Source: Marispirochaeta sp. (GTDB lineage: Bacteria > Spirochaetota > Spirochaetia > JC444 > Marispirochaetaceae). Taken from it: a stretch of 64,000 nt of DNA. Shown here piece by piece: positions 1-64,000 of the stretch (positions are counted from its first letter, which is position 1; each line of letters opens with the position of its first letter). The stretch lies in the NCBI GenBank assembly GCA_963676835.2, contig CAXXFF010000001.1:416001-480000 (forward strand), read 5' to 3'. Under the pieces are notes generated by a model. The model had not been told where the DNA came from. It saw only the letters and a list, made by a program, of their open reading frames with translations, and made no database searches. The position numbers and the translations under genes were made by a program.

Positions 1-1866
1 TGCGGTTATTGATGCACCGACAGAGTGATATGGAGTCTTTGGGGTCAGCACTGCACCAGTTTCAGCAATATATTCCCACTCCTCTTCTGTCGGCGGCCGC
101 CAGCCGGTTCCCATTCCATTTACTATTCTGTTGTAATCCTTGTCCGGATCTGCAGTTCCCATCTCATCTTTCATTTTCTGAAGATCATTTTGTGAAATGG
201 GCTGGACCTCCGCATGCCGGGTAACAGCGGAACTGACCGAGAAGAGAGAAGAAGTGACCGGGACCGGCTCAAACTCTTCAGCGGGAATTACAATAGAGAC
301 TATTTCTCCATCATCAAAACTCATGGGCAAACCCGCGGCAGAGGCCTGGTCAGAGGGTTCTGGAGATAGATAATTATAAGTGCTGTGCTCCTCAAGCGAA
401 AAACTGATTATCGACCCGCTGAATTCCGTCCCATCCGCTGGATCCTCATCCTTGTCCCGTATCCGCAGGAAAAAATCCTCATTGCCCATGTACTGGGCAA
501 ACTCGCTTACATCAATAACCAGCGGAGAGGCCGGAAAAGATTCTGAGCCGTTGGGGCTGCTGTAAAAATAAGTGGTATAGGTCTGATTGTAGTAATCTTC
601 AGAACTGCTGACACTCTTCCAGGCAACAGGGTCTTCCGGATCACCCACACCAAGGTAAATATTACAGGCATTGCGCCGGTCATGATCTATCAGAACCTTT
701 GCAACATACTGCGGGGTATAGCCCGCCCGGTCGGCATAAATATAGACCGGCACCCTGCGAAGCTTCATAGCCTCGTAGGTTATATAATAAAAACCGTCTC
801 CCACTTTTTCACCGGAAAAAGGATTTCCCCAGGAGTTGGCTACCTTGAAATAGCCCATAGGCCCGGGGACAGCCGAGGTGCGTACCGGTTCGGACATATC
901 AGATTCATTACCGTCGACAACAGCTGCTATTCTGTAGAAGTACTCCTGTCCCTGGCTTACACTGGTATCAGTGTAGCTGATGTCAGTGTAGCTGGCGGAT
1001 GTAATGGAACCCGATACCAGCAGGTATGGTCCGGCTTCAGATTCCGACCGGTAGAGCAGGTATTCGGCATCGGAAAAGCTGTAATAGTAGCTCCAGGTAA
1101 GGGTAATTGAATCATCTGAATGGTCAAATACAGTAAGATTATTGGGTACCGGCGGTTCTACAGTAAACGCCCTTACCTCGGACCATGCCCCGGTTTGGTT
1201 ACCGCAGAATGCCTGAACCCGCCAGTACTGGCTCTCCAGCATTGTAGTAGAGGTAAAAGAGCGACTGTATTCTGAGTCGTAGCAGACAGTTCCATTATAA
1301 TAGCTGTTGCCTCCGGTGCTGTCATCAACGCCGATACCGTCCTTGTCGTCATCATCCCGTACAGGGAGTGTGCCAAAATCAAAGTAATACCCTTCTGCAC
1401 CGGGAACATCCTCCCAGTCAAACTGCCAGAGCCCGGGATTTCCTCCGCCGCCGTTATCCAGATAGTCATCTGCTTCGGGAGTATTCAGAAGCGGTGTTTC
1501 CAGAGAAGAAATACTGATGGAAAAATCGCCCTCTACTGTAGGCGATTTCTCAAGACCCTCAGCAGAGGCATAAGCCATCACCGTCAGAGTTGAACCGTCA
1601 TCATTTACAGGAATTCCGCTGCTGTATACACTTGAATTAATATCAGGGATCGTGCCGTCGGTGGTGTAATAGATTACAGCTCCAGTAGTTGCGCAGCTGA
1701 TTTCAAGAACAAAATCATTTGCATAAACACCGGAATCGGGAAAAAACTCAGGAGCAGCAACAGTGGCAACTGAAGATGCGCTTCCACTACCGGCGGGAGT
1801 ACAGGAACAAAATAAACCGGAAAGAGAAATCATTAAAAATAAAACTTTCATATACAGGTTATTCAT
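1..1866 (-). CDS. Surface lipoprotein with CHB_HEX_C/FN3-like domains and papain-family (C1) peptidase-like segments; runs off the left edge
   Basis: Absent from the ORF track because it has no stop in the window. Manual translation of most of the frame from ATG 1866 gives MNNLYMKVLFLMISLSGLFCSC (lipobox-like), APEFFPDSGVY...IYYTTDGTIP, an FN3-like ITLTWS...YFYRIAAV, FKVANSWG...GDGFYYITYEAMK and GTGWRPPTEEEW. No stop seen down to position 1. Confidence 0.75.
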   Translation of the reverse strand, partial: MNNLYMKVLFLMISLSGLFCSCTPAGSGSASSVATVAAPEFFPDSGVYANDFVLEISCATTGAVIYYTTDGTIPDINSSVYSSGIPVNDDGSTLTVMAYASAEGLEKSPTVEGDFSISISSLETPLLNTPEADDYLDNGGGGNPGLWQFDWEDVPGAEGYYFDFGTLPVRDDDDKDGIGVDDSTGGNSYYNGTVCYDSEYSRSFTSTTMLESQYWRVQAFCGNQTGAWSEVRAFTVEPPVPNNLTVFDHSDDSITLTWSYYYSFSDAEYLLYRSESEAGPYLLVSGSITSASYTDISYTDTSVSQGQEYFYRIAAVVDGNESDMSEPVRTSAVPGPMGYFKVANSWGNPFSGEKVGDGFYYITYEAMKLRRVPVYIYADRAGYTPQYVAKVLIDHDRRNACNIYLGVGDPEDPVAWKSVSSSEDYYNQTYTTYFYSSPNGSESFPASPLVIDVSEFAQYMGNEDFFLRIRDKDEDPADGTEFSGSIISFSLEEHSTYNYLSPEPSDQASAAGLPMSFDDGEIVSIVIPAEEFEPVPVTSSLFSVSSAVTRHAEVQPISQNDLQKMKDEMGTADPDKDYNRIVNGMGTGWRPPTEEEWEYIAETGAVLTPKTPYHSVGASITA

Positions 1867-1939
1867 AAATACTCCCGCTTTTATTAATGGAATTATATCA
1901 CAAATGTGCAGGATTTTCCCGGTGCTGACCTCTCCGGGA

Positions 1940-3736
1940 CTAGCCCAGATGCTCCCGTATTACCGCCAGGAAATCACTGCCGAAGGCGGTCAGCTTCTTT
2001 TCCCCCACACCGGGAACATTCAGCATGTCCGCACCTGTTTCCGGCAGCATCTCAGCCATATAGAGCAGGGTTTTATCGGAAAAAATTATATACGGCGGAA
2101 CATGTTTCTGCCGCGCAAGAGAAGTTCTAACGGCTTTGAGCTTATCCAGTAATGCTTCGTCTGCATCAACAACAGAGAGCTCACGTTCCGCTGCTGATGC
2201 TTTGCGGTTTTTCCGCTCCGGCTCTTTCCGCTCCAGAATAAAGAAGGACTCATCCCCAAAAAGGAGCCTGCTGCCCGCAGGGGTTATACGCAGGACATTG
2301 AAATGGCCGCTGTCCCTATGGATCATCTGCTGTCCTATCAGTTCAGAAACAATACCATTCCACCATGCCTTGCTTTTATCCCGGCCCACGCCGTAGGTTT
2401 TTAGGGCTGAATGATTATTCTTGCGGATCTTTTCCGTATCCGCTCCCCGGACAATATCGATAATATGCTGAATACCGAAACCTTCCCGGGTACGGTAAAT
2501 GGCAGATAGAATTTTTCTGGCATCAGTTCCGGCATCGGTTTTACCAGTGGAACCGGTACAGACATCGCAGGTTCCGCAGTCCTCTTCAACCTCTTCGTCA
2601 AAGTATTCCAGTATCTGTCGTCGCCTGCAGACATTAACCGAGGCGAAACGGGCAACGCGTTCAAGATTATCCCGGCTCCGCCGCTGCTCTGCCGGATCCT
2701 CAATCTGTTTTATAAAGTATTCAAGACGGGGGATATCCCCGTTACTGAAAAACATAATACACCGGGAATCTACGCCGTCCCGGCCTGCCCGGCCGGTCTC
2801 CTGGTAGTAGCCCTCCATGCTTTTGGGCAGGTCGCCATGGATTATAAAGCGGATGTTATTTTTATCGATGCCCATCCCGAATGCCGTAGTCGCCGTTATT
2901 ACCCGGACTTCATCGTTATTGAACAGTTCCTGATTACGGCTTCTCTCTTCCTTCCTCAATCCCGCATGATACGGAACAGCCTCGATACCCTGTTTTCTCA
3001 GGTACTCAGCAGTCTTTTCCGTATCCTTCCGGCTTAAACGGTAAACAATACCGGCCTGACCGGAAAAATTCCGTACCGCCTGGCTTATCTGGCTTAATAC
3101 CTCTGTTTTCGGCAGCACCTGATAGTGAAGTTCCTTCCGGTTAAAGGATGCCCGTATGAGAAAAGGCCTTGTCAGCTGCAGAAGCCGGATAATATCTTTT
3201 TGAACCTGCAGAGTTGCGGTAGCGGTAAATGCCGCTATAGGCACCGAAGGAAAGGCATGTTTTAACGCAGATAGAACAAGATAATCCGGACGGAAATCAT
3301 GCCCCCATTCGGAAAGACAGTGAGCCTCATCCACAGCAAAAAAGCATACCTTAAACTGGTTGAGTTTCTCCCCGAAGCCGTCAAGTGCCAACCGTTCCGG
3401 AGAGACATACAAGAGTTTGACTTCGTTCCGGTAGAGTCTTGAATATACATCTGAGGCCTCTTCTGCGGTCTGGCTGCTGTTCAGATATGCAGCGGGAATA
3501 CCAAGGGCAGAAGCAGAGTCAACCTGATCCTTCATAAGGGCAATAAGAGGGCTGACAACTACAGTCAAGCCTTCCAACATTAATGCCGGCAGCTGATAAC
3601 AGAGGCTTTTACCTCCCCCTGTAGGCATAGCAGCAAAAACATCCCGGCCGTCAAGGACAGCCTGGATAATCTCTTCCTGATTCCGACGGAATGATGAGTA
3701 GCCGAATACCTTTTTAAGAATCTTTTTTGCAGTCAT
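1940..3736 (-). CDS. recQ: ATP-dependent DNA helicase RecQ
   Basis: MPTGGGKSLCYQLPA, DEAHC, YYQETGRAGRDG, Zn-binding Cys cluster, RQC and HRDC-like C-terminus. Confidence 0.96.
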   Translation of the reverse strand: MTAKKILKKVFGYSSFRRNQEEIIQAVLDGRDVFAAMPTGGGKSLCYQLPALMLEGLTVVVSPLIALMKDQVDSASALGIPAAYLNSSQTAEEASDVYSRLYRNEVKLLYVSPERLALDGFGEKLNQFKVCFFAVDEAHCLSEWGHDFRPDYLVLSALKHAFPSVPIAAFTATATLQVQKDIIRLLQLTRPFLIRASFNRKELHYQVLPKTEVLSQISQAVRNFSGQAGIVYRLSRKDTEKTAEYLRKQGIEAVPYHAGLRKEERSRNQELFNNDEVRVITATTAFGMGIDKNNIRFIIHGDLPKSMEGYYQETGRAGRDGVDSRCIMFFSNGDIPRLEYFIKQIEDPAEQRRSRDNLERVARFASVNVCRRRQILEYFDEEVEEDCGTCDVCTGSTGKTDAGTDARKILSAIYRTREGFGIQHIIDIVRGADTEKIRKNNHSALKTYGVGRDKSKAWWNGIVSELIGQQMIHRDSGHFNVLRITPAGSRLLFGDESFFILERKEPERKNRKASAAERELSVVDADEALLDKLKAVRTSLARQKHVPPYIIFSDKTLLYMAEMLPETGADMLNVPGVGEKKLTAFGSDFLAVIREHLG

Positions 3737-3761
3737 AAACAGATAATAACTTTACAGGGGC

Positions 3762-4424
3762 TCAGACCAGAAACTGATAGACCGACATCATGGTGCCCAT
3801 AATAATAAACCCCAGGCTCATAAAGCGGAACATCATATCAAAACGTCTGTCCATATTGTGCTGCGTTGATGTAAAACGCTGATCAAGGCTGTGCTGGGTC
3901 TCCTCAAAACGTTTGTCCATCTGTTCAAACCGCTTGTCCATATTCTGCTGCATAGACTCAAAGCGCTTGTCCATATTCTGCTGCATAGACTCAAAGCGCT
4001 TATCCATGTTCAGATGCATAGACTCAAAACGTTTATCCATGTTCAGCTGCATCGCTTCAAAACGATTATCCACCTGTTCAAAGCGCCGTTCCATATTCTG
4101 CTGCATGACTTCGAATCGTTTATCCATACTCTGCTGTATTACTTCGAAACGTTTGTCGACCTGCTCGAAGCGCTTATCTACCTGTTCAAGGCGCTTGTCG
4201 ACCTGTTCAAAGCGATCATCCATCCGCTTGAATCCCTCTTCAATGCGGCCATCGATACGAATAATGGTTTCCCTGAATGCAGCGTGTTCTAAATTGTTCT
4301 GATCTTTCAAAATCATATTCTGTGTGAGCAGGGTAATATAGCGGTGAAGAGAACCTCTATTTTTCACCTCAAAGGCATCTTCCAGTTCGTGTTCCAGCAT
4401 ATCGGCCAGACTATCCATGGTCAT
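3762..4424 (-). CDS. Coiled-coil repeat membrane protein (DKRFE repeats, Bdr-like architecture)
   Basis: 7-aa (DKRFEQV) and 11-aa (MDKRFESMQQN) repeats; hydrophobic C-terminal anchor. Confidence 0.75.
   Translation of the reverse strand: MTMDSLADMLEHELEDAFEVKNRGSLHRYITLLTQNMILKDQNNLEHAAFRETIIRIDGRIEEGFKRMDDRFEQVDKRLEQVDKRFEQVDKRFEVIQQSMDKRFEVMQQNMERRFEQVDNRFEAMQLNMDKRFESMHLNMDKRFESMQQNMDKRFESMQQNMDKRFEQMDKRFEETQHSLDQRFTSTQHNMDRRFDMMFRFMSLGFIIMGTMMSVYQFLV
3840..4230. repeat. Intragenic 33-bp and 21-bp imperfect tandem repeats
   Basis: Unit aaagcgcttgtccatattctgctgcatagactc recurs in tandem and encodes the DKRFE repeats. Confidence 0.85.
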
Positions 4425-4497
4425 CTCCTTAACAATATAACAGTTCTACCTATTAATACAAAGAGATGACCCGGTTTGCTTCAGCTGTAAGCAGTTT

Positions 4498-5226
4498 TTA
4501 CCAGCGGTTGTATCCGCGCAGGGTTAATACCTGACTGTTCATCTTGCTGGACTGTTCAGATGCGAGAAAAAGAATGGCAGAGGCAGCTTCTTCAACCTCA
4601 AACAGATCCCCTCCGCTGGCAAGAATAAAATCCCTTACCGCCGACTCTTCGAACATTTCCGTCCGCACAGGGCCGGTACAGATGGCATTGATCCGCACAC
4701 CGGATTTTTTATATTCATCCGCCAGAGCATGGGTAAATCCGAGAACCGCAGCTTTTGATGAGCTGTAAGCGGTACTTCCCGGAAGTCCCCGTAAACCTGC
4801 AGCAGAGGCGACATTCACAATATTTCCAGAACCGGCCTCAAGCATAGCAGGGAGAAAGGTCCGGGTAACCAGCATGGTGCCCGTAAGATTTACATTATGA
4901 ATAAACTCCCACTCTTCAATGCTTATTTCAAGAAAAGGCTTCTCGATGGAGACACCGGCGTTATTAATCAATATATCAACCTTGCCGAAGGCAGATTCAG
5001 CAGCTCTTTTTAACCTTTCAAGATCTTCCTGCTTGGTAATATCTCCAGCAAAGGTAATAATCTCTGCCCCGTCCCCTGTGAGTTCATCTTTAAGAGCTGT
5101 TAGAGCATCCTCAGAACGTGCGGTTAATACGAGTTTTGCACCTTCGGATGCAAAACATTTTGCAACACCTTTGCCGATTCCCCGGCTGGCACCGGTAATC
5201 AGCGCTGTTTTTCCTGTTAAAATCAT
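4498..5226 (-). CDS. Short-chain dehydrogenase/reductase (SDR)
   Basis: TGASRGIG, NNAG and YSSSK motifs. Confidence 0.93.
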   Translation of the reverse strand: MILTGKTALITGASRGIGKGVAKCFASEGAKLVLTARSEDALTALKDELTGDGAEIITFAGDITKQEDLERLKRAAESAFGKVDILINNAGVSIEKPFLEISIEEWEFIHNVNLTGTMLVTRTFLPAMLEAGSGNIVNVASAAGLRGLPGSTAYSSSKAAVLGFTHALADEYKKSGVRINAICTGPVRTEMFEESAVRDFILASGGDLFEVEEAASAILFLASEQSSKMNSQVLTLRGYNRW

Positions 5227-5278
5227 CTACATTCTCCTGGTTGTCTCTTTAGAGCACCTTTACTCTAAGGCCATACCT

Positions 5279-7411
5279 TCAGCTTGTAAATGTTTTTTTG
5301 TAAACGATTACAATATCTTCCAGAGCCTTCTCTTTCGGCTCCTCTTTACAGAAGATATTAAGGTTTTCCATCGCCCTGGTCAGGGCAACATAGACACGGT
5401 TTTTCTGCAGGTCCTGCAGCGTTTCTGCATCTATTCCTTTTTCTCCCGGAAGAAAAGGCAGAAAACACATTACAACCGGAAAATCAAGCCCTTTGCTTGA
5501 GTGAAGCGGCGATAAACGCACACCGTGAACAGAACCGAAATCAAAGCTGTTCTCCCGAATCTGGGCAGCAGGAATTGAATCCTCTTCCAGCAGTTTTTCA
5601 ATTTTATCCAGCATAGACCTGGTAGGAGCAATAACCGCAATATTATCCGGTGAATACTCCAGGGTATTCAGAAAAAGCCGGATTTTATCAAGAAGCCGCG
5701 CATAGAGCTCCTCTGTTTTCTCTGCTGTTATAAGCTCCGGTACCGGCCCTGCCCGGAAAGCTTCGGGCTCACTGTCGCTGTTGCAGCTGCCTGCGGCCTG
5801 CAGACGGTATGCTTCAGCAAGTTCATGGATGGCCGTACTGTTGCGGAAGTTTGTTTTCAGAATGACTGATTTACCGCTGATATCGATACTGGCACGCTTA
5901 TATGGAGAGCCAAGGCCGTAGATTGACTGATCCGTATCTCCCGCAAGGATAAGAGACCGGGAGGCAAGTTTTTTCAGTATAAGCAGTTGAACCGGTTTCA
6001 AGTCCTGTGATTCATCAATAAATATATGGTCCGCAACGGCCTCGGTCTTGCCAGTGTTGACTGCATCGAGGATGCACTTGCAGGCAAAGCCCTGGCTCAA
6101 GCTGCCGCTTTCGAGCATCTGCTTCTCGGCCTGTTCCATGATATCCCAGACCAGTTTCCGCTGTTCCTGACGAAGCGGCTTCTGCATGCCGATACGGGGT
6201 ATCATCTCTTCATAGTATTCCTTGAAGCTGAGATTATTGCCGTAGATAAACTCCTCAATTTCAAGGCAGAGCTCGTCAACGGAAAAAGTCTCATCCCTTT
6301 CAAGACTGCGTATACTGTTCTTCAACACCTGGTAATCTATTTGCCATGCAGCATTTATTTCGGTGAGGATATCCCGCAGAATACTGTCTGCGGTACAGAT
6401 AGACGTATCACTTCCCTCTATTCCCATTAATCCGGAAATGTACTGGTTATATTTAACCAGGGTAGTGGTATAGGTAAGGAGCAGGAACTTTTTTTTGCCT
6501 TCCATGCCAAGGGTTTCACCTTCTTCCCGGCGGGCCCGTTTAAGGGCCTCCAGAAGAATCAGGGTTTTACCCGTACCTGCCCCGCCCCGGATAATAAAAT
6601 CCTTTTCAATGTTGATTCTCTCAAGCACACCTTTCTGCTCCGGGGTCAGACGGATAAGGGACTGCTCATAATCCATTCTTGTTCTGGTGTAGTAGGTGGC
6701 GTTACGCAGGTAATCTATATAGGACTGAATATCTTTTTTACTTCCCAGACTCTGCCGTATCTTTTCAAGTTCTGCCGAGAATTTTTCCCTTTCCGAAAGG
6801 ATCTCGTCCATTCTAATTTTCTGGCTGTCCACCTGACTGTTTAACCGCTTAAGTTCATATTCCTGCTCTCTTAAAACCCGGGAGAGATGGGCCGACTCAG
6901 CCTTCTCCTCTTCATATTCCCTAAGGGAGGAGAGAATCTCCTTCAGTTTCCGCTGGTCCTGAAAATGTGCCCACTTCTCGTCCATCAAGGCACGGTAATC
7001 TTCTATATGGCTTGTACGGTTATCCCATATTGAAAGATTGTCCTGTATTACCCGAATCTTTTCCGACTCAATACCGCAGTTTTCACAAAACCTGAAAAAA
7101 TTATAGCTGCCGCTCTCTGCAAACTTGGGGGAAATATCCCGAAACTCATGGCGTACCTGATTGGTAATTCCGTGTTCCGCCTTCAGGGCATTGAAGAGAT
7201 TCCATTGCAGATCATCCAGAAACCCTCCGGCTTCGGCCTTCTTCATATCCCGGTAGTGGTTGATATTGCGGGCGAAGCTCTCTTCCTGCCGGTAACCAGT
7301 AAAATTCTCCTTCAGGTAGCCTTCTATAAATGAGTGGAGGGACAGGAGAAAGAGTCCCGGGTCGGAGCCGAGCATGCGGATTATACGTTCAAGCTGATCT
7401 TCGGTTTTCAT
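5279..7411 (-). CDS. Superfamily 1 (UvrD-like) helicase with N-terminal helical domain and coiled coil
   Basis: GGAGTGKT, DESQD, GDTDQSIY, HSSKGLDF, YVALTRA. Confidence 0.85.
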   Translation of the reverse strand: MKTEDQLERIIRMLGSDPGLFLLSLHSFIEGYLKENFTGYRQEESFARNINHYRDMKKAEAGGFLDDLQWNLFNALKAEHGITNQVRHEFRDISPKFAESGSYNFFRFCENCGIESEKIRVIQDNLSIWDNRTSHIEDYRALMDEKWAHFQDQRKLKEILSSLREYEEEKAESAHLSRVLREQEYELKRLNSQVDSQKIRMDEILSEREKFSAELEKIRQSLGSKKDIQSYIDYLRNATYYTRTRMDYEQSLIRLTPEQKGVLERINIEKDFIIRGGAGTGKTLILLEALKRARREEGETLGMEGKKKFLLLTYTTTLVKYNQYISGLMGIEGSDTSICTADSILRDILTEINAAWQIDYQVLKNSIRSLERDETFSVDELCLEIEEFIYGNNLSFKEYYEEMIPRIGMQKPLRQEQRKLVWDIMEQAEKQMLESGSLSQGFACKCILDAVNTGKTEAVADHIFIDESQDLKPVQLLILKKLASRSLILAGDTDQSIYGLGSPYKRASIDISGKSVILKTNFRNSTAIHELAEAYRLQAAGSCNSDSEPEAFRAGPVPELITAEKTEELYARLLDKIRLFLNTLEYSPDNIAVIAPTRSMLDKIEKLLEEDSIPAAQIRENSFDFGSVHGVRLSPLHSSKGLDFPVVMCFLPFLPGEKGIDAETLQDLQKNRVYVALTRAMENLNIFCKEEPKEKALEDIVIVYKKTFTS

Positions 7412-7697
7412 GTGGTTTTGATTGTACAGGGAAATTGCTGATAAAGGGAAATTCTATGGATCTTTTTTCCAATCTATCGCCTGAATCCTGAAGATTTCTG
7501 CGCCGAGAAACAACGTCCTTATCTAAATATCCAAAAAAGTATTTTTTGTATGCCTCACTCATTTTGACAGAAAACCTTTAAGCCGCCTCTCATTTTGATA
7601 GATCTACTGTTTTAGTAGGTACTTTCAATGAGAGATCTCCTAACTTAAAATACTGCCTTAAAAAAAGTTATAAAATTATTTAACGATTTTTCATACC

Positions 7698-7713
7698 TGG
7701 CACCATTCCTGCT
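7698..7713 (+). promoter_or_regulatory. Candidate sigma54 (-24/-12) promoter
   Basis: TGGCAC-CATTC-CTGCT with correct GG-N10-GC spacing, ~90 bp upstream of the FN3 lipoprotein gene. Confidence 0.55.
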
Positions 7714-7802
7714 TTGTATTGGGAGAACGTCAATAGGCAGACATGGTTGATAAAACCAACAGGCCTTTTTAAATCTGAACAATAAACCACAGGAGGATTT
7801 CA

Positions 7803-9245
7803 TTGAAATCTGTACAAAGAATCGGGATAACAGCGCTTATTCTGATAACAGCATTATTCTCTTTTATCTCATGTGATAACGGTTCTGCATCCGGTTCCGG
7901 ATCAACGGGAAGCAGCAGTGACATAACTGCACCTACAGCAGGAAACAGTGGAACTATTTCATTCAGCACTGTTTCTTCAAGTGGCGTGACGGTAAACTGG
8001 ACCGCCGGAAGTGACGATACCAGCGCACAGGCAGACCTCGAATACCTGGTGTACTATTCTACATCCGACAATATTGATACAGCCGCCAACGCAGTATCAA
8101 ACGGTACGGCCGCTGGCAGTTTTTCTGCAAATATCTCCTCAAAAGCGGTCTCCGGCCTTACAGGATCAACCACCTACTACTTTAATGTGCTGGTAAAAGA
8201 TGAGGCTGGAAATACCACTGCGTACACATCCAGTTCTGAGACGACCTCTGCCGCCGGCGACTCTACCGCACCCACTGCTGGAGGTTCAGGTGTATTAAGC
8301 TTTTCTTCAGTGAACAGCAGCAGTTTGACCGTAAACTGGACAGCCGGTACCGACAATGTTACAGCCCAGGCAAATCTGCAGTATCTGGTCTACTATTCTG
8401 CAAGCAACAACATTGCATCTGTGTCAAATGCCGAAACTAACGGTACAGCGGTGGGGAGTTATTCTTCGAACATAACAACAAAAGCGGTTACCGGTCTTTC
8501 TGCAAGTACCACTTATTACTTCAATGTAATTATTAAGGATGAAGCCGGAAATAAAACTGCCTATACAACAAACTCTCAGGCAACATCTGCCGCCGGCGAC
8601 TCTACCGCGCCAACTGCGGGAGGTTCCGGTGTATTAAGCTTTTCCTCAGTGAACAGCAGCGGCTTGACCGTAAACTGGACAGTCGGTACCGACAATGTTA
8701 CAGCCCAGGCAAATCTGCAATATCTGCTCTACTATTCCACAAGCAATAATATTGCCGCTGCATCCACTGCTGAGGCAAACGGCACCGCCGTTGGGGCCTA
8801 TGTCTCAAATATAGCAACGAAGAGTGTTACCGGTCTGTCTGCAAGCACCACCTATTACTTCAATGTAATTGTTAAGGATGAAGCCGGAAATAAAACTGCC
8901 TATAGCACCAACTCACAATCAACAGATTCGGCAGTCGTAACTGCTTATGAAGTTAGCGGCTACGATGAAGCAGGATTGAGCACCCATGGTAATGGAACCT
9001 ATTCCAAGATATCCGACTACAATGGTAAAGTGGCCTACCAGTTTGATAATTCAGCCCTCTATACCAATGAGATATTTACAATTCGGTGGGAAACGCTTAA
9101 TTCCCGATGGGAGATTTATAATTCCAGCTACGACGACTGGGACTACTATAACCTCGATACAGGCGATACACCCCCGACTTCGGGATGGTATAAATGGGGA
9201 GCAGAAAGCAGCCCCGACCTGAACCTAACCTTAACCGCTCAGTAA
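7803..9245 (+). CDS. Lipoprotein with three fibronectin type III repeats
   Basis: RBS AGGAGG then TTG start; lipobox FISC; three 113-aa FN3-like repeats (TVNWTAG...YYFNV.IKDEAGN). Confidence 0.88.
   Translation: MKSVQRIGITALILITALFSFISCDNGSASGSGSTGSSSDITAPTAGNSGTISFSTVSSSGVTVNWTAGSDDTSAQADLEYLVYYSTSDNIDTAANAVSNGTAAGSFSANISSKAVSGLTGSTTYYFNVLVKDEAGNTTAYTSSSETTSAAGDSTAPTAGGSGVLSFSSVNSSSLTVNWTAGTDNVTAQANLQYLVYYSASNNIASVSNAETNGTAVGSYSSNITTKAVTGLSASTTYYFNVIIKDEAGNKTAYTTNSQATSAAGDSTAPTAGGSGVLSFSSVNSSGLTVNWTVGTDNVTAQANLQYLLYYSTSNNIAAASTAEANGTAVGAYVSNIATKSVTGLSASTTYYFNVIVKDEAGNKTAYSTNSQSTDSAVVTAYEVSGYDEAGLSTHGNGTYSKISDYNGKVAYQFDNSALYTNEIFTIRWETLNSRWEIYNSSYDDWDYYNLDTGDTPPTSGWYKWGAESSPDLNLTLTAQ
7920..8936 (+). 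repeat. Three 339-bp intragenic tandem repeats
   Basis: Repeat starts at 7920, 8259 and 8598; copies 2 and 3 share long identical stretches. Confidence 0.85.
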
Positions 9246-9250
9246 AGACT

Positions 9251-9280
9251 AAAAGCTGCCCGGAACCGGGCAGCTTTTTT
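9251..9280. terminator. Rho-independent terminator, likely bidirectional
   Basis: AAAAGCTGCCCGG-AA-CCGGGCAGCTTTTTT between convergent genes. Confidence 0.85.
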
Positions 9281-9407
9281 GTTACTTGAAAGTCACCGTC
9301 ACATATTCTGTTAAACGCCTTTTTATAAAATTAAGCAAAACAGAATTGTTCCAGTTTCCTGATTAGAAATACATACAGCAGATAATCCGGCTACTGCCAA
9401 CCCTAGC

Positions 9408-10244
9408 CTACATTCTGAAGCCCGCATCAATGGCCCAGCGGATATTTCCATAGAGATCGAAAACATCGTTCTGAAATCCCTGCTGTGTTTCGGAGTAGAA
9501 GAAATGAGTTTCCGGAATACAGGAGACACCTGCCCGGAATCCGCCGGTATCGATCAGGTTGACTCCGGCACCGACACCAAGCATCATTCCTCCTACACTG
9601 TCGGAGGTTATAACATCCCCGCCGGCATCCAGGGGGTTCCTGAAAGACCAGTACATATAGATTCCCCCGGCCTGAGCCAGCAGATAGGGGGACATAAACT
9701 GAAAATCCGGCAGCGGATAGTAGCGGCCTTCTATCCCGGCCCGGAGAAACAGCACTCCTTCATCAACGGAATCGTAAATTTCGGAAGACTCCTTGGCGGT
9801 AACCGCTTTAACGCCGGCAAACAGAAGCACCTCGATGTTATCTTCCCTGCCGCCGACCAGTACTTCGCCGTCAAAGAGGGAATCAAAATAGGGAGCACTT
9901 CCCCAGGAGTTGCCTCCCCTGAAAAGAAGGTAGAAATCTCCGTTAAAAGGCTCGGAATAATAGACCGCTTCATCCTGGGGGCTGGTGTTGTCCGGAGTAT
10001 GCCGGTCATCATGGCTGTAACCCCTGTCCGGTTCATCCCGGTCATTGGGAACCCGGCGGCTGCCTTTGTGGTCGTCCTCGGCTTTGTCCATGGCGTCACT
10101 TAAGGAGCCTCGGTTATAGGGGGAGGAGGTTGTACAGGAGAAAAGAACCATCGCGACAATAATGGTGAACATAATAAACTTAGAAAGAATGCGCATACTT
10201 TCAAGTATAGTTTTTGTCAGCAGCTTTTGCATATGCTTTATCAA
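9408..10244 (-). CDS. Hypothetical lipoprotein with C-terminal beta-barrel-like region
   Basis: Lipobox VLFSC (true start probably downstream of 10244), disordered linker, amphipathic beta-strands ending DAGFRM. Confidence 0.6.
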   Translation of the reverse strand: MIKHMQKLLTKTILESMRILSKFIMFTIIVAMVLFSCTTSSPYNRGSLSDAMDKAEDDHKGSRRVPNDRDEPDRGYSHDDRHTPDNTSPQDEAVYYSEPFNGDFYLLFRGGNSWGSAPYFDSLFDGEVLVGGREDNIEVLLFAGVKAVTAKESSEIYDSVDEGVLFLRAGIEGRYYPLPDFQFMSPYLLAQAGGIYMYWSFRNPLDAGGDVITSDSVGGMMLGVGAGVNLIDTGGFRAGVSCIPETHFFYSETQQGFQNDVFDLYGNIRWAIDAGFRM

Positions 10245-10260
10245 TGTTTTTACACTATAA

Positions 10261-10290
10261 TAAAATGAGCCGTCTAGGTTGACGGCTCAT
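10261..10290 (-). terminator. Rho-independent terminator
   Basis: ATGAGCCGTC-N6-GACGGCTCAT hairpin followed by a short T-run on the minus strand, just after the stop at 10308. Confidence 0.75.
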
Positions 10291-10307
10291 GATTTCATTT
10301 TAGTGTA

Positions 10308-12188
10308 TTACTTACCAAGTCCTGTCGTAAACGAACATGCAGGACTTGTGTATGTAAATAACAACCCTGTTGCGACATAGCGCCATGTATATTGGGTATC
10401 AGTCTGTAATGCCGGATCACTTGCTATAAAAGTATACCCTGAAGTGGTCAAACCTGTTTTAACATCTAACCATGTATGTCCGGATAATACCTGCAACGTG
10501 TATGTGGTTCCTTTTGGTGCACCGGTAGGAGTATTCCAGTCAAATGTTGGTCGTGTTGATACAAATTTAGCATTGGGGACCGGCATCACATCGAATTTAA
10601 TTATTTGAGTAGTATAGTCAGACCAATTATTCCGGGCATCGCGCTCACGTACCCTGAGAAAATTGTAACCGTTTGTGATAGTTAAGGCTGTATAACTCAG
10701 TGCAGTTGTTTCACTGCTCCAACCTGTATCATTATAGTTATACTGATAGTACCCAACTCCACCATTTCCACCAGAAGACCATGTCCAAGTAGGTGTAATA
10801 TCGGTTGTAGGTGTTGTCCCTGAAACCGAAGGTGCGGATGGTGGTGTATCGTCAATATACAAGTAATCAGTTTTATAAGCATAATTACCTGCCAGGTCAA
10901 ATACGTAAGCCCGCGCATACTCATATGAATAATTATGAGAGAAAAAATCCACGGTATGCGTAACAGGCGAGCCACTAACAGCAAGCCGATCTACTGATGA
11001 AGAACCGTAATACCAGCCGTTATCACTGTCGTATACATTATATGTAAGGCTTGTAACGGGGGTAAGATTATCAGTCACAGTGAAATTAAACGGTACCGAG
11101 GTATAGTTTATTGTAGAATATGCTTGTTGAAGTGTTACTGTTGGTGCTGTCGTATCCCAAACAAATGTGAATGAGTCACTTGTACTGTTACCCGCTCTAT
11201 CACGCAGTTCCACGTCCACAGTATACGTACCTTCAGTAGTTGATGAGATATAGCTGTAATAAGAATCAGAAGGGGAAAATGACAGTTCGGGGTCAGAAGA
11301 AGACCATTCGTAATATGCGGCACCGGAATAACTGGTTGGTACTATATACTGACTCGAGTTTTTGTATCTTGTCTCCCCTGCTTCCAATTCTGGCGAAACA
11401 GTATCCAAGGTGATTGTCTTTTCTTCTATCTTTGAGTACCCGGTTGAAAAATCAGGAAGCTCCCCTTTGAATACGGCATAAACTGTTTTTACGCCATCTA
11501 CACTTGTCGAGAAATTGAAGTCGCTGAACGGTGTACCTACAGTATGCCATACACCTGCACTTAATGCCTCTATTTCCCCATCATCATCAATAGAGGTGTA
11601 GTCATCGGTGATATAAAAATAATCTGCGTAGTCGTTATAGAAAGCAACCGAAACATCAACATATGATTCATTTGTATATCCGCTGTCAGCAGCTCCTCCG
11701 CTTGTACTACGATCTATAACTTGAATACTTCCAGCTGGTGCTGTACCAGTTTTAAAGTTCCAGATATAAGCTTCCTGCATTTCACTGCCGTCACTCCCCT
11801 GAATTCCAGAAATCTCAATTGAATAATCGTGACTGTTTTCAAAATATGTATCTGGTCCCGGTTCAATCTTTAGTCGTTTAATGGAGGAATTAAACTCTGG
11901 ATTAATGATAGAAACTGAACTTGAATTAGTCAGATCCGTAATTTCAATAGTCTCGGATGTAACAGAACCAAGACTGATATCCCGATCAAAGTTGATATAA
12001 ATTTCACTTCCAGGATTTATGCCTGTACTATTATCTGCTGGACTGACACTCTCAACCACAAGAAACAGATCATTCGCAACCTTAACCTCAGTCCCCACAG
12101 CCTCAACAAAATCAATGGGCTCTTCGCAGGTGGTAAACAGCAAAACAGCGGTAACAAGGGCTGCAAAAACCAGTACTTTCTTCATCAT
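10308..12188 (-). CDS. Ig-like (Big_5/SbsA-type) domain surface lipoprotein, module 1 partner
   Basis: MMKK...LFTTC lipobox; VSPADNSTGI...FDRDI...WNFKT Ig-like domain; PTWTWSSGG repeat. Start set to 12188, 1 nt after the upstream stop, with RBS GAGGAG. Confidence 0.8.
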   Translation of the reverse strand: MMKKVLVFAALVTAVLLFTTCEEPIDFVEAVGTEVKVANDLFLVVESVSPADNSTGINPGSEIYINFDRDISLGSVTSETIEITDLTNSSSVSIINPEFNSSIKRLKIEPGPDTYFENSHDYSIEISGIQGSDGSEMQEAYIWNFKTGTAPAGSIQVIDRSTSGGAADSGYTNESYVDVSVAFYNDYADYFYITDDYTSIDDDGEIEALSAGVWHTVGTPFSDFNFSTSVDGVKTVYAVFKGELPDFSTGYSKIEEKTITLDTVSPELEAGETRYKNSSQYIVPTSYSGAAYYEWSSSDPELSFSPSDSYYSYISSTTEGTYTVDVELRDRAGNSTSDSFTFVWDTTAPTVTLQQAYSTINYTSVPFNFTVTDNLTPVTSLTYNVYDSDNGWYYGSSSVDRLAVSGSPVTHTVDFFSHNYSYEYARAYVFDLAGNYAYKTDYLYIDDTPPSAPSVSGTTPTTDITPTWTWSSGGNGGVGYYQYNYNDTGWSSETTALSYTALTITNGYNFLRVRERDARNNWSDYTTQIIKFDVMPVPNAKFVSTRPTFDWNTPTGAPKGTTYTLQVLSGHTWLDVKTGLTTSGYTFIASDPALQTDTQYTWRYVATGLLFTYTSPACSFTTGLGK

Positions 12189-12189
12189 C

Positions 12190-14253
12190 CTACTCCTCCT
12201 CATCCCAGCTGGAGACTTCCCGCTTTACCGCGTTGGAAGCTCTTCCCACCGATGTATCGGCAGATCCGAGATAGGCAAACTCCGCGGCCAGCGCGGGATC
12301 AGCTGAATTCAGCTTGTTCATAGCTGAATCAGCCTCGTTATATTTTTCAAGTTCATAACTCGCCCGGGCGACACCTAAAAGAGCCTTGGTATTGTTCGGA
12401 CTTGTCCGGCTTGCCCGGCTGTAAGTTTCCAGCGCCTGTACCATGTTCCCCTGCAGATAGTAGATATTTCCAAGGTTAACCATGGCAGGTACATATTCGG
12501 TCTGATTCAGGATTGCCCGAAACTGCTCGGCAGCTTTATCAAGTACCCCAAACTGGGCGTAGAGAATACCCAGCTTGTTGCGGGCATAGACAGTTTTTCC
12601 CGCCATGGCCATCTGGCCCCGCAACTCGCTTACCCTCGGTTCAATCTGACGGTTTATAAAGGTTACCAGTGCCTTGCGGTAGCGTTCCATAAGGCGGTCT
12701 TCACTGGGAAGAACCACCCCGGCGGTGCCTTCTGCAAAGCCGATGGGTTCGTACAGCTCCCAGGCTTCCCGTACCGGATAAAAGCCGTTGGTTCCGGCCT
12801 CTACAGTCTCCCGCCACTCTTTTGCCCCGATCTGCCAGGATTTAAGGAAACCTTCCCGAACCAGGGTTATCTCAACAGGGAGCCAGGTATCATCTTCGGT
12901 GAGAATCAGGTCCCGCTCATCCAGGAAAAGCCTTTTTGCCTGGGCCGGAGCCATACCAAGGGAGAAAGCCATATAGATATGCCCGGGGGCTGTGATAAAG
13001 GCAGTTTTTATACCTACTGCTTCCAGCAGGGAGGCATAAAGTATGGAAAGATCGTCGCAGTCGCCTGCTTTATATGCCACGGTCTGGCTGGGAAACTGCA
13101 GATAATCCAGGGCTTCTTCGTTTTCGGACAAAGAAGCATAGGGGGTTGAGGGATCCTGCACATATCCCATGCCGTATACCGACAGGGCCTCAAATATGCC
13201 CATAGCAATACGGAACTTCTCATTAATGGCGCTGGAGTTGTCGGAACCGATAGTGGCTGCCACATTCTTGGCAAAGCTTAAAATAAGGGGATCCTTGGCG
13301 GTAACAAAGGCCGCTGCCTTACGGTCATCATCCCAGGTCATGGCATTTCGGTTATTTATGGTTACCGTAACCGGCACAGTCTCACTCATCTCCTTGCCGA
13401 TGTAGGAGTATTCGATGGTTATTTCTCCTGCAGCCTTTGTTCCCTCGGTTACACGGAAGATATTCTCTGCAAACAGGGCGTAGACCGGGACATCAATCGC
13501 TTCCCTGCCCCGGAGAACAGGATACTCTGCACAGACCTTGGGCTGATCCATAAACTGCTTTACAAAAAAACTGACCTTTACATCCTTAATGGGGCCGGAC
13601 TCAAGATTGGTCAGGCTAACCTGTCCTGCGGGATGTTTTTCGTAATAGCTGTAGAACAGGGGAAATATGGGCTGCAGTGTCGGCATATACTGAAGTTCCG
13701 CACCTTTGGAGGAGCCGCCGATCTGGTAACGCATTCCAAGGCCGATACTGATGCCCTGAAGAGCCGATTCCGTACTGGTAAGGTAGTCACGATAATCTGC
13801 TTCAAGGCTGAGGCTCAGGCCCGGATTCAGTTTGTAGGCTGCATAGGCTGCTCCGCCGTAGAAGGGATCCCGGATGGAACCTTCATCGATAATGCCCATA
13901 TAGAGCCCGCCGAAGCCTTTCAGGCCCAGATTCAGGCGGGAGAGAGGTGCATACTGAACTCCCAGGCTGGGACCAAGGGCGACAAAGGTTGCAGACCGGT
14001 CCGAGCCGTTGATGGGCATAATAGAAACATCCATCATGAGCCCTGAGGTAAGAAAATCGAGCTTGCCCGGAGTGTAGGAGCCTTCCAGGTTTATGCCCCC
14101 CCCGGTGGAATAGAAAACCGGTCCGCCGTCAACTTCCGGCCCCAGAGGAACCGTAACTGAAGGCCTGGCAGTCAGATGCATGGAGCCGGACTGGGCATAT
14201 ATAGTCAAAGTTAAACAGATTATAATTAGTGCAGAAAGGGCAGTTTTTTTCAT
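12190..14253 (-). CDS. Signal peptide + OM beta-barrel-like + transglutaminase-like + TPR protein (module 1)
   Basis: Amphipathic strands ending GMRYQIG; GDCDDLSILYASLL, PGHIY, WLPVEIT; C-terminal TPRs (NLGNIYY). Confidence 0.78.
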   Translation of the reverse strand: MKKTALSALIIICLTLTIYAQSGSMHLTARPSVTVPLGPEVDGGPVFYSTGGGINLEGSYTPGKLDFLTSGLMMDVSIMPINGSDRSATFVALGPSLGVQYAPLSRLNLGLKGFGGLYMGIIDEGSIRDPFYGGAAYAAYKLNPGLSLSLEADYRDYLTSTESALQGISIGLGMRYQIGGSSKGAELQYMPTLQPIFPLFYSYYEKHPAGQVSLTNLESGPIKDVKVSFFVKQFMDQPKVCAEYPVLRGREAIDVPVYALFAENIFRVTEGTKAAGEITIEYSYIGKEMSETVPVTVTINNRNAMTWDDDRKAAAFVTAKDPLILSFAKNVAATIGSDNSSAINEKFRIAMGIFEALSVYGMGYVQDPSTPYASLSENEEALDYLQFPSQTVAYKAGDCDDLSILYASLLEAVGIKTAFITAPGHIYMAFSLGMAPAQAKRLFLDERDLILTEDDTWLPVEITLVREGFLKSWQIGAKEWRETVEAGTNGFYPVREAWELYEPIGFAEGTAGVVLPSEDRLMERYRKALVTFINRQIEPRVSELRGQMAMAGKTVYARNKLGILYAQFGVLDKAAEQFRAILNQTEYVPAMVNLGNIYYLQGNMVQALETYSRASRTSPNNTKALLGVARASYELEKYNEADSAMNKLNSADPALAAEFAYLGSADTSVGRASNAVKREVSSWDEEE

Positions 14254-14473
14254 GGCAAAAACCTCTTAAGAATACCTCTTAAATATATCACATGCTGAAC
14301 AAAAGCGCAGGTTCTTCGCACACTGCAGGTATTACACTGTTAATGTACCAAAAAACAGTACTCATTACTATGAGAAAGAGGGTCTGCAGGAAAGAAAAGG
14401 TACGGAAACATGTTAAATTTCCGTCTGCCGCAGAAGAAGGCTATCCTTCTCTGCTGCAGACGGAATATGAAAA

Positions 14474-17400
14474 TCAGAAATCATCCATACGGGCTACCAG
14501 GTTAATGAAAAACACCTGGCCGTACTGGTAGGTAGTAGCCGATGTGAATCCACGTCCGGGAACATCATAGTAGCCGAACTGGAGGAACCTTCCCTGACGG
14601 ACCGTCGGAAAGTAGGTTGAATAGTTGTTGTCCGCCGAGTAGACCACGCCGTCGGTTACAGATGTTGGATCAGAGAGGTATACACCATAACGATAAACAT
14701 CCCCGGTGGTAGTATTGAAGATATTACTCAGATTGACGTCACTGTTGTAGAAGTAGGTCTCAAGATAGGTATTCCGCATAGGAGAATACCAGATGCTTTC
14801 CGAGGTGGATGCAGCTCTTGTCTTGATGGATTTGTTGGAACCGATGCCGGCACTCTCTCCCCGTCCAATCTGGGTAGGTGCTGTGCCGGATAGTCCCCAG
14901 CTGCTCCAGTTGATCTCAATCCTGTCCAGGAGAGAGCCGCCGTTGTAGCCCATGGCGATAAGTCCGCGGCCGTTGGCTGCGATATGCCTGGATTTAATAT
15001 CGTAAGTGGTATCACCGTAGGTGAATGTTGAGCCCGGGGTTACGATTACAGGATCACCGTAGATGATATTATTGGTTGAATAGCTTGAGTTGTTGATCAG
15101 ATCCTCAGGCAGCATGGTTACGGTGTAGGTCGGCATGGTTCCCGCCATATTGGCCTGACTCAGGATTCCGCCGGACCAGTAGGTATCTTCCAGAAGTTCC
15201 TTGATGTACTGGGCAATAAGAATATCCTTGGACTCGTTATCGTCATATACAACCGTAACATTTGAGCTGAAGCCCATAACGTTTGTGGCACTGTAGGGTC
15301 CATAACCGCCGGTGTCTGCATTATAGGCCCGGACGAAGAAGTAGCGGATCTCACCTTTGGGAATGGAAACCAGATGATAGCTTGTTGAGGTAGTGTAACC
15401 TTCGTAGGTAACACTGTCGCCGTTATTGGGATCCGCATTCGGGTCTGTGGTGGAATAGGTATAATACCTGGTGGTATTGGCACCTGCATCTTCAGTAACA
15501 TCCGAAGAATAGACCCTGCTGTAACCGCTGGAGTAGTAGCTCTTGTCAGCATACTGGGGTACCGGAACCTGAAGATAGATTGAGTCTGACAGATAGGCGT
15601 AGTTTCCCGCTTCATCATATACCGTTGTATAGGTGTACTTGGTACCAGGGCTTATAGAGAACTGGAAATCAGAGTCCATAAGTGCAGCATAGGTGCGGTA
15701 ATCACTCCAGCCGCCTCCGCCGGTGCTGTAATAGTCGTAGGTACTTACCTGCAGATTTGTGACACTGGTCAGGTTATCACTTACGTTGAGGTTGAGCTTG
15801 TAGGAGAGTGACGGAGTATAGGTTGCGCCGTTATTGACTGAATAGGTTCCTGTTGGTGCAGTTGTATCAAGTATGATTGAATCATTCCGGTAGGACGATC
15901 CGTTCCCTGCTTCATCTACAAGCTGAGCATAGACATACTTGGTTCCGTCACCGTTGTCGTATTTCAGTTCCGTGGAAATAGTCATGGTACCGTCGGTTTC
16001 AAAGGGTGAGCCGTAGGTTTCGTAAGCGGAAGCCGGGTTGTAATCCAGATAGCGCAGGGTTACATCTTCATTCTCGGCACTGATATCTCCGGTAATATCA
16101 ACGTATACGCTTGTGTTATTGGTATGGGAGTTATCTGTATCCAGAGCAAAGTTTGACGGATCCCTTATCAGCACACTGGTAAGAACCGGAGCGATTGTAT
16201 CGACAGTTATACGGTGGCTGGCAGTTGCAGACCAGTTACCAGCCTCATCACGCTCCTGTACTTCAAGCAGATAAGTGCCGTCTGCTTTATATGGTGTATA
16301 ACTTGTTCCGGTGCCGCTGTTCCAGCCTCCTCCGTCGATTCTGTACTGGAAAACTCCGTTTCCGCCGCCGCCGGAAGTCCAGCTCCAGGTTGGATAGTGA
16401 TCGTTGGTTGCGGTTCGATCAGAATCACCCGTGGTATTTCCCTCTCCGGAGAGATCCGGTCTTCCGGGGTCTGTTGTATCGATGGTGATGGTATGAGTTG
16501 CCTGCTTTTCTGTCTGCCAACCAAGGTTGTAGTACTCTTCAATTGTCAGAGAATGTACACCGTCTGAAGTATCGGCAAGGGTGAATACCGTTGGATCTCC
16601 CGGATCATTACTCAGGGAACTGTAAACAGTATCATACCAGGAATCACCGCCATTCCAGGAATAACGATACCTTTCTGCTATTCCGCCGGAGCCGGTGAGC
16701 ACATGCCATGTCATGGTCGCTACTGTCCGCAAAGCGGGATATACATCCCCGATAGAAATTTCAGGCGGAGATGTCTGAGATAAATCGATCAAGGTCTCAG
16801 AAGTCCCTGCAACAGACCAGTTATCGGCGGAATCCAACTCCTGGACCTCAAGCCTGTATGTAATCAGGTTATCGAGAGGATCATCAACTGTGGGTGTAAA
16901 GCTTAAAGAGCTTGTTTCTGTCCAGTCATATGCCGCAACAACCTGATCATCTGTAACATTATAGAGTCTGTACCGGTAGGTTCCGATACCGCCGCCTCCG
17001 CTTGACCAGTACCAGGTTGGCCGTACGTTGGGAGTAACTTCAGGTCCGGATACAGTCGGAGTTCCCGGGAGAGTTACATCACGGTACAGTGTCAGGTTGG
17101 CTTCCGACTGGTTACCGGCAGAATCAGCAACGGTAAGTGTTATTCCGTAGGTACCATCTGTGGTGGCGCTAACACTGGTAACAGGAAGATCTTCATTTGA
17201 GAAGCTTACGTTAGCCGGAGCAGTCCAGGTATAGGTCGCAATTCCCGTACCCCCGGTATCGGTAACAGTGCCATCGGGGCCGGCATCAAAGTCAATAGTT
17301 ATGGAAGGGGCAGCATAGTTGGCTGTGTATCCATAGTTATTCACAGTAATTACCGGTGGAATGGTATCTATGGTAACCGCCACCGGTGTTGCTTCGCTGT

Positions 17401-19705
17401 AGTTATCTGCATAGTCATAGGCTCGCAGATAGAGTGAATGGCTGCCGTCTGCCAGTGCGGTATTGGGCGAGTATTCAGCTACTGTTATGTCCACATATGT
17501 GGAGAAGTTATCAAAACTGACCCGGTAAAAATCGGCCCCGCCGGTTTCATCCCAGCTCCACAAAGGCTGTGCGTCTGTAGAGTAGCCCGGCTGTGACTGT
17601 TCCACCGTAAATCCTGTTATGGCATCCGGCGGGTTCTGATCCAGGGTAACCGACACAAGATCAGTTGCGGAGTTACCCGCCGGATCTGTTGCGGTTACGG
17701 TCAGGTAATAAGTACCTTCCGCGGTCATATAAACCCAGGGCTCTTCTATGGCGGTTCCGTTGTTCTGGGTAGTAGAACCAGAACTGAGGTTGAAGTAAAG
17801 ATCTCCGGGGCCGCTGATAAACGCCCAGCTGTATTCGGCTATACCATTAATCTCGGTAATCTCATAATAGTCTGATCCTGTGCCTCCCTGAAGCATTTGA
17901 AATTCATCGTTTTCCAGAAAATCATCTTCAGCAAAGGCAACTGCAGGATCTATTCTGTCGAGGATAATGGAGTCAGTACCGGGCTGAGCCGCGGCGTTTT
18001 CGAGGTAATCCCGAACCCAGATAGAAATAGTGTATGAATCATCGATATCGGGCAGTTCCCATTCGTCTATAGAGGGAACCCAGTCGATCCAGCCGGTGTC
18101 AGTTGTTCCATCGCTTACCCGCATCTCTTTCAGGCCCGTATGGGTATCTGCAGAAGTAAACTGCAAATTGATTTTCCGGGCGGTATCATTCAGATAATCA
18201 CCTTCAAGTATAGTTACCGTTGGATTGGCCGGAGCTTCACCGTCAAGAAAAACCTTTATCTGGCCTGCAGAAGGAGATTCATTTCCCGCGCTGTCAACAA
18301 ACTTGTAAAGGATAAATTTGGACCCTGCACTGGTTGAAACATTCCAGTCCCGCACAGGATCAGCCCCGGTGGGAAAGGCTTCCCAGGCGGCGTTGGATTC
18401 AAAAGCTTCTTCTGTTCCGTCACTGTCGCCCCAGAATTTCATTCCCCAGACTGTATTGTAGTCATCGGTAATATCAGAAAGATCCAGGCGTATGCGGTAA
18501 TCGTTGGTGGCTACAGCACCGGTGGGCAATGTTGTAACGATAGAGTTGACCGGGTCCCCATCAAGGGTGGACAGGGGAGTCAGGGAAATGGTTCCGGAAG
18601 GAGCTGTTGTATCGGTGGAATCTCCGGTATAAAAGTACCATACAGATTCATCGCCGCCGATGGGATTCCCGGATATATCTTCAACGCTGTTTCCGAGAAC
18701 AACCTTGTACTGGGTATTTGGCTCCAGTTCAAGCCCCCAGAGGTTTGCAGCGGAACCGGGCTTGTCATTAGCTTCGATAAGACTGATTACCCCGGGAATT
18801 TTAGATGAGTCTGATATTCGCTCTGCATAATAGTTGGTGGAATCAAAACTGGTGGAAGCCATCTCATCATCAAAGGTGATGGTCAGGGTTGTGCCGTTAT
18901 AGGGATAGGTATCTGTGTCGTCCCAGTTAACATCAATAACTGCAGGGGGCGTCAAGTCATATATGATTTCCGCAGTTCCCGGATCAGAAATTACTCCGTC
19001 AGAGTCCCGCACTTCGACTACATAGGATGCAGATTCACCGTTGGCAATACCGCTTATATCGAGGTCCTCAACACTTGCAAGCCCGTCGGTAAGGGTAGTC
19101 CACTCCGACCAGTCCACAGCAGCTTCCGCTTTATAGCGGTAATTGAGTCCTGCAGTATAGCTGTCGCTGTCTGTAGCGGAAATATCAAGGTCAACCAGGG
19201 TTGTGTTCGTCGCACTTTGCCCGCCATTCAGGCGTATGTACTTTATTACCGGTTTAATACTCGCAGGAGCCTCTTCCGTGGAAAAAGTCCATGAGTACTG
19301 GTCCACCAGGCTGTTGCCGTCCTCATCATGGATACCGGAGGTTGCGGTTATGGTAAAACTGGTTCCGTAGGCAAGGGCGGAACTGGGGTTAAAGGCAATG
19401 GTATCGTTACTCACTGAGAAACTGCCGGAAACTGTCTCGTCATCGGCGTTTTTTACAATAAAGCTTGAGCCGTTTACACTGGAAGACTTTATCGCTTTGG
19501 TAAAGGAGAGGAGAATATTATCTATGTCCACGGGAATGCTTGTATCACCGTCTTCGGGATACATTGAAACAATCGAAGGCGGTGTTACAACAATTTCCAC
19601 CTCCTCTTCGATTTTATTCACCAGATCATTGGGACATCCCGCAAAGAAGGCAATTACAACAACAGCAGTTAACAGCAGCGGACGATGCAGCATATTCCTT
19701 ACCAT
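14474..19705 (-). CDS. Giant Ig-like repeat surface lipoprotein (~1740 aa), module 2 partner
   Basis: Lipobox FAGC; N-terminal Big_5-like domains; many D..AGN beta-sandwich repeats; PTW.W.SGGGG repeats. Start set to ATG 19705 (RBS GGGAG), 10 nt after the upstream stop. Confidence 0.82.
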   Translation of the reverse strand: MVRNMLHRPLLLTAVVVIAFFAGCPNDLVNKIEEEVEIVVTPPSIVSMYPEDGDTSIPVDIDNILLSFTKAIKSSSVNGSSFIVKNADDETVSGSFSVSNDTIAFNPSSALAYGTSFTITATSGIHDEDGNSLVDQYSWTFSTEEAPASIKPVIKYIRLNGGQSATNTTLVDLDISATDSDSYTAGLNYRYKAEAAVDWSEWTTLTDGLASVEDLDISGIANGESASYVVEVRDSDGVISDPGTAEIIYDLTPPAVIDVNWDDTDTYPYNGTTLTITFDDEMASTSFDSTNYYAERISDSSKIPGVISLIEANDKPGSAANLWGLELEPNTQYKVVLGNSVEDISGNPIGGDESVWYFYTGDSTDTTAPSGTISLTPLSTLDGDPVNSIVTTLPTGAVATNDYRIRLDLSDITDDYNTVWGMKFWGDSDGTEEAFESNAAWEAFPTGADPVRDWNVSTSAGSKFILYKFVDSAGNESPSAGQIKVFLDGEAPANPTVTILEGDYLNDTARKINLQFTSADTHTGLKEMRVSDGTTDTGWIDWVPSIDEWELPDIDDSYTISIWVRDYLENAAAQPGTDSIILDRIDPAVAFAEDDFLENDEFQMLQGGTGSDYYEITEINGIAEYSWAFISGPGDLYFNLSSGSTTQNNGTAIEEPWVYMTAEGTYYLTVTATDPAGNSATDLVSVTLDQNPPDAITGFTVEQSQPGYSTDAQPLWSWDETGGADFYRVSFDNFSTYVDITVAEYSPNTALADGSHSLYLRAYDYADNYSEATPVAVTIDTIPPVITVNNYGYTANYAAPSITIDFDAGPDGTVTDTGGTGIATYTWTAPANVSFSNEDLPVTSVSATTDGTYGITLTVADSAGNQSEANLTLYRDVTLPGTPTVSGPEVTPNVRPTWYWSSGGGGIGTYRYRLYNVTDDQVVAAYDWTETSSLSFTPTVDDPLDNLITYRLEVQELDSADNWSVAGTSETLIDLSQTSPPEISIGDVYPALRTVATMTWHVLTGSGGIAERYRYSWNGGDSWYDTVYSSLSNDPGDPTVFTLADTSDGVHSLTIEEYYNLGWQTEKQATHTITIDTTDPGRPDLSGEGNTTGDSDRTATNDHYPTWSWTSGGGGNGVFQYRIDGGGWNSGTGTSYTPYKADGTYLLEVQERDEAGNWSATASHRITVDTIAPVLTSVLIRDPSNFALDTDNSHTNNTSVYVDITGDISAENEDVTLRYLDYNPASAYETYGSPFETDGTMTISTELKYDNGDGTKYVYAQLVDEAGNGSSYRNDSIILDTTAPTGTYSVNNGATYTPSLSYKLNLNVSDNLTSVTNLQVSTYDYYSTGGGGWSDYRTYAALMDSDFQFSISPGTKYTYTTVYDEAGNYAYLSDSIYLQVPVPQYADKSYYSSGYSRVYSSDVTEDAGANTTRYYTYSTTDPNADPNNGDSVTYEGYTTSTSYHLVSIPKGEIRYFFVRAYNADTGGYGPYSATNVMGFSSNVTVVYDDNESKDILIAQYIKELLEDTYWSGGILSQANMAGTMPTYTVTMLPEDLINNSSYSTNNIIYGDPVIVTPGSTFTYGDTTYDIKSRHIAANGRGLIAMGYNGGSLLDRIEINWSSWGLSGTAPTQIGRGESAGIGSNKSIKTRAASTSESIWYSPMRNTYLETYFYNSDVNLSNIFNTTTGDVYRYGVYLSDPTSVTDGVVYSADNNYSTYFPTVRQGRFLQFGYYDVPGRGFTSATTYQYGQVFFINLVARMDDF

Positions 19706-19715
19706 CTCTTTCTCC

Positions 19716-21803
19716 CTACTCTTCAGACCAGAAGGTTGCGCCCTTGGCATCCGCTGCAGCGGCCCGGCCGACATAACTTGATTCGGGACTCAGGTAGGCA
19801 TATTCCGCTGCAAGGGCAGGTTCTATCTCTTTCAACTTGAAATAACTCTCTTCTGCTTCCTGGAAGCTCTCCAGTTCATACTGCGTCCGTGCCACCGAGG
19901 CGACTACAGCAGAATTGTGAGGGTCAATCTGTTCGGCCTTTTTGTAATACCTGAGTGCCCCGGGATGATCCTCATTCAGATAATAGATATTCCCCAGATT
20001 GACCAGGGGAGAAAGGTATGATGCATCCATCTGAATTGCACGGTTAAACTGGGTCTTTGCCTGATCATACAAACCGTAGCGGGCATAGAGCACACCAAAC
20101 TGATTCCGGATACGGGAGCTGTCGCCGCCGGAAGATATACGGTCCTGAAAAAGCTGTACCTTGGGCTGAATCTCCCGCTGTATAAACAGTTCCAGATTTT
20201 CTTCGTAATTTGTAAGGATAGTCTCTTTGGAAGGAAACACCAGTGAAAGGGCGGATCCGGGAATGGCCACCGGCTCATAGGTCTGCCATGCTTCATGAAC
20301 GGGATATATGGCGGCACTGTTCCGGGTGGTATTATCTCTCCACTCTTTGGCGCCGATCTTCCATGCCTTGAGAAAACCATCGGGTATCATGGTTATTTCC
20401 ACGGGAACCCAGGTGTTGTCATCCAGAAAAAGAAAATCATCGACATTGGAAAACAGATTCCTGGCCTGGGCCTCATTCATATCCAGAGAAAAGGCCATGA
20501 AGATATGCCCGGGGACGGTGATAAATGCCGTCGGGATTCCCACAGATTCAAGCAGACTGGAATAGAGGATGGAAAGATCATCACAGTCCCCTGCCCGGTA
20601 GGTCAAAGACTGAGCGGGAAACTGCAGGTAGTCGATAAACTGATCGTTCTTTATGGCCTCTACATAACTTGACTGAGGATCGATTACATAGTTCATGCCG
20701 TAAAGCCTGAGGGTCTCAAAGAGGCCCATGGCGATGCGGAAGTTCAGGTTGATGGGGTTGGTTCCCTGTTCCCGGATAATACCTGCTGTATTTTTGGCAA
20801 ACAGCAGCACCGTTGAATCCTTTGCATTAACAAACGAGGCCGCCTTGCGGTCATCATCCCACATCATGGAGTTACGATCATATATTCTCAAGGTATAGGG
20901 CGTAGTGGAGGAAAACCTTTCTCCCAGATAGGTGTATTCCGTTATGATACTGGCAGAAACCTTGGTACTTTCGGTGAGCTGCATTACGCTGTTGGTAAAA
21001 AGAGCCTTCAGAGCAACTTCTGCAGACTCTCCCCTCTTGAGAAGAGGAATTTCACCGCTCAGCTTGGGCTCTTCCATGTACTGGTTTACATTGAGATAAA
21101 CCTTAACATCGCTGATTGAACTGTTTTCACCGTTTACAATGTTAATGGTGCCCACAGCGTTATTATCGTAATAGCCGTAAAAAACCGGAAAAATGGGGTC
21201 GAACTCTATGTCCTTTACTTTGATACGGCTGCGGTTATCCCGGGTGTTCAGATGAAAGACTGTCCCCAGGGTAAAACGAGCTCCCTGATAGAGATCGGTA
21301 TAGGATCCATTTGCAGAATCATACCCGAGGTAGTAGCGGTATCCGCCTCCTGCGGTCAGGGTAAAACCGGGGGTAAAATCCCAGGACAGATAGAGATTAC
21401 CTCCACCATAGGGGTTGGAACTGATATCCGAGTCGGGGTACATACCGATGTACCAACCGAGCTCTCCACCCAGAGACAGGCCAAGGGCGTCCCCCGCTCT
21501 CAGGGTAAGACCGCTTTCAAGTCCGGCGGAAACAATCGACAGGGTTTCAGCCTGGGTGGGCAGAAAGCTGTAGCCTGCATTTCCGCCATAGTAGAAACTG
21601 GTCAGATCGGGAGGGGTGTATTGAAGATTGAGGGTTGCAGAACCGCCGGCAGTATAAAGGGCATCCTCGTTGAAGACAGCACTTTTAGAGCCCATGGGGA
21701 GTTCAAACCCGGGACGAATTATAATACTGACATTGTCTGACTGGGAAAAAAGAAGACCGGAAAAACCGGCGACAAGCAACAGGATAATGATATTCTTTTT
21801 CAT
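19716..21803 (-). CDS. Signal peptide + OM beta-barrel-like + transglutaminase-like + TPR protein (module 2)
   Basis: Paralog of 12190-14253: WDDDRKAA.FV, DYLQFP, GDCDDLSILYSSLL, PGHIF, WVPVEIT, TPRs. Confidence 0.78.
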   Translation of the reverse strand: MKKNIIILLLVAGFSGLLFSQSDNVSIIIRPGFELPMGSKSAVFNEDALYTAGGSATLNLQYTPPDLTSFYYGGNAGYSFLPTQAETLSIVSAGLESGLTLRAGDALGLSLGGELGWYIGMYPDSDISSNPYGGGNLYLSWDFTPGFTLTAGGGYRYYLGYDSANGSYTDLYQGARFTLGTVFHLNTRDNRSRIKVKDIEFDPIFPVFYGYYDNNAVGTINIVNGENSSISDVKVYLNVNQYMEEPKLSGEIPLLKRGESAEVALKALFTNSVMQLTESTKVSASIITEYTYLGERFSSTTPYTLRIYDRNSMMWDDDRKAASFVNAKDSTVLLFAKNTAGIIREQGTNPINLNFRIAMGLFETLRLYGMNYVIDPQSSYVEAIKNDQFIDYLQFPAQSLTYRAGDCDDLSILYSSLLESVGIPTAFITVPGHIFMAFSLDMNEAQARNLFSNVDDFLFLDDNTWVPVEITMIPDGFLKAWKIGAKEWRDNTTRNSAAIYPVHEAWQTYEPVAIPGSALSLVFPSKETILTNYEENLELFIQREIQPKVQLFQDRISSGGDSSRIRNQFGVLYARYGLYDQAKTQFNRAIQMDASYLSPLVNLGNIYYLNEDHPGALRYYKKAEQIDPHNSAVVASVARTQYELESFQEAEESYFKLKEIEPALAAEYAYLSPESSYVGRAAAADAKGATFWSEE

Positions 21804-22038
21804 ATGACTGCCCTCCCTGATTAATCAAGCATCTTTTTTAATCAGGAATAAACAATCAACTTTTGTGCATATGCTGCACATTTAGTGGTTAATTATGTGC
21901 CGCCTATGTAATAATATATCCCATTAAGGGAAAGCAGCCAATACGATAATAGAAAATTTGGATTACGGGACCAGACTTTTTTATTTTTCTCAGCTATATT
22001 TATTCTGATGAATCACTCTTTATTCGCCCGTTAAGTGT

Positions 22039-23013
22039 ATGCAGCTGAAGAATCAAAACTATATAAAGGTTCGCACCTCGAACCTCAAATACTACGACAC
22101 CATCGAGCTCTACTTTAAAAACCCCTACGGTAAAATTGTACTCTACAAGCCTGAGGGCATGAAGTTTACCGATGAGAGTCTGAGGGAAAAACCCTATCTT
22201 GGCGATCTCTACGTAAAGCCCGAGGATAAGATAAAAGCTCTTCAGGCTGCCCAGCGGGGATTCAGCAGCAACCTGGTTCACAGCATAGTAAAGGATGGGA
22301 CCCGCAAGGTTAAGGAAGAGCTGATCAATATAATTGATGAAACCCTGAATGAACCGAGAGCCGGCAGTCTTACCATTCTGCCGGAAACCATGGATTCTAT
22401 AATTGAGGGATACTCCAATCAGCCCAGTGTTATAAAGAACCTTGCCCGCATATCCCACAGCGACTATACAACGGCGATCCACTCAATAAATGTTATGGCC
22501 CTTACCGTGGGATACTGTTTCTACACCGGCCGCAGCAGGCAGGAAACCATGGAATTCGGCCTCGCCGCCCTCCTTCACGATCTGGGCAAAACAGAGATTC
22601 CCCGGGAGATTCTTACCTCTCCCCACAGTCTCAGTGATGTCGAGTTTAAGATTATGAAAAAACACCCCGAAATGGGTGCTGATCTTATCGAAAACCACGC
22701 ATCGGACCTTTCTCTGGTAATACCCGGAGCACGGGATCATCATGAAAAGCTTGACGGCAGCGGATATCCCAACGGAACCAAACAGATCTCTGAGCTAGGT
22801 CAGGTGCTGGGTATTATCGACTGTTATGAGGCCATTACCAACGACGACCGTCCCTACCGCAGTGCCATGGTACCTATTAATGCTCTTAAACTGCTGAAGG
22901 ACGAAGTTGACGCAGGACGTTTCAGCAGGGAAATATTTGAAAACTTCGCCTACAGCCTGACTGATTTCAACGGGGATACCTATTTCCGCAAACATTCCAT
23001 CATTACCCCCTGA
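22039..23013 (+). CDS. HD-GYP domain phosphodiesterase
   Basis: LHDLGK, HHEKLDGSGYP, RPYR. Confidence 0.9.
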   Translation: MQLKNQNYIKVRTSNLKYYDTIELYFKNPYGKIVLYKPEGMKFTDESLREKPYLGDLYVKPEDKIKALQAAQRGFSSNLVHSIVKDGTRKVKEELINIIDETLNEPRAGSLTILPETMDSIIEGYSNQPSVIKNLARISHSDYTTAIHSINVMALTVGYCFYTGRSRQETMEFGLAALLHDLGKTEIPREILTSPHSLSDVEFKIMKKHPEMGADLIENHASDLSLVIPGARDHHEKLDGSGYPNGTKQISELGQVLGIIDCYEAITNDDRPYRSAMVPINALKLLKDEVDAGRFSREIFENFAYSLTDFNGDTYFRKHSIITP

Positions 23014-23071
23014 ATCAATCCCCGCATTCAGCTTGTAAAAAGAGTCTGCCTTCGGCATACTCCATACTGTT

Positions 23072-23359
23072 ATGAGTCTTAAAATTGCAGATCTTCTTGA
23101 AGAATTTGATATAGAACTGACGGACCTCAGGTGGTTTTTAAGCATAGAGCTTGCTGACCGGCTGCTGACCTATCATCAGGAACCCCTCGAACTTGCTGAG
23201 CTCATATGGAAGGGGTCCCTTGAATCCGATATGTATGACATGGAAGAAAAGTTTATCCGCGACAGCCAGGACCTTATAGACCGCGGGCTTCTTGACGAAG
23301 CCCGGATCCGGGAACAGCTTTCACAGGTAATCCGTTCCCGTCGCCTGAAAAAGCGTTAG
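23072..23359 (+). CDS. Hypothetical protein
   Basis: 95-aa acidic helical ORF filling the intergenic space. Confidence 0.6.
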   Translation: MSLKIADLLEEFDIELTDLRWFLSIELADRLLTYHQEPLELAELIWKGSLESDMYDMEEKFIRDSQDLIDRGLLDEARIREQLSQVIRSRRLKKR

Positions 23360-25107
23360 GCGGGAATCCAGCTTTCGATATCCGCCTTTATCGCGGCAAG
23401 CTGACTGTTTACAGACTCTTCTGCGGCCTTTTCCTCAGCTCCGCTCTCGGAGCAGCAGGAAGCGTAGAACTTTATCTTCGGTTCAGTACCGCTGGGCCGG
23501 GCAGTAACCACAGAGCCGTTTTCAAGGAAAAACTGCAGGACATTGGACGAAGGAAGTTCAATATCCTCTTTTGTCTCACCGGTAGAAGTATCCGTGGTTG
23601 TGCCTTCAAGATAATCCTTTACAAGTGAAACCTTAACCCCGCCGATGGATGCAGGGGGTTCATTTCTGAACTGCTCCATAAGGCTTTTCATAGTTTCAAG
23701 ACCACTCTGGCCTTTAAAATAGGCGGAGACCAGAATTTCCCGGTACAGACCGAAGCGACGGTAGATATCCTTCAGATGATCCAGAACAGACCGTCCAATG
23801 GAACGGTTATAGAGAGCCATTTCCGCTGTAAGAAAAGCCGCAGAAACCGCATCTTTATCCCGCACTTCAGTTTCTATCAGGTAGCCGTAGCTCTCCTCTC
23901 CTCCAAAGACATAGTCCTCTTCGGTAAACTCAAAACGCTTGATAATGTCCGCTATATACTTGAAACCCGTTAATACATCATAGATTTTTGCACCGTAGCT
24001 TTCCGCAATTTTACGCTGAAGTTCGGTGGTCACAATGGTTTTTACTATTCTCGGCTGCGGGGGCATGGTACCCAGCTCTTTTTTGGTCAGCAGAAGATAA
24101 TCTTCCAGCAGACATCCCAGCTGGTTGCCGGTAATAAGTACATACTTTCCTGTTTCATCAGGAACAGCGATACCCAGCCTGTCTGCATCCGGATCGGTAC
24201 CCATAACCAGGTCTGCCTTCTCTTTTGCTGCCAGATCAAGGGCCATCTTCATGGCGGAAGCCTCTTCCGGATTGGGGAACTCTACTGTGGGAAAGTTGCC
24301 GTCAGGATCACGCTGCTCGGGGACGGTAAGTACTTCGATGCCTGATTCGGACAGTATACGCTCCACCAGCATGGTTCCGGTGCCGTGTAGAGGAGTATAG
24401 ACCACCTTCAGGTCCTTCCCCTTCTCTTTCAACAGAGCAGGACGCTGACTGTAGCTTTTGATCAGCTCAACAAAATCATCATCTATATCTTTATCAATCT
24501 CTACGAGGAGGCCTTTCGCTACTGCATCTTCCCTGGAGATTTTGGGAATATCGCCGTCAACTGAACGAACCTCTTCGATAATTCCCTTGTCATGAGGGCT
24601 GATTATCTGCCCCCCGTCAGACCAGTAGACCTTGTATCCGTTATACTCACTGGGGTTGTGGGAAGCTGTTATAACCACACCGGAGGTACAACCCAGCTTT
24701 CTCATGGCAAAGGAGAGTTCCGGGGTCGGCCGCAGACTGCTGAACAGGTAGGTTTTTATGCCGTTGGCACAGAAAGTCAGTGCCGTAACCTCGGCAAAAT
24801 CCCGGCTGAAGTTGCGGGAATCATAGGCAATGGCCGCCGAAGGGTTCTCTACACCGGAGTTTTCCATTACATAATAGGCCAGCCCCTGGGTTGCCCGGCT
24901 TACCATAAGCGGGTTCATACGGTTGTAGCCGCCACCGATGACACCCCGCAGTCCGCCGGTGCCGAAATCAAGCTGGGTATAAAAACGGTCATTCAGTTCT
25001 TCATAATCTTCAGCTTTTATCAGGGCCAGCATTTCATCGCGAAAATAGGGATGGTTTTCCGCTTTAACATAATCATCTGCAAGTTTCAACAATTCAGAAT
25101 TATCCAT
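23356..25107 (-). CDS. pgm: Phosphoglucomutase/phosphomannomutase
   Basis: FGTGGLRG, TASHNP phosphoserine loop, DPDADR metal site, RPSGTEPKIK. Confidence 0.92.
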   Translation of the reverse strand: MDNSELLKLADDYVKAENHPYFRDEMLALIKAEDYEELNDRFYTQLDFGTGGLRGVIGGGYNRMNPLMVSRATQGLAYYVMENSGVENPSAAIAYDSRNFSRDFAEVTALTFCANGIKTYLFSSLRPTPELSFAMRKLGCTSGVVITASHNPSEYNGYKVYWSDGGQIISPHDKGIIEEVRSVDGDIPKISREDAVAKGLLVEIDKDIDDDFVELIKSYSQRPALLKEKGKDLKVVYTPLHGTGTMLVERILSESGIEVLTVPEQRDPDGNFPTVEFPNPEEASAMKMALDLAAKEKADLVMGTDPDADRLGIAVPDETGKYVLITGNQLGCLLEDYLLLTKKELGTMPPQPRIVKTIVTTELQRKIAESYGAKIYDVLTGFKYIADIIKRFEFTEEDYVFGGEESYGYLIETEVRDKDAVSAAFLTAEMALYNRSIGRSVLDHLKDIYRRFGLYREILVSAYFKGQSGLETMKSLMEQFRNEPPASIGGVKVSLVKDYLEGTTTDTSTGETKEDIELPSSNVLQFFLENGSVVTARPSGTEPKIKFYASCCSESGAEEKAAEESVNSQLAAIKADIESWIPA

Positions 25108-25263
25108 ATAAAACTCTCCTTTGGAGCAATCATACCTTCGAGTATCTACAGTATATACTATAGCTGAATTCGTAGCATGAAAAAAACATTCGACGCAATA
25201 ACGGCTGTATTAGAAATAGAATGAAAAAGTTCCTTGCCAAATCATGGGAATCTCACATATGCT

Positions 25264-26226
25264 ATGAACGTGGTTTCAATTGTACCGGTAGCCAGCGGAA
25301 AAGGCGGAGTAGGTAAAAGTCTCATTACAGCCAACCTCGGCTTGAGCCTTGCGAAAAAGGGTAAAACAGTAATCCTTGTGGACCTCGATCTTGGGGGCTC
25401 CAATCTCCACTCCTTTCTGGGGGTAAAGAATAACCACACCGGAATCGGAGGATACATCTACAAGCAGGCAGAAAGCCTTGAAGAGTGCATCCAGCCCACA
25501 GAATGGGAACGGCTCTTTCTTATACCCGGAGATGCCCTGCTCCCGGGAACCGCCAACCTGCCCTTTTTTACCAAGCAGAAAATACTGAAAGAACTGAATC
25601 AGTCGGTGGCGGACATAGTTCTGCTCGATCTTGGAGCCGGCAGTTCATACAACACCATTGATTTCTTCCTTTCATCCTGGTCGGCCCTTATGGTAACCAC
25701 CGGCGAACCGACAGCGGTGCTGAATGCCTACTCTTTTCTCAAAACAGCCGCTTTCAGGCTTATGTACCGCAGCTTCCCGCCGAAATCACACGAACGGGCA
25801 ATGGTGCTGGATTTTGTCACCGCAAAAATTGAAGGCGGGGAAAGCTCCTATTTTGATCTTCTGGACGGACTGTATGCGGTAAACCCCGAGTCTGGAGCTC
25901 TTCTGAAAGAAAACCTCAACAGCCTCGTGCCCAGGGTTATCCTGAATATGGGCAGATCCGAGAATGATATTAAAATTGGCCGCAAACTGCGGGATATAAG
26001 CCGCAGGAATATCGGCATAGAGATGGAATACCTCTCATTTCTGCCGTTTACCGACGATGCCCGCAGTTCACTTTTAAAAAGGGTTCCCCTGGTTGAGCTT
26101 CTGCCGGAATCTGCCTTTGCCCGGAAGATAGATCAGCTCGCTGAAGATCTGCTTCTGCGCCTTAAAGGCAGCGGCCCCGATCTGCATGACGGCGACATTC
26201 ACAACCTTGAGTCGGGTCTGCAGTAA
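25264..26226 (+). CDS. MinD/FlhG-family P-loop ATPase
   Basis: SGKGGVGKS deviant Walker A, DLDLGGSNL, DLGAG; start set to ATG 25264. Confidence 0.85.
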   Translation: MNVVSIVPVASGKGGVGKSLITANLGLSLAKKGKTVILVDLDLGGSNLHSFLGVKNNHTGIGGYIYKQAESLEECIQPTEWERLFLIPGDALLPGTANLPFFTKQKILKELNQSVADIVLLDLGAGSSYNTIDFFLSSWSALMVTTGEPTAVLNAYSFLKTAAFRLMYRSFPPKSHERAMVLDFVTAKIEGGESSYFDLLDGLYAVNPESGALLKENLNSLVPRVILNMGRSENDIKIGRKLRDISRRNIGIEMEYLSFLPFTDDARSSLLKRVPLVELLPESAFARKIDQLAEDLLLRLKGSGPDLHDGDIHNLESGLQ

Positions 26227-26302
26227 GATTAATTCTATCTTTCTCAGGGTTTAAGAGAACGCCTGAAGAATGCCTTAAAAAGAGAACATTAAAAATGATA
26301 GC

Positions 26303-27316
26303 TTAAGGATAAGTTACCCGGAATCCTTCCACCCGGGCACTTGCACCTTCATACAGCCCGCTGGTTTCCCCGGCTTTAAGACGATGATACCCGAGCCCCG
26401 CTATCATGGCACCGTTATCGGTACAGAGAGCCAGGGGTGGAAAAATTACCTCAAGATCTTTTTCTGCAGCAAAACGGCTGCGCAAATAGCTGTTTGCAGC
26501 AACTCCGCCGCCGGCGACAACTGTTTTCAATCCCGTATCCTCTACCGCTCGAAGCACCCGCTTGACCAGAATATCGATGGCCCGTCGTTGAAAGGAGGCA
26601 GCGATATTTTCCGGTGATTTTTCAGAAATCCCGTCCCAGAACTGATCACTCTGGTTGATTACCGCGTTTTTAAGGCCTGAGTAGGATACATCATAGCGAT
26701 GATCACCTTTATGCAGGTTAGGTCCGGGGAATTTAAAAGCTAAGGGGTTACCCTTCTGTGCCAATTGATCAATAACCACCCCGCCGGGAAATCCAAAATT
26801 GTAGAACTTTGCCACCTTGTCGAAGGCTTCCCCGCAGGCATCGTCTATGGTGGTGCCCATAACCCTGATTTCTTCCGGGCCGTCAACCACACAGATCATT
26901 GTGTGGCCGCCGGAAACAAGGAGTCCGAGAAAAGGATATTCAACTTCCCGCTCTAGCTGAGGAGCATAAAGATGAGCCATAACATGATTAACTGTTGTGT
27001 AGGGAACACCAAGAGAGAGGACAAGCCCCTTGGCAAAGGAAAGCCCAACCAGAAGGGAACCCACGAGTCCCGGTCTGCTGGTTACGGCAATTCCGTCCAG
27101 ATCGCTTCCTTTAAGACCTGCCTGGCGGAGTGCCTCAAAGTAGGTATCTTCAATCCATTCAGTATGAGTCCTGGAAGCAATCTCCGGAACTACTCCCATA
27201 AAGGGACGGTGTATTTCTATCTGGGTTGCTACAACGCTTGAGAGTATCTTTCGTCCGTCTTCTACAACTGCAATACTGCAGTCATCACAGGAACTCTCAA
27301 TTCCAAGAACCTTCAT
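26303..27316 (-). CDS. tsaD: tRNA N6-threonylcarbamoyltransferase TsaD
   Basis: GIESSCDD, GVVPEIASRTH, HVMAH, VSGGHT, GEAFDK, TDNGAMIA. Confidence 0.96.
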   Translation of the reverse strand: MKVLGIESSCDDCSIAVVEDGRKILSSVVATQIEIHRPFMGVVPEIASRTHTEWIEDTYFEALRQAGLKGSDLDGIAVTSRPGLVGSLLVGLSFAKGLVLSLGVPYTTVNHVMAHLYAPQLEREVEYPFLGLLVSGGHTMICVVDGPEEIRVMGTTIDDACGEAFDKVAKFYNFGFPGGVVIDQLAQKGNPLAFKFPGPNLHKGDHRYDVSYSGLKNAVINQSDQFWDGISEKSPENIAASFQRRAIDILVKRVLRAVEDTGLKTVVAGGGVAANSYLRSRFAAEKDLEVIFPPLALCTDNGAMIAGLGYHRLKAGETSGLYEGASARVEGFRVTYP

Positions 27317-28266
27317 TCCTGGCCCTGCCGCCCCAGATAAATCATATTCCCCACATCATCGAAGCTAAACCCGGCATCGGAAAACTCGGGAAACAACTCC
27401 AGGAGAAGTTCCGCAAGGTGTTCATCCCATACATGGCCGATCATAACGGCCCTGCCGCTTTTTTCTGCAATACTGAACCCTGAACGCAGGGCCCTTTCGA
27501 TATAGTCACGCTCTCTTGTGTTGTCTAAAAACATGCTGTTCCTTTTAATAAACGGTACATCCATAAGGCCTGCGATTTCTCCTGCCACACTTTTACCGGT
27601 GGTGAGAGAATCCAGAAAAAACATATTTTTCTCCTTCAGATAGGAGAGAATATACGACATTATTTCCTCATCGGCAGTAACTTTGGAGCCCATATGATTG
27701 TTCATGCCCGCGGCGCCATCAAGTCCGGACAGATTAGTATCTAAAACAGTGAAAACTTCTTCCCTGGTCATGCCGCTGTAAATAGCACCTACACCTGGAT
27801 CAGCATCCCCTTCAGGCTCCATGGGCTGATGAATAATATACATCTGGCCCGCATCTTTAATTCTATTAACCGATTCTTCCGTAAATCGCCTGCCCGGCAT
27901 CACCGCAAAGGTAATTTTCATTGGCAGATGCAGAAAGGGTTCCAGCTCTTCAAGACTGTTTCCCACATCATCCAGAACCAGTGCAACCTGCCTGCCCTTC
28001 ATTGTTGCTGCAGTAGTTTTCTGAACCGACACGGTTTCCGGGTATTTTTCCACTTTGGGCAGTGCTGTCTCTTCTATCGCAGACTGAGGCTGGCGATTAT
28101 TGGAAGTATTTGGAATGTTGTTGCTTATGGTTTGTAATTCAGGATCCGGGGAATGCTGAAGTGCCGCAATGCCAATACCGATAACAACCGCGGCGGTAAT
28201 CAGCAACACATATGCAAGTCTCAATCGCTTTTTCTGCCGAACCGAGGCAGGCTGTTTTCGTGCCAT
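27313..28266 (-). CDS. Divergent polysaccharide deacetylase family protein
   Basis: LVLDDVG, HQPMEP, NNHMGS, FLDS.T, FLDN, IGH; N-terminal TM helix. Confidence 0.9.
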   Translation of the reverse strand: MARKQPASVRQKKRLRLAYVLLITAAVVIGIGIAALQHSPDPELQTISNNIPNTSNNRQPQSAIEETALPKVEKYPETVSVQKTTAATMKGRQVALVLDDVGNSLEELEPFLHLPMKITFAVMPGRRFTEESVNRIKDAGQMYIIHQPMEPEGDADPGVGAIYSGMTREEVFTVLDTNLSGLDGAAGMNNHMGSKVTADEEIMSYILSYLKEKNMFFLDSLTTGKSVAGEIAGLMDVPFIKRNSMFLDNTRERDYIERALRSGFSIAEKSGRAVMIGHVWDEHLAELLLELFPEFSDAGFSFDDVGNMIYLGRQGQE

Positions 28267-28333
28267 TCATATTTATGGTACGAAAATCAGGCCTGCTGGT
28301 CAAGAATTGCTGCAGTACAATACTTTTTAGGAA

Positions 28334-29173
28334 TTACTGATAAACGTACTCCCGGACTTCATCTGCATGTTCCCGCAGTTTCCGGATTGCTCTCATTTCA
28401 ATCTGACGGACAGTTTCGGGAGATATTCCCATCCGTTCGCCGATTGTTTTAAGGGTATACTTTTTACCGCCGTAAAAACTGAAACGGTAAAGAAGAATCT
28501 GCCGTTCTTTATCCATCAGATGCTCAAGAAAGCGCATAGTATCCTCATGGAGACTCTTTTTTACCAGCTCAGAATCGGGGTCGTAGGTGTAATCTTCGCA
28601 CATATCCAGAAGTGAACCGGATTCAAAGTTTTCTTCAGAATCCAGGGATGCCACCGCTGATGATGCATTAAGCAGTGAGCTGACCTCTTCCGCCTTCATA
28701 CCTACTTCCACCGCTACTTCTTCTACTGTAGGTTTCTGCTGATTAAGCTGAGTAAGGGTATAATATGCCTTCTGAATCTTCTTCAGGGCTTCCTCTTTTC
28801 TGTGAGGAAGGCGAATCGGCCGGCGCTTGTTAGACAGGGCCCGTACAATGGACTGCTTGATCCACCATGCAGCATAGGTGCTGAAGCGGACATTTTTTCT
28901 GTAATCATATTTACTGGCGGCTTTTATCAGTCCCAGATTACCTTCCTGAACAATGTCAAGAAAACTAACATCTCCTGTGGTGTAGGCTTTGGCAATTTTT
29001 ACAACAAGTCTTAAATTCGCTTTAATAAGTTTTTCCCTGGCAAGCTCATCACCTTTCATGATGCGGCGGGAAAGTTCAAGTTCTTCTTCAAAACTTAAGA
29101 GCGGTGTCGATTTAATCTGCTGGAAATATGCCTTAAGTGAGTCTTCGCTCTGGCTTGTTTTCCTGATTTTCAT
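28334..29173 (-). CDS. rpoS: Sigma-70 family group 2 sigma factor, RpoS-like
   Basis: ANLRLVV, QEGNLGL, RFSTYAAWWIKQ, ETVRQIE; no region 1.1; RBS AAGGAG before ATG 29173; sigma54 promoter upstream. Confidence 0.75.
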   Translation of the reverse strand: MKIRKTSQSEDSLKAYFQQIKSTPLLSFEEELELSRRIMKGDELAREKLIKANLRLVVKIAKAYTTGDVSFLDIVQEGNLGLIKAASKYDYRKNVRFSTYAAWWIKQSIVRALSNKRRPIRLPHRKEEALKKIQKAYYTLTQLNQQKPTVEEVAVEVGMKAEEVSSLLNASSAVASLDSEENFESGSLLDMCEDYTYDPDSELVKKSLHEDTMRFLEHLMDKERQILLYRFSFYGGKKYTLKTIGERMGISPETVRQIEMRAIRKLREHADEVREYVYQ

Positions 29174-29199
29174 GGCACTCTCCTTCATGTATTTATACA

Positions 29200-29216
29200 T
29201 GCAAGCATCGTGCCAA
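29200..29216 (-). promoter_or_regulatory. Sigma54 (-24/-12) promoter of rpoS
   Basis: TTGGCAC-GATGC-TTGCA on the minus strand, exact match to TGGCAC-N5-TTGC. Confidence 0.85.
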
Positions 29217-29333
29217 AACAGTATTCTTTAGGCAGGTTTTTTTATTTCATTATAATACAACGATTTATTTACTTAACTTTTTTTAACCATTTTTATAAAC
29301 AATAAATGTTATACAAAAGTATACTTTCACTGC

Positions 29334-29639
29334 TTATAGTGTATATTTCTGTGAAAGCTGACGGTACAGCATATCGGAAAAACCGAGATTGGCTGTATTG
29401 GACATCTTCTCGGCATACTTTTCATACAGCATGTCTTCAAAGATATCTTCAGCCATACCACCCTTTATAAGACCGGTTTTATTTACTGTCTTGCGCATGC
29501 TTTTAAGCATCTGTTCAAGCAGCAGGGATTCAAACTCTTTACAGGCTTCTTTCAGCTGTGCGTCATTGGAAGATGGACTAACTTTAGGGGTTCTCACCGG
29601 ATTAAGGCTTCCCATCATTTGTATTGAGTTAAGTTCCAT
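29334..29639 (-). CDS. flgJ: Single-domain rod-binding FlgJ
   Basis: LKEACKEFESLLLEQMLKSMRKT...LYRQL; no muramidase domain. Confidence 0.88.
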   Translation of the reverse strand: MELNSIQMMGSLNPVRTPKVSPSSNDAQLKEACKEFESLLLEQMLKSMRKTVNKTGLIKGGMAEDIFEDMLYEKYAEKMSNTANLGFSDMLYRQLSQKYTL

Positions 29640-30704
29640 CTACATCACCTCCAGTTTCCCGAAAAGAGCCCCCGCATGATCAACCGCCTGCAGGATTTCT
29701 ATCAGCCCCTGAGTATCGACTCCAATTTCCCTTAGCAGATCCACAAACTGTTCTACACTGGGCCGGTCTTCGATAACAAAGCTTTCACTCTCTTTATCGG
29801 TAAAACCTCCGTTAATGCCGACACTTATTTTCAGCCCTTTATAGGAAACAGCTACCTTTCCTATCCGTACATCCTGCCCCATCACCACTACCCCGGTACG
29901 GGGATTGATTACAACCTTGTCTGCAAACAGGGCCGGGACATTCAGATTTTCAAGCTGCGCAATAAAGGCAACGCTTTTCTCTCTATATTCCTCGGGAACC
30001 ATTACCCCGATACGGCTTGCATCGGCAAAGCTTATTTCAAAGCCGGTTTCTTCGGTAATAATCTCACTGATTTTTGCTGCTGCAGTGTAATCCGGTTCCT
30101 TAAGTATTATGGTAACACGGTTGTCTTCCATAATCCTGCTGTTAACAGCCTTTTCTATTATTGCAGCCCCTGGAAGAAGAGCTACGGTATTGTTTGAACT
30201 TTCACCGGATGCCGGAATTACCCCCTGTGCAGCTGCGTAGACGATACCGTCTGCACCCTGCAGGGGTGACTGCAGGAGCACTCCTCCCGCAAGGGATTTG
30301 GCATCGCCCAGGCTTGAAACCTGTATACTCACCCGCTCCCCTGGCTGAACATAGGCGGGAATATCTGCGGTAAGCAGCACAACCGCACTGTTCTTGCTGC
30401 GTATATCCTGTTCGCTTACCTGTTCGGTATAGTTTGAAACTATGTTTGCCAGGAATTTCCGCATCAGCACGGAAGACTGTGAATCACCCTTGCCGGCAAG
30501 ACCGGTTACAAACCCGATGCCGCTGAGCTGATTTTCCCGGAACCCCTGTATAAAAGAGATCTCTTTAAGCTTTACCTCTGAAGTTTCTGAAACAGCGGAT
30601 ACAGCCTGCTCCTGGGAGAACAGAAGATTACAGGGAATGAACAAAAAGATTGCGAGAACAGGTATCCATAATAGTCTGGTCTTTTTCATACTGATTTCCT
30701 TCAT
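29640..30704 (-). CDS. flgI: Flagellar P-ring protein
   Basis: RENQLSGIGFVTGLAGKGD, SSLGDAKSLAGGVLL, KVVINPRTGVVVMG. Confidence 0.92.
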   Translation of the reverse strand: MKEISMKKTRLLWIPVLAIFLFIPCNLLFSQEQAVSAVSETSEVKLKEISFIQGFRENQLSGIGFVTGLAGKGDSQSSVLMRKFLANIVSNYTEQVSEQDIRSKNSAVVLLTADIPAYVQPGERVSIQVSSLGDAKSLAGGVLLQSPLQGADGIVYAAAQGVIPASGESSNNTVALLPGAAIIEKAVNSRIMEDNRVTIILKEPDYTAAAKISEIITEETGFEISFADASRIGVMVPEEYREKSVAFIAQLENLNVPALFADKVVINPRTGVVVMGQDVRIGKVAVSYKGLKISVGINGGFTDKESESFVIEDRPSVEQFVDLLREIGVDTQGLIEILQAVDHAGALFGKLEVM

Positions 30705-30717
30705 ATTTCAGTGCCGC

Positions 30718-31479
30718 TTAAAACAGGGCTTCTGCGGAGGATTGACTGGTAATTCTTGCATCAATTAAACGTCCGGTACCGTTCAGCCGCACCCGGGTTG
30801 TTTCCCCGACAACGGCGGTACTGTTAACCCGTCCAGGGGCGGTAATAAATATCCCCTGCCGGTAGATAAGTACATTAATCAGTGTTCCGGCCCGTACAGT
30901 TATCTTTTCCGGAGTGCTTTTAAGAGAGTTTGTGCTGATGTGAATATTCCTGAAGCTGCTTTTTTCCGTGCTGCCGTCAGTACCGGAATATACGGATAGA
31001 GCCGCCATGGTAAGCCGAAGCATCCTGTTGGAATGATATGTCGCCTGCCTGATAGTTTTTCCCTCACGGATATCCTGCAGCAGGCCTTTCCAGTCCTCAA
31101 GGGGAATACTGAATGATTCAGCCTTGTTTAAGAGCTCATCGGAGATTATCCGATACTGTTCGCAGCCAGTTTCATTATCGGATAGGTTTTCTTCATCAAC
31201 GGCCGGAAAAATCCAGATCCCCTCTCCTACAAGAGAACCTTTCAAATCGTCATCAAGCAGTGAGGCAATACTGTTTTGTGAAAGAAATGTGACTGCGTTT
31301 CGTGTATCAATACTTTGGGGAAGCATTTGGCCGGAAAGACGGGTAGATGGCTGTATGAACAGGTCGTTAAGAAGGGAATGATCTCCCGCGGTAATATCGC
31401 TTTTAAGATAAAGAGTCTCCGCCGCGGCTGCACTGGAAAGCAGCAGGAACACGGCGAAGACCATTGCCGGGAATTTCAT
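30718..31479 (-). CDS. flgA: Putative P-ring assembly chaperone FlgA-like protein
   Basis: Signal peptide; C-terminal VRAGTLINV...G.TTRVRL resembles the FlgA C-terminal domain; lies between flgG and flgI. Confidence 0.6.
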   Translation of the reverse strand: MKFPAMVFAVFLLLSSAAAAETLYLKSDITAGDHSLLNDLFIQPSTRLSGQMLPQSIDTRNAVTFLSQNSIASLLDDDLKGSLVGEGIWIFPAVDEENLSDNETGCEQYRIISDELLNKAESFSIPLEDWKGLLQDIREGKTIRQATYHSNRMLRLTMAALSVYSGTDGSTEKSSFRNIHISTNSLKSTPEKITVRAGTLINVLIYRQGIFITAPGRVNSTAVVGETTRVRLNGTGRLIDARITSQSSAEALF

Positions 31480-31504
31480 CCCTCACCTCAATTTATGAAA
31501 ACTG

Positions 31505-32299
31505 TTACCGTTTCAGTCCGTTGGCAATACCGAGCATGCTGTCGGAGGTCTGGATGGCTTTGGAGTTCAGTTCGTAAGCCCTCTGGGCTACGATCATATT
31601 CACCATCTCCTTTACCACTGAAACGTTGGACATTTCGAGAAATTTATGGATGGTTTTACCCATACCGTCAAAACCGGGGCGGCCGCCGATGGCCTCGCCT
31701 GAACCGTTGGTTACCTTGTAGAGGTTTTCGCCTATGGCCTGCAGACCCGCAGGGTTAACAAAGCGGTAGAGCTCAAGCTGGCCCACCTCGATGGGATCAT
31801 CAGAACCTGCAACCTTAACACTTACCCGCCCGTCCTGGGAGATAGTCAGGCTGTCCCGGACAAAACCTTCCGGCAATGTAATCTCCGGCATAAGGCGGTA
31901 GCCGTTGGAGCTGACAATCTGTCCCTCTGAATCTATTTTAAACGCGCCGTCACGGGTGTAGCCGTAGGTGCCGTCGATTAAGAGTTCCCGGAAAAAGCCC
32001 TCTCCCTGAATGGCAATGTCGGAAATATTATCCGTTGCCTGCAGGGCGCCCTGTGTAAAGAGCTTCTGGGTTGCCGCAACTCTGGTACCGTGTCCAACCT
32101 GAACGCCAACCGGTACGGTGGTCAGTTCTGTTGCCGGTGTTCCCGCCAGACGGGAGGTCTGGTAGAGCAGGTCTTCAAAATCGATCCTGTTCTGTTTGAA
32201 TCCCGTGGTGTTTACGTTGGAAAGGTTATTGGAAATTGTATCTATATTAAACTGCTGTCCGGTCATTCCGGATGCTGCTGTCCACAGTGAGCGCATCAT
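31505..32299 (-). CDS. flgG: Flagellar distal rod protein
   Basis: SLWTAASGM, NNLSNVNTTGFK, FEDLLYQ, YTRDGAF, LEMSNV...AQRAYE. Confidence 0.95.
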   Translation of the reverse strand: MMRSLWTAASGMTGQQFNIDTISNNLSNVNTTGFKQNRIDFEDLLYQTSRLAGTPATELTTVPVGVQVGHGTRVAATQKLFTQGALQATDNISDIAIQGEGFFRELLIDGTYGYTRDGAFKIDSEGQIVSSNGYRLMPEITLPEGFVRDSLTISQDGRVSVKVAGSDDPIEVGQLELYRFVNPAGLQAIGENLYKVTNGSGEAIGGRPGFDGMGKTIHKFLEMSNVSVVKEMVNMIVAQRAYELNSKAIQTSDSMLGIANGLKR

Positions 32300-32344
32300 A
32301 TCAGTCTACCTCCTGCTCTCTTCTTTATACTCATTTATACTCTT

Positions 32345-33193
32345 TTATACTCGTACAGCCTGGTTAATCAGTTTATCGGTCATCTGGTCGTGAGCCTGAA
32401 TGGCCTTCTGATTTGCTTCGTAGGCACGGTTTACTTCGATCATCTTAACCATTTCGGTTACGGGGTTTACGTTGGAACCTTCAAGAAAGCCCTGGCGGAC
32501 CTTGAGGCCATCGGAAACTCCGATGGGCCGGGGATCACCTGAAAAGCGGTCGTTCAGCCAGAGGCTGTCTCCCTGTTTTTTCAGGTAACGGTCACGGGGG
32601 AAGTCCACCATTTTAAGGCGGTCCACCATTTCCATGTTTTCCCACTCGTTCTCTTCCAGGCTTACCAGCCGCTCCGGGTCGTCGGCAAAGCTTGCGTTCT
32701 GCCATACCCGGCCTTCCTGGTCCACTACGAAGTTGTTTTTCTTAAGGTTGATTATGCCCTTTTCACCCATTACCGGCAGGCCCTGCTTGTTTACCAGCAC
32801 ACCTTCTGTGCTGACATGGAAGGATCCGTTTCTGGTGAAGCGCTCCCCTGTGGGGGTATCTATGGTAAAAAAACCTTGGCCTTCAAGGGCAAGGTCGAAG
32901 GGGTTTTCAGTCTGCTTGAGGGCGCCCTGGCTGAAGATGGTGAAGCTTTCGTTGTACTCCACACCGGTGCCGAGGGTACCGATAACGGGAGCCTGGTCTA
33001 CTGATCCTGGAGGTATGGTAAAGAGGCCGTCGTCATTCATCCGCCGCAGCAGCAGTTCCGGAAAAGCCTTATGGACCGACGTGTCTTTCTTGTAACCCGT
33101 AAGATCCACATTGGCCAGGTTATTGGAAATAGCGTCGAGATTGTGCATCTGGGCAATCATGCCGCTGGCACCGGTGTATATTCCTCGAATCAT
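32345..33193 (-). CDS. flgF: Flagellar rod protein FlgF/FlhO
   Basis: NNLANVDLTGYKKD, TRNGSF, QGFLEGSNVNPVTEMV. Confidence 0.82.
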   Translation of the reverse strand: MIRGIYTGASGMIAQMHNLDAISNNLANVDLTGYKKDTSVHKAFPELLLRRMNDDGLFTIPPGSVDQAPVIGTLGTGVEYNESFTIFSQGALKQTENPFDLALEGQGFFTIDTPTGERFTRNGSFHVSTEGVLVNKQGLPVMGEKGIINLKKNNFVVDQEGRVWQNASFADDPERLVSLEENEWENMEMVDRLKMVDFPRDRYLKKQGDSLWLNDRFSGDPRPIGVSDGLKVRQGFLEGSNVNPVTEMVKMIEVNRAYEANQKAIQAHDQMTDKLINQAVRV

Positions 33194-33338
33194 GGAGCCT
33201 CCCTCTATTCCATTATCGAAATAAAGGGGGCATCTCCTGAGTTGTTTTTCCGCATGTTTTCTGCCGGGTTATACTGTTTTTTCCATCGGGGACTCCTCTT
33301 GATTTTTAGGAGCGGGAGGGGTAAAAATATTCAACCGT

Positions 33339-33410
33339 GCCAGAATAGCTCAGGGGTAGAGCAACGCTCTCGTAAAGCGTAGGTCGTGAGTTCAAATCTC
33401 ACTTCTGGCT
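33339..33410 (+). tRNA. tRNA-Thr(CGT)
   Basis: GCCAGAA/TTCTGGC acceptor stem, anticodon arm ACGCT-CTCGTAA-AGCGT, T-loop GTTCAAAT; no encoded CCA. Confidence 0.93.
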
Positions 33411-33589
33411 AATCATAATTCCTTACACAGTAAGAATATAAAAAGCTACCGGACAAACCGGCGCTTTTACCACAGGCAAAGTCTGCCAACTGTAAGAAAG
33501 AATCTGTCAGAAGATTCACTTCGGTTGGGACTTCGGAGGTAAGAATGCGTCGGTTTTCCTGATTGAATAATTACCTTAGACAGCACTAT

Positions 33590-34981
33590 TTAGACTGAAT
33601 CAAACATGCCCGTTTGCATAGCCAGATCTATATTATTCGCATTGCTCATAAGAATTTTCAACCACTCTGGTTCGAATTCAGATTCATTATCCTGCAGGTT
33701 AAGATCCATTGGAATCTGACAAATTTGTATTCTTATTGTACTGTTACTTCTTTCATCTACGACCTTTAATGTACGGAACTGCGAAGATGTTATCTTCGTT
33801 CCAGGATAGAGTAATAAAACCTTGTCTGCTCCACGTCGAACTGCATAGCTGATCATCTGGTATATATCCGCCTGTGAAATACCATACTTTTCTTCTCTAT
33901 TGCTTAGATCAATCTGTTTATATTTTGCATCCCCGATTATTACACTTCCGCTATTTTTTTGCTTCAGGAGTAAGTCATTCTCATACTGAAAGAGATCTTC
34001 ATTATTCTCAACTACCAGATAACCTCTTTTCTTGACTTCCAAGGTCCAATCTGACGGCAATCTGCTGGCAAGATACCCTGCTGCGAAATTCTCAAACAAG
34101 CTGGAGGTTTGTATAAACACATGGTCTATTCCATATTCTCCCGAGGAGACATCCGCCATTCGGAAAGATAAGAACATTTTGCAATAATCGAGGATAGGTA
34201 TGTAGTCTTGTTGATAGGCATTAAGTCTCACCTTCAAACAGTCTCGGTAATTTACTCTTTGCTCTGTCACATCTTCCAAATGTGCGATAGTAGCAGATAA
34301 AATGCGTCTGTTTTCATAGAGATGAGTACGAGATATTAAAAGACTGCATACATATTTTACAATACGATTAAAAAGATTGTCTTCCTGGAAAAGTTCAAAG
34401 GTGCATGCAATCCTGTCATGACGCCCACTGGCTATATTCTTCCGGATTTGTTCGGAAAAATCGATTCTGCCTCTCACGGTACCGATATTCTCAGCAATTT
34501 CCTGATAAGAATTATATTGCCGTTGTGAGAGCAAGGCTAATGTACGATTTGCAAAGGTATTGATTAAGATCTCTGAAAAAATGGTGCTACATGCTTCGAT
34601 GCCACTGGAAACTGAAGCACTTTCCATCATCTTTAATCTTGTAGAAAAACTGAACATTCGGTCCAGATATCTTGCTGCAAATAGAACATCATTATTCTGA
34701 AAAATTTTAGGAAGAATAAGATATTGAGCACACCCGGTAGTTATTATTCCAATATAACCGCCCGGTTTAACTGTTACAGTACCATCTGCTTGCCAGTGAA
34801 ACTTAATTAGATTCTGTGCTAATGAATCATTATCTGATTCTTTTTTATAGTAACAATCATACAATATGCACGAGCTTCTCTCCCTCCAGACTTTTCTGCA
34901 GGATTCTTCCAGCTTGAGTGCTTCATCATGCTCCAGTGAATAGATTTGATGTTCAAATAATATTATTGAATTATTCGTCAT
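33590..34981 (-). CDS. mcrC: McrC-family nuclease subunit
   Basis: VRGRIDF, DNLFNRI, LFENF, IGDAKYK, ADIYQMISYA, LLYP; overlaps mcrB. Confidence 0.88.
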   Translation of the reverse strand: MTNNSIILFEHQIYSLEHDEALKLEESCRKVWRERSSCILYDCYYKKESDNDSLAQNLIKFHWQADGTVTVKPGGYIGIITTGCAQYLILPKIFQNNDVLFAARYLDRMFSFSTRLKMMESASVSSGIEACSTIFSEILINTFANRTLALLSQRQYNSYQEIAENIGTVRGRIDFSEQIRKNIASGRHDRIACTFELFQEDNLFNRIVKYVCSLLISRTHLYENRRILSATIAHLEDVTEQRVNYRDCLKVRLNAYQQDYIPILDYCKMFLSFRMADVSSGEYGIDHVFIQTSSLFENFAAGYLASRLPSDWTLEVKKRGYLVVENNEDLFQYENDLLLKQKNSGSVIIGDAKYKQIDLSNREEKYGISQADIYQMISYAVRRGADKVLLLYPGTKITSSQFRTLKVVDERSNSTIRIQICQIPMDLNLQDNESEFEPEWLKILMSNANNIDLAMQTGMFDSV

Positions 34982-37064
34982 GCTGCTTATAACGAATTAA
35001 ACCAAGTGTATTTTCTTCAATCTTGCCTTCCGGGATATTCAGCCCCTGAAATACATTTTTAATTTTAGAACTATCACCAAAAAAGTATTCATCAAGAAGA
35101 GGCAAAACCTGGCCATTCAGTATTACACCTAAATCTTCAATGTCCTTTCCTATGAAGTAGGAATGGCCAATTTGGTGGTCTTTATCCTTTTCGTGAACAA
35201 TATTCTTGTTCATTGCCTCAAGTAAATCCCTCAATGTATCATCTTCTATCAAGGAGTAGTCAGGATACATCTGTTTAAAAACAAAACGTCGTCTTAATGC
35301 AACATCCAGAGTAGTTATACTTTTATCTGCAGTATTCATAGTTCCTATAACATATAGGTTTTCGGGCACACCGAAAGTTCTATCCCCTTCAGCAGAACCT
35401 GGAAGGCTGACTGTCAAGCCCCTAAGCTTTCCTTCATCATCCGGCCTTAAGCGTTTATCCGGTTCCAGAAGTGTTATTAATTCCCCGAATATTCTTGGTA
35501 TGTTCCCCCGGTTTATTTCATCAATTATAAGAACATAATTTCGCCGTTCTTTCTGTTCCGCAGGAATTTCAACTAAGGCCTTGATATTTTCCCACCGCAG
35601 ATTTTTTGTAGCCAGTTCATAAAGGGTTTGCTGTGAAAATATTTTATCCTGAATTTGTTCAACAGGAATACTTACATCTGTGAGAAGCCATTCGACCGGT
35701 CGGTAATGGTTATATCGGATATCAGTATCATCTTTATATTCATAGGGGCCATTCACCCTGCCTATTGCTCGTACTTTCAGGTTTCCCTGGGATATCATAA
35801 CCAAATCGCCATCTTTCAAGTCATGAATAAAACGCCAGCAAACCTTTGCCGCGAAATCGGGGGAATCTTCAACAATGCCCTCCGCGACTAACATATCCTT
35901 TATTTTCTTCTGTCCATGCTCGTCTTTGGTCTCATCATAAAGGGCTGTAAAATTAACGCCTTTAGCAAAGCCATGGGCTATATAGTTTTCGTTGATACAG
36001 TAATCATAAATCTCCTGATCTGCTTTCAGCTGGCTGTTGCCCAGGGACATTTTATAAATCCGCTCGTTCCCAGTCAGTGCAGTGCCTTTTTTGCGGTCCC
36101 CATACTCTGAACGGGCGGCCTCAGCAATCTTTTTAAATATACCGTCCTTCATTTCATAGCTAATACTATTGGTACTATCGTTCAATACCGGTCGAATACC
36201 CTGAAGGAAATCCTCATAAGAAAATGAGGGATGAAACGTAAGGAATGCAATTCGCTGATCATCGACAAGGCGATAGAAGGTTTTTTCAAGCAGAGCACGA
36301 TCTGCTTTTGGGTCGTTTAATATTGCTGAAATTTCTTCATGTACAACTTTATCGGTCCTGCTGATAATCTCCAGGGCCTTATTTATAGTAGTATAAGTTT
36401 TCCCCGTGCCGGGAGGTCCGTACAAAATGGTATTAAGAGGCAAATTATCACTGTTTTCTTCTTCGAATTCGCCTGCTTTTATCTTAAGCCACTCGGCCCA
36501 GAGTCGACGGGAGAAATCTATCATCCCCTCCCCTGGTTTTCTTCTATTCAGTAATGCCAAGTAATACGAGCTGATTTTCTTTACATTCGGCTTTTCTCCG
36601 CAAAGCCCAGCCAATGCAGTATGCAGGAAGATTGCGCATACCGCCGGGTTATTTCTATTTTGATAGTGAAATGCTATTTTCCATTTAATGGAAGGCCCCA
36701 AATCTATAGCGTCAATTTTCTCCAATTCACCTTTTTGGGCATGCTCTATGACATCAATAATCCTTGAGTGAATATTTGTATAAGCCTCATCCGGGGTTGT
36801 TCCGTCTTTTGAGTACCAACCATATCCATCGTTATATGAGCGTTTATTATTTGATTCTTTCTCGTCACTGTTTTTTCGTGAATAGATTCCAAACTTAAAC
36901 GAAGAGCCACCACCTATGCCACCATATTTAGCCAGACCGAATTCCAGCCAGTAGGTAAATGTGGTTTTATCTCCGGCTTTGGTGTATTCCGACAGCTTCA
37001 TTTTTTTTACTTTTTCGGGGGGCCAAACTTCAAGAAACTCATCCCACGTATCTTTTTCCGGCAT
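34971..37064 (-). CDS. mcrB: McrB-family AAA+ GTPase
   Basis: GPPGTGKT, TFHPSFSYEDF, IDEINRGN, MNTAD, ALRRRF, IGHSYF. Confidence 0.92.
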   Translation of the reverse strand: MPEKDTWDEFLEVWPPEKVKKMKLSEYTKAGDKTTFTYWLEFGLAKYGGIGGGSSFKFGIYSRKNSDEKESNNKRSYNDGYGWYSKDGTTPDEAYTNIHSRIIDVIEHAQKGELEKIDAIDLGPSIKWKIAFHYQNRNNPAVCAIFLHTALAGLCGEKPNVKKISSYYLALLNRRKPGEGMIDFSRRLWAEWLKIKAGEFEEENSDNLPLNTILYGPPGTGKTYTTINKALEIISRTDKVVHEEISAILNDPKADRALLEKTFYRLVDDQRIAFLTFHPSFSYEDFLQGIRPVLNDSTNSISYEMKDGIFKKIAEAARSEYGDRKKGTALTGNERIYKMSLGNSQLKADQEIYDYCINENYIAHGFAKGVNFTALYDETKDEHGQKKIKDMLVAEGIVEDSPDFAAKVCWRFIHDLKDGDLVMISQGNLKVRAIGRVNGPYEYKDDTDIRYNHYRPVEWLLTDVSIPVEQIQDKIFSQQTLYELATKNLRWENIKALVEIPAEQKERRNYVLIIDEINRGNIPRIFGELITLLEPDKRLRPDDEGKLRGLTVSLPGSAEGDRTFGVPENLYVIGTMNTADKSITTLDVALRRRFVFKQMYPDYSLIEDDTLRDLLEAMNKNIVHEKDKDHQIGHSYFIGKDIEDLGVILNGQVLPLLDEYFFGDSSKIKNVFQGLNIPEGKIEENTLGLIRYKQHDE

Positions 37065-37203
37065 TTAAAGCTCCTCAGACCTATTTAAAATAACTTCAGA
37101 TCCACGTTGTATAAGATCAAATAAAAAATACTTATCTGTGAAACATTTTTTCTTATTAAGTAATATCTTTCTCTTGCCGTTATAGCCAAGCCTAAGAAAG
37201 GTA

Positions 37204-37596
37204 TTAAAGAAATTTCAAAACTATAGGGGCAACTGTCCCAAAAAGCGATACAATCAGGGCGGCTGAAGCAAACCATGTGGCAATACGTGAAGATTTCCGT
37301 GCTTCCTGTAATTCAGTGTATTCAATCAATCGAAACTTATCTTCTACCGAGATAGAAAGCATATCTCTGTTAGATTCGTGTTCCAGACGCCGATTGATTT
37401 CACCTATACCCCAGGTTCTTAAGAATGCAGCTTCAAGATGAAGAAATTTTCCAATACTTATCTGAGCTCTCAATTTTTTGTCATTAATAGAATCAGGCTC
37501 TATTTCAAACTCTTCTCTCAATTCTGTATACGTAAAGGACTCTTTCTCATCTGCCCATTTGAGTATACGAATGTATATATCATCTGTTTCTCTCAT
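37204..37596 (-). CDS. Hypothetical protein with C-terminal transmembrane helix
   Basis: 130-aa ORF between hsdS and mcrB; hydrophobic tail IATWFASAALIVSLFGTVAPIV. Confidence 0.6.
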   Translation of the reverse strand: MRETDDIYIRILKWADEKESFTYTELREEFEIEPDSINDKKLRAQISIGKFLHLEAAFLRTWGIGEINRRLEHESNRDMLSISVEDKFRLIEYTELQEARKSSRIATWFASAALIVSLFGTVAPIVLKFL

Positions 37597-37680
37597 ATGA
37601 CCATTATACCATCAATAATCGTTCCACAGTCTTTTGGGACTGTTATAGATCGAATTAACCCATTTACCACTATTGACTAC

Positions 37681-39354
37681 TTACACATTCGTCAAAACCG
37701 ACTGCAGCAACTTCTCCCGAGTCTCCTCCGAATGATCAATCTTCTCAATCATACTGTCGCAATAACCCATAAGCTCATTGATTTTGGTGACGATTCGTTT
37801 CTGTTCTTTCAGAGGTGGGAACGGAACTTGAATTGACTTGATCAGTCTCAATGTAAGGTGTTTTACACCTAAACCTCTTACATATTTGCCATCATAAGTT
37901 ATTGTCGAGAACTCTTCATCAAATATGTATTTAATATATTCCGTGACGACAAATTCTTTCTGAAAATTTATTACTCCAATACTTTCTACTAAATATAAAT
38001 CATACAGTGATTCTATAATTGCAGTTCGACCTATACTACCACTTTTTGTGACCAAGAGACTTTTCTCTTGAAGCATGAATTTTTGCTTCTGGCTTTCATA
38101 TTCGTCGATAGTGACATAATTACAATTTTCTAAATTTATCCTGTTAGCATATACATCTTTAGCAGATATACACGGCACACCTGATCCAACATAGTTCGGA
38201 GCATAATGCACTCCGTCTGTAACTGAAAGTGCAATTTTATCGATACTGGTCCACACCCACCCCGCCGGCAGCTCATAAGGAATCTCCTCACGCCTTATCT
38301 CCGGCAAATCCTTCTGCCTCTTAATCTTCCCTTCCCCAATCAACTTCTCTTTCTCAGCCTGAATCTTTTTCAACAATTCACTGGCTGGTTGATCATTCGG
38401 ATCCTGGGGAACAAGTTTCCCCATCATAGCTAACTGCAGAATGGCTTTTTTCAGTTCTTCCACATTCTCTTTTACCGAGTAGATGTGTGAAAAGTTTCGG
38501 GTAATGAAGTTGAAGGAGTTTTGGAAGGATTCTTTATCGGGGCTTTCCAGCAGCAGATGCAAAGCTGCAGTATTTACTTGCAGACGCTTTTCTTCCTGAG
38601 CCTTTTTCAGGCGCTCCATTTCATCGCAGCGGGCCATGAGTTCATTGATTTTGGTGACGATTCGTTTTTGTTCGTTTAGGGGGGGGAGAGGTATATGAAA
38701 GTTATTTAAACTTTCTAAATTGATTTTCGGCATTTTGACTCTGTTCTCGGCTACAATTACTTGTTTGAGAAAAACATCTGACAGCATCAACCTTAGCATA
38801 AAATCTAAATCAATAAAGCATCTAATAGGATACATGTCTGCACTACATAATCCATCATATGGCGCAATTACTATTTTATTTAATGATGGACGGATTTTTG
38901 AGTAAATAATCTGACTCTGATAAAATCGATTATTTGGACCTGTTACTCCCGATTCTAATACAGTTCTACTTGAAATCAATTTACCAGTATCTTTTTCAAT
39001 AATATCAGGTGCGATTTGTTTTTCATCCGGATAGTCCACAGGGTTAACTAATTCTGATTGAACCTCATTTACATTATTAAATTTAATCCATTCCCAATTC
39101 ATCGGGATCTCATATGGAATATCCTCCGGCTTAAGTGCCGATAAGGTCTTTTGCTTTCTAATCTTCCCTTCCGAAATCAGCTTCTCTTTCTCTGCCACTA
39201 CCTCTTTCAACAACTCACTGGCTGGTTGATCATTAACATCTTGAGGAACCAGTTTTCCCATCATTGCTAATTTTAAAATCAGACTTCTTAGTTCTTTAAT
39301 CCCATTAGGCGAATCAAAAGCCGTTTCAAAATGCTTCTCAAGCAACTCCATCAA
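37681..39354 (-). CDS. hsdS: Type I R-M specificity subunit
   Basis: Two conserved repeats (GKLVPQD.NDQPASELL; PPL.EQKRIV.KI) flanking two AT-rich TRDs. Confidence 0.93.
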   Translation of the reverse strand: MMELLEKHFETAFDSPNGIKELRSLILKLAMMGKLVPQDVNDQPASELLKEVVAEKEKLISEGKIRKQKTLSALKPEDIPYEIPMNWEWIKFNNVNEVQSELVNPVDYPDEKQIAPDIIEKDTGKLISSRTVLESGVTGPNNRFYQSQIIYSKIRPSLNKIVIAPYDGLCSADMYPIRCFIDLDFMLRLMLSDVFLKQVIVAENRVKMPKINLESLNNFHIPLPPLNEQKRIVTKINELMARCDEMERLKKAQEEKRLQVNTAALHLLLESPDKESFQNSFNFITRNFSHIYSVKENVEELKKAILQLAMMGKLVPQDPNDQPASELLKKIQAEKEKLIGEGKIKRQKDLPEIRREEIPYELPAGWVWTSIDKIALSVTDGVHYAPNYVGSGVPCISAKDVYANRINLENCNYVTIDEYESQKQKFMLQEKSLLVTKSGSIGRTAIIESLYDLYLVESIGVINFQKEFVVTEYIKYIFDEEFSTITYDGKYVRGLGVKHLTLRLIKSIQVPFPPLKEQKRIVTKINELMGYCDSMIEKIDHSEETREKLLQSVLTNV

Positions 39355-40799
39355 TGATTCCCCAAAGCCTGAACCAGCTCATTCTTCAACTCAGCCTGAA
39401 TACTCTTCAACTCTTCAGAAATTTTCAGAAAATCAGCCAGTAACTCTTCAGGATCACCATGATCAACCTCGACCTGATGGGGATTCTTGTAATCCAGGTT
39501 ATAGTTATTCTCAGCAATATCTTTAGCACTAACCTTCCAGGCATATTCCGTAACCTTCCGCTTCTTCCACCAGCTCTTTTCCAGATTAAATTCCTGAATC
39601 GTAAGAGGCTTACTCTTGGAATATGACTTATACCCATTCGGATAAGGATGCTCAAAAAACCAGACATCCTTGGTCGGCCCGCCCTTGGTAAAGAACAGAA
39701 GATTCGTGTTGATACCCGTATAGGGATTAAAAACCCCCTTCGGCAGCCGGACAATAGTATGCAGGTTAAACTCTTCGAGCAGCTCCCGCTTAAGAGTAGT
39801 CTTAACCCCTTCCCCGAAAAGAAAGCCGTCAGGCAGAACAATAGCTCCCCGACCGGTATTGTGCTTTAACAGATGCATAATCAGAGCCATGAACAGATCG
39901 GCGGTTTCCCTGGTCTGATACTTCTTCAGGGTATTCTTCTCTATGCCGTCCTCTTCCATCCCCCCGAAAGGAGGATTAGTAATAATAATATCTACCCGGT
40001 CTTTGGGACCGTAATCCTTCAAAGGTCGGCTCAGGGTATTATCGTGCCGGATGTTTTTGGGCAGATCGATTCCGTGGAGCATCAAGTTAGTAATGGCCAG
40101 CATATGAGGTAAGGGCTTCTTCTCAACACCATGAATGGCTTTCTGAACCACCTTCCGGTCCTCGGAAGTCTTTTCCTGCTTCTTCAAATGTTCAATGGCG
40201 TTCACCAGAAAGCCGCCGGTACCACAGGCAGGGTCAAGAATGGATTCACCGATTTGCGGGTCTATTATATCAACAATAAACTGGGTTACCGCCCGGGGAG
40301 TATAGAACTCCCCTGCATTACCGGCAGACTGGAGATCGGAAAGGATTTTTTCATAGATATCATTAAAGGTATGCCTGTCTCCGGAAGTGTTAAAATCAAC
40401 ATCATCTTCAATAGAATTGATAACCTGGCGCAGCAGTGTTCCGGATTTCATATAGTTATAGGCATCTTCAAAAACACCGCCCACAATCTTCCCATGATCC
40501 GAAACACCAGCCTGGTTTGAGAGCTTTTTTAATGCGGGAAAAAGATCATTGTTCACAAAATAAATCAGTTCATCACCGGTCATACCTTCAGGATCTTTTG
40601 CCCAGGAGGACCAGCGAAAGCGGGATGCAACAGGAGATTTATACCCCGGATCCATGAGGATCCACTCCTTTTCCCGGTCGTCAAATATCTTCAGAAAGAT
40701 CAGCCACACCATCTGACTGATACGCTGGGCATCCCCATCGACACCAACATCTTTCCGCATAATATCCTGAATTGTCTTGATCAGCGTTGCAAGTGACAT
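39351..40799 (-). CDS. hsdM: Type I R-M m6A methyltransferase
   Basis: GEFYTPR, DPACGTGGFL, NPPF. Confidence 0.95.
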   Translation of the reverse strand: MSLATLIKTIQDIMRKDVGVDGDAQRISQMVWLIFLKIFDDREKEWILMDPGYKSPVASRFRWSSWAKDPEGMTGDELIYFVNNDLFPALKKLSNQAGVSDHGKIVGGVFEDAYNYMKSGTLLRQVINSIEDDVDFNTSGDRHTFNDIYEKILSDLQSAGNAGEFYTPRAVTQFIVDIIDPQIGESILDPACGTGGFLVNAIEHLKKQEKTSEDRKVVQKAIHGVEKKPLPHMLAITNLMLHGIDLPKNIRHDNTLSRPLKDYGPKDRVDIIITNPPFGGMEEDGIEKNTLKKYQTRETADLFMALIMHLLKHNTGRGAIVLPDGFLFGEGVKTTLKRELLEEFNLHTIVRLPKGVFNPYTGINTNLLFFTKGGPTKDVWFFEHPYPNGYKSYSKSKPLTIQEFNLEKSWWKKRKVTEYAWKVSAKDIAENNYNLDYKNPHQVEVDHGDPEELLADFLKISEELKSIQAELKNELVQALGNH

Positions 40800-40815
40800 C
40801 TAATAATTCTCCTGA

Positions 40816-43191
40816 TTATGCACCGTACAGGGCTTCTTCCATTTCCTGAAGCGCCTCATGATACCGTTCTATTGAACCGAAGTGTTTAATTATCTCCATA
40901 GGAGTTCCGAACTCCGGAAAAGGAGCAATAGTTAAAATCTGAGGTTCTTCAATGGGTTCAATACCCTCATCTGCGTATTTATCCAGCAAAGCAAATAAAA
41001 CAGCTTTGGCCTGCTCCCCGTATCGGGTGAAGTAATCCCGCTTTTTAACATTCTCCGCCCGCTCTTTCCGGGTAAGCGGAGGCTGGTCCCAGGCAACATG
41101 ACAGATAAGATCAAAGGCATCAAAGTCTTTGCCTATTTCCTCTTTTAGAGCGTCCAGAAATACACCCTGCTCTTCCAGTTCGGTAATAACCGCTTTCTTC
41201 CGTTCAGCACCCTTCCATTTGGAAAGGAAATCATCCAGGCTGGTGTATTCCTTGGTAATAGACTTCCTGGTGTAATCCTTCAGGGATTCGGTGATAAGCT
41301 TACCTTCAGCATCAAAATACTGTACCCGCTCTGCCACTACCGTAACAGGAACATCTTTTACATAGAACTTCTTCACACCGCCAGGATTATCATTCCCGCC
41401 GTCGCCGTCATGGTCCCAGTCGTCATTCCCATCATTAGAAGGTCCAGTCTCCCCTGCTATTCCATCTCCCGGTATCTCTTCATCGGGGTCATCCGGAATC
41501 ACAGGGCCGTCCGGATTCGGCTTGTATATTGAAACAGGATCACCGTCAAAATCAGGATCCGCGAAAAGCTCGGTCGCCTTCTTGAAATCCATAATGGTAA
41601 AGAAGAACTTACCGTAATCCTCGTTGATTCTGGTACCCCGCCCAATTATCTGCTTAAACTCCGTCATGGACTGTATACGCTGGTCCAGCACAATAAGTTT
41701 ACAGGTTTGGGCATCGACACCAGTGCTCATAAGCTTGGAAGTGGTGGCAATAACCGGATAGCGGGACTCGGGAAAGATGAAGTTATCAAGCTCCACCTTA
41801 CCCTCTTCATTATCACCGGTAATGCGCATGACATACTTGGAGTTTTCCCTGACCAGATCAGGGTTCTCATTCACTATGGCCTGACGCATTCTTTCAGCAT
41901 GATCGATGTTATCGCAGAAGATAATAGTCTTGCTGAACCGGTCGGTCTGGGTAAGGAACTCGGTTACTTTCTTTGCGACAAGCACCGTGCGTTCCTCAAG
42001 AACCAGGGTTCTGTCAAAATCCTTCTGATTGTAGATCCGGTCCTCAATCTCGTTCCCGTATTTGTCGGTCATTCCCTTCTCAGGGCGCCATCCTTCCAGG
42101 TCCTTATCAAGATCAATACGTATTACCTTGTAAGGAGCCAGAAATCCATCATTTATCCCGTCACGCAGAGAATAGGTGTAAATCGGGTCCCCGAAGTAAT
42201 CGATGTTGGAAACATCCTTGGTTTCTTTGGGGGTAGCCGTTAAACCAATCTGAGTTGCGCTGGAAAAGTATTTCAGGATCTCTTTCCAGTTTGAATCCTC
42301 CGCTGCACTGCCCCGATGACATTCGTCAACGACAATCAGGTCAAAGAAGTCGGGGGAAAACTGTTTATATATATTCTTTTCCTCTTCCGTGCCGGTTACA
42401 GCCTGATAGAGGGAAAGGTAGATTTCATAGGATTTATTAATCTGGCGCTTCTTGATCTTGGTCATGGCAGCACCAAAGGGCTTGAAATCGTTGGTCATGG
42501 TCTGATCAACCAAAATATTTCGGTCTGCCAGAAAAAGGATGCGTTTCTTTGCCCTGGATTTCCATAAACGCCAGATAATCTGAAAAGCGGTGAAGGTTTT
42601 ACCGGTACCAGTAGCCATAACAAGCAGAATCCGGTCCTGCCCGTTGGCAATGGCTTCAATAGTCTTGTTGATTGCTAAAAACTGGTAGTACCTGGGCTTT
42701 TTGTCACTGCCGTCGCTGTAGTAGTCCTGGGTAATAATACCCTCTTTTCCATCATCATAGCCCTTATCCAGGCGGATCAGGGACCATAATTCTTCCGGAT
42801 TTGGGAACTCATCCATGGAGAGTTCCTTCTCAATAATTCCGTCAGCTGCAAGCTTGTTATGAAAGAGAAAACCATCACCATTGGAGCTGAAAACAAAGGG
42901 AACCTGCAGCATTTCGGCATAGCCAAGTCCTTGCTGCATACCGTCCCCGATGGAGTGCTTGTTATCCTTGGCTTCGATAATGGCAATGGGGATATTGGGT
43001 TTATAGAACAGGACATAATCGGCGCGTTTGCTCGTGCCCCTGGAATGAAGCTGACCGCGAACAATAATACGACCCTTTGTAAGAGGGTATTCTTCAAGAA
43101 CCTGGGTTTCTATGTCCCACCCGGCGGATACCAGAGCCGGATTAATGAACTTTGTGCAGATATCCCGTTCTGATAACTTTGATTTATCCAT
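40816..43191 (-). CDS. hsdR: Type I restriction endonuclease subunit R (EcoAI/EcoEI-like)
   Basis: ADY...IEAK nuclease, [23 protein letters not shown]-terminal [19 protein letters not shown]. Confidence 0.95.
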
Positions 43192-43367
43192 ATTTTGCCA
43201 GGAACTCCGGTTACTTGTGATGCGTTCATGTCAGTATACGGGAGGGGATAAAGGTTGGCAAGGAAAGAAAATGAGGTGGTTACCCCTATGCGATTTGATC
43301 AAAAGTGTATTTTGTTATAGAAAAGAATTGTTAAACAGAATGCAAATATAGTTTAAGAAGTAAATCT

Positions 43368-43643
43368 CTAGCTCTTATATAGGTCAGAATGAGTACCTAC
43401 CCTTTTTAACAAGATAAGATCATCTCTTTTCTCATAGACAATTACAATATCACCTTGAGCATGGCAATCCCAAATTTCTTTTGCATACCCTTTTAGTGGC
43501 TTGTTGATAAAATTATCTGGAAATGGAGGCCCCTTCCTTAATAAACCTACTGCCTCTTCAATATCTCGGATCCTGTTTTTATGTGATGCAAATTTTTTGA
43601 GATCAGCTTTAAATGTTCTTTGAGCCTTAACTTGCGGCATCAA
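43368..43643 (-). CDS. YafQ/RelE-family mRNA interferase toxin
   Basis: FKADLKK, PLKG, WDCH...D.VIVY, RVGTHSDLY. Confidence 0.85.
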   Translation of the reverse strand: MMPQVKAQRTFKADLKKFASHKNRIRDIEEAVGLLRKGPPFPDNFINKPLKGYAKEIWDCHAQGDIVIVYEKRDDLILLKRVGTHSDLYKS

Positions 43644-44410
43644 TCAGAGCAAACTGCTGCGAATAGTTCGTCGATAGAATCGTATTCATCATCTAAATCA
43701 TCTGATTCTATTGCTGCATTAGTCTCATCGGTGGGAACTGCCTTTACCAACTTTTCAATTTTTCTGAATTCCACATCTCCAAGAATATCATGAATATAAT
43801 GTACCTCTGCTTCGTTGACTCCATTACAAGCCCACCTATTGATGAAATCAACCAACATTACTGAGGGGAAATCAAATTTTATTGCTTTCATATCATCATA
43901 TCCAACATTCTTTTTTCTTGGCCCCATTTTCAAATCTATAGTTCTATTAGCTAGGAACGAGAGATTTATCCTCATATCTTTAATAAACCTATACTCTGTA
44001 CTCCCTAAATGAGCACTAGAAGCAGATGATAAAAATGAGAGAGGTTCTTTATGCAAGTTTGAGGGGTGATGAAACCATTCATCGTATAAATCAAACTGAA
44101 TATCCACGAGACCAAACTGGACAATACTAAACATACCTATATGATAGTGACTACTGACAAATAAATCCTTTTCGTATGCTTCCATACCTTCACGAAGTAT
44201 AGTTTGGAATTCGTCATATTTCCCTTCACTAAAAAAAAGCAAACCTAGAGCAACATATTCTTTGGGATTTAAAATCTGTCTGCTTTTTATCTCAAGAAGC
44301 TTATGTATATACCGCTTTAAACTAAATTCATCCAGTTCAGTTTTGCCAGTATACTTGAGAACCTGCAATATTTCATCTGCTATTTCCACTGGTGAAGGCT
44401 GAAATGACAT
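43640..44410 (-). CDS. Hypothetical 256-aa protein with RelB/DinJ-like antitoxin tail
   Basis: ATGA overlap with the toxin; C-terminus PTDETNAAIE...YDSIDELFAAV. Confidence 0.55.
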   Translation of the reverse strand: MSFQPSPVEIADEILQVLKYTGKTELDEFSLKRYIHKLLEIKSRQILNPKEYVALGLLFFSEGKYDEFQTILREGMEAYEKDLFVSSHYHIGMFSIVQFGLVDIQFDLYDEWFHHPSNLHKEPLSFLSSASSAHLGSTEYRFIKDMRINLSFLANRTIDLKMGPRKKNVGYDDMKAIKFDFPSVMLVDFINRWACNGVNEAEVHYIHDILGDVEFRKIEKLVKAVPTDETNAAIESDDLDDEYDSIDELFAAVCSD

Positions 44411-44606
44411 GACCTTTGCTCCTTAAAGTCCTTTACCAACATCGTCTAACTTCAAATTTAATATTATAGTACACCATATTCCAATAATATGATGTTCTTT
44501 TTTTATTACAATCAGGATGTGCATCCATTTATTTCAGACTAATTCTCTGCCATGAGATCCTATCTTATTATCGTCATCTTGCCTACCAGATTATAGACTC
44601 CGAATT

Positions 44607-44789
44607 TGTAGGAAGAAATATGCAAGAAAAACCCCTTATCCTCCCCTTAACGGGCTTTATCTTCCATGACAAAAGCATAGACACCAAATAGCTAAAGTGT
44701 TAATATAGATAAAGATAGATTGCATGTGGCAAGAGTGAAAAGCCCACTCGTAAAGCGTAGGTCGTGAGTTCAAATCTCACTTCTGGCTG
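44607..44789 (+). repeat. attR-like repeat copy A (arm region + tRNA-Thr 3' 42 bp)
   Basis: 44747-44788 is identical to the tRNA 3' end; the preceding ~140 bp is homologous to copy B. Confidence 0.9.
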
Positions 44790-44868
44790 TATAATTAATC
44801 CATGCAATAATTTGAACCATACCAATTAAGCCAGTTCTTCAATCGTGTTCTGTTGCCCAATAGTTATC

Positions 44869-44910
44869 TTGAAAAGACCCTCTGACGGCTATATACTTTG
44901 AATATATAGC
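44869..44910 (+). promoter_or_regulatory. vapBC sigma70 promoter with operator palindrome
   Basis: TTGAAA-N17-TATACT, overlapped by GCTATATA-N7-TATATAGC. Confidence 0.7.
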
Positions 44911-44926
44911 ACAAACGGAGGCTTCT

Positions 44927-45163
44927 ATGAATATAGGCTCAGTTTTTGAAAACAACCGCACACAAGCCGTCCGCCTGCCTGCAGACACCAGGTTTCCAAA
45001 GGAAATTAAAAAGGTCTCAGTTCGTGTTGTAGGCTTGTCCCGCATCATAGAACCCCTTGAGAACAGCTGGGACAGCTTCTTTAACACCGTAGATGAGGGT
45101 GTAAGCGAAGATTTCATGACCGAACGGGCATCACAGGTTCAGGCGGAACGGGAACAGTTTTAA
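44927..45163 (+). CDS. vapB: VapB antitoxin (AbrB/MazE fold)
   Basis: [14 protein letters not shown]...[13 protein letters not shown]...DFMTER. Confidence 0.92.
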
Positions 45164-45164
45164 C

Positions 45165-45569
45165 ATGCTGAAATTCATGCTCGATACCAACATTGTTATC
45201 TATGTAATAAAACAACGGCCCAAAGAGTTACTTGAAACTTTTAATACATACACTGGATATATGTGTGTCAGTTCCATAACTCTGGCGTAATTGATTCACG
45301 GCGTTGAAAAAAGTGCTTATCCGGAAAAAAACCGGAGAAATGTAGAAGACTTTATCTCCCGCCTTGAAGTGTTAGCCTATGACGAAGCAGCTGCCGGCCA
45401 TTATGGTGAAATACGGGCTAACCTTGAGAGTAAAGGAACTCCTGTTGGGGTAAATGACCTGCATATTGCGGGGCACGCCAGGAGTCAGGGATTAATTCTT
45501 GTCACTAACAATATAAAAGAGTTTGAACGCGTCGAAGGCCTGCGTGTAATCGACTGGACTGATCGCTGA
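45165..45569 (+). pseudogene. vapC: VapC PIN toxin with in-frame TAA at codon 42
   Basis: MLKFMLDTNI...SSITLA*LIHGVEKS...DLHIAGHARSQGLILVTNNIKEFERV; TAA at 45288-45290 where Glu is expected. Confidence 0.88.
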
Positions 45570-45683
45570 TTTCGTAAAAAACAAGTTAAAAGATTAGTCG
45601 CCGATTTTCACTGGCATATTGCTGTAGATTTAGTGAAGAATATGCGTGAATTGAACAGAGTAAAAAGAGAATGCGATATTCAC

Positions 45684-45863
45684 TTACTGCCGGGTAAGTT
45701 TATCTTTGGGAAAATCATTAGTGATCTTATAAACTTTTCCACCATACGTAAAAGTGTTGTTCCCGTGTCTTACGTCCGGACTATTAATTGCCTTTGATGC
45801 ATCGCTTTCACGGTCAGCCATGGCATTACGTACAGGCTCAGCCATCGGTGCTTTCATAGACAT
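45684..45863 (-). CDS. Small hypothetical protein (59 aa)
   Basis: Manual translation MSMKAPMAEPVRNAM...FTYGGKVYKITNDFPKDKLTRQ*, preceded by AAGGGAG; too short for the ORF track. Confidence 0.45.
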   Translation of the reverse strand: MSMKAPMAEPVRNAMADRESDASKAINSPDVRHGNNTFTYGGKVYKITNDFPKDKLTRQ

Positions 45864-45961
45864 ACTCCCTTATTAGATACTTCAATTTATACCATTAAAC
45901 AGTAAACTTCGCAAGTTCAGGCTATAATTGTGTATTATACATCAATAATACTCATATAAAC

Positions 45962-46140
45962 TGTAAGAAGAAATATGCAAGCCCCCCCCCTTACTCTCCC
46001 CTAAACCGGCTTTTTCTGCCACAAAACCTATACAGCAAATTGCTAAAGTGTTACTAGAGAAAAAGATAGGGTGCATTTAATAAGAGTGAAAAGCCCTCTC
46101 GTAAACCCCAGGTCGTGAGTTCAAATCTTACTTCTGGCTG
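45962..46140 (+). repeat. attR-like repeat copy B (diverged)
   Basis: Aligns with 44607-44789; 46098-46139 is the tRNA 3' 42-mer with a few substitutions. Confidence 0.88.
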
Positions 46141-46461
46141 AAAATTGTTCTTTAAATTCTCTCCATGGTTATATGAAATGTCAGTTCCAAGGCCCATCAG
46201 ATTCCACGGATATACTGGAAATGTCTAAAAAGTAGATTTATAACTGCCGCAGTGCTAAAATAGTGTGATATAAGGGACCTCAAAAGTATGGCATTTTCAC
46301 CAGCTTTGATGATGACTTCATGGCGTAGGCGAACTAATATGAATACAGAAGGTGCAAGACTGCAGGTAACCATAACGCCCCGGAATTTAGAGAACTGAGT
46401 AATTTATCGAGCAGACCTATTTTGCTTCAGAGCCCGAAAGTGCTTGTACACAGGAGTAAAA

Positions 46462-47547
46462 ATGAGATTTTGCCCAAAACAAAAACAAACCCGGCTAACA
46501 GTTATCGGGTTCCTCCTCGTATTAACAATTTGTCAATGTTTAACAGGCTGTGAGTCCGGTGGTTCTGTCGGGGCAACAACAGCAAACATGCTGGGTTCTT
46601 CGGAAATCCTTTTTGTCTCCAATCGGGACACGGGAACAAGCAGGGCGGAAATTTACGGCATGGACAAGAACGGCGGAAACATCATTAGAATTACCAGTTC
46701 GGAATATCACCATTTCATTATGGGCGTCGATTCAACACGAAGGTTTCTTCTCTGTTCCCGTGCTGAAGCGGACACGAATTCCAACGGCGAGCTTGATGAT
46801 GGTGATCGCCGCTCTTTATGGGTAATCGATCTTGTGACGGAAGATGAGACCAGGTTGACAGATCCTGCAAATGAGGCAGAAGGAGACAGCTTTTCGCCGG
46901 ACGGTACCTGGGTCGTATTTTTTATGAAGATTTCCGGAAGTCCGAACAGCGATATCTATAAGATAAAGCGCGATGGAACGGAACTTACAAAACTGACTGA
47001 TACTTCTGCAGCAGTTGAATTTGATCCCTGCTGGTCCCATGACGGCGCCACAATAGTATTTACCTACATTGATGAAGCAACTCCTCGCCTGGTTCTCAAA
47101 ACCATGGATCCTGACGGAACCAATATTCAGACTATATATGACGGAGGTGCAGGAATCTCAATTCCCGGAGCTTTCGTGGATGGCAACTATGACCCTTCCT
47201 GGAGTTTTGACGATCAATGGATCGTCTTTGAACGGGCCGTTGAATATACAGTCGGGGATCCTGAAAATTTCGGCAGCGGAATCTGGCATGTCTTCAAGGT
47301 CCGTCCCGACGGCACCGGCATAAGCGACTTAAGCAGCGCAGGCGGACATGATGACCGGGCGGAGTTTTTACCCTCGTTTTCTCCTGACAATCAGCAGATA
47401 GTTTATGGATCGGTGTACCAGGCCGACCCCCTGGAAAACAGCCATAATGATATTTTTACCATGAATGCAGATGGAAGCAGTCCCATGCGTTTGACATCAG
47501 ACCCTGCCAATGATATGTATCCGATCTGGATCCCCGCTGAAGATTAA
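46462..47547 (+). CDS. TolB/PD40-type beta-propeller lipoprotein
   Basis: Lipobox LTGC; repeated FSPDG/WSHDG/FSPDN motifs; start set to ATG 46462. Confidence 0.82.
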   Translation: MRFCPKQKQTRLTVIGFLLVLTICQCLTGCESGGSVGATTANMLGSSEILFVSNRDTGTSRAEIYGMDKNGGNIIRITSSEYHHFIMGVDSTRRFLLCSRAEADTNSNGELDDGDRRSLWVIDLVTEDETRLTDPANEAEGDSFSPDGTWVVFFMKISGSPNSDIYKIKRDGTELTKLTDTSAAVEFDPCWSHDGATIVFTYIDEATPRLVLKTMDPDGTNIQTIYDGGAGISIPGAFVDGNYDPSWSFDDQWIVFERAVEYTVGDPENFGSGIWHVFKVRPDGTGISDLSSAGGHDDRAEFLPSFSPDNQQIVYGSVYQADPLENSHNDIFTMNADGSSPMRLTSDPANDMYPIWIPAED

Positions 47548-47638
47548 CAGACAGTAGTATACCTGATATCAAACCGTCACCCATTGTCAGATGTTCCGTC
47601 CATAGAGTCAGGTAAACTCCCTATCTCAATTCTCAACA

Positions 47639-47667
47639 TTGACAATTATCGCAATTTGCTATATATT
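47639..47667 (+). promoter_or_regulatory. higBA sigma70 promoter with operator palindrome
   Basis: TTGACA-N17-TATATT with TATCGCAA-T-TTGCTATA in the spacer and -10. Confidence 0.75.
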
Positions 47668-47703
47668 TTTTCTATTAACATTGTTCTATCAGGATTTGTA
47701 AAA

Positions 47704-48030
47704 GTGCATGTAGTTGCCGAAAGTACGCTGAGGGAGTTTGGAAAAGCTCATCCGGATGCTGTTGATTCTCTCCATAGCTGGTATTCGGCTATGGATAACA
47801 ACAATTTCAGAAGCTTTGCGGAACTTAAGCAGGTGTTCCCATCGGCGGACAAAGATAAAGACGGATTTGTATTTACCTATTTCGACATAAAAGGGAATAC
47901 ATATCGAATAAGCGCAATAATCAGATATAATAAGGGGCGCGTGTTCATACACGATGTATGTACCCACGCTGAATACAGTAAGACCTGGGCAAATCTGAAA
48001 TGGAAAACCAGGAACTTCCGAAGGGCATAA
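47704..48030 (+). CDS. higB: HigB toxin
   Basis: GTG start: VHVVAESTLREF...SFAELKQVFPSAD...FDIKGNTYR...THAEY. Confidence 0.88.
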   Translation: MHVVAESTLREFGKAHPDAVDSLHSWYSAMDNNNFRSFAELKQVFPSADKDKDGFVFTYFDIKGNTYRISAIIRYNKGRVFIHDVCTHAEYSKTWANLKWKTRNFRRA

Positions 48031-48032
48031 TC

Positions 48033-48464
48033 ATGAGTAATCAAACGGCCAAAATCCCCTCTTTAGGGAACATCCCCACTGCTTTTATGAAAAAGTTAAG
48101 CTCCCTGATATTCATACCTGAAACACGGGAGGAGTATGATCTACTGTCACAACGGGCAGCACAATGGGATCTTGAGATCAACGAGGATGCCGAGCATCCA
48201 CTGTATGCTCTCAATGAGATATTGGTTGGTATTCTTAGACTGTCAAAAGACCGATTTCTGCCTTTTGAAGGAGAAAAACAAACGCCGGAGAAAGTCCTTC
48301 AGTTTCTTATGGATCAACATGGGTTAAAGCAGGGGGATCTTAAAGAAATTATGCCCCAGAGCGTAGTATCCGAGATATTTCATGGAAAACGTAAACTAAA
48401 CAGAGGTCAAATTGAAAAACTGGCCAAAAAATTCGAAATATCGCCGGCAACTTTTTTCCAGTAA
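48033..48464 (+). CDS. higA: HigA antitoxin (HTH)
   Basis: LQFLMDQHGLKQGDL...QSVVSEIFHGKRKLN...LAKKF. Confidence 0.88.
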   Translation: MSNQTAKIPSLGNIPTAFMKKLSSLIFIPETREEYDLLSQRAAQWDLEINEDAEHPLYALNEILVGILRLSKDRFLPFEGEKQTPEKVLQFLMDQHGLKQGDLKEIMPQSVVSEIFHGKRKLNRGQIEKLAKKFEISPATFFQ

Positions 48465-48503
48465 ATTTTTGTGAATTATTGGACTACTTTCTGATGTCCA
48501 CTT

Positions 48504-50009
48504 TTGTATATGGAAAAACCATACACCTCCCCCATAGCCCAATACCCCCCGTTACGGTATCATCCCGGTATACCATCACTGTATATCACCATAGGGAAAT
48601 ACATGGCACAGGGCATTCAACAGTCTGATACATTTATAAAATCCGTTGCAGGCCATATTTGCAGGGCGTTTCTGGTAATTACTGCAATTCTCTACACGGC
48701 AGATTCGCTTGTTCCAGCAGATTTATCGCTTATAACCGGTATACTCGGCCTGCTTATTTTCTTTTCCGCCCTGCCCCTGGTAAAGGCAACCTTTGCCCGG
48801 CCTGCTTTTATATTTATTTCACTCTCCCTGCTTACCCTCTTCCACTACCATGTAGAATGGATGGCAATTATAGACGGCATAAACTCCATGCTGGGTATCT
48901 TTTCCATCGTTACTGTATTGCAGCTGTTTATAATACCTATACGGGCCGGGGGATACGACCGGGCCCTGGAGACCTACCTCAAAGGACGGTTTACCACTGA
49001 ATCCAGACTGTATATGTTTATCAGTCTGATAGGTCATATACTGGGAAGCTTTATGCTTTTCGGTACTGTCCCCATGCTCTATGCTCTTTTTGGAAGGCCT
49101 CTTAAGGATATGGTACACCAGCCGGAGCGCTTTGCAGTTACCGCCATCGGGCGGGGTTTTTCCCTGGTAACCCTCTGGGCACCAGGGGCGGTAAGTGTAA
49201 TGCTGGTAACATCCAGTACCGGAGCCTCCTGGGTTTCCATTCTTCCGGGAGTGGTGGTCCTTGCAATTATGGGTATGTTTACCTCTTTTCTCATTGAGAA
49301 TATCTATATCTTTAAAGGGGCAAAGCTACCGGACTCTCAACCCGTAAACAGTATCGAAGCCTCCCGGGACAGGTGGAAAATAGTCACCCTTTTTGTTATT
49401 GCCGGAATACTGATGTCAGGGATACTCCTGCTTGATCTTAACAAACTCTTTACCGGATCGGTAAGGGTAATTGTTACAGGAACAGTAACCCTTTCGATAT
49501 GGACCCTCTTCCACAGAAAAAGCGGAACCATCGGCAAGCATCTCGGAGAGTACTGGAATGTCTCTTTGGGAGTTCAGCCCGATCTTTCCGTACTTTTCCT
49601 TGCCATGGGCATTTTTACTGCTGTTATTCAGGCCTCACCGGTTATGCTGATTATTCAGTCCGGAATAATCAAAGGCACAACAGTTATCGGGCCTTTAAGC
49701 TTTCTACTGATTGCCCCGGGAATCGTTCTGCTTTCTCTTACCGGGATTCATCCATTGATCGGTGTAGGATTTACCGGGACTATCCTTGCGGCGGCACTGC
49801 CTGATCAGACCACAATCATTGCCCTGGCCCTGCTTTTAGGAACAGCTGTCTCCTACTCCTTTTCACCATTTGCGGGAAACCTTATTACCCTGGCACGTTT
49901 TGCCGGCTGTTCTCCGGCTAAGGCGGCATTCTCCTGGAACGGAGTGTTTTCCCTGATTTTTCTGCTGGAAGGATTTCTGGTTATTTCTGCTGCGGCGTTT
50001 CTCTTTTAA
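48504..50009 (+). CDS. Multi-pass membrane protein, putative transporter
   Basis: About 12 hydrophobic segments; true start likely ATG 48603. Confidence 0.7.
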   Translation: MYMEKPYTSPIAQYPPLRYHPGIPSLYITIGKYMAQGIQQSDTFIKSVAGHICRAFLVITAILYTADSLVPADLSLITGILGLLIFFSALPLVKATFARPAFIFISLSLLTLFHYHVEWMAIIDGINSMLGIFSIVTVLQLFIIPIRAGGYDRALETYLKGRFTTESRLYMFISLIGHILGSFMLFGTVPMLYALFGRPLKDMVHQPERFAVTAIGRGFSLVTLWAPGAVSVMLVTSSTGASWVSILPGVVVLAIMGMFTSFLIENIYIFKGAKLPDSQPVNSIEASRDRWKIVTLFVIAGILMSGILLLDLNKLFTGSVRVIVTGTVTLSIWTLFHRKSGTIGKHLGEYWNVSLGVQPDLSVLFLAMGIFTAVIQASPVMLIIQSGIIKGTTVIGPLSFLLIAPGIVLLSLTGIHPLIGVGFTGTILAAALPDQTTIIALALLLGTAVSYSFSPFAGNLITLARFAGCSPAKAAFSWNGVFSLIFLLEGFLVISAAAFLF

Positions 50010-50018
50010 CGGAACAGG

Positions 50019-53000
50019 CTAAACCGGCATTTCCAGGCTGCAGGTAGTTCCGTTTCCACTGCTGACAGAGAATGTTCCATCAAGCTGGGCAGCGAGCATA
50101 TCGACCAGCTGCAGCCCGAATCCCGATTTTACCGCATCAGGGTCGAACCCGTCCCCGTTGTCACTGACTCTCAGGATAAGCTTGTTGTCTCCGGATTCGG
50201 CTTCGATGCTAAGCTCTGCTTTTTCAACATGTTTAAGGCCATGCTTCATGGCGTTGGAAATAAGCTCATAGATAAGGATACCCAGGGTTCCCGCTGTTCT
50301 GGCCGGGATAGTGATAGAAGGAATCGTAATCCGGGTTGCTACATTTCCCGGAAATGTGCCGGCAATTTCCCGTACCAGAGCTTCTATGTACTCATTGAGC
50401 ATAACATCCTGAAAGTTATCCCGCCGGTAGATTGTATCGTAGAGAACCATCATGCTGCTCAACCGCTCTTCAGCTTCAGTAAGAACCTCGGAAGCATGTG
50501 AATCATCAGAGTGGTGTGCCTGGATCCGCAAAAAACTCTTAATGGTAAGTACATTGTTTTTAATCCGGTGATGAACCTCTTTTAACAGCATCTCTTTCTC
50601 ATCCAGCAGTGCCTGTACCTTCAGTTCTGCTCTTTTCCGTTCATCAATATCAATGGTTGTTCCGGTAATACGCAGAGGTTTTCCGCCGGGGCTGCGTTCG
50701 ACCACTTTTCCCCTGAAAAGTGTCCATATCCACCCGCCTGATTTCTTTTTCATACGGATCTCATACTCGAAAAAATCGGTTTTCCCTGAAAAGTGTTCGG
50801 AAATTGAATGCCATGAAGGCTTTATATCTTTATGGTGAAACAGACCAGGTAGTTTTTTTGCCCTGAAAGGCTGCAGACTAGAGAGGTCATATCCCCCGAT
50901 TCCTGCAGTTCTCTCATCAATTACGATATTCCCCGAGGGAACATGCCAGTCCCAAAGGCCTGCTCGTGCTCCCTGCAGCGCAAGCGCAAGGCGTTCATCT
51001 GTTTCCCGCTGTTTGGTAATATCCACCAGATACCCCATGTAATGGGTAAGCTGTCCGGTGGAATCTTTCAGTTTATTTGTATAATTGGCTACCCAGATAT
51101 AGCGGCCGTCCGCACACCTCAGACGGTAAGGCTTATGCTCAAAGTGGCCGGATTCATCCAGGATTAGCTGGTCGTGCTCTGAGAGGACCCGGTTTAAATC
51201 ATCGGGGTGGATCATTTCCGTGTAGGAAATATCCCCCGAAACAAGACGATCAACAGGATACCCCAGAAGATAGAGCGCATTGTCAGATACATACTCTACA
51301 GGCCAGCCGGATGAGTTCTTCCATTTGAAAACCATAGTAGGTCCGGCAATAAACATGTTCCGCTCAATAAAGAGTTCCTGCTCAACCTGACGCAATTCGG
51401 TAATATCCTGGTTAACTCCATAAGCTTTAACTGTGCGCCCCGATGCGTCTTTAATAATGTAGGTACGCACTTTTACATAGCCGATTTCTCCGTCGGCATA
51501 GCGAATACGGTGTTCGAGCTGCCGGGTAAAATCGGAATCAGGAGCTGCCATTATAGCCCCGATCTCTTTCTCGACAAACCACATATCTTCAGGAACTACA
51601 TAGCGGCGGGTATACTCTGAAGACGACATGGTATAGCCCCCGGCCTCCTCGGCGGTGGTACGGTAAACACGGAAGAAATTATCATCAAAGGTAAAGGTAT
51701 CAGTTTCCAGATCCAGCTCCCAGGCTCCGGCCTTTGCCATCTGCAGTGCCTGTGAAAGCTGCTCCTCTCTTTTTCGGAGGGTTTCTTCTATTTCCTTTCG
51801 CTTGCTTATATCAATAAGGGTACTGAGCATACCGATAACCCTTCCCTCAGCATCTGTCAGGGGCATGGAATTATTCAGCACGGTAATTACGGAATTATCT
51901 TTTCTCCGGAGAGAATGTTCATAATTGATCAGCCTGCCGCCGCTGAGAAGCTCTGCATGAGCAGGCAGAACTACCACAGGATCAATATCTACATCGGCAA
52001 TAGACATATTCAGGAGTTCTTCTCTTGAGTAACCTAAAAGATCAAGGCCAGCCTGGTTACTGTCGACAAACTCTTTTTTCAGGTTGAAAAGAAAAATAGC
52101 TCCGATTGATCCATCGAAAATTCCGCGGAAGATTTCCTCACTTTCCCTGAGCTTTTCCTGGATCGCTTCCCTTTGCGCCTCAGACTCCTTGAAATCGGTG
52201 ATATCTATACCGGTAAATACAGAATACTTCTGATTACATATTTCTATTGGATCGAAAGATGAGAGGAGTGTTTTTTTATCCCCTGCTTTGTTAAAGAACT
52301 CCATCTCAAGATTATGCAGCCCCTCTCCCTTCTGCATTCTTTTGACTATTTCCTGCTGAACAGAAGGGTCGCTCCAGAGTTTAAGTTCTCTGGCAGTTTT
52401 CCCTGCAAGTACTTCATGGTTGAAACCGGTTGCACGGCAAAAGGCCTTATTGGCCTGATAGATTTGACCGTTTTCAGCCCTGGTTATAAGCTGTGGTACC
52501 GGGTTGGCATGGAAAACCCGTTGAAAGCTGTCTTCCGCCTGCCTGCGTTCGGTTATATCCTGGGTAACCCCCATATATCGTAAAGCGCTGTATTCACCAT
52601 CCCCCAGGGGCTCGCCAATATCATAGAGCCACCGGACTGTTCCATCGGGCCGGATAATTCTGTACTCAAGCTCGAAAACCGAGCGGGAGAGTATCGCCTC
52701 ATTGCACCGGGCTCTATAATCCTCCGCATCATCTGGATGTAAAAACCTGCTCACTTTCTCCTCCAGGGACGGAGAAGGTTCGGAGGGGTCTATTCCAAAA
52801 ATATGGTATAACTCCTCCGACCAGCGGCTTATATTATTTTCGGGATCGCATTCAAAGCTTCCAATATGAGCAATTTTCTGGGCCATGGAGAGGGACTGCT
52901 CATTTTTCAGTCTCTTTTCATACTCTGCCCGCTCCCTGTTCTTTGCCTGAAAAAGACGGAAAGCCATTTTTATTGATACATCAAGAACGGCTATGCCGGA

Positions 53001-53351
53001 ATTCTTTACAATAAAACCGTAGGACGTTACTTCTTCTACCTGTGAGATAAACTCTTTTTCTGTATGGGAGGAAAGAAAAACAATAGGCAGATCGGACTTT
53101 TTGAGTATACGTCGAGCCGCCTCAACACCGCTTATCCCGGCGCCGAGATCGATATCCATAAGGACAAGATCAATATCACCGGCAGAACATCTTTCAACCG
53201 CCTCTTCACCGGAGTGTACAATTACACTGGTATACCCAAGCTGACTGAGTTCTGCAGCTTCACTGATGGCAACGGTCTTGCAGTCTTCACAGATAAGAAT
53301 CTTTTTTCCGGTGTAAACTCCTGTCACCTGTACAGGATAACATCGAAACAT
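50019..53351 (-). CDS. Receiver-PAS-histidine kinase (HisKA_2 type)
   Basis: N-terminal REC (LVLMDID), multiple PAS/PAC domains, KEVHHRIKNN, ELISNAMKH, DNGDGF. Confidence 0.9.
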   Translation of the reverse strand: MFRCYPVQVTGVYTGKKILICEDCKTVAISEAAELSQLGYTSVIVHSGEEAVERCSAGDIDLVLMDIDLGAGISGVEAARRILKKSDLPIVFLSSHTEKEFISQVEEVTSYGFIVKNSGIAVLDVSIKMAFRLFQAKNRERAEYEKRLKNEQSLSMAQKIAHIGSFECDPENNISRWSEELYHIFGIDPSEPSPSLEEKVSRFLHPDDAEDYRARCNEAILSRSVFELEYRIIRPDGTVRWLYDIGEPLGDGEYSALRYMGVTQDITERRQAEDSFQRVFHANPVPQLITRAENGQIYQANKAFCRATGFNHEVLAGKTARELKLWSDPSVQQEIVKRMQKGEGLHNLEMEFFNKAGDKKTLLSSFDPIEICNQKYSVFTGIDITDFKESEAQREAIQEKLRESEEIFRGIFDGSIGAIFLFNLKKEFVDSNQAGLDLLGYSREELLNMSIADVDIDPVVVLPAHAELLSGGRLINYEHSLRRKDNSVITVLNNSMPLTDAEGRVIGMLSTLIDISKRKEIEETLRKREEQLSQALQMAKAGAWELDLETDTFTFDDNFFRVYRTTAEEAGGYTMSSSEYTRRYVVPEDMWFVEKEIGAIMAAPDSDFTRQLEHRIRYADGEIGYVKVRTYIIKDASGRTVKAYGVNQDITELRQVEQELFIERNMFIAGPTMVFKWKNSSGWPVEYVSDNALYLLGYPVDRLVSGDISYTEMIHPDDLNRVLSEHDQLILDESGHFEHKPYRLRCADGRYIWVANYTNKLKDSTGQLTHYMGYLVDITKQRETDERLALALQGARAGLWDWHVPSGNIVIDERTAGIGGYDLSSLQPFRAKKLPGLFHHKDIKPSWHSISEHFSGKTDFFEYEIRMKKKSGGWIWTLFRGKVVERSPGGKPLRITGTTIDIDERKRAELKVQALLDEKEMLLKEVHHRIKNNVLTIKSFLRIQAHHSDDSHASEVLTEAEERLSSMMVLYDTIYRRDNFQDVMLNEYIEALVREIAGTFPGNVATRITIPSITIPARTAGTLGILIYELISNAMKHGLKHVEKAELSIEAESGDNKLILRVSDNGDGFDPDAVKSGFGLQLVDMLAAQLDGTFSVSSGNGTTCSLEMPV

Positions 53352-53435
53352 GTTTTTCAGGTATTAAAATCAGTCTGTACAGTTGCTGAACTGTTAAAGA
53401 ATAAGTCAGTTGAGCTGACCTATAGCTGTTTCACC

Positions 53436-54482
53436 TTAGAACTTGCCTATCCTCTTTAAGAGAACCCCGCCTGCAAGAGCCCCCAGGGAATTAAGCAGCA
53501 GATCATGAAATGACGATACCCGGGAAGGCAGCCATATCTGAGTAGTCTCTATTACCAGACTGAGCAGAAACCCGGCGGCAAGAGATATAATCAAGGCTTT
53601 CTTATTTGCCTGGCCGTTGAGGCGAATTACCAGCAGAAAGACAACTGCCCCCAGGGGCATGAAGCCGAAGAAGTTGAGAAAGACATCAAAAACAAAGGTC
53701 TGCAGAGAATCACCGGACTCCGGGGGCCGCAGATACGAAGGATACAATAAAGGCTTAAACGCCGGGATTTGCAATACCACCCTTGATCCGTTTTCTTTCA
53801 GCAGGGATGATGCGCCATCACTAACCTGTAGTTTAATAAAAGGGACAGCGGTATCAGTCATTTCCGGGTCAATCAGATCATTCCAGAACCGTAATGCGGT
53901 AACCTCTCCCCGCCATGGGTCCGTACCGAAGATACTGTTGCCGATAACCATGTGGGCGTTCTGTATATTTTCAGGCAGGGAAAGAATAAAGTCCCGGCTG
54001 GTCCTCACCAATTCATTATTCAGATAGACCGAGCTGCCGTCTCTTCCGGAGAGTATCAAAAGGACATTCGGACCCGGACTGAGGGGCAGATATATCTTGG
54101 GTTCATGCCGGCGGTTACTGAAGTCATCTCCGTTCATAAGCATAAGGGAACTGTCCCACTGGCCGACAAAAAGCTGTTCATTTCTGTTTCCGTCTGCTAT
54201 GGAAAAAAGTGAACGGAAACGGGTTTCCGCTGAAAAGTCCGGAGTAAATACTATTTCAAGTGAAAACCCTTCAGAGGGCCGGAAGCTGCTGAATACCCCG
54301 GCATCGGTATAGGCCATGCCATGTCCGGAAAATTCCAGGCTGTTCGTGTCGGTATGCAGAATCACTTCGTTTCTGAACTCATACCCCTTCAGGCGCAGGC
54401 CGAAATAGAGCATCCCGGCAGTCATACATGCAAGAAGAATAATCAGAAGCCAGACAGGCAGTTTATGTATTTTATTAATCAC
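53436..54482 (-). CDS. VanZ-family membrane protein with LamG-like periplasmic domain
   Basis: LNFFGFMPLG...IETTQ..LPSRVSS..DLLLNSLG; central beta-sandwich (IGNS...PWRGEV..LRFW). Confidence 0.75.
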   Translation of the reverse strand: MINKIHKLPVWLLIILLACMTAGMLYFGLRLKGYEFRNEVILHTDTNSLEFSGHGMAYTDAGVFSSFRPSEGFSLEIVFTPDFSAETRFRSLFSIADGNRNEQLFVGQWDSSLMLMNGDDFSNRRHEPKIYLPLSPGPNVLLILSGRDGSSVYLNNELVRTSRDFILSLPENIQNAHMVIGNSIFGTDPWRGEVTALRFWNDLIDPEMTDTAVPFIKLQVSDGASSLLKENGSRVVLQIPAFKPLLYPSYLRPPESGDSLQTFVFDVFLNFFGFMPLGAVVFLLVIRLNGQANKKALIISLAAGFLLSLVIETTQIWLPSRVSSFHDLLLNSLGALAGGVLLKRIGKF

Positions 54483-54522
54483 AGGGGAAAATTATCAGAT
54501 AAGACCGGTTCTGTCTGCCAAT

Positions 54523-54554
54523 AAAAAAACCGCTCCGTTTGTAAGGAGCGGTTT
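54523..54554 (-). terminator. Rho-independent terminator
   Basis: AAACCGCTCC-N8-GGAGCGGTTT hairpin followed by a T-run on the minus strand. Confidence 0.8.
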
Positions 54555-54573
54555 ACAGGGAATACACCAGCTG

Positions 54574-55029
54574 TTATCTGCGCCGGGCATAGCGGGCTGA
54601 ACCGAAATCCTCATCTTCGGAATCCCAGGCTCTGCGGCCGCCGTTTCCCATACCTGTGCCGTTGGCGGCATAACCTCTGCCGAGGGCTTCAAAGGTAAGT
54701 GTTTCGCCGTTAACTACCGCTTCTGTTACACTGATCACGGTTGCATCGGCATCGATATAGCGGCCGTAGCTGTCGTGTACATAGCCGGTAATAGTTGCTA
54801 CTGAACCATCGGCAATATCAAGGTCCTGCTCATAGCCCCGGGGAACCATTACCACATACTCTTCGCCGCCGCTGGTCAGAACGGGAAACTCTCCCGAAAG
54901 GTCGAGGGTTCCACTGAGGGTGCTAACTTCGCCTTCCCGGCCTAAACCGCGTTCTTCCTGTGCGCCTTCTGCGAACAGAGCCATTCCTGCAATCATTACT
55001 ACCAGTACACCAATTGTAAACCGTTTCAT
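54574..55029 (-). CDS. Exported hypothetical protein
   Basis: Spirochaete-style signal peptide ALFAEGAQE; RBS GAGGAGG. Confidence 0.65.
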   Translation of the reverse strand: MKRFTIGVLVVMIAGMALFAEGAQEERGLGREGEVSTLSGTLDLSGEFPVLTSGGEEYVVMVPRGYEQDLDIADGSVATITGYVHDSYGRYIDADATVISVTEAVVNGETLTFEALGRGYAANGTGMGNGGRRAWDSEDEDFGSARYARRR

Positions 55030-55306
55030 ATTTCCTCCTCGGGGTCATGCCCCTTACTGCTTGTTTACAGAAACAAATCTAAAGCAGAGGTATGTACCGG
55101 CTGTAAACGTAAATTGAAGATCAGGTGAAGATATAAGTTTTTTTGCATTATTTTTTCTGAATTCTCTCTTTTTGCCATAGGGCATCTCTTCGTTATCTGT
55201 TGCCTCATTTTATGGTTCAATTTTTACTCCACTTATATATCACCTCATTACCCTTAGATTTCCCTTCAAAAAACGAATCAGATGCATTAGAATTGAAACA
55301 TACAGC

Positions 55307-58300
55307 TTGCGGGAAAAATGGATGAAAAAGGTACCAGTAGTCGGGATAGGAGCTTCTGCCGGAGGACTTCAGGAAATTGAAAAATTCTTTCGTTCCTGGG
55401 GAGACCGCCAGGAGTGCGCCTTTGTGGTGATTCAACATCTGGCACCGGATCACAAAAGCCTCCTGCCGGAGATAATCACCCGTTTTACCAGCCTCAAAGT
55501 ATCCCAGGTTACCGAAAAAGTATTTGTTGAAGCAGGTCATATTTTTATCATCCCCCCGGGAATGCAGATTCAGCTCAGCGGTTCACAACTGACGGTAGAG
55601 CCCTCCAGCCGGGACCGGGTAAAAAATCTTCCCATAGATATTTTCTTTGCATCCATGAGCAAAAGTGCCGGAGAAAAATCTGCAGCCATAATCCTGTCGG
55701 GAACAGGAACAGACGGGACCCGCGGATTGCGTGAAGTAAAAGAGGCAGGCGGACTTGTGCTCGTCCAGACGCCGGAAACAGCGGAGTATAGCGGCATGCC
55801 CAATAGTGCCGCAGCCACAGGAATGGCGGATTATATCTGCCTTGTGGAGGAGATGCCGGAAATAATAGTCAGGGATATTCACACAAGTGCCAACCAGCTT
55901 AAAGATACCAGTTTTACCCCGGGAAATGACCTTCACAAAATGGAAACTATGTTCAGTTTACTTAAATCGAAGACCGGCATTGATTTTTCCCGCTATAAAA
56001 CGAAGACCATTCTTAGACGTCTAAACCGCCGGCTGGCGGTTCATAAGCTTTCCGGCTTTACAGAATATGTCGCCCTGCTGAAGAAAGATCCGTCGGAACT
56101 GCAGGCACTCTTTCGGGAATTTATTATCAGCGTTACCAGTTTTTTCAGAGACCGGGATGTCTTTGAGGTTATAAAGAACAAAATTATTCCCGAAGCAGTA
56201 CGTAATGCATCCGGAGCGCCAATCCGGGTATGGATCCCTGCCTGTGCAACCGGAGAAGAAGCCTATACCATTGCTATTCTTCTTCGGGAGTACCTGGATG
56301 CCAATTCTCTATCCAATGAGCTACAGATATTTGCTTCAGATATTGATCATACAGCCATTGAAAAAGCCCGTCGTGGAATATATCCAAAGAATATAGCTGC
56401 TGAGATCGATGAGGATATCCTGGCAGCTTATTTTGACGAAGAGACAGAAGGGTACAAGGTAAAAAACAGCATACGGGACAGTATTGTCTTTGCTGAGCAC
56501 AATCTGCTCTCTGACCCACCATATTCGCGGATAGACATAATCAGTTGCAGAAATCTTCTGATTTACCTGAACACGGAACTTCAGCACCAGGTTCTTTCAG
56601 TGTTCCATTATACCCTCCAGCCTGATGGAATTCTGGTGCTGGGAAAATCAGAAAACCCCGGAAAAAGCTCTGCAGGATTCAGTCCTCTGGATAAAAAAAA
56701 CAGGATATACAAAAAAGTGGAAGGCGAAATGTCTCACCACAAGTTCTGGCAGACAAGACCCTTGCGAAAACCGGCTGCTGTACTCAGGGCCGGAAATCAA
56801 CCGGTATCCATAGCCCAGAAGGCCAAAGAATTTATTCTGGAAAAAATTGCCCCGCCGAGTATCGTGGTAGACAACGAAGGGGACATGCTCTTTATTCAGG
56901 GAAAAACAGGCAGATTTCTGGAAAGCCCTTCCGGCGAAGTAAGCACGAATATACTGCGAAATGCCCGGGAAGGATTGCGTATTCCCCTTACCAATGGAAT
57001 ACGTAAATGCCGGCAGACCGGCGATGAAGTTATCAGCCGGGGAATAAAAATACAAACCGAAACTGATCCCTTTTTAACGGATATCTCCATAGCACCCTTT
57101 CCTTCGGATGTAACACGCCAGCTCTATATTATCAGTTTTCATGAATCCGGCTGCTTTCCTTCCGAAGAAAGAGTGCATATTCAAAACCTCAACGAGAGTC
57201 AGGTCATAGCCGAGCTTGAAAAGGAACTGACCGAGAAGGATGAGTACCTCAGACATACCATCGAAGAGCTGGAAAGCACTAATGAGGAGCTCAAATCAGC
57301 AAATGAAGAAGCTCAGTCTACCAATGAGGAGCTTCAGAGTACCAACGAGGAGCTGGAAACATCCAGAGAAGAACTCCAGTCCCTGAATGAAGAGCTTATT
57401 ACCACTAATGCGGAACTGAACAGCAAGGTGGAAGAATTGGACGAGGCCACCAGCAACCTGAAAAATCTTCTGGCGGCAACTGAGATTGCCACACTGTTTC
57501 TTGACGAAGATCTGAAAATATTCAACTTTACTCCGTCAATCAGCTCTATTGTCAGTCTCTACTCCACAGACCTCGGCCGTCCTCTGGCCCAGTTCTCACT
57601 CAATATCAACTACCCGAATCTTTTAGACAGTCTCAGGAATGTACTGTCCGGACAGGGCGCTGTTGAAGCTGAAGTTCAGAGCACCGACCGGCACATCTTC
57701 TGGATGCGAATCGCACCGTACCGGAACACGGACAACAACCCTCAAGGGCTGGTTGTTACATTTACCGATATAACGGAAAAACGAAAAAGTGATTTTGAAA
57801 TAAAACTCCTCAACAGTGTTATAGATAACGCACTGGAAGGCTATGATATCGTGGACAGTGATGGTCACTTTGTGTACGCCAATCCTTCCTACCTGAGGAT
57901 GTGGGGATATACTAACCTCTCTGAAGTTATCGGAACCTCCCCTGCGACCCATTGTGCGGATCCAGCCATGGCGCAAACAATAATAGCCACAGTCAGCGGT
58001 AAAGGAGCAACGGAGTTCGAGTTTAAAGCTCTCAGAAAAGACGGCTCGGAGTTTGATGTTCACATGAGTGTGATCAGTTATACAGATTTTGATGGTCACC
58101 GCTACTATGCAGGTTTTTCAAGAGACATAACAGAAAGAAAAAAGCATGAGGCTGAGCTGAAAAACTATCAGGATCATCTTGTAGACCTGGTGGAAGAGAA
58201 AAGCAGAGAACTTGCCGAAAGTGAGCGCCGGTACCGGAAAATCTCGGAACTTGCTGTGGATTATTCCTACAGTTACCTGGCCGACGAAGAGGGAAACCTC

Positions 58301-59650
58301 AAGCTTGACTGGCTGTTTGGAGCGTTTGAGCAGATAACCGGGTATCCCGTCAGAACAAATCTTATCGGCGATGAGGTACCCAATTTTATACATCCCGACG
58401 ATACTCCGGTTCTTCAGGAACGACGCAAGAATTATGCAAAAGGTATTACCGGCGTAGTGGAGGTTCGTATAATCACCAGGTCGGGAGAAATAAAGTGGAT
58501 AGAAGACAGAGGTGTTCCTGAGCTCGATCCGGCAACAGGCCGTCTTCTCCGTATTGTGGGAACGGCCCGTGAAATAACCATCAGAAAGCAGATTGAACGG
58601 GAGCTTAAAATAAGTGAAAGAAAGTTCCGGAACATTGCGGAAAATATTCCGGGATTGATTATGAAATATGTCAAATATCCCGATGGGACCAAGGAGTTTC
58701 TCTTTCTGGGTCAGTCGGTGGAACGGATATTTGAAATCCCCCACAGTGAAGCGATGAAAGATCCTGGAAAGCTGTGGGAACGAATTCATAATGATGACCG
58801 GGAAGGACTCAGGGATGCACTAAATAAGTCAGCCGATGGCGGCCCATATCCGGAGGTGGAAGTACGCCTGCAGTTTACCAATAACCGGATCAAGTGGATA
58901 TATTTCAAGGGCATTACTGTTCATGATCAACTGGACAAAAATATCTGGGATATTATTATCCTGGACATAACAGATCGGAAAGAGACTGAAGAATCCCTGC
59001 GACAGTCCAACATGCAGAGAGAAATCCTGCTTAAAGAGCTGCACCACCGGGTAAAGAACAACCTTCAGCTGATTTCGAGCATGCTCAGACTTCAGGCCAT
59101 GAATATCAACGACGTAGAGATATCCCGTATATACTCGGAAAATCAGGATCGGATTCACTGCATTGCCAAGCTCCATGAGATTCTGTATAGATCCAACAAT
59201 CTGAGCCATATAAATATCCGCACCTATCTGCTGGATATGATTCACTACCTGGTTGATTCTCATAAAAGCCCAGACCTGGCAATAAAACTGTCCACCCGTA
59301 TTCTTTCCCTGAATGTGAGCGTAGAGCAGGCTATCCCTCTGGGACTTATTGTTAACGAACTGGTAAATAACAGCCTCAAACACGCCTTTGTGGGAAAGAA
59401 AAAAGCAAAGGTGAGCATTATCCTCGATGAAGCGGAAAATTCCGGCTACGCACTGATTATGGAGGACGACGGCAAAGGGATGGATCCGGATATTTATAAT
59501 CAGAACGAAAGCGGTTTCGGCAGTTTTATAGTCAAATCGCTGGTAATGCAGGTTGGTGGAGAATTGCTGGTTGAAGCGAAAAACGGAACCCGCATCCAGA
59601 TAACTCTGCCCGAACTTCAAACCGCGGAACAGGGAAATGCATCACAATGA
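55307..59650 (+). CDS. CheB/CheR fusion with PAS domains and HisKA_2 kinase
   Basis: GASAGG, QHL, GTGTDG (CheB triad); VTSFFRD, ACATGEE, SCRNLLIY (CheR); ELQSTNEEL coiled coil; ELHHRVKNN. Confidence 0.93.
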   Translation: MREKWMKKVPVVGIGASAGGLQEIEKFFRSWGDRQECAFVVIQHLAPDHKSLLPEIITRFTSLKVSQVTEKVFVEAGHIFIIPPGMQIQLSGSQLTVEPSSRDRVKNLPIDIFFASMSKSAGEKSAAIILSGTGTDGTRGLREVKEAGGLVLVQTPETAEYSGMPNSAAATGMADYICLVEEMPEIIVRDIHTSANQLKDTSFTPGNDLHKMETMFSLLKSKTGIDFSRYKTKTILRRLNRRLAVHKLSGFTEYVALLKKDPSELQALFREFIISVTSFFRDRDVFEVIKNKIIPEAVRNASGAPIRVWIPACATGEEAYTIAILLREYLDANSLSNELQIFASDIDHTAIEKARRGIYPKNIAAEIDEDILAAYFDEETEGYKVKNSIRDSIVFAEHNLLSDPPYSRIDIISCRNLLIYLNTELQHQVLSVFHYTLQPDGILVLGKSENPGKSSAGFSPLDKKNRIYKKVEGEMSHHKFWQTRPLRKPAAVLRAGNQPVSIAQKAKEFILEKIAPPSIVVDNEGDMLFIQGKTGRFLESPSGEVSTNILRNAREGLRIPLTNGIRKCRQTGDEVISRGIKIQTETDPFLTDISIAPFPSDVTRQLYIISFHESGCFPSEERVHIQNLNESQVIAELEKELTEKDEYLRHTIEELESTNEELKSANEEAQSTNEELQSTNEELETSREELQSLNEELITTNAELNSKVEELDEATSNLKNLLAATEIATLFLDEDLKIFNFTPSISSIVSLYSTDLGRPLAQFSLNINYPNLLDSLRNVLSGQGAVEAEVQSTDRHIFWMRIAPYRNTDNNPQGLVVTFTDITEKRKSDFEIKLLNSVIDNALEGYDIVDSDGHFVYANPSYLRMWGYTNLSEVIGTSPATHCADPAMAQTIIATVSGKGATEFEFKALRKDGSEFDVHMSVISYTDFDGHRYYAGFSRDITERKKHEAELKNYQDHLVDLVEEKSRELAESERRYRKISELAVDYSYSYLADEEGNLKLDWLFGAFEQITGYPVRTNLIGDEVPNFIHPDDTPVLQERRKNYAKGITGVVEVRIITRSGEIKWIEDRGVPELDPATGRLLRIVGTAREITIRKQIERELKISERKFRNIAENIPGLIMKYVKYPDGTKEFLFLGQSVERIFEIPHSEAMKDPGKLWERIHNDDREGLRDALNKSADGGPYPEVEVRLQFTNNRIKWIYFKGITVHDQLDKNIWDIIILDITDRKETEESLRQSNMQREILLKELHHRVKNNLQLISSMLRLQAMNINDVEISRIYSENQDRIHCIAKLHEILYRSNNLSHINIRTYLLDMIHYLVDSHKSPDLAIKLSTRILSLNVSVEQAIPLGLIVNELVNNSLKHAFVGKKKAKVSIILDEAENSGYALIMEDDGKGMDPDIYNQNESGFGSFIVKSLVMQVGGELLVEAKNGTRIQITLPELQTAEQGNASQ

Positions 59651-60000
59651 AAGGGCCGGTACTTCTTGTTGAAGATGAAATCATAATCGGGATCTCCCTG
59701 GTCTATGAACTGCAGAGCCGGGGATATGAGGTGATCTACCCTGTAACCTGTGAAGAAGAGGTTATGAGAGCCCTGAACAAGCATGATATTCAGATTATTA
59801 TCATGGATGTCCATCTGGCCAGGGGAGAAAACGGAGTAGAGATTGCAGAAAAAATAGTAGCGAAAAAGCCGCTGCCGATTATTTTTGCCACCGGAATGTC
59901 CGATCAGGAGACAATGCTTCGTGCACAAAAGCTTTCTCCCCTTGCCTATCTCACCAAGCCTCTGAACTACTCTGAGCTTCTGAAAATCCTGCCGGAATAA
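59647..60000 (+). CDS. Single-domain response regulator
   Basis: LLVEDE, IMDV, FATG, KP; ATGA overlap with the kinase. Confidence 0.9.
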   Translation: MKGPVLLVEDEIIIGISLVYELQSRGYEVIYPVTCEEEVMRALNKHDIQIIIMDVHLARGENGVEIAEKIVAKKPLPIIFATGMSDQETMLRAQKLSPLAYLTKPLNYSELLKILPE

Positions 60001-60097
60001 ACTTCTGCCAACGATTCTCCATCTGTTTTTAGCGCTTTTCTTTTCAGCAATGGGTGATATAATTGGCTGCAGATTACAACAACCCTAAAGAAAAACA

Positions 60098-60559
60098 ATG
60101 GATGCAGAAATAATAAACCTTTTTCTTGGCTCAGCCATTTCAATCTTCAATGACATGTTCGGTTTGCGGGTAAAATCCTGTCCTGCCTATGTACTGGGCA
60201 AGGAGATAAATCACCGATGGGAAATCTCCGGTCTTTTAGGCATTACCGGAGACTACTCGGGTATTATCTCTTTTCGTCTTTCTACACTGCTTGCGGATAA
60301 ACTGCTGGAAAAATCGGGCATTTTTCTAAACGATGAGGCAGACAGACAGGACACCATCAACAGCATGGTGGGTGAACTTACCAACATTATTTCATCTACT
60401 GTTTCCAACAGATTAAAAGGAAAATCAGTAAGCATCAGCCCTCCGGCAGTGGTTATGGGCCGGAACCATCAGATCGGCTGGCCCAGAACCGCACCGGTAA
60501 TTGCTATCCCTTTTTCCACCCAGTACGCCCCCTTTGAGGTGGCAGTCTGCATGGGCTAA
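60098..60559 (+). CDS. cheX: Chemotaxis phosphatase CheX family
   Basis: ISGLLGITGD..G, GELTNII, ISPP.VV.G. Confidence 0.85.
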   Translation: MDAEIINLFLGSAISIFNDMFGLRVKSCPAYVLGKEINHRWEISGLLGITGDYSGIISFRLSTLLADKLLEKSGIFLNDEADRQDTINSMVGELTNIISSTVSNRLKGKSVSISPPAVVMGRNHQIGWPRTAPVIAIPFSTQYAPFEVAVCMG

Positions 60560-60564
60560 AAAAA

Positions 60565-60585
60565 TGCACCCCGCTGTGAGGTGCA
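60565..60585. terminator. Possible terminator hairpin between convergent genes
   Basis: TGCACC-N9-GGTGCA preceded by an A-run. Confidence 0.45.
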
Positions 60586-60628
60586 AGTTGAGATACATAA
60601 TAAAGTGCATATTTAAGCGAAAACAGTC

Positions 60629-61279
60629 TCAGTCGTTCTGCTGTTTCTTTCTTCGGGTATTAACGAAGCGGTGAAAGTCGTTGATGTTTTTTACAATTAT
60701 GCGGTCGTTCATAATATCAACCCGCCGCTGGGCAACAAAATGGTTCAGAATCTGGCGAACCTTCTCCGGTCCCATCCCCGCCCAGTGGGCAATATCATCG
60801 ACACTGCTCATAAAGGTTCTCTCATCGGTTTCCGCATCCTGCCGGGGCTGGGTTTCCGCCAGCATGAGAAACACATCCGCAACCTTTGCCTGTTCATCAT
60901 CCAGGGTAAGGATCATAAAGCGGCGCTTCTGATCATATACACGCTTGGTAAACAGCTTAAGCAGCTTCAGGGCAATCTGGGGATTTCCCTGCATCAGCAC
61001 TTCGAAGTTCTCCTGGTTAAACTCCAACAGCTTGCAGTCGTCCAGGGCTATAGCTGTTGCCGAACGGGGTGAATCCTCCAGAATAGCCATTTCACCGAAG
61101 ATCTCTCCCGGATGCAGAATATCCAGGTTCTTTTCCAGATCTTCCATTATTTTGACTATCTGAACCCTTCCGGACTGGATAAGGTAAAAGGTATCTCCCG
61201 GTTCATGTTCACAGAAGATTATTTCGTCTTTATCAAAGGTAACCGCAAAGCGGTTGAACATGGACATGTCCAGAGCCAT
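60629..61279 (-). CDS. Crp/Fnr-family cNMP-binding regulator
   Basis: IFGEMAILEDSPRSATA; C-terminal HTH-like region. Confidence 0.88.
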   Translation of the reverse strand: MALDMSMFNRFAVTFDKDEIIFCEHEPGDTFYLIQSGRVQIVKIMEDLEKNLDILHPGEIFGEMAILEDSPRSATAIALDDCKLLEFNQENFEVLMQGNPQIALKLLKLFTKRVYDQKRRFMILTLDDEQAKVADVFLMLAETQPRQDAETDERTFMSSVDDIAHWAGMGPEKVRQILNHFVAQRRVDIMNDRIIVKNINDFHRFVNTRRKKQQND

Positions 61280-62268
61280 TATGCATTCCCCTCCAGAGCT
61301 TTCAGCGCCTTGGTGGCCTTGCGGTGAACCTGGTCATCGCTGCTGGTCATGCTGAGTATTTTCTTGTACAGACCCACCGCCTTGGGGGTGGTGCCCTGTC
61401 TTTCATATGAGTTCGCCACATAGAAAAGGGCTTCAGAAAGATCGGGATGTTTTGGATAGCGCTGAATAAGGCCGGTAAAATGGTTTACCGTATCTTCATA
61501 CTTGTTCATGGCGTAATAGCAGCGGCCGATCTCGTAATAGGCCTTGGCCACATACTCATCGTCTCCCGCCTGATTAACCAGCACCTTAAACTCTTTTAAA
61601 GCTTCATCATATTTCTGCTGACTGAAGAGACTGACAGCGTTGTAATAGTCTTTTGCCCCGGCAGTAAGTTCTGCGCCTCGTGCGGCGGGCCTTACTTCGT
61701 TGCGGTTTTCGTTTTTCAGAGGAACATTCCGCTGGCTGTACTGCTCCGCCACGGAAATGTTGGCAGTGGCTTCTTCCGAGTATTTTCCCTGGGGATAATA
61801 CATCAGGTAGCGCTGAAAGGTAGAAAGAGCCTGGCGGTATCTCTTGTTTTTCAGGTAATACTCACCGATCTGAAAAAGTCCCTCTTCCGGATCAGTTTCG
61901 GCATTGCCGGTCTGGAGAAGATTCTGTACCTGCTTGTGTATGCGCCGCAGCTGGTTGGAGAAGACCTTGAGCATCTTCATTATGATTCGGGTATTCTTCA
62001 GAACAACCTGCTCAAACTCAGGGACACTGAAGACAATCATGGTTGAATCGGCCAGCACCATGGCAGTCTCCTCCCTCGGATATTTTCCCAGGGAAGATTT
62101 TACCCCGAAGAACTCACCGGTTTTGATCTGGTCATTAATCTCCTGTCCGGTTTCTATATCGTTGTACCGGAGATTAACCCGTCCTGTTTTGAGAATATAA
62201 ATTTTTTCACTTGCATCGCCCCGGAAGTAAACAACCGAGTTGGCCTTGAAACTCATTGACTTCGGCAT
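61279..62268 (-). CDS. cNMP-binding domain + TPR protein
   Basis: GEFFG...PREETA followed by TPR repeats. Confidence 0.85.
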   Translation of the reverse strand: MPKSMSFKANSVVYFRGDASEKIYILKTGRVNLRYNDIETGQEINDQIKTGEFFGVKSSLGKYPREETAMVLADSTMIVFSVPEFEQVVLKNTRIIMKMLKVFSNQLRRIHKQVQNLLQTGNAETDPEEGLFQIGEYYLKNKRYRQALSTFQRYLMYYPQGKYSEEATANISVAEQYSQRNVPLKNENRNEVRPAARGAELTAGAKDYYNAVSLFSQQKYDEALKEFKVLVNQAGDDEYVAKAYYEIGRCYYAMNKYEDTVNHFTGLIQRYPKHPDLSEALFYVANSYERQGTTPKAVGLYKKILSMTSSDDQVHRKATKALKALEGNA

Positions 62269-62421
62269 TGCTGGTACTTCTTACCTCGCTCTGAAAAAGT
62301 GTACCGATAGAGCGAAGGTGCTGTCAATCTCCGCCCGTACTCTTTATACTATCGGAAGATTTCGGGTCAAACGGAAGTAAATAGATGAGAAAAGCCGGAC
62401 TTAACAGCCTCAGGAGACAAA

Positions 62422-63261
62422 ATGATCGATCTGCACCTTCATTCAACCTCATCTGACGGCAGATTCACCCCGGCTGAGCTGGTAGAAAAGGCAGCAGGCG
62501 GCAAAACCACCTGTATAGCCCTTACGGATCATGACACCTTAAGCGGAATCGGGGAGTTTCTGGAAGCCGGCACAGCTGCAGGAATAGTCACTATTCCCGG
62601 AGTCGAACTCTCTGTGGAATTTCCCCGTGGTGAGATGCACCTTCTGGCATATGCCTTCGCCCCTGCTGTACTGGAACAAACCGGGATTCTGCAGCGCATC
62701 CGGGATCTCAGGCATCAGCGCAACCGGCAGATATTCAAGCTGATGCAGGAGAGCGGAATTAAAATAGACTATGACAGCTGGTGTTCGGCCATAGATACCG
62801 CGGTGCCCGGCCGTCCCCATATGGCAGACCTGCTCATAGAAATGAAAATGGCCGGCAGCCGGCGGGAAGCCTTCGAACGTTACCTGTCCGAAGGGCGGCC
62901 CTTTTTTCTTCCCCGTAAAAACCTGAGCTTAAGTGAGTGTCTGTCAGCCATAAAAAAAGCCGGAGGAATCAGCTCCGTTGCCCATCCCCTCTCCCTGCAG
63001 ATTTCCCGGGGAAGCTTAAGCGAGTATATACCCCGCTGGAAGGACGACGGCATCGATGCCATAGAGACCGTTCACCCGACAATCAACCGTGATCAGAGCC
63101 GCAGACTCACTGCAGAAGCGGAAGCGGCGGGACTGCTCTGCAGCGGCGGATCCGATTTCCACGGCATGCCCGGAGACAAGCGTTTCTTCGGAAAAACCTC
63201 CTGGGGAAGCCCCATCCCCTCAGACCTGACCATTATGAGCAGGATTTTACCACCGACCTGA
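62422..63261 (+). CDS. PHP-domain phosphoesterase (TrpH/YciV-like)
   Basis: DLHLHSTSSDG, LTDHD, GVELS, AHP, GGSDFHG. Confidence 0.9.
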   Translation: MIDLHLHSTSSDGRFTPAELVEKAAGGKTTCIALTDHDTLSGIGEFLEAGTAAGIVTIPGVELSVEFPRGEMHLLAYAFAPAVLEQTGILQRIRDLRHQRNRQIFKLMQESGIKIDYDSWCSAIDTAVPGRPHMADLLIEMKMAGSRREAFERYLSEGRPFFLPRKNLSLSECLSAIKKAGGISSVAHPLSLQISRGSLSEYIPRWKDDGIDAIETVHPTINRDQSRRLTAEAEAAGLLCSGGSDFHGMPGDKRFFGKTSWGSPIPSDLTIMSRILPPT

Positions 63262-63309
63262 ATATTCCGCTTGCCCGGTTAGCATACTTTATCCTATGAT
63301 AAACCAACT

Positions 63310-64000
63310 ATGATCAGCAGTCTCGGCCGATGGTTTCTTAACAAAGTAGAAGAGTTTGCATATGGCGCCGGTTTCTTTTTTCTGGTTCTCAAGGAAGCCG
63401 CTCTTTTTATGCGCCGAAAGCAGGTAGGCTTCCGGGTGCTGGTAATGCAGATTCTGTTTACCGGCTTCGAAGCACTGGCTATTACCGGTCTTATTGCCAT
63501 GGCCCTGGGTGCGGTAATCATAATCCAGGGAGTAAGCCTCCTGCCCCAGTTCGGTCAGGGTGAGCTGATCTATACCATTCTGATAACCGTAATAACCAGA
63601 GAGCTTGGTCCGCTTTTAACGGCCTTTATCATTACCGCCCGGTCCGGGACCGCAATAGCAACAGAACTTGGAAACATGGTTATTTCCCATGAAATCGAGG
63701 CCTATGTTTCGGTGGGTATAAATCCCATCAGCTATCTGGTGGTTCCCCGCTTTCTGGGAGTAACCATTTCACTGCTCATTTTAAATATCTATTTCAATAT
63801 TTTCGGCCTTGTAGGGTCCTATTTCCTTACCCAGTTTATAAAACCAATTCAGTTTCTTGAGTATTTCGGCAATCTCCTTGGTCAGATCCGGGCAGCCGAT
63901 ATTGCCTCTTCCTTCGTAAAGAGCCTTGTTTTCGGTGTCATTATCAGTACCGTTGCCACCTATAACGGATTTGCCGTACAGCAGGCATCCACCGAAATCC
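63310..64000 (+). CDS. mlaE: MlaE-family ABC permease, truncated by the right edge
   Basis: Manual translation from ATG 63310: QILFTGFEAL...RELGPLLTAFIITARSGTAIATELGNM...LVVPR. Confidence 0.85.
   Translation, partial: MISSLGRWFLNKVEEFAYGAGFFFLVLKEAALFMRRKQVGFRVLVMQILFTGFEALAITGLIAMALGAVIIIQGVSLLPQFGQGELIYTILITVITRELGPLLTAFIITARSGTAIATELGNMVISHEIEAYVSVGINPISYLVVPRFLGVTISLLILNIYFNIFGLVGSYFLTQFIKPIQFLEYFGNLLGQIRAADIASSFVKSLVFGVIISTVATYNGFAVQQASTEI

Follow-up and report, generated by a model that had tools for sequence, protein, structure and literature searches.

Eight-stranded outer-membrane barrels such as OmpA, NspA and PagL have no protein-sized channel, and the wall-binding domain of OmpA ties it to the wall without catalysis. 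In Slam (type XI) secretion a protein with TPRs and a barrel is encoded beside a surface lipoprotein; its TPR is N-terminal and its larger, C-terminal barrel translocates the cargo. LptD-dependent lipoprotein flipping has been described for Borrelia. In type IX secretion (T9SS) of the Bacteroidota, according to passages of PMC9143113, cognate outer-membrane barrels of the PorP/SprF type each hold one surface protein (type B CTD cargo) non-covalently, with a periplasmic partner, PorE, beneath. LapG, of the LapG/LapA/LapD system, is portrayed in parts of PMC3032545 and PMC4359373 as a periplasmic transglutaminase fold that has a Cys-His-acid triad, acidic residues around the cysteine and a large Ig-repeat surface protein as neighbour. 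ProA of the anti-phage system Prometheus (DUF4011/DUF3320) is a cytoplasmic protein of ~1900 aa with a nuclease and further domains, and the passages of PMC13700489 consulted do not call its N-terminal domain a transglutaminase fold.

The window analysed here, 64,000 nucleotides of Marispirochaeta sp. DNA, contains two cassettes at 10308..21803, with all four ORFs on the minus strand. In each, an Ig-repeat lipoprotein follows a protein made up of a signal peptide, a predicted barrel of the 8-strand OmpA type, an Ig domain, a Cys-His-Glu core with the transglutaminase fold, and TPRs. The features are:

19716..21803, minus: barrel-enzyme 1 (P0001, 695 aa), with signal peptide, 8-strand barrel, Ig, transglutaminase-fold core, TPRs and a conserved RA...W-x-EE tail
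21252..21731, minus: barrel of copy 1, 8 strands, aa 25-184; loops 47-49, 83-88, 120-130 and 160-171 are the modelled docking site
20883..21224, minus: Ig-like beta-sandwich of copy 1, aa 194-307
20274..20876, minus: transglutaminase-like core of copy 1, aa 310-510, with C407 (20585-20583), H433 (20507-20505), E469 (20399-20397) and invariant D375 and D391
19803..20117, minus: TPR helices of copy 1, aa 563-667
14474..19705, minus: lipoprotein 1, 1743 aa as precursor and 1720 aa when mature, with lipobox FAGC, tether helix, Big_5 x2, Big_13, PKD-type Ig repeats
19586..19636, minus: start of mature lipoprotein 1 (residues 1-17), lipid cysteine plus amphipathic tether helix, which binds the barrel in the model
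14254..14473, no strand: spacer between the cassettes, 220 nt
12190..14253, minus: barrel-enzyme 2 (P0002, 687 aa), architecture as P0001; C399, H425, E461
10308..12188, minus: lipoprotein 2, 626 aa as precursor and 606 aa when mature, with lipobox FTTC, tether helix, Big_5, more Ig-like repeats
12078..12128, minus: start of mature lipoprotein 2, lipid cysteine plus tether helix, a conserved N-terminal element
10265..10290, minus: terminator-like hairpin 3' of lipoprotein 2, a consensus match alone, the number of such sites being not above that in shuffles

The first-pass annotation described a unit present twice, a ~690-aa protein followed within 1-10 nt by a lipoprotein, with very unequal partners (~630 and ~1740 aa). 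The ORFs bear this out: lipoprotein 1 starts at ATG 19705, leaving a gap of 10 nt to P0001, lipoprotein 2 starts at ATG 12188, 1 nt from P0002, and the precursors differ as described. The signal peptide, the GDCDD, PGH and PVE motifs and the C-terminal TPRs were found in both copies. Identity between P0001 and P0002 is 40% overall and 24% in the barrel, which agrees with the divergent barrels that had been noted, but calling the copies nearly identical around the active site overstated the case (40 of 50 residues, 80%, at 391-440). Each of the two copies belongs to a well-supported clade of its own, and the two clades have different partner types. Congeners carry either one cassette or the other at this site, never both. 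These patterns, together with the 40% protein identity and best DNA segments of only ~72%, rule out a recent tandem duplication; judged from sequence, the two cassettes are old paralogues. A third barrel-enzyme copy lies on another contig of the genome (C2), with a lipoprotein after it as well.

The N-terminal region, annotated earlier as a beta-barrel, does model as a barrel of eight strands. The structure model and the alignment indicate amphipathic strands of alternating hydrophobicity, with three short turns of near-fixed length on one side and four variable loops on the other, as in OmpA-type barrels. The closest solved barrels in a structure search were NspA (Z 18.6) and PagL and OmpW (both Z 16), within an overall range of 15.6-18.8. 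The 8-strand fold is thus common to OmpA, NspA, PagL, OmpW and the cassette protein, and a C-terminal periplasmic domain is likewise present in OmpA and OprF. The cassette protein differs from OmpA in that its periplasmic part would be an enzyme with TPRs instead of the OmpA_C wall-binding domain, and in that its loops are modelled as a lipoprotein holder. By analogy with OmpA topology, the variable loops would be extracellular, and the barrel probably forms no pore. A C-terminal extension is present in 17 of 246 barrel-type proteins; nine of these end in a hydrophobic helix that carries a basic tail, and two, closely related proteins of one genome, in LysM (E 4e-4 and 6e-4, just under the cut-off). 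Because relatives end in an inner-membrane helix or LysM, the enzyme body is likely to lie in the periplasm near the wall.

A gene-neighbourhood survey confirmed the expected lipoprotein linkage: a lipoprotein follows 97 of 124 active barrel copies away from contig edges and 36 of 470 background ORFs, counts that are not independent because the loci are search hits that include kin. A relaxed test adds a lipoprotein for four of the remaining 27, and the 23 of 124 copies with no neighbouring lipoprotein count against a docking role. The tree shows five or more separate losses of the barrel, and none of the 34 barrel-less active copies has a tightly coupled lipoprotein. The lipoprotein link follows the barrel, not the enzyme.

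Partners across the family have a common helix right after the lipid cysteine, followed by variable Ig domains. The Big_5-like opening reported for this locus was recovered (first Big_5 E 1.4e-25 in lipoprotein 1 and 6.8e-10 in lipoprotein 2). As a constant, defining feature of the partners it is ruled out, since only 34 of 97 partner N-termini match a helix+Big_5 profile strongly. The Ig-repeat stalks range from 166 to at least 1882 residues. When a tether profile was built with the partners of this genome and the G002 orthologues left out, these three partners came top of 216 candidate lipoproteins.

For one barrel-lipoprotein pair, the complex model scored 0.62 and the best of three controls 0.00. 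That mark is reached by 116 of 157 solved pairs and 2 of 215 mismatched pairs, a calibration that is rough here, with own alignments. At least 79% of contacts agree between runs, and partner pLDDT is at least 86. Every confident contact places partner residues 1-17 on the barrel loops, so that the model puts the tether helix on the side of the barrel that faces away from the catalytic domain. Residues 5, 6, 9 and 13 make up the hydrophobic face of the helix. Two results count against docking. Mutual information between barrel and tether gave no signal (the outer loops hold 5 of the top 30 pairs, 27% expected, with ~72 effective sequences), and tether similarity follows the barrel (rho 0.19) no more closely than it follows the Ig domain (0.23) or the core (0.16). 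The model nonetheless suggests that the barrel most likely docks its own lipoprotein, via the helix, at the cell surface.

This arrangement resembles PorP/SprF with PorE in its cognate barrel, its single non-covalently held surface protein and its periplasmic part. It differs in the eight strands of its barrel, in a lipoprotein cargo that would be gripped by its N-terminal helix, and in a periplasmic part that belongs to the same chain as the barrel and has a putative catalytic triad. No window protein matched a PorP/PorV-family NCBIfam model, and the conserved element of the partners is N-terminal, not a C-terminal signal. A PorV/PorQ-family barrel occurs in only two distant relatives, at loci L112 and L126.

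The transglutaminase-like fold proposed for the GDCDD...PGH...PVE core was recovered along with an invariant Cys, His and Glu. In the model, C407 opens helix 407-420, H433 opens strand 433-439 and E469 follows strand 463-468. Structural matches to the core were 3kd4 (Z 10.9), PNGase (9.0), 3isr (8.9), TglA (8.7) and LapG (8.7); the Transglut_core profile matched at E 5e-4, under its cut-off, and sequence searches of solved structures found no relative of the core or of the partner pair. The triad is kept in all 120 sequences compared, all three motifs in 141 of 148 representative matches, and D375 and D391 in all of 396 sequences. D391, D406, D408 and D409 align with the LapG segment around the cysteine, a weak match (E 0.27), and the core, like LapG, would probably depend on calcium. 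The two families differ in that the third residue is Glu here in 120/120 and Asp in LapG, and in that the protein described here is a membrane-anchored multi-domain protein whose lipoprotein partner has neither an Ala-Ala cleavage site nor a modelled contact with the enzyme. The LapG profile NF045674 gave 15.8 bits against a cut-off of 320. The genome has no PF06035 (Peptidase_C93) match, where a control did match, and no LapD PF16448 match, though no control genome matched that model either.

By profile comparison, the Ig-core unit has its closest relative in the N-terminus of ProA, which is homologous over the whole unit with Cys, His and Glu kept (hhalign probability 97%, E 2.7e-11, 256 columns). 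The comparison used a named plasmid copy; ProA loci of relatives do not have the N-terminal region. Positions 11-291 of NF058533 were matched at E 4.5e-9 and 1e-9 (34-36 bits against a full-length cut-off of 1500), and PADLOC gave no match. ProA differs in its cytoplasmic location and in its other domains, which are absent here, and has no acidic residues around the cysteine. Co-variation (Y380-I606, rank 9; L393-L603) places the TPR against the lid next to the active site and gave nothing clear for the C-terminal tail. That the W-x-EE tail merely encodes the ribosome-binding site of the partner was rejected because barrel-less copies keep the tail (Trp in 30 of 33) and GAG codons are not enriched.

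The surface display or anchoring role put forward in the first-pass annotation remains the best reading, and we lean slightly towards the cassette being a dedicated surface dock with a periplasmic enzyme. The 690-aa protein would sit in the outer membrane by its OmpA-type barrel, with the Ig, enzyme and TPR parts forming a body in the periplasm. The co-translated lipoprotein would reach the outer leaflet by a general route, for example LptD-dependent flipping, and not via the barrel. Its amphipathic helix, as the model and the gene-tree pattern suggest, would then span the extracellular mouth of the cognate barrel, which would hold and orient an interchangeable Ig-repeat stalk. In the last and weakest step, the Cys-His-Glu domain may act on a periplasmic substrate other than the partner. 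Our best guess for this substrate is the cell wall: a peptidoglycan stem peptide might be cut or transamidated, and the surface protein thereby tied to the wall or given room there. The kinship with ProA counts against a wall substrate because ProA is cytoplasmic, where there is no wall, and so does the restriction of LysM to two closely related proteins of one genome. A broader scheme is conceivable, if doubtful, in which the family is an envelope-spanning anchoring class, with a helix-barrel code by which each barrel captures its own exchangeable surface lipoprotein outside, a calcium-dependent transamidase on the same chain that fixes the complex covalently to peptidoglycan inside (in some lineages a C-terminal helix would instead bind it to the inner membrane), and dead paralogues as regulatory or structural partners.

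The same docking and topology evidence would fit outside-in signalling, in which the docked lipoprotein is a surface sensor and binding activates a periplasmic cysteine protease that cuts or releases an inner-membrane regulator. The TPR on the active-site lid is consistent with this, as are a dead copy in fusion with a 7TM sensor region and LuxR (L062), a CHASE2 adenylate cyclase flanked by dead copies (L111), and a dead-paralogue clade that lies directly upstream of active copies in 14 of 17 cases, a position common for regulators. We nevertheless consider signalling unlikely, as the 97 linked copies have varied upstream neighbours with no signalling gene in common, the HD-domain gene next to this locus is divergent and confined to congeners, and the signalling contexts are mostly those of copies with no lipoprotein partner. 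A FecR-like appearance of some neighbours was not confirmed by Pfam.

The earlier proposal that the enzyme cleaves or cross-links its cognate lipoprotein is weakened. In this view the enzyme would cleave, acylate or cross-link its partner, shedding it as LapG does or anchoring it as a sortase does. This would happen either in the periplasm before export or with a lipoprotein that stays periplasmic, the docking model then being wrong. One enzyme per lipoprotein, overlapping or abutting genes (median gap -13 nt), the LapG fold match and its alignment over the D-Y...GDC-D segment all favour this, and the PorV-type barrel versions follow large secreted proteins, like the T9SS sortase layout. Against it, the tether is modelled across the membrane from the active site, and barrel-less enzymes retain the triad yet have no partner. 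Gln is not conserved in the helix region, being present in 34% of 97 partners and in 41% of 216 genome lipoproteins, and Lys is commoner there than in the background (71% vs 49%) at no fixed position; a Gln/Lys cross-linking tag was therefore rejected. Within the first 120 residues, the LapG-type site T/P-A-A-G occurs in only one of the 97 partners. Processing of the partner is thus improbable, and the enzyme probably does not cut it. That the barrel is a dedicated porter carrying the lipoprotein over the outer membrane, Slam-like or autotransporter-like, as also suggested earlier, is very improbable, since it has only eight strands and, although a barrel and TPR beside a cognate lipoprotein repeat the Slam gene layout, the domain order is reversed (N-terminal barrel, C-terminal TPR), SlipAM has no match in the window proteins, and a weak TPR_Slam match in two relatives is a generic TPR match. 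A genome-wide SlipAM search, in which no control matched either, also gave no match and carries no weight here.

For a surface dock, what is probably new is a lipoprotein held by a small barrel that grips its N-terminal helix, with a cysteine enzyme attached inward. The literature searched, mostly open-access text without supplements, has no description of a barrel-enzyme/lipoprotein cassette. The family bears on the way spirochaetes retain and position lipoproteins at their surface, and on what ties their loosely attached outer membrane inward. It may offer a short code for recognition, in which a helix of 17 residues sits on a small barrel, and a first handle on an undescribed transglutaminase-fold enzyme shared with the ProA N-terminus. 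The helix-barrel pair, if it proved portable, would make a compact tool for surface display.

The core matched 1881 clusters at 50% identity with E < 1e-30, its range outside the spirochaetes being taken from Atlas leads alone. A single-sequence scan of genome contigs gave only five loci. Across the phylum Spirochaetota, the family is present in 49 of the 401 genomes sampled.

All four open reading frames of the two tandem cassettes are confirmed on the minus strand of the window. Each cassette pairs a barrel-enzyme gene (signal peptide, barrel, Ig domain, transglutaminase-fold core, TPRs) with the gene of a partner Ig-repeat lipoprotein, at the 1-10 nt spacing described in the first-pass annotation.

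ORFs of the two cassettes.
21803-19716, minus strand: barrel-enzyme 1, 695 aa ORF
Starting 10 nt after barrel-enzyme 1, minus strand: lipoprotein 1, 1743 aa
14253-12190, minus strand: barrel-enzyme 2, 687 aa ORF
Starting 1 nt after barrel-enzyme 2, minus strand: lipoprotein 2, 626 aa

In Pfam searches both enzymes show TPRs and match Transglut_core weakly; the partners have Ig domains of the Big_5, Big_13 and PKD-type kinds. Identity between the enzymes is 40% over the full length and drops to 24% in the barrel, the part described as divergent; the near-identity reported at the active site amounts to 80% (residues 391-440). They fall in different enzyme clades and tether subtypes. Among congeners, G002 has only cassette 1 at the equivalent site; G001 and G005 have only cassette 2. 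Contig C2 of the source genome holds a third copy, more distant, which overlaps the start of another lipoprotein; this partner is followed by a further lipoprotein (L001:12996-16508) that has LVIVD repeats.

The AlphaFold2 model of barrel-enzyme 1 (120 sequences, mean pLDDT 88.8) has the following parts.

Parts of barrel-enzyme 1 in the AlphaFold2 model.
aa 25-184: eight strands (barrel)
aa 194-307: beta-sandwich
aa 310-510: alpha/beta core
After the core: long helix, then TPRs

The N-terminus thus models as the barrel that had been proposed, with a structural match to NspA (Z 18.6, rmsd 2.2, 150 aligned) and further matches to PagL, OmpW and OprF; hydrophobicity alternates along its strands. 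Turns 2 and 3 are constant in length (sd 0.1), and the four loops on the opposite side are variable (sd 2.8-3.4). In the established OmpA topology such turns are on the periplasmic side, which places them in the periplasm together with the C-terminal body of the barrel-enzymes. The core is a member of the transglutaminase-like superfamily. Folded alone it reaches pLDDT 92.6, and it matches the putative protease 3kd4 (Z 10.9, rmsd 3.0, 133 aligned) as well as PNGase, 3isr, TglA and LapG (Z 8.7-9.0); these scores are moderate, with no clear winner among them. All 120 of 120 homologues keep C407, H433 and E469, and co-variation (396 sequences) relates TPR residues 603-606 to a lid, 380-393, adjoining the active site.

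The cassette is real, widespread among spirochaetes and undescribed in the literature searched. Named relatives come from spirochaetes, and the core is present in 49 of 401 genomes sampled across the phylum. Neighbours were scored in 100 regions, which take in most strong matches, and in 85 contig loci, together holding 217 core-bearing ORFs. Counted without duplicates, fragments and contig-edge copies, 97/124 active barrel copies have a lipoprotein directly 3', versus 36/470 of the remaining long ORFs at these loci; the median gap is -13 nt (97 linked copies). For four of the 27 unlinked copies a lipoprotein turns up under a looser filter or on the upstream side. The anticipated linkage to lipoproteins therefore holds, but a helix-plus-Big_5 profile, the Ig type expected, fits only 34/97 partner N-termini.

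Active copies that lack the barrel have other N-termini in its place: WD40, TPR, laminin-G, beta-helix or PorV-family. A first scoring gave 4/37 followed by a lipoprotein; once three copies with a detached or truncated barrel are set aside, 0 of 34 have one within 100 nt. The near cases are one unrelated lipoprotein at 129 nt, two doubtful small ORFs, each 170 nt away, and a copy behind a complete barrel cassette. On the core tree (FastTree, midpoint root, many barrel-less copies from one family) at least five losses of the barrel fall within lipoprotein-linked clades, and linkage disappears with each. Together these patterns indicate that the partner goes with the barrel rather than with the enzyme. 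At two relatives' loci (L112:5110-7482, L126:9419-11761) the enzyme body is on a PorV/PorQ-family barrel immediately after large FG-GAP proteins, one of which has a FlgD-type Ig end. Stand-alone barrel-like genes beside lipoprotein genes occur in the source genome (C1:294164-294808, C4:20804-21445, C4:24340-24939, C3:688318-689361), the lipoprotein after the last carrying a tether-like helix; from these, barrel-lipoprotein pairing may be wider than the barrel-enzyme family.

The partner bodies are dissimilar (166-1882 residues in 67 complete ones). Common to them is the tether, an amphipathic helix that follows the lipid cysteine and has the consensus C-x-N-P-L-L-D-x-I-E-x-E-V, whose subtypes track enzyme clades. 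A simple tether pattern occurs in 65/97 partners versus 22/216 candidate lipoproteins of the source genome, and a profile made without that genome's three partners and their G002 orthologues puts the three at ranks 1-3 of the 216. A complex of mature enzyme 1 and residues 1-126 of mature lipoprotein 1 was modelled, with a score of 0.62 (runs 0.58-0.63; best control 0.00). That mark was reached by 116/157 solved and 2/215 mismatched pairs, counts that apply only approximately to the alignments used here. Contact agreement between runs was at least 79% and partner pLDDT at least 86. Every confident contact is between partner residues 1-17 and barrel residues 47-49, 83-88, 120-130 and 160-171 (loops 1-4), on the opposite side from the catalytic body. 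As a prediction, the model supports binding of the tether to the barrel; barrel-tether co-variation gave no independent support for docking.

C-terminal extensions beyond the tail occur in 17/246 barrel-type proteins. Nine continue through a long low-complexity linker into a hydrophobic helix that turns basic at its end (L089:7044-10175, L092:3922-8901, L094:6676-10281, L096:7000-9456; P0182, P0243, P0244, P0247, P0267), and two end in a LysM-like domain. One dead copy (L062:5482-8649) carries a 7TM sensor region and LuxR as a fusion. These three forms fit a periplasmic enzyme body reaching the wall or inner membrane, and the helix-ended proteins may be single chains spanning outer to inner membrane. 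A separate clade has lost the cysteine, and 14/17 of its copies sit immediately upstream of an active one (L034, L050, L089, L092-L094, L096-L099, L101, L104, L106, L107). In several such pairs the TPRs are gone from the active copy, which suggests a heterodimer. At L111:3698-10335 a CHASE2 adenylate cyclase gene is flanked by two copies flagged inactive.

Beyond the observed architecture, conservation, linkage and tether motif, we lean slightly toward a surface dock in which the enzyme has a different periplasmic target from the partner, most probably the cell wall. The lipoprotein would reach the surface by a general route, of which LptD-dependent flipping in Borrelia is an example (bioRxiv 10.1101/2022.12.21.521298), and its tether would dock on the outer loops of the barrel. 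The enzyme may be calcium-dependent by analogy with LapG (passages of PMC4359373), the alignment behind the analogy having E 0.27. Outside-in signalling through the docked lipoprotein would share the predicted docking; we consider it unlikely. Processing of the partner by the enzyme, one of the roles first proposed for the closely spaced pair, is equally improbable, the partner going with the barrel and the modelled contacts lying away from the catalytic body. A barrel acting as porter is very improbable.

Closest in working to the surface dock are the PorP/SprF barrels, which hold type B CTD proteins above PorE (PMC9143113); the cassette is likened to them and is not a member, and the principle of a barrel holding a surface protein is already known. 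By the LapG facts in passages of PMC3032545, the barrel-enzyme falls outside LapG. NCBIfam and hhalign comparisons show homology between its Ig-plus-core unit and the first 300 residues of ProA, a DUF4011/DUF3320 protein. In such proteins, for example L212:229-1545 (NZ_CP018231.1), this region is an Ig domain and a transglutaminase-fold core that retains Cys, His and Glu, a domain pair in common with the barrel-enzyme (ProA from passages of PMC13700489). The family is absent from the passages of PMC10318531, PMC7159879 and PMC13692018, and the literature search, whose scope was papers open without subscription and without supplements, found no paper on the cassette; a comparative-study supplement could list it. 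The role of the enzyme could raise the significance of the cassette further.

Just downstream of the cassettes, the gene at 9408-10244 (minus strand) has a lipobox-like signal and a C-terminal region resembling an outer-membrane barrel; a Pfam search gave no family for it, and an orthologue is at L027:16754-17530. A Fibronectin type III repeat lipoprotein (7803-9245, plus strand) is convergent with the cassette locus, with a two-way terminator-like hairpin at its end (9251-9278), and a short protein of tandem DKRFEQ-like heptad repeats is encoded at 3762-4424 (minus strand).
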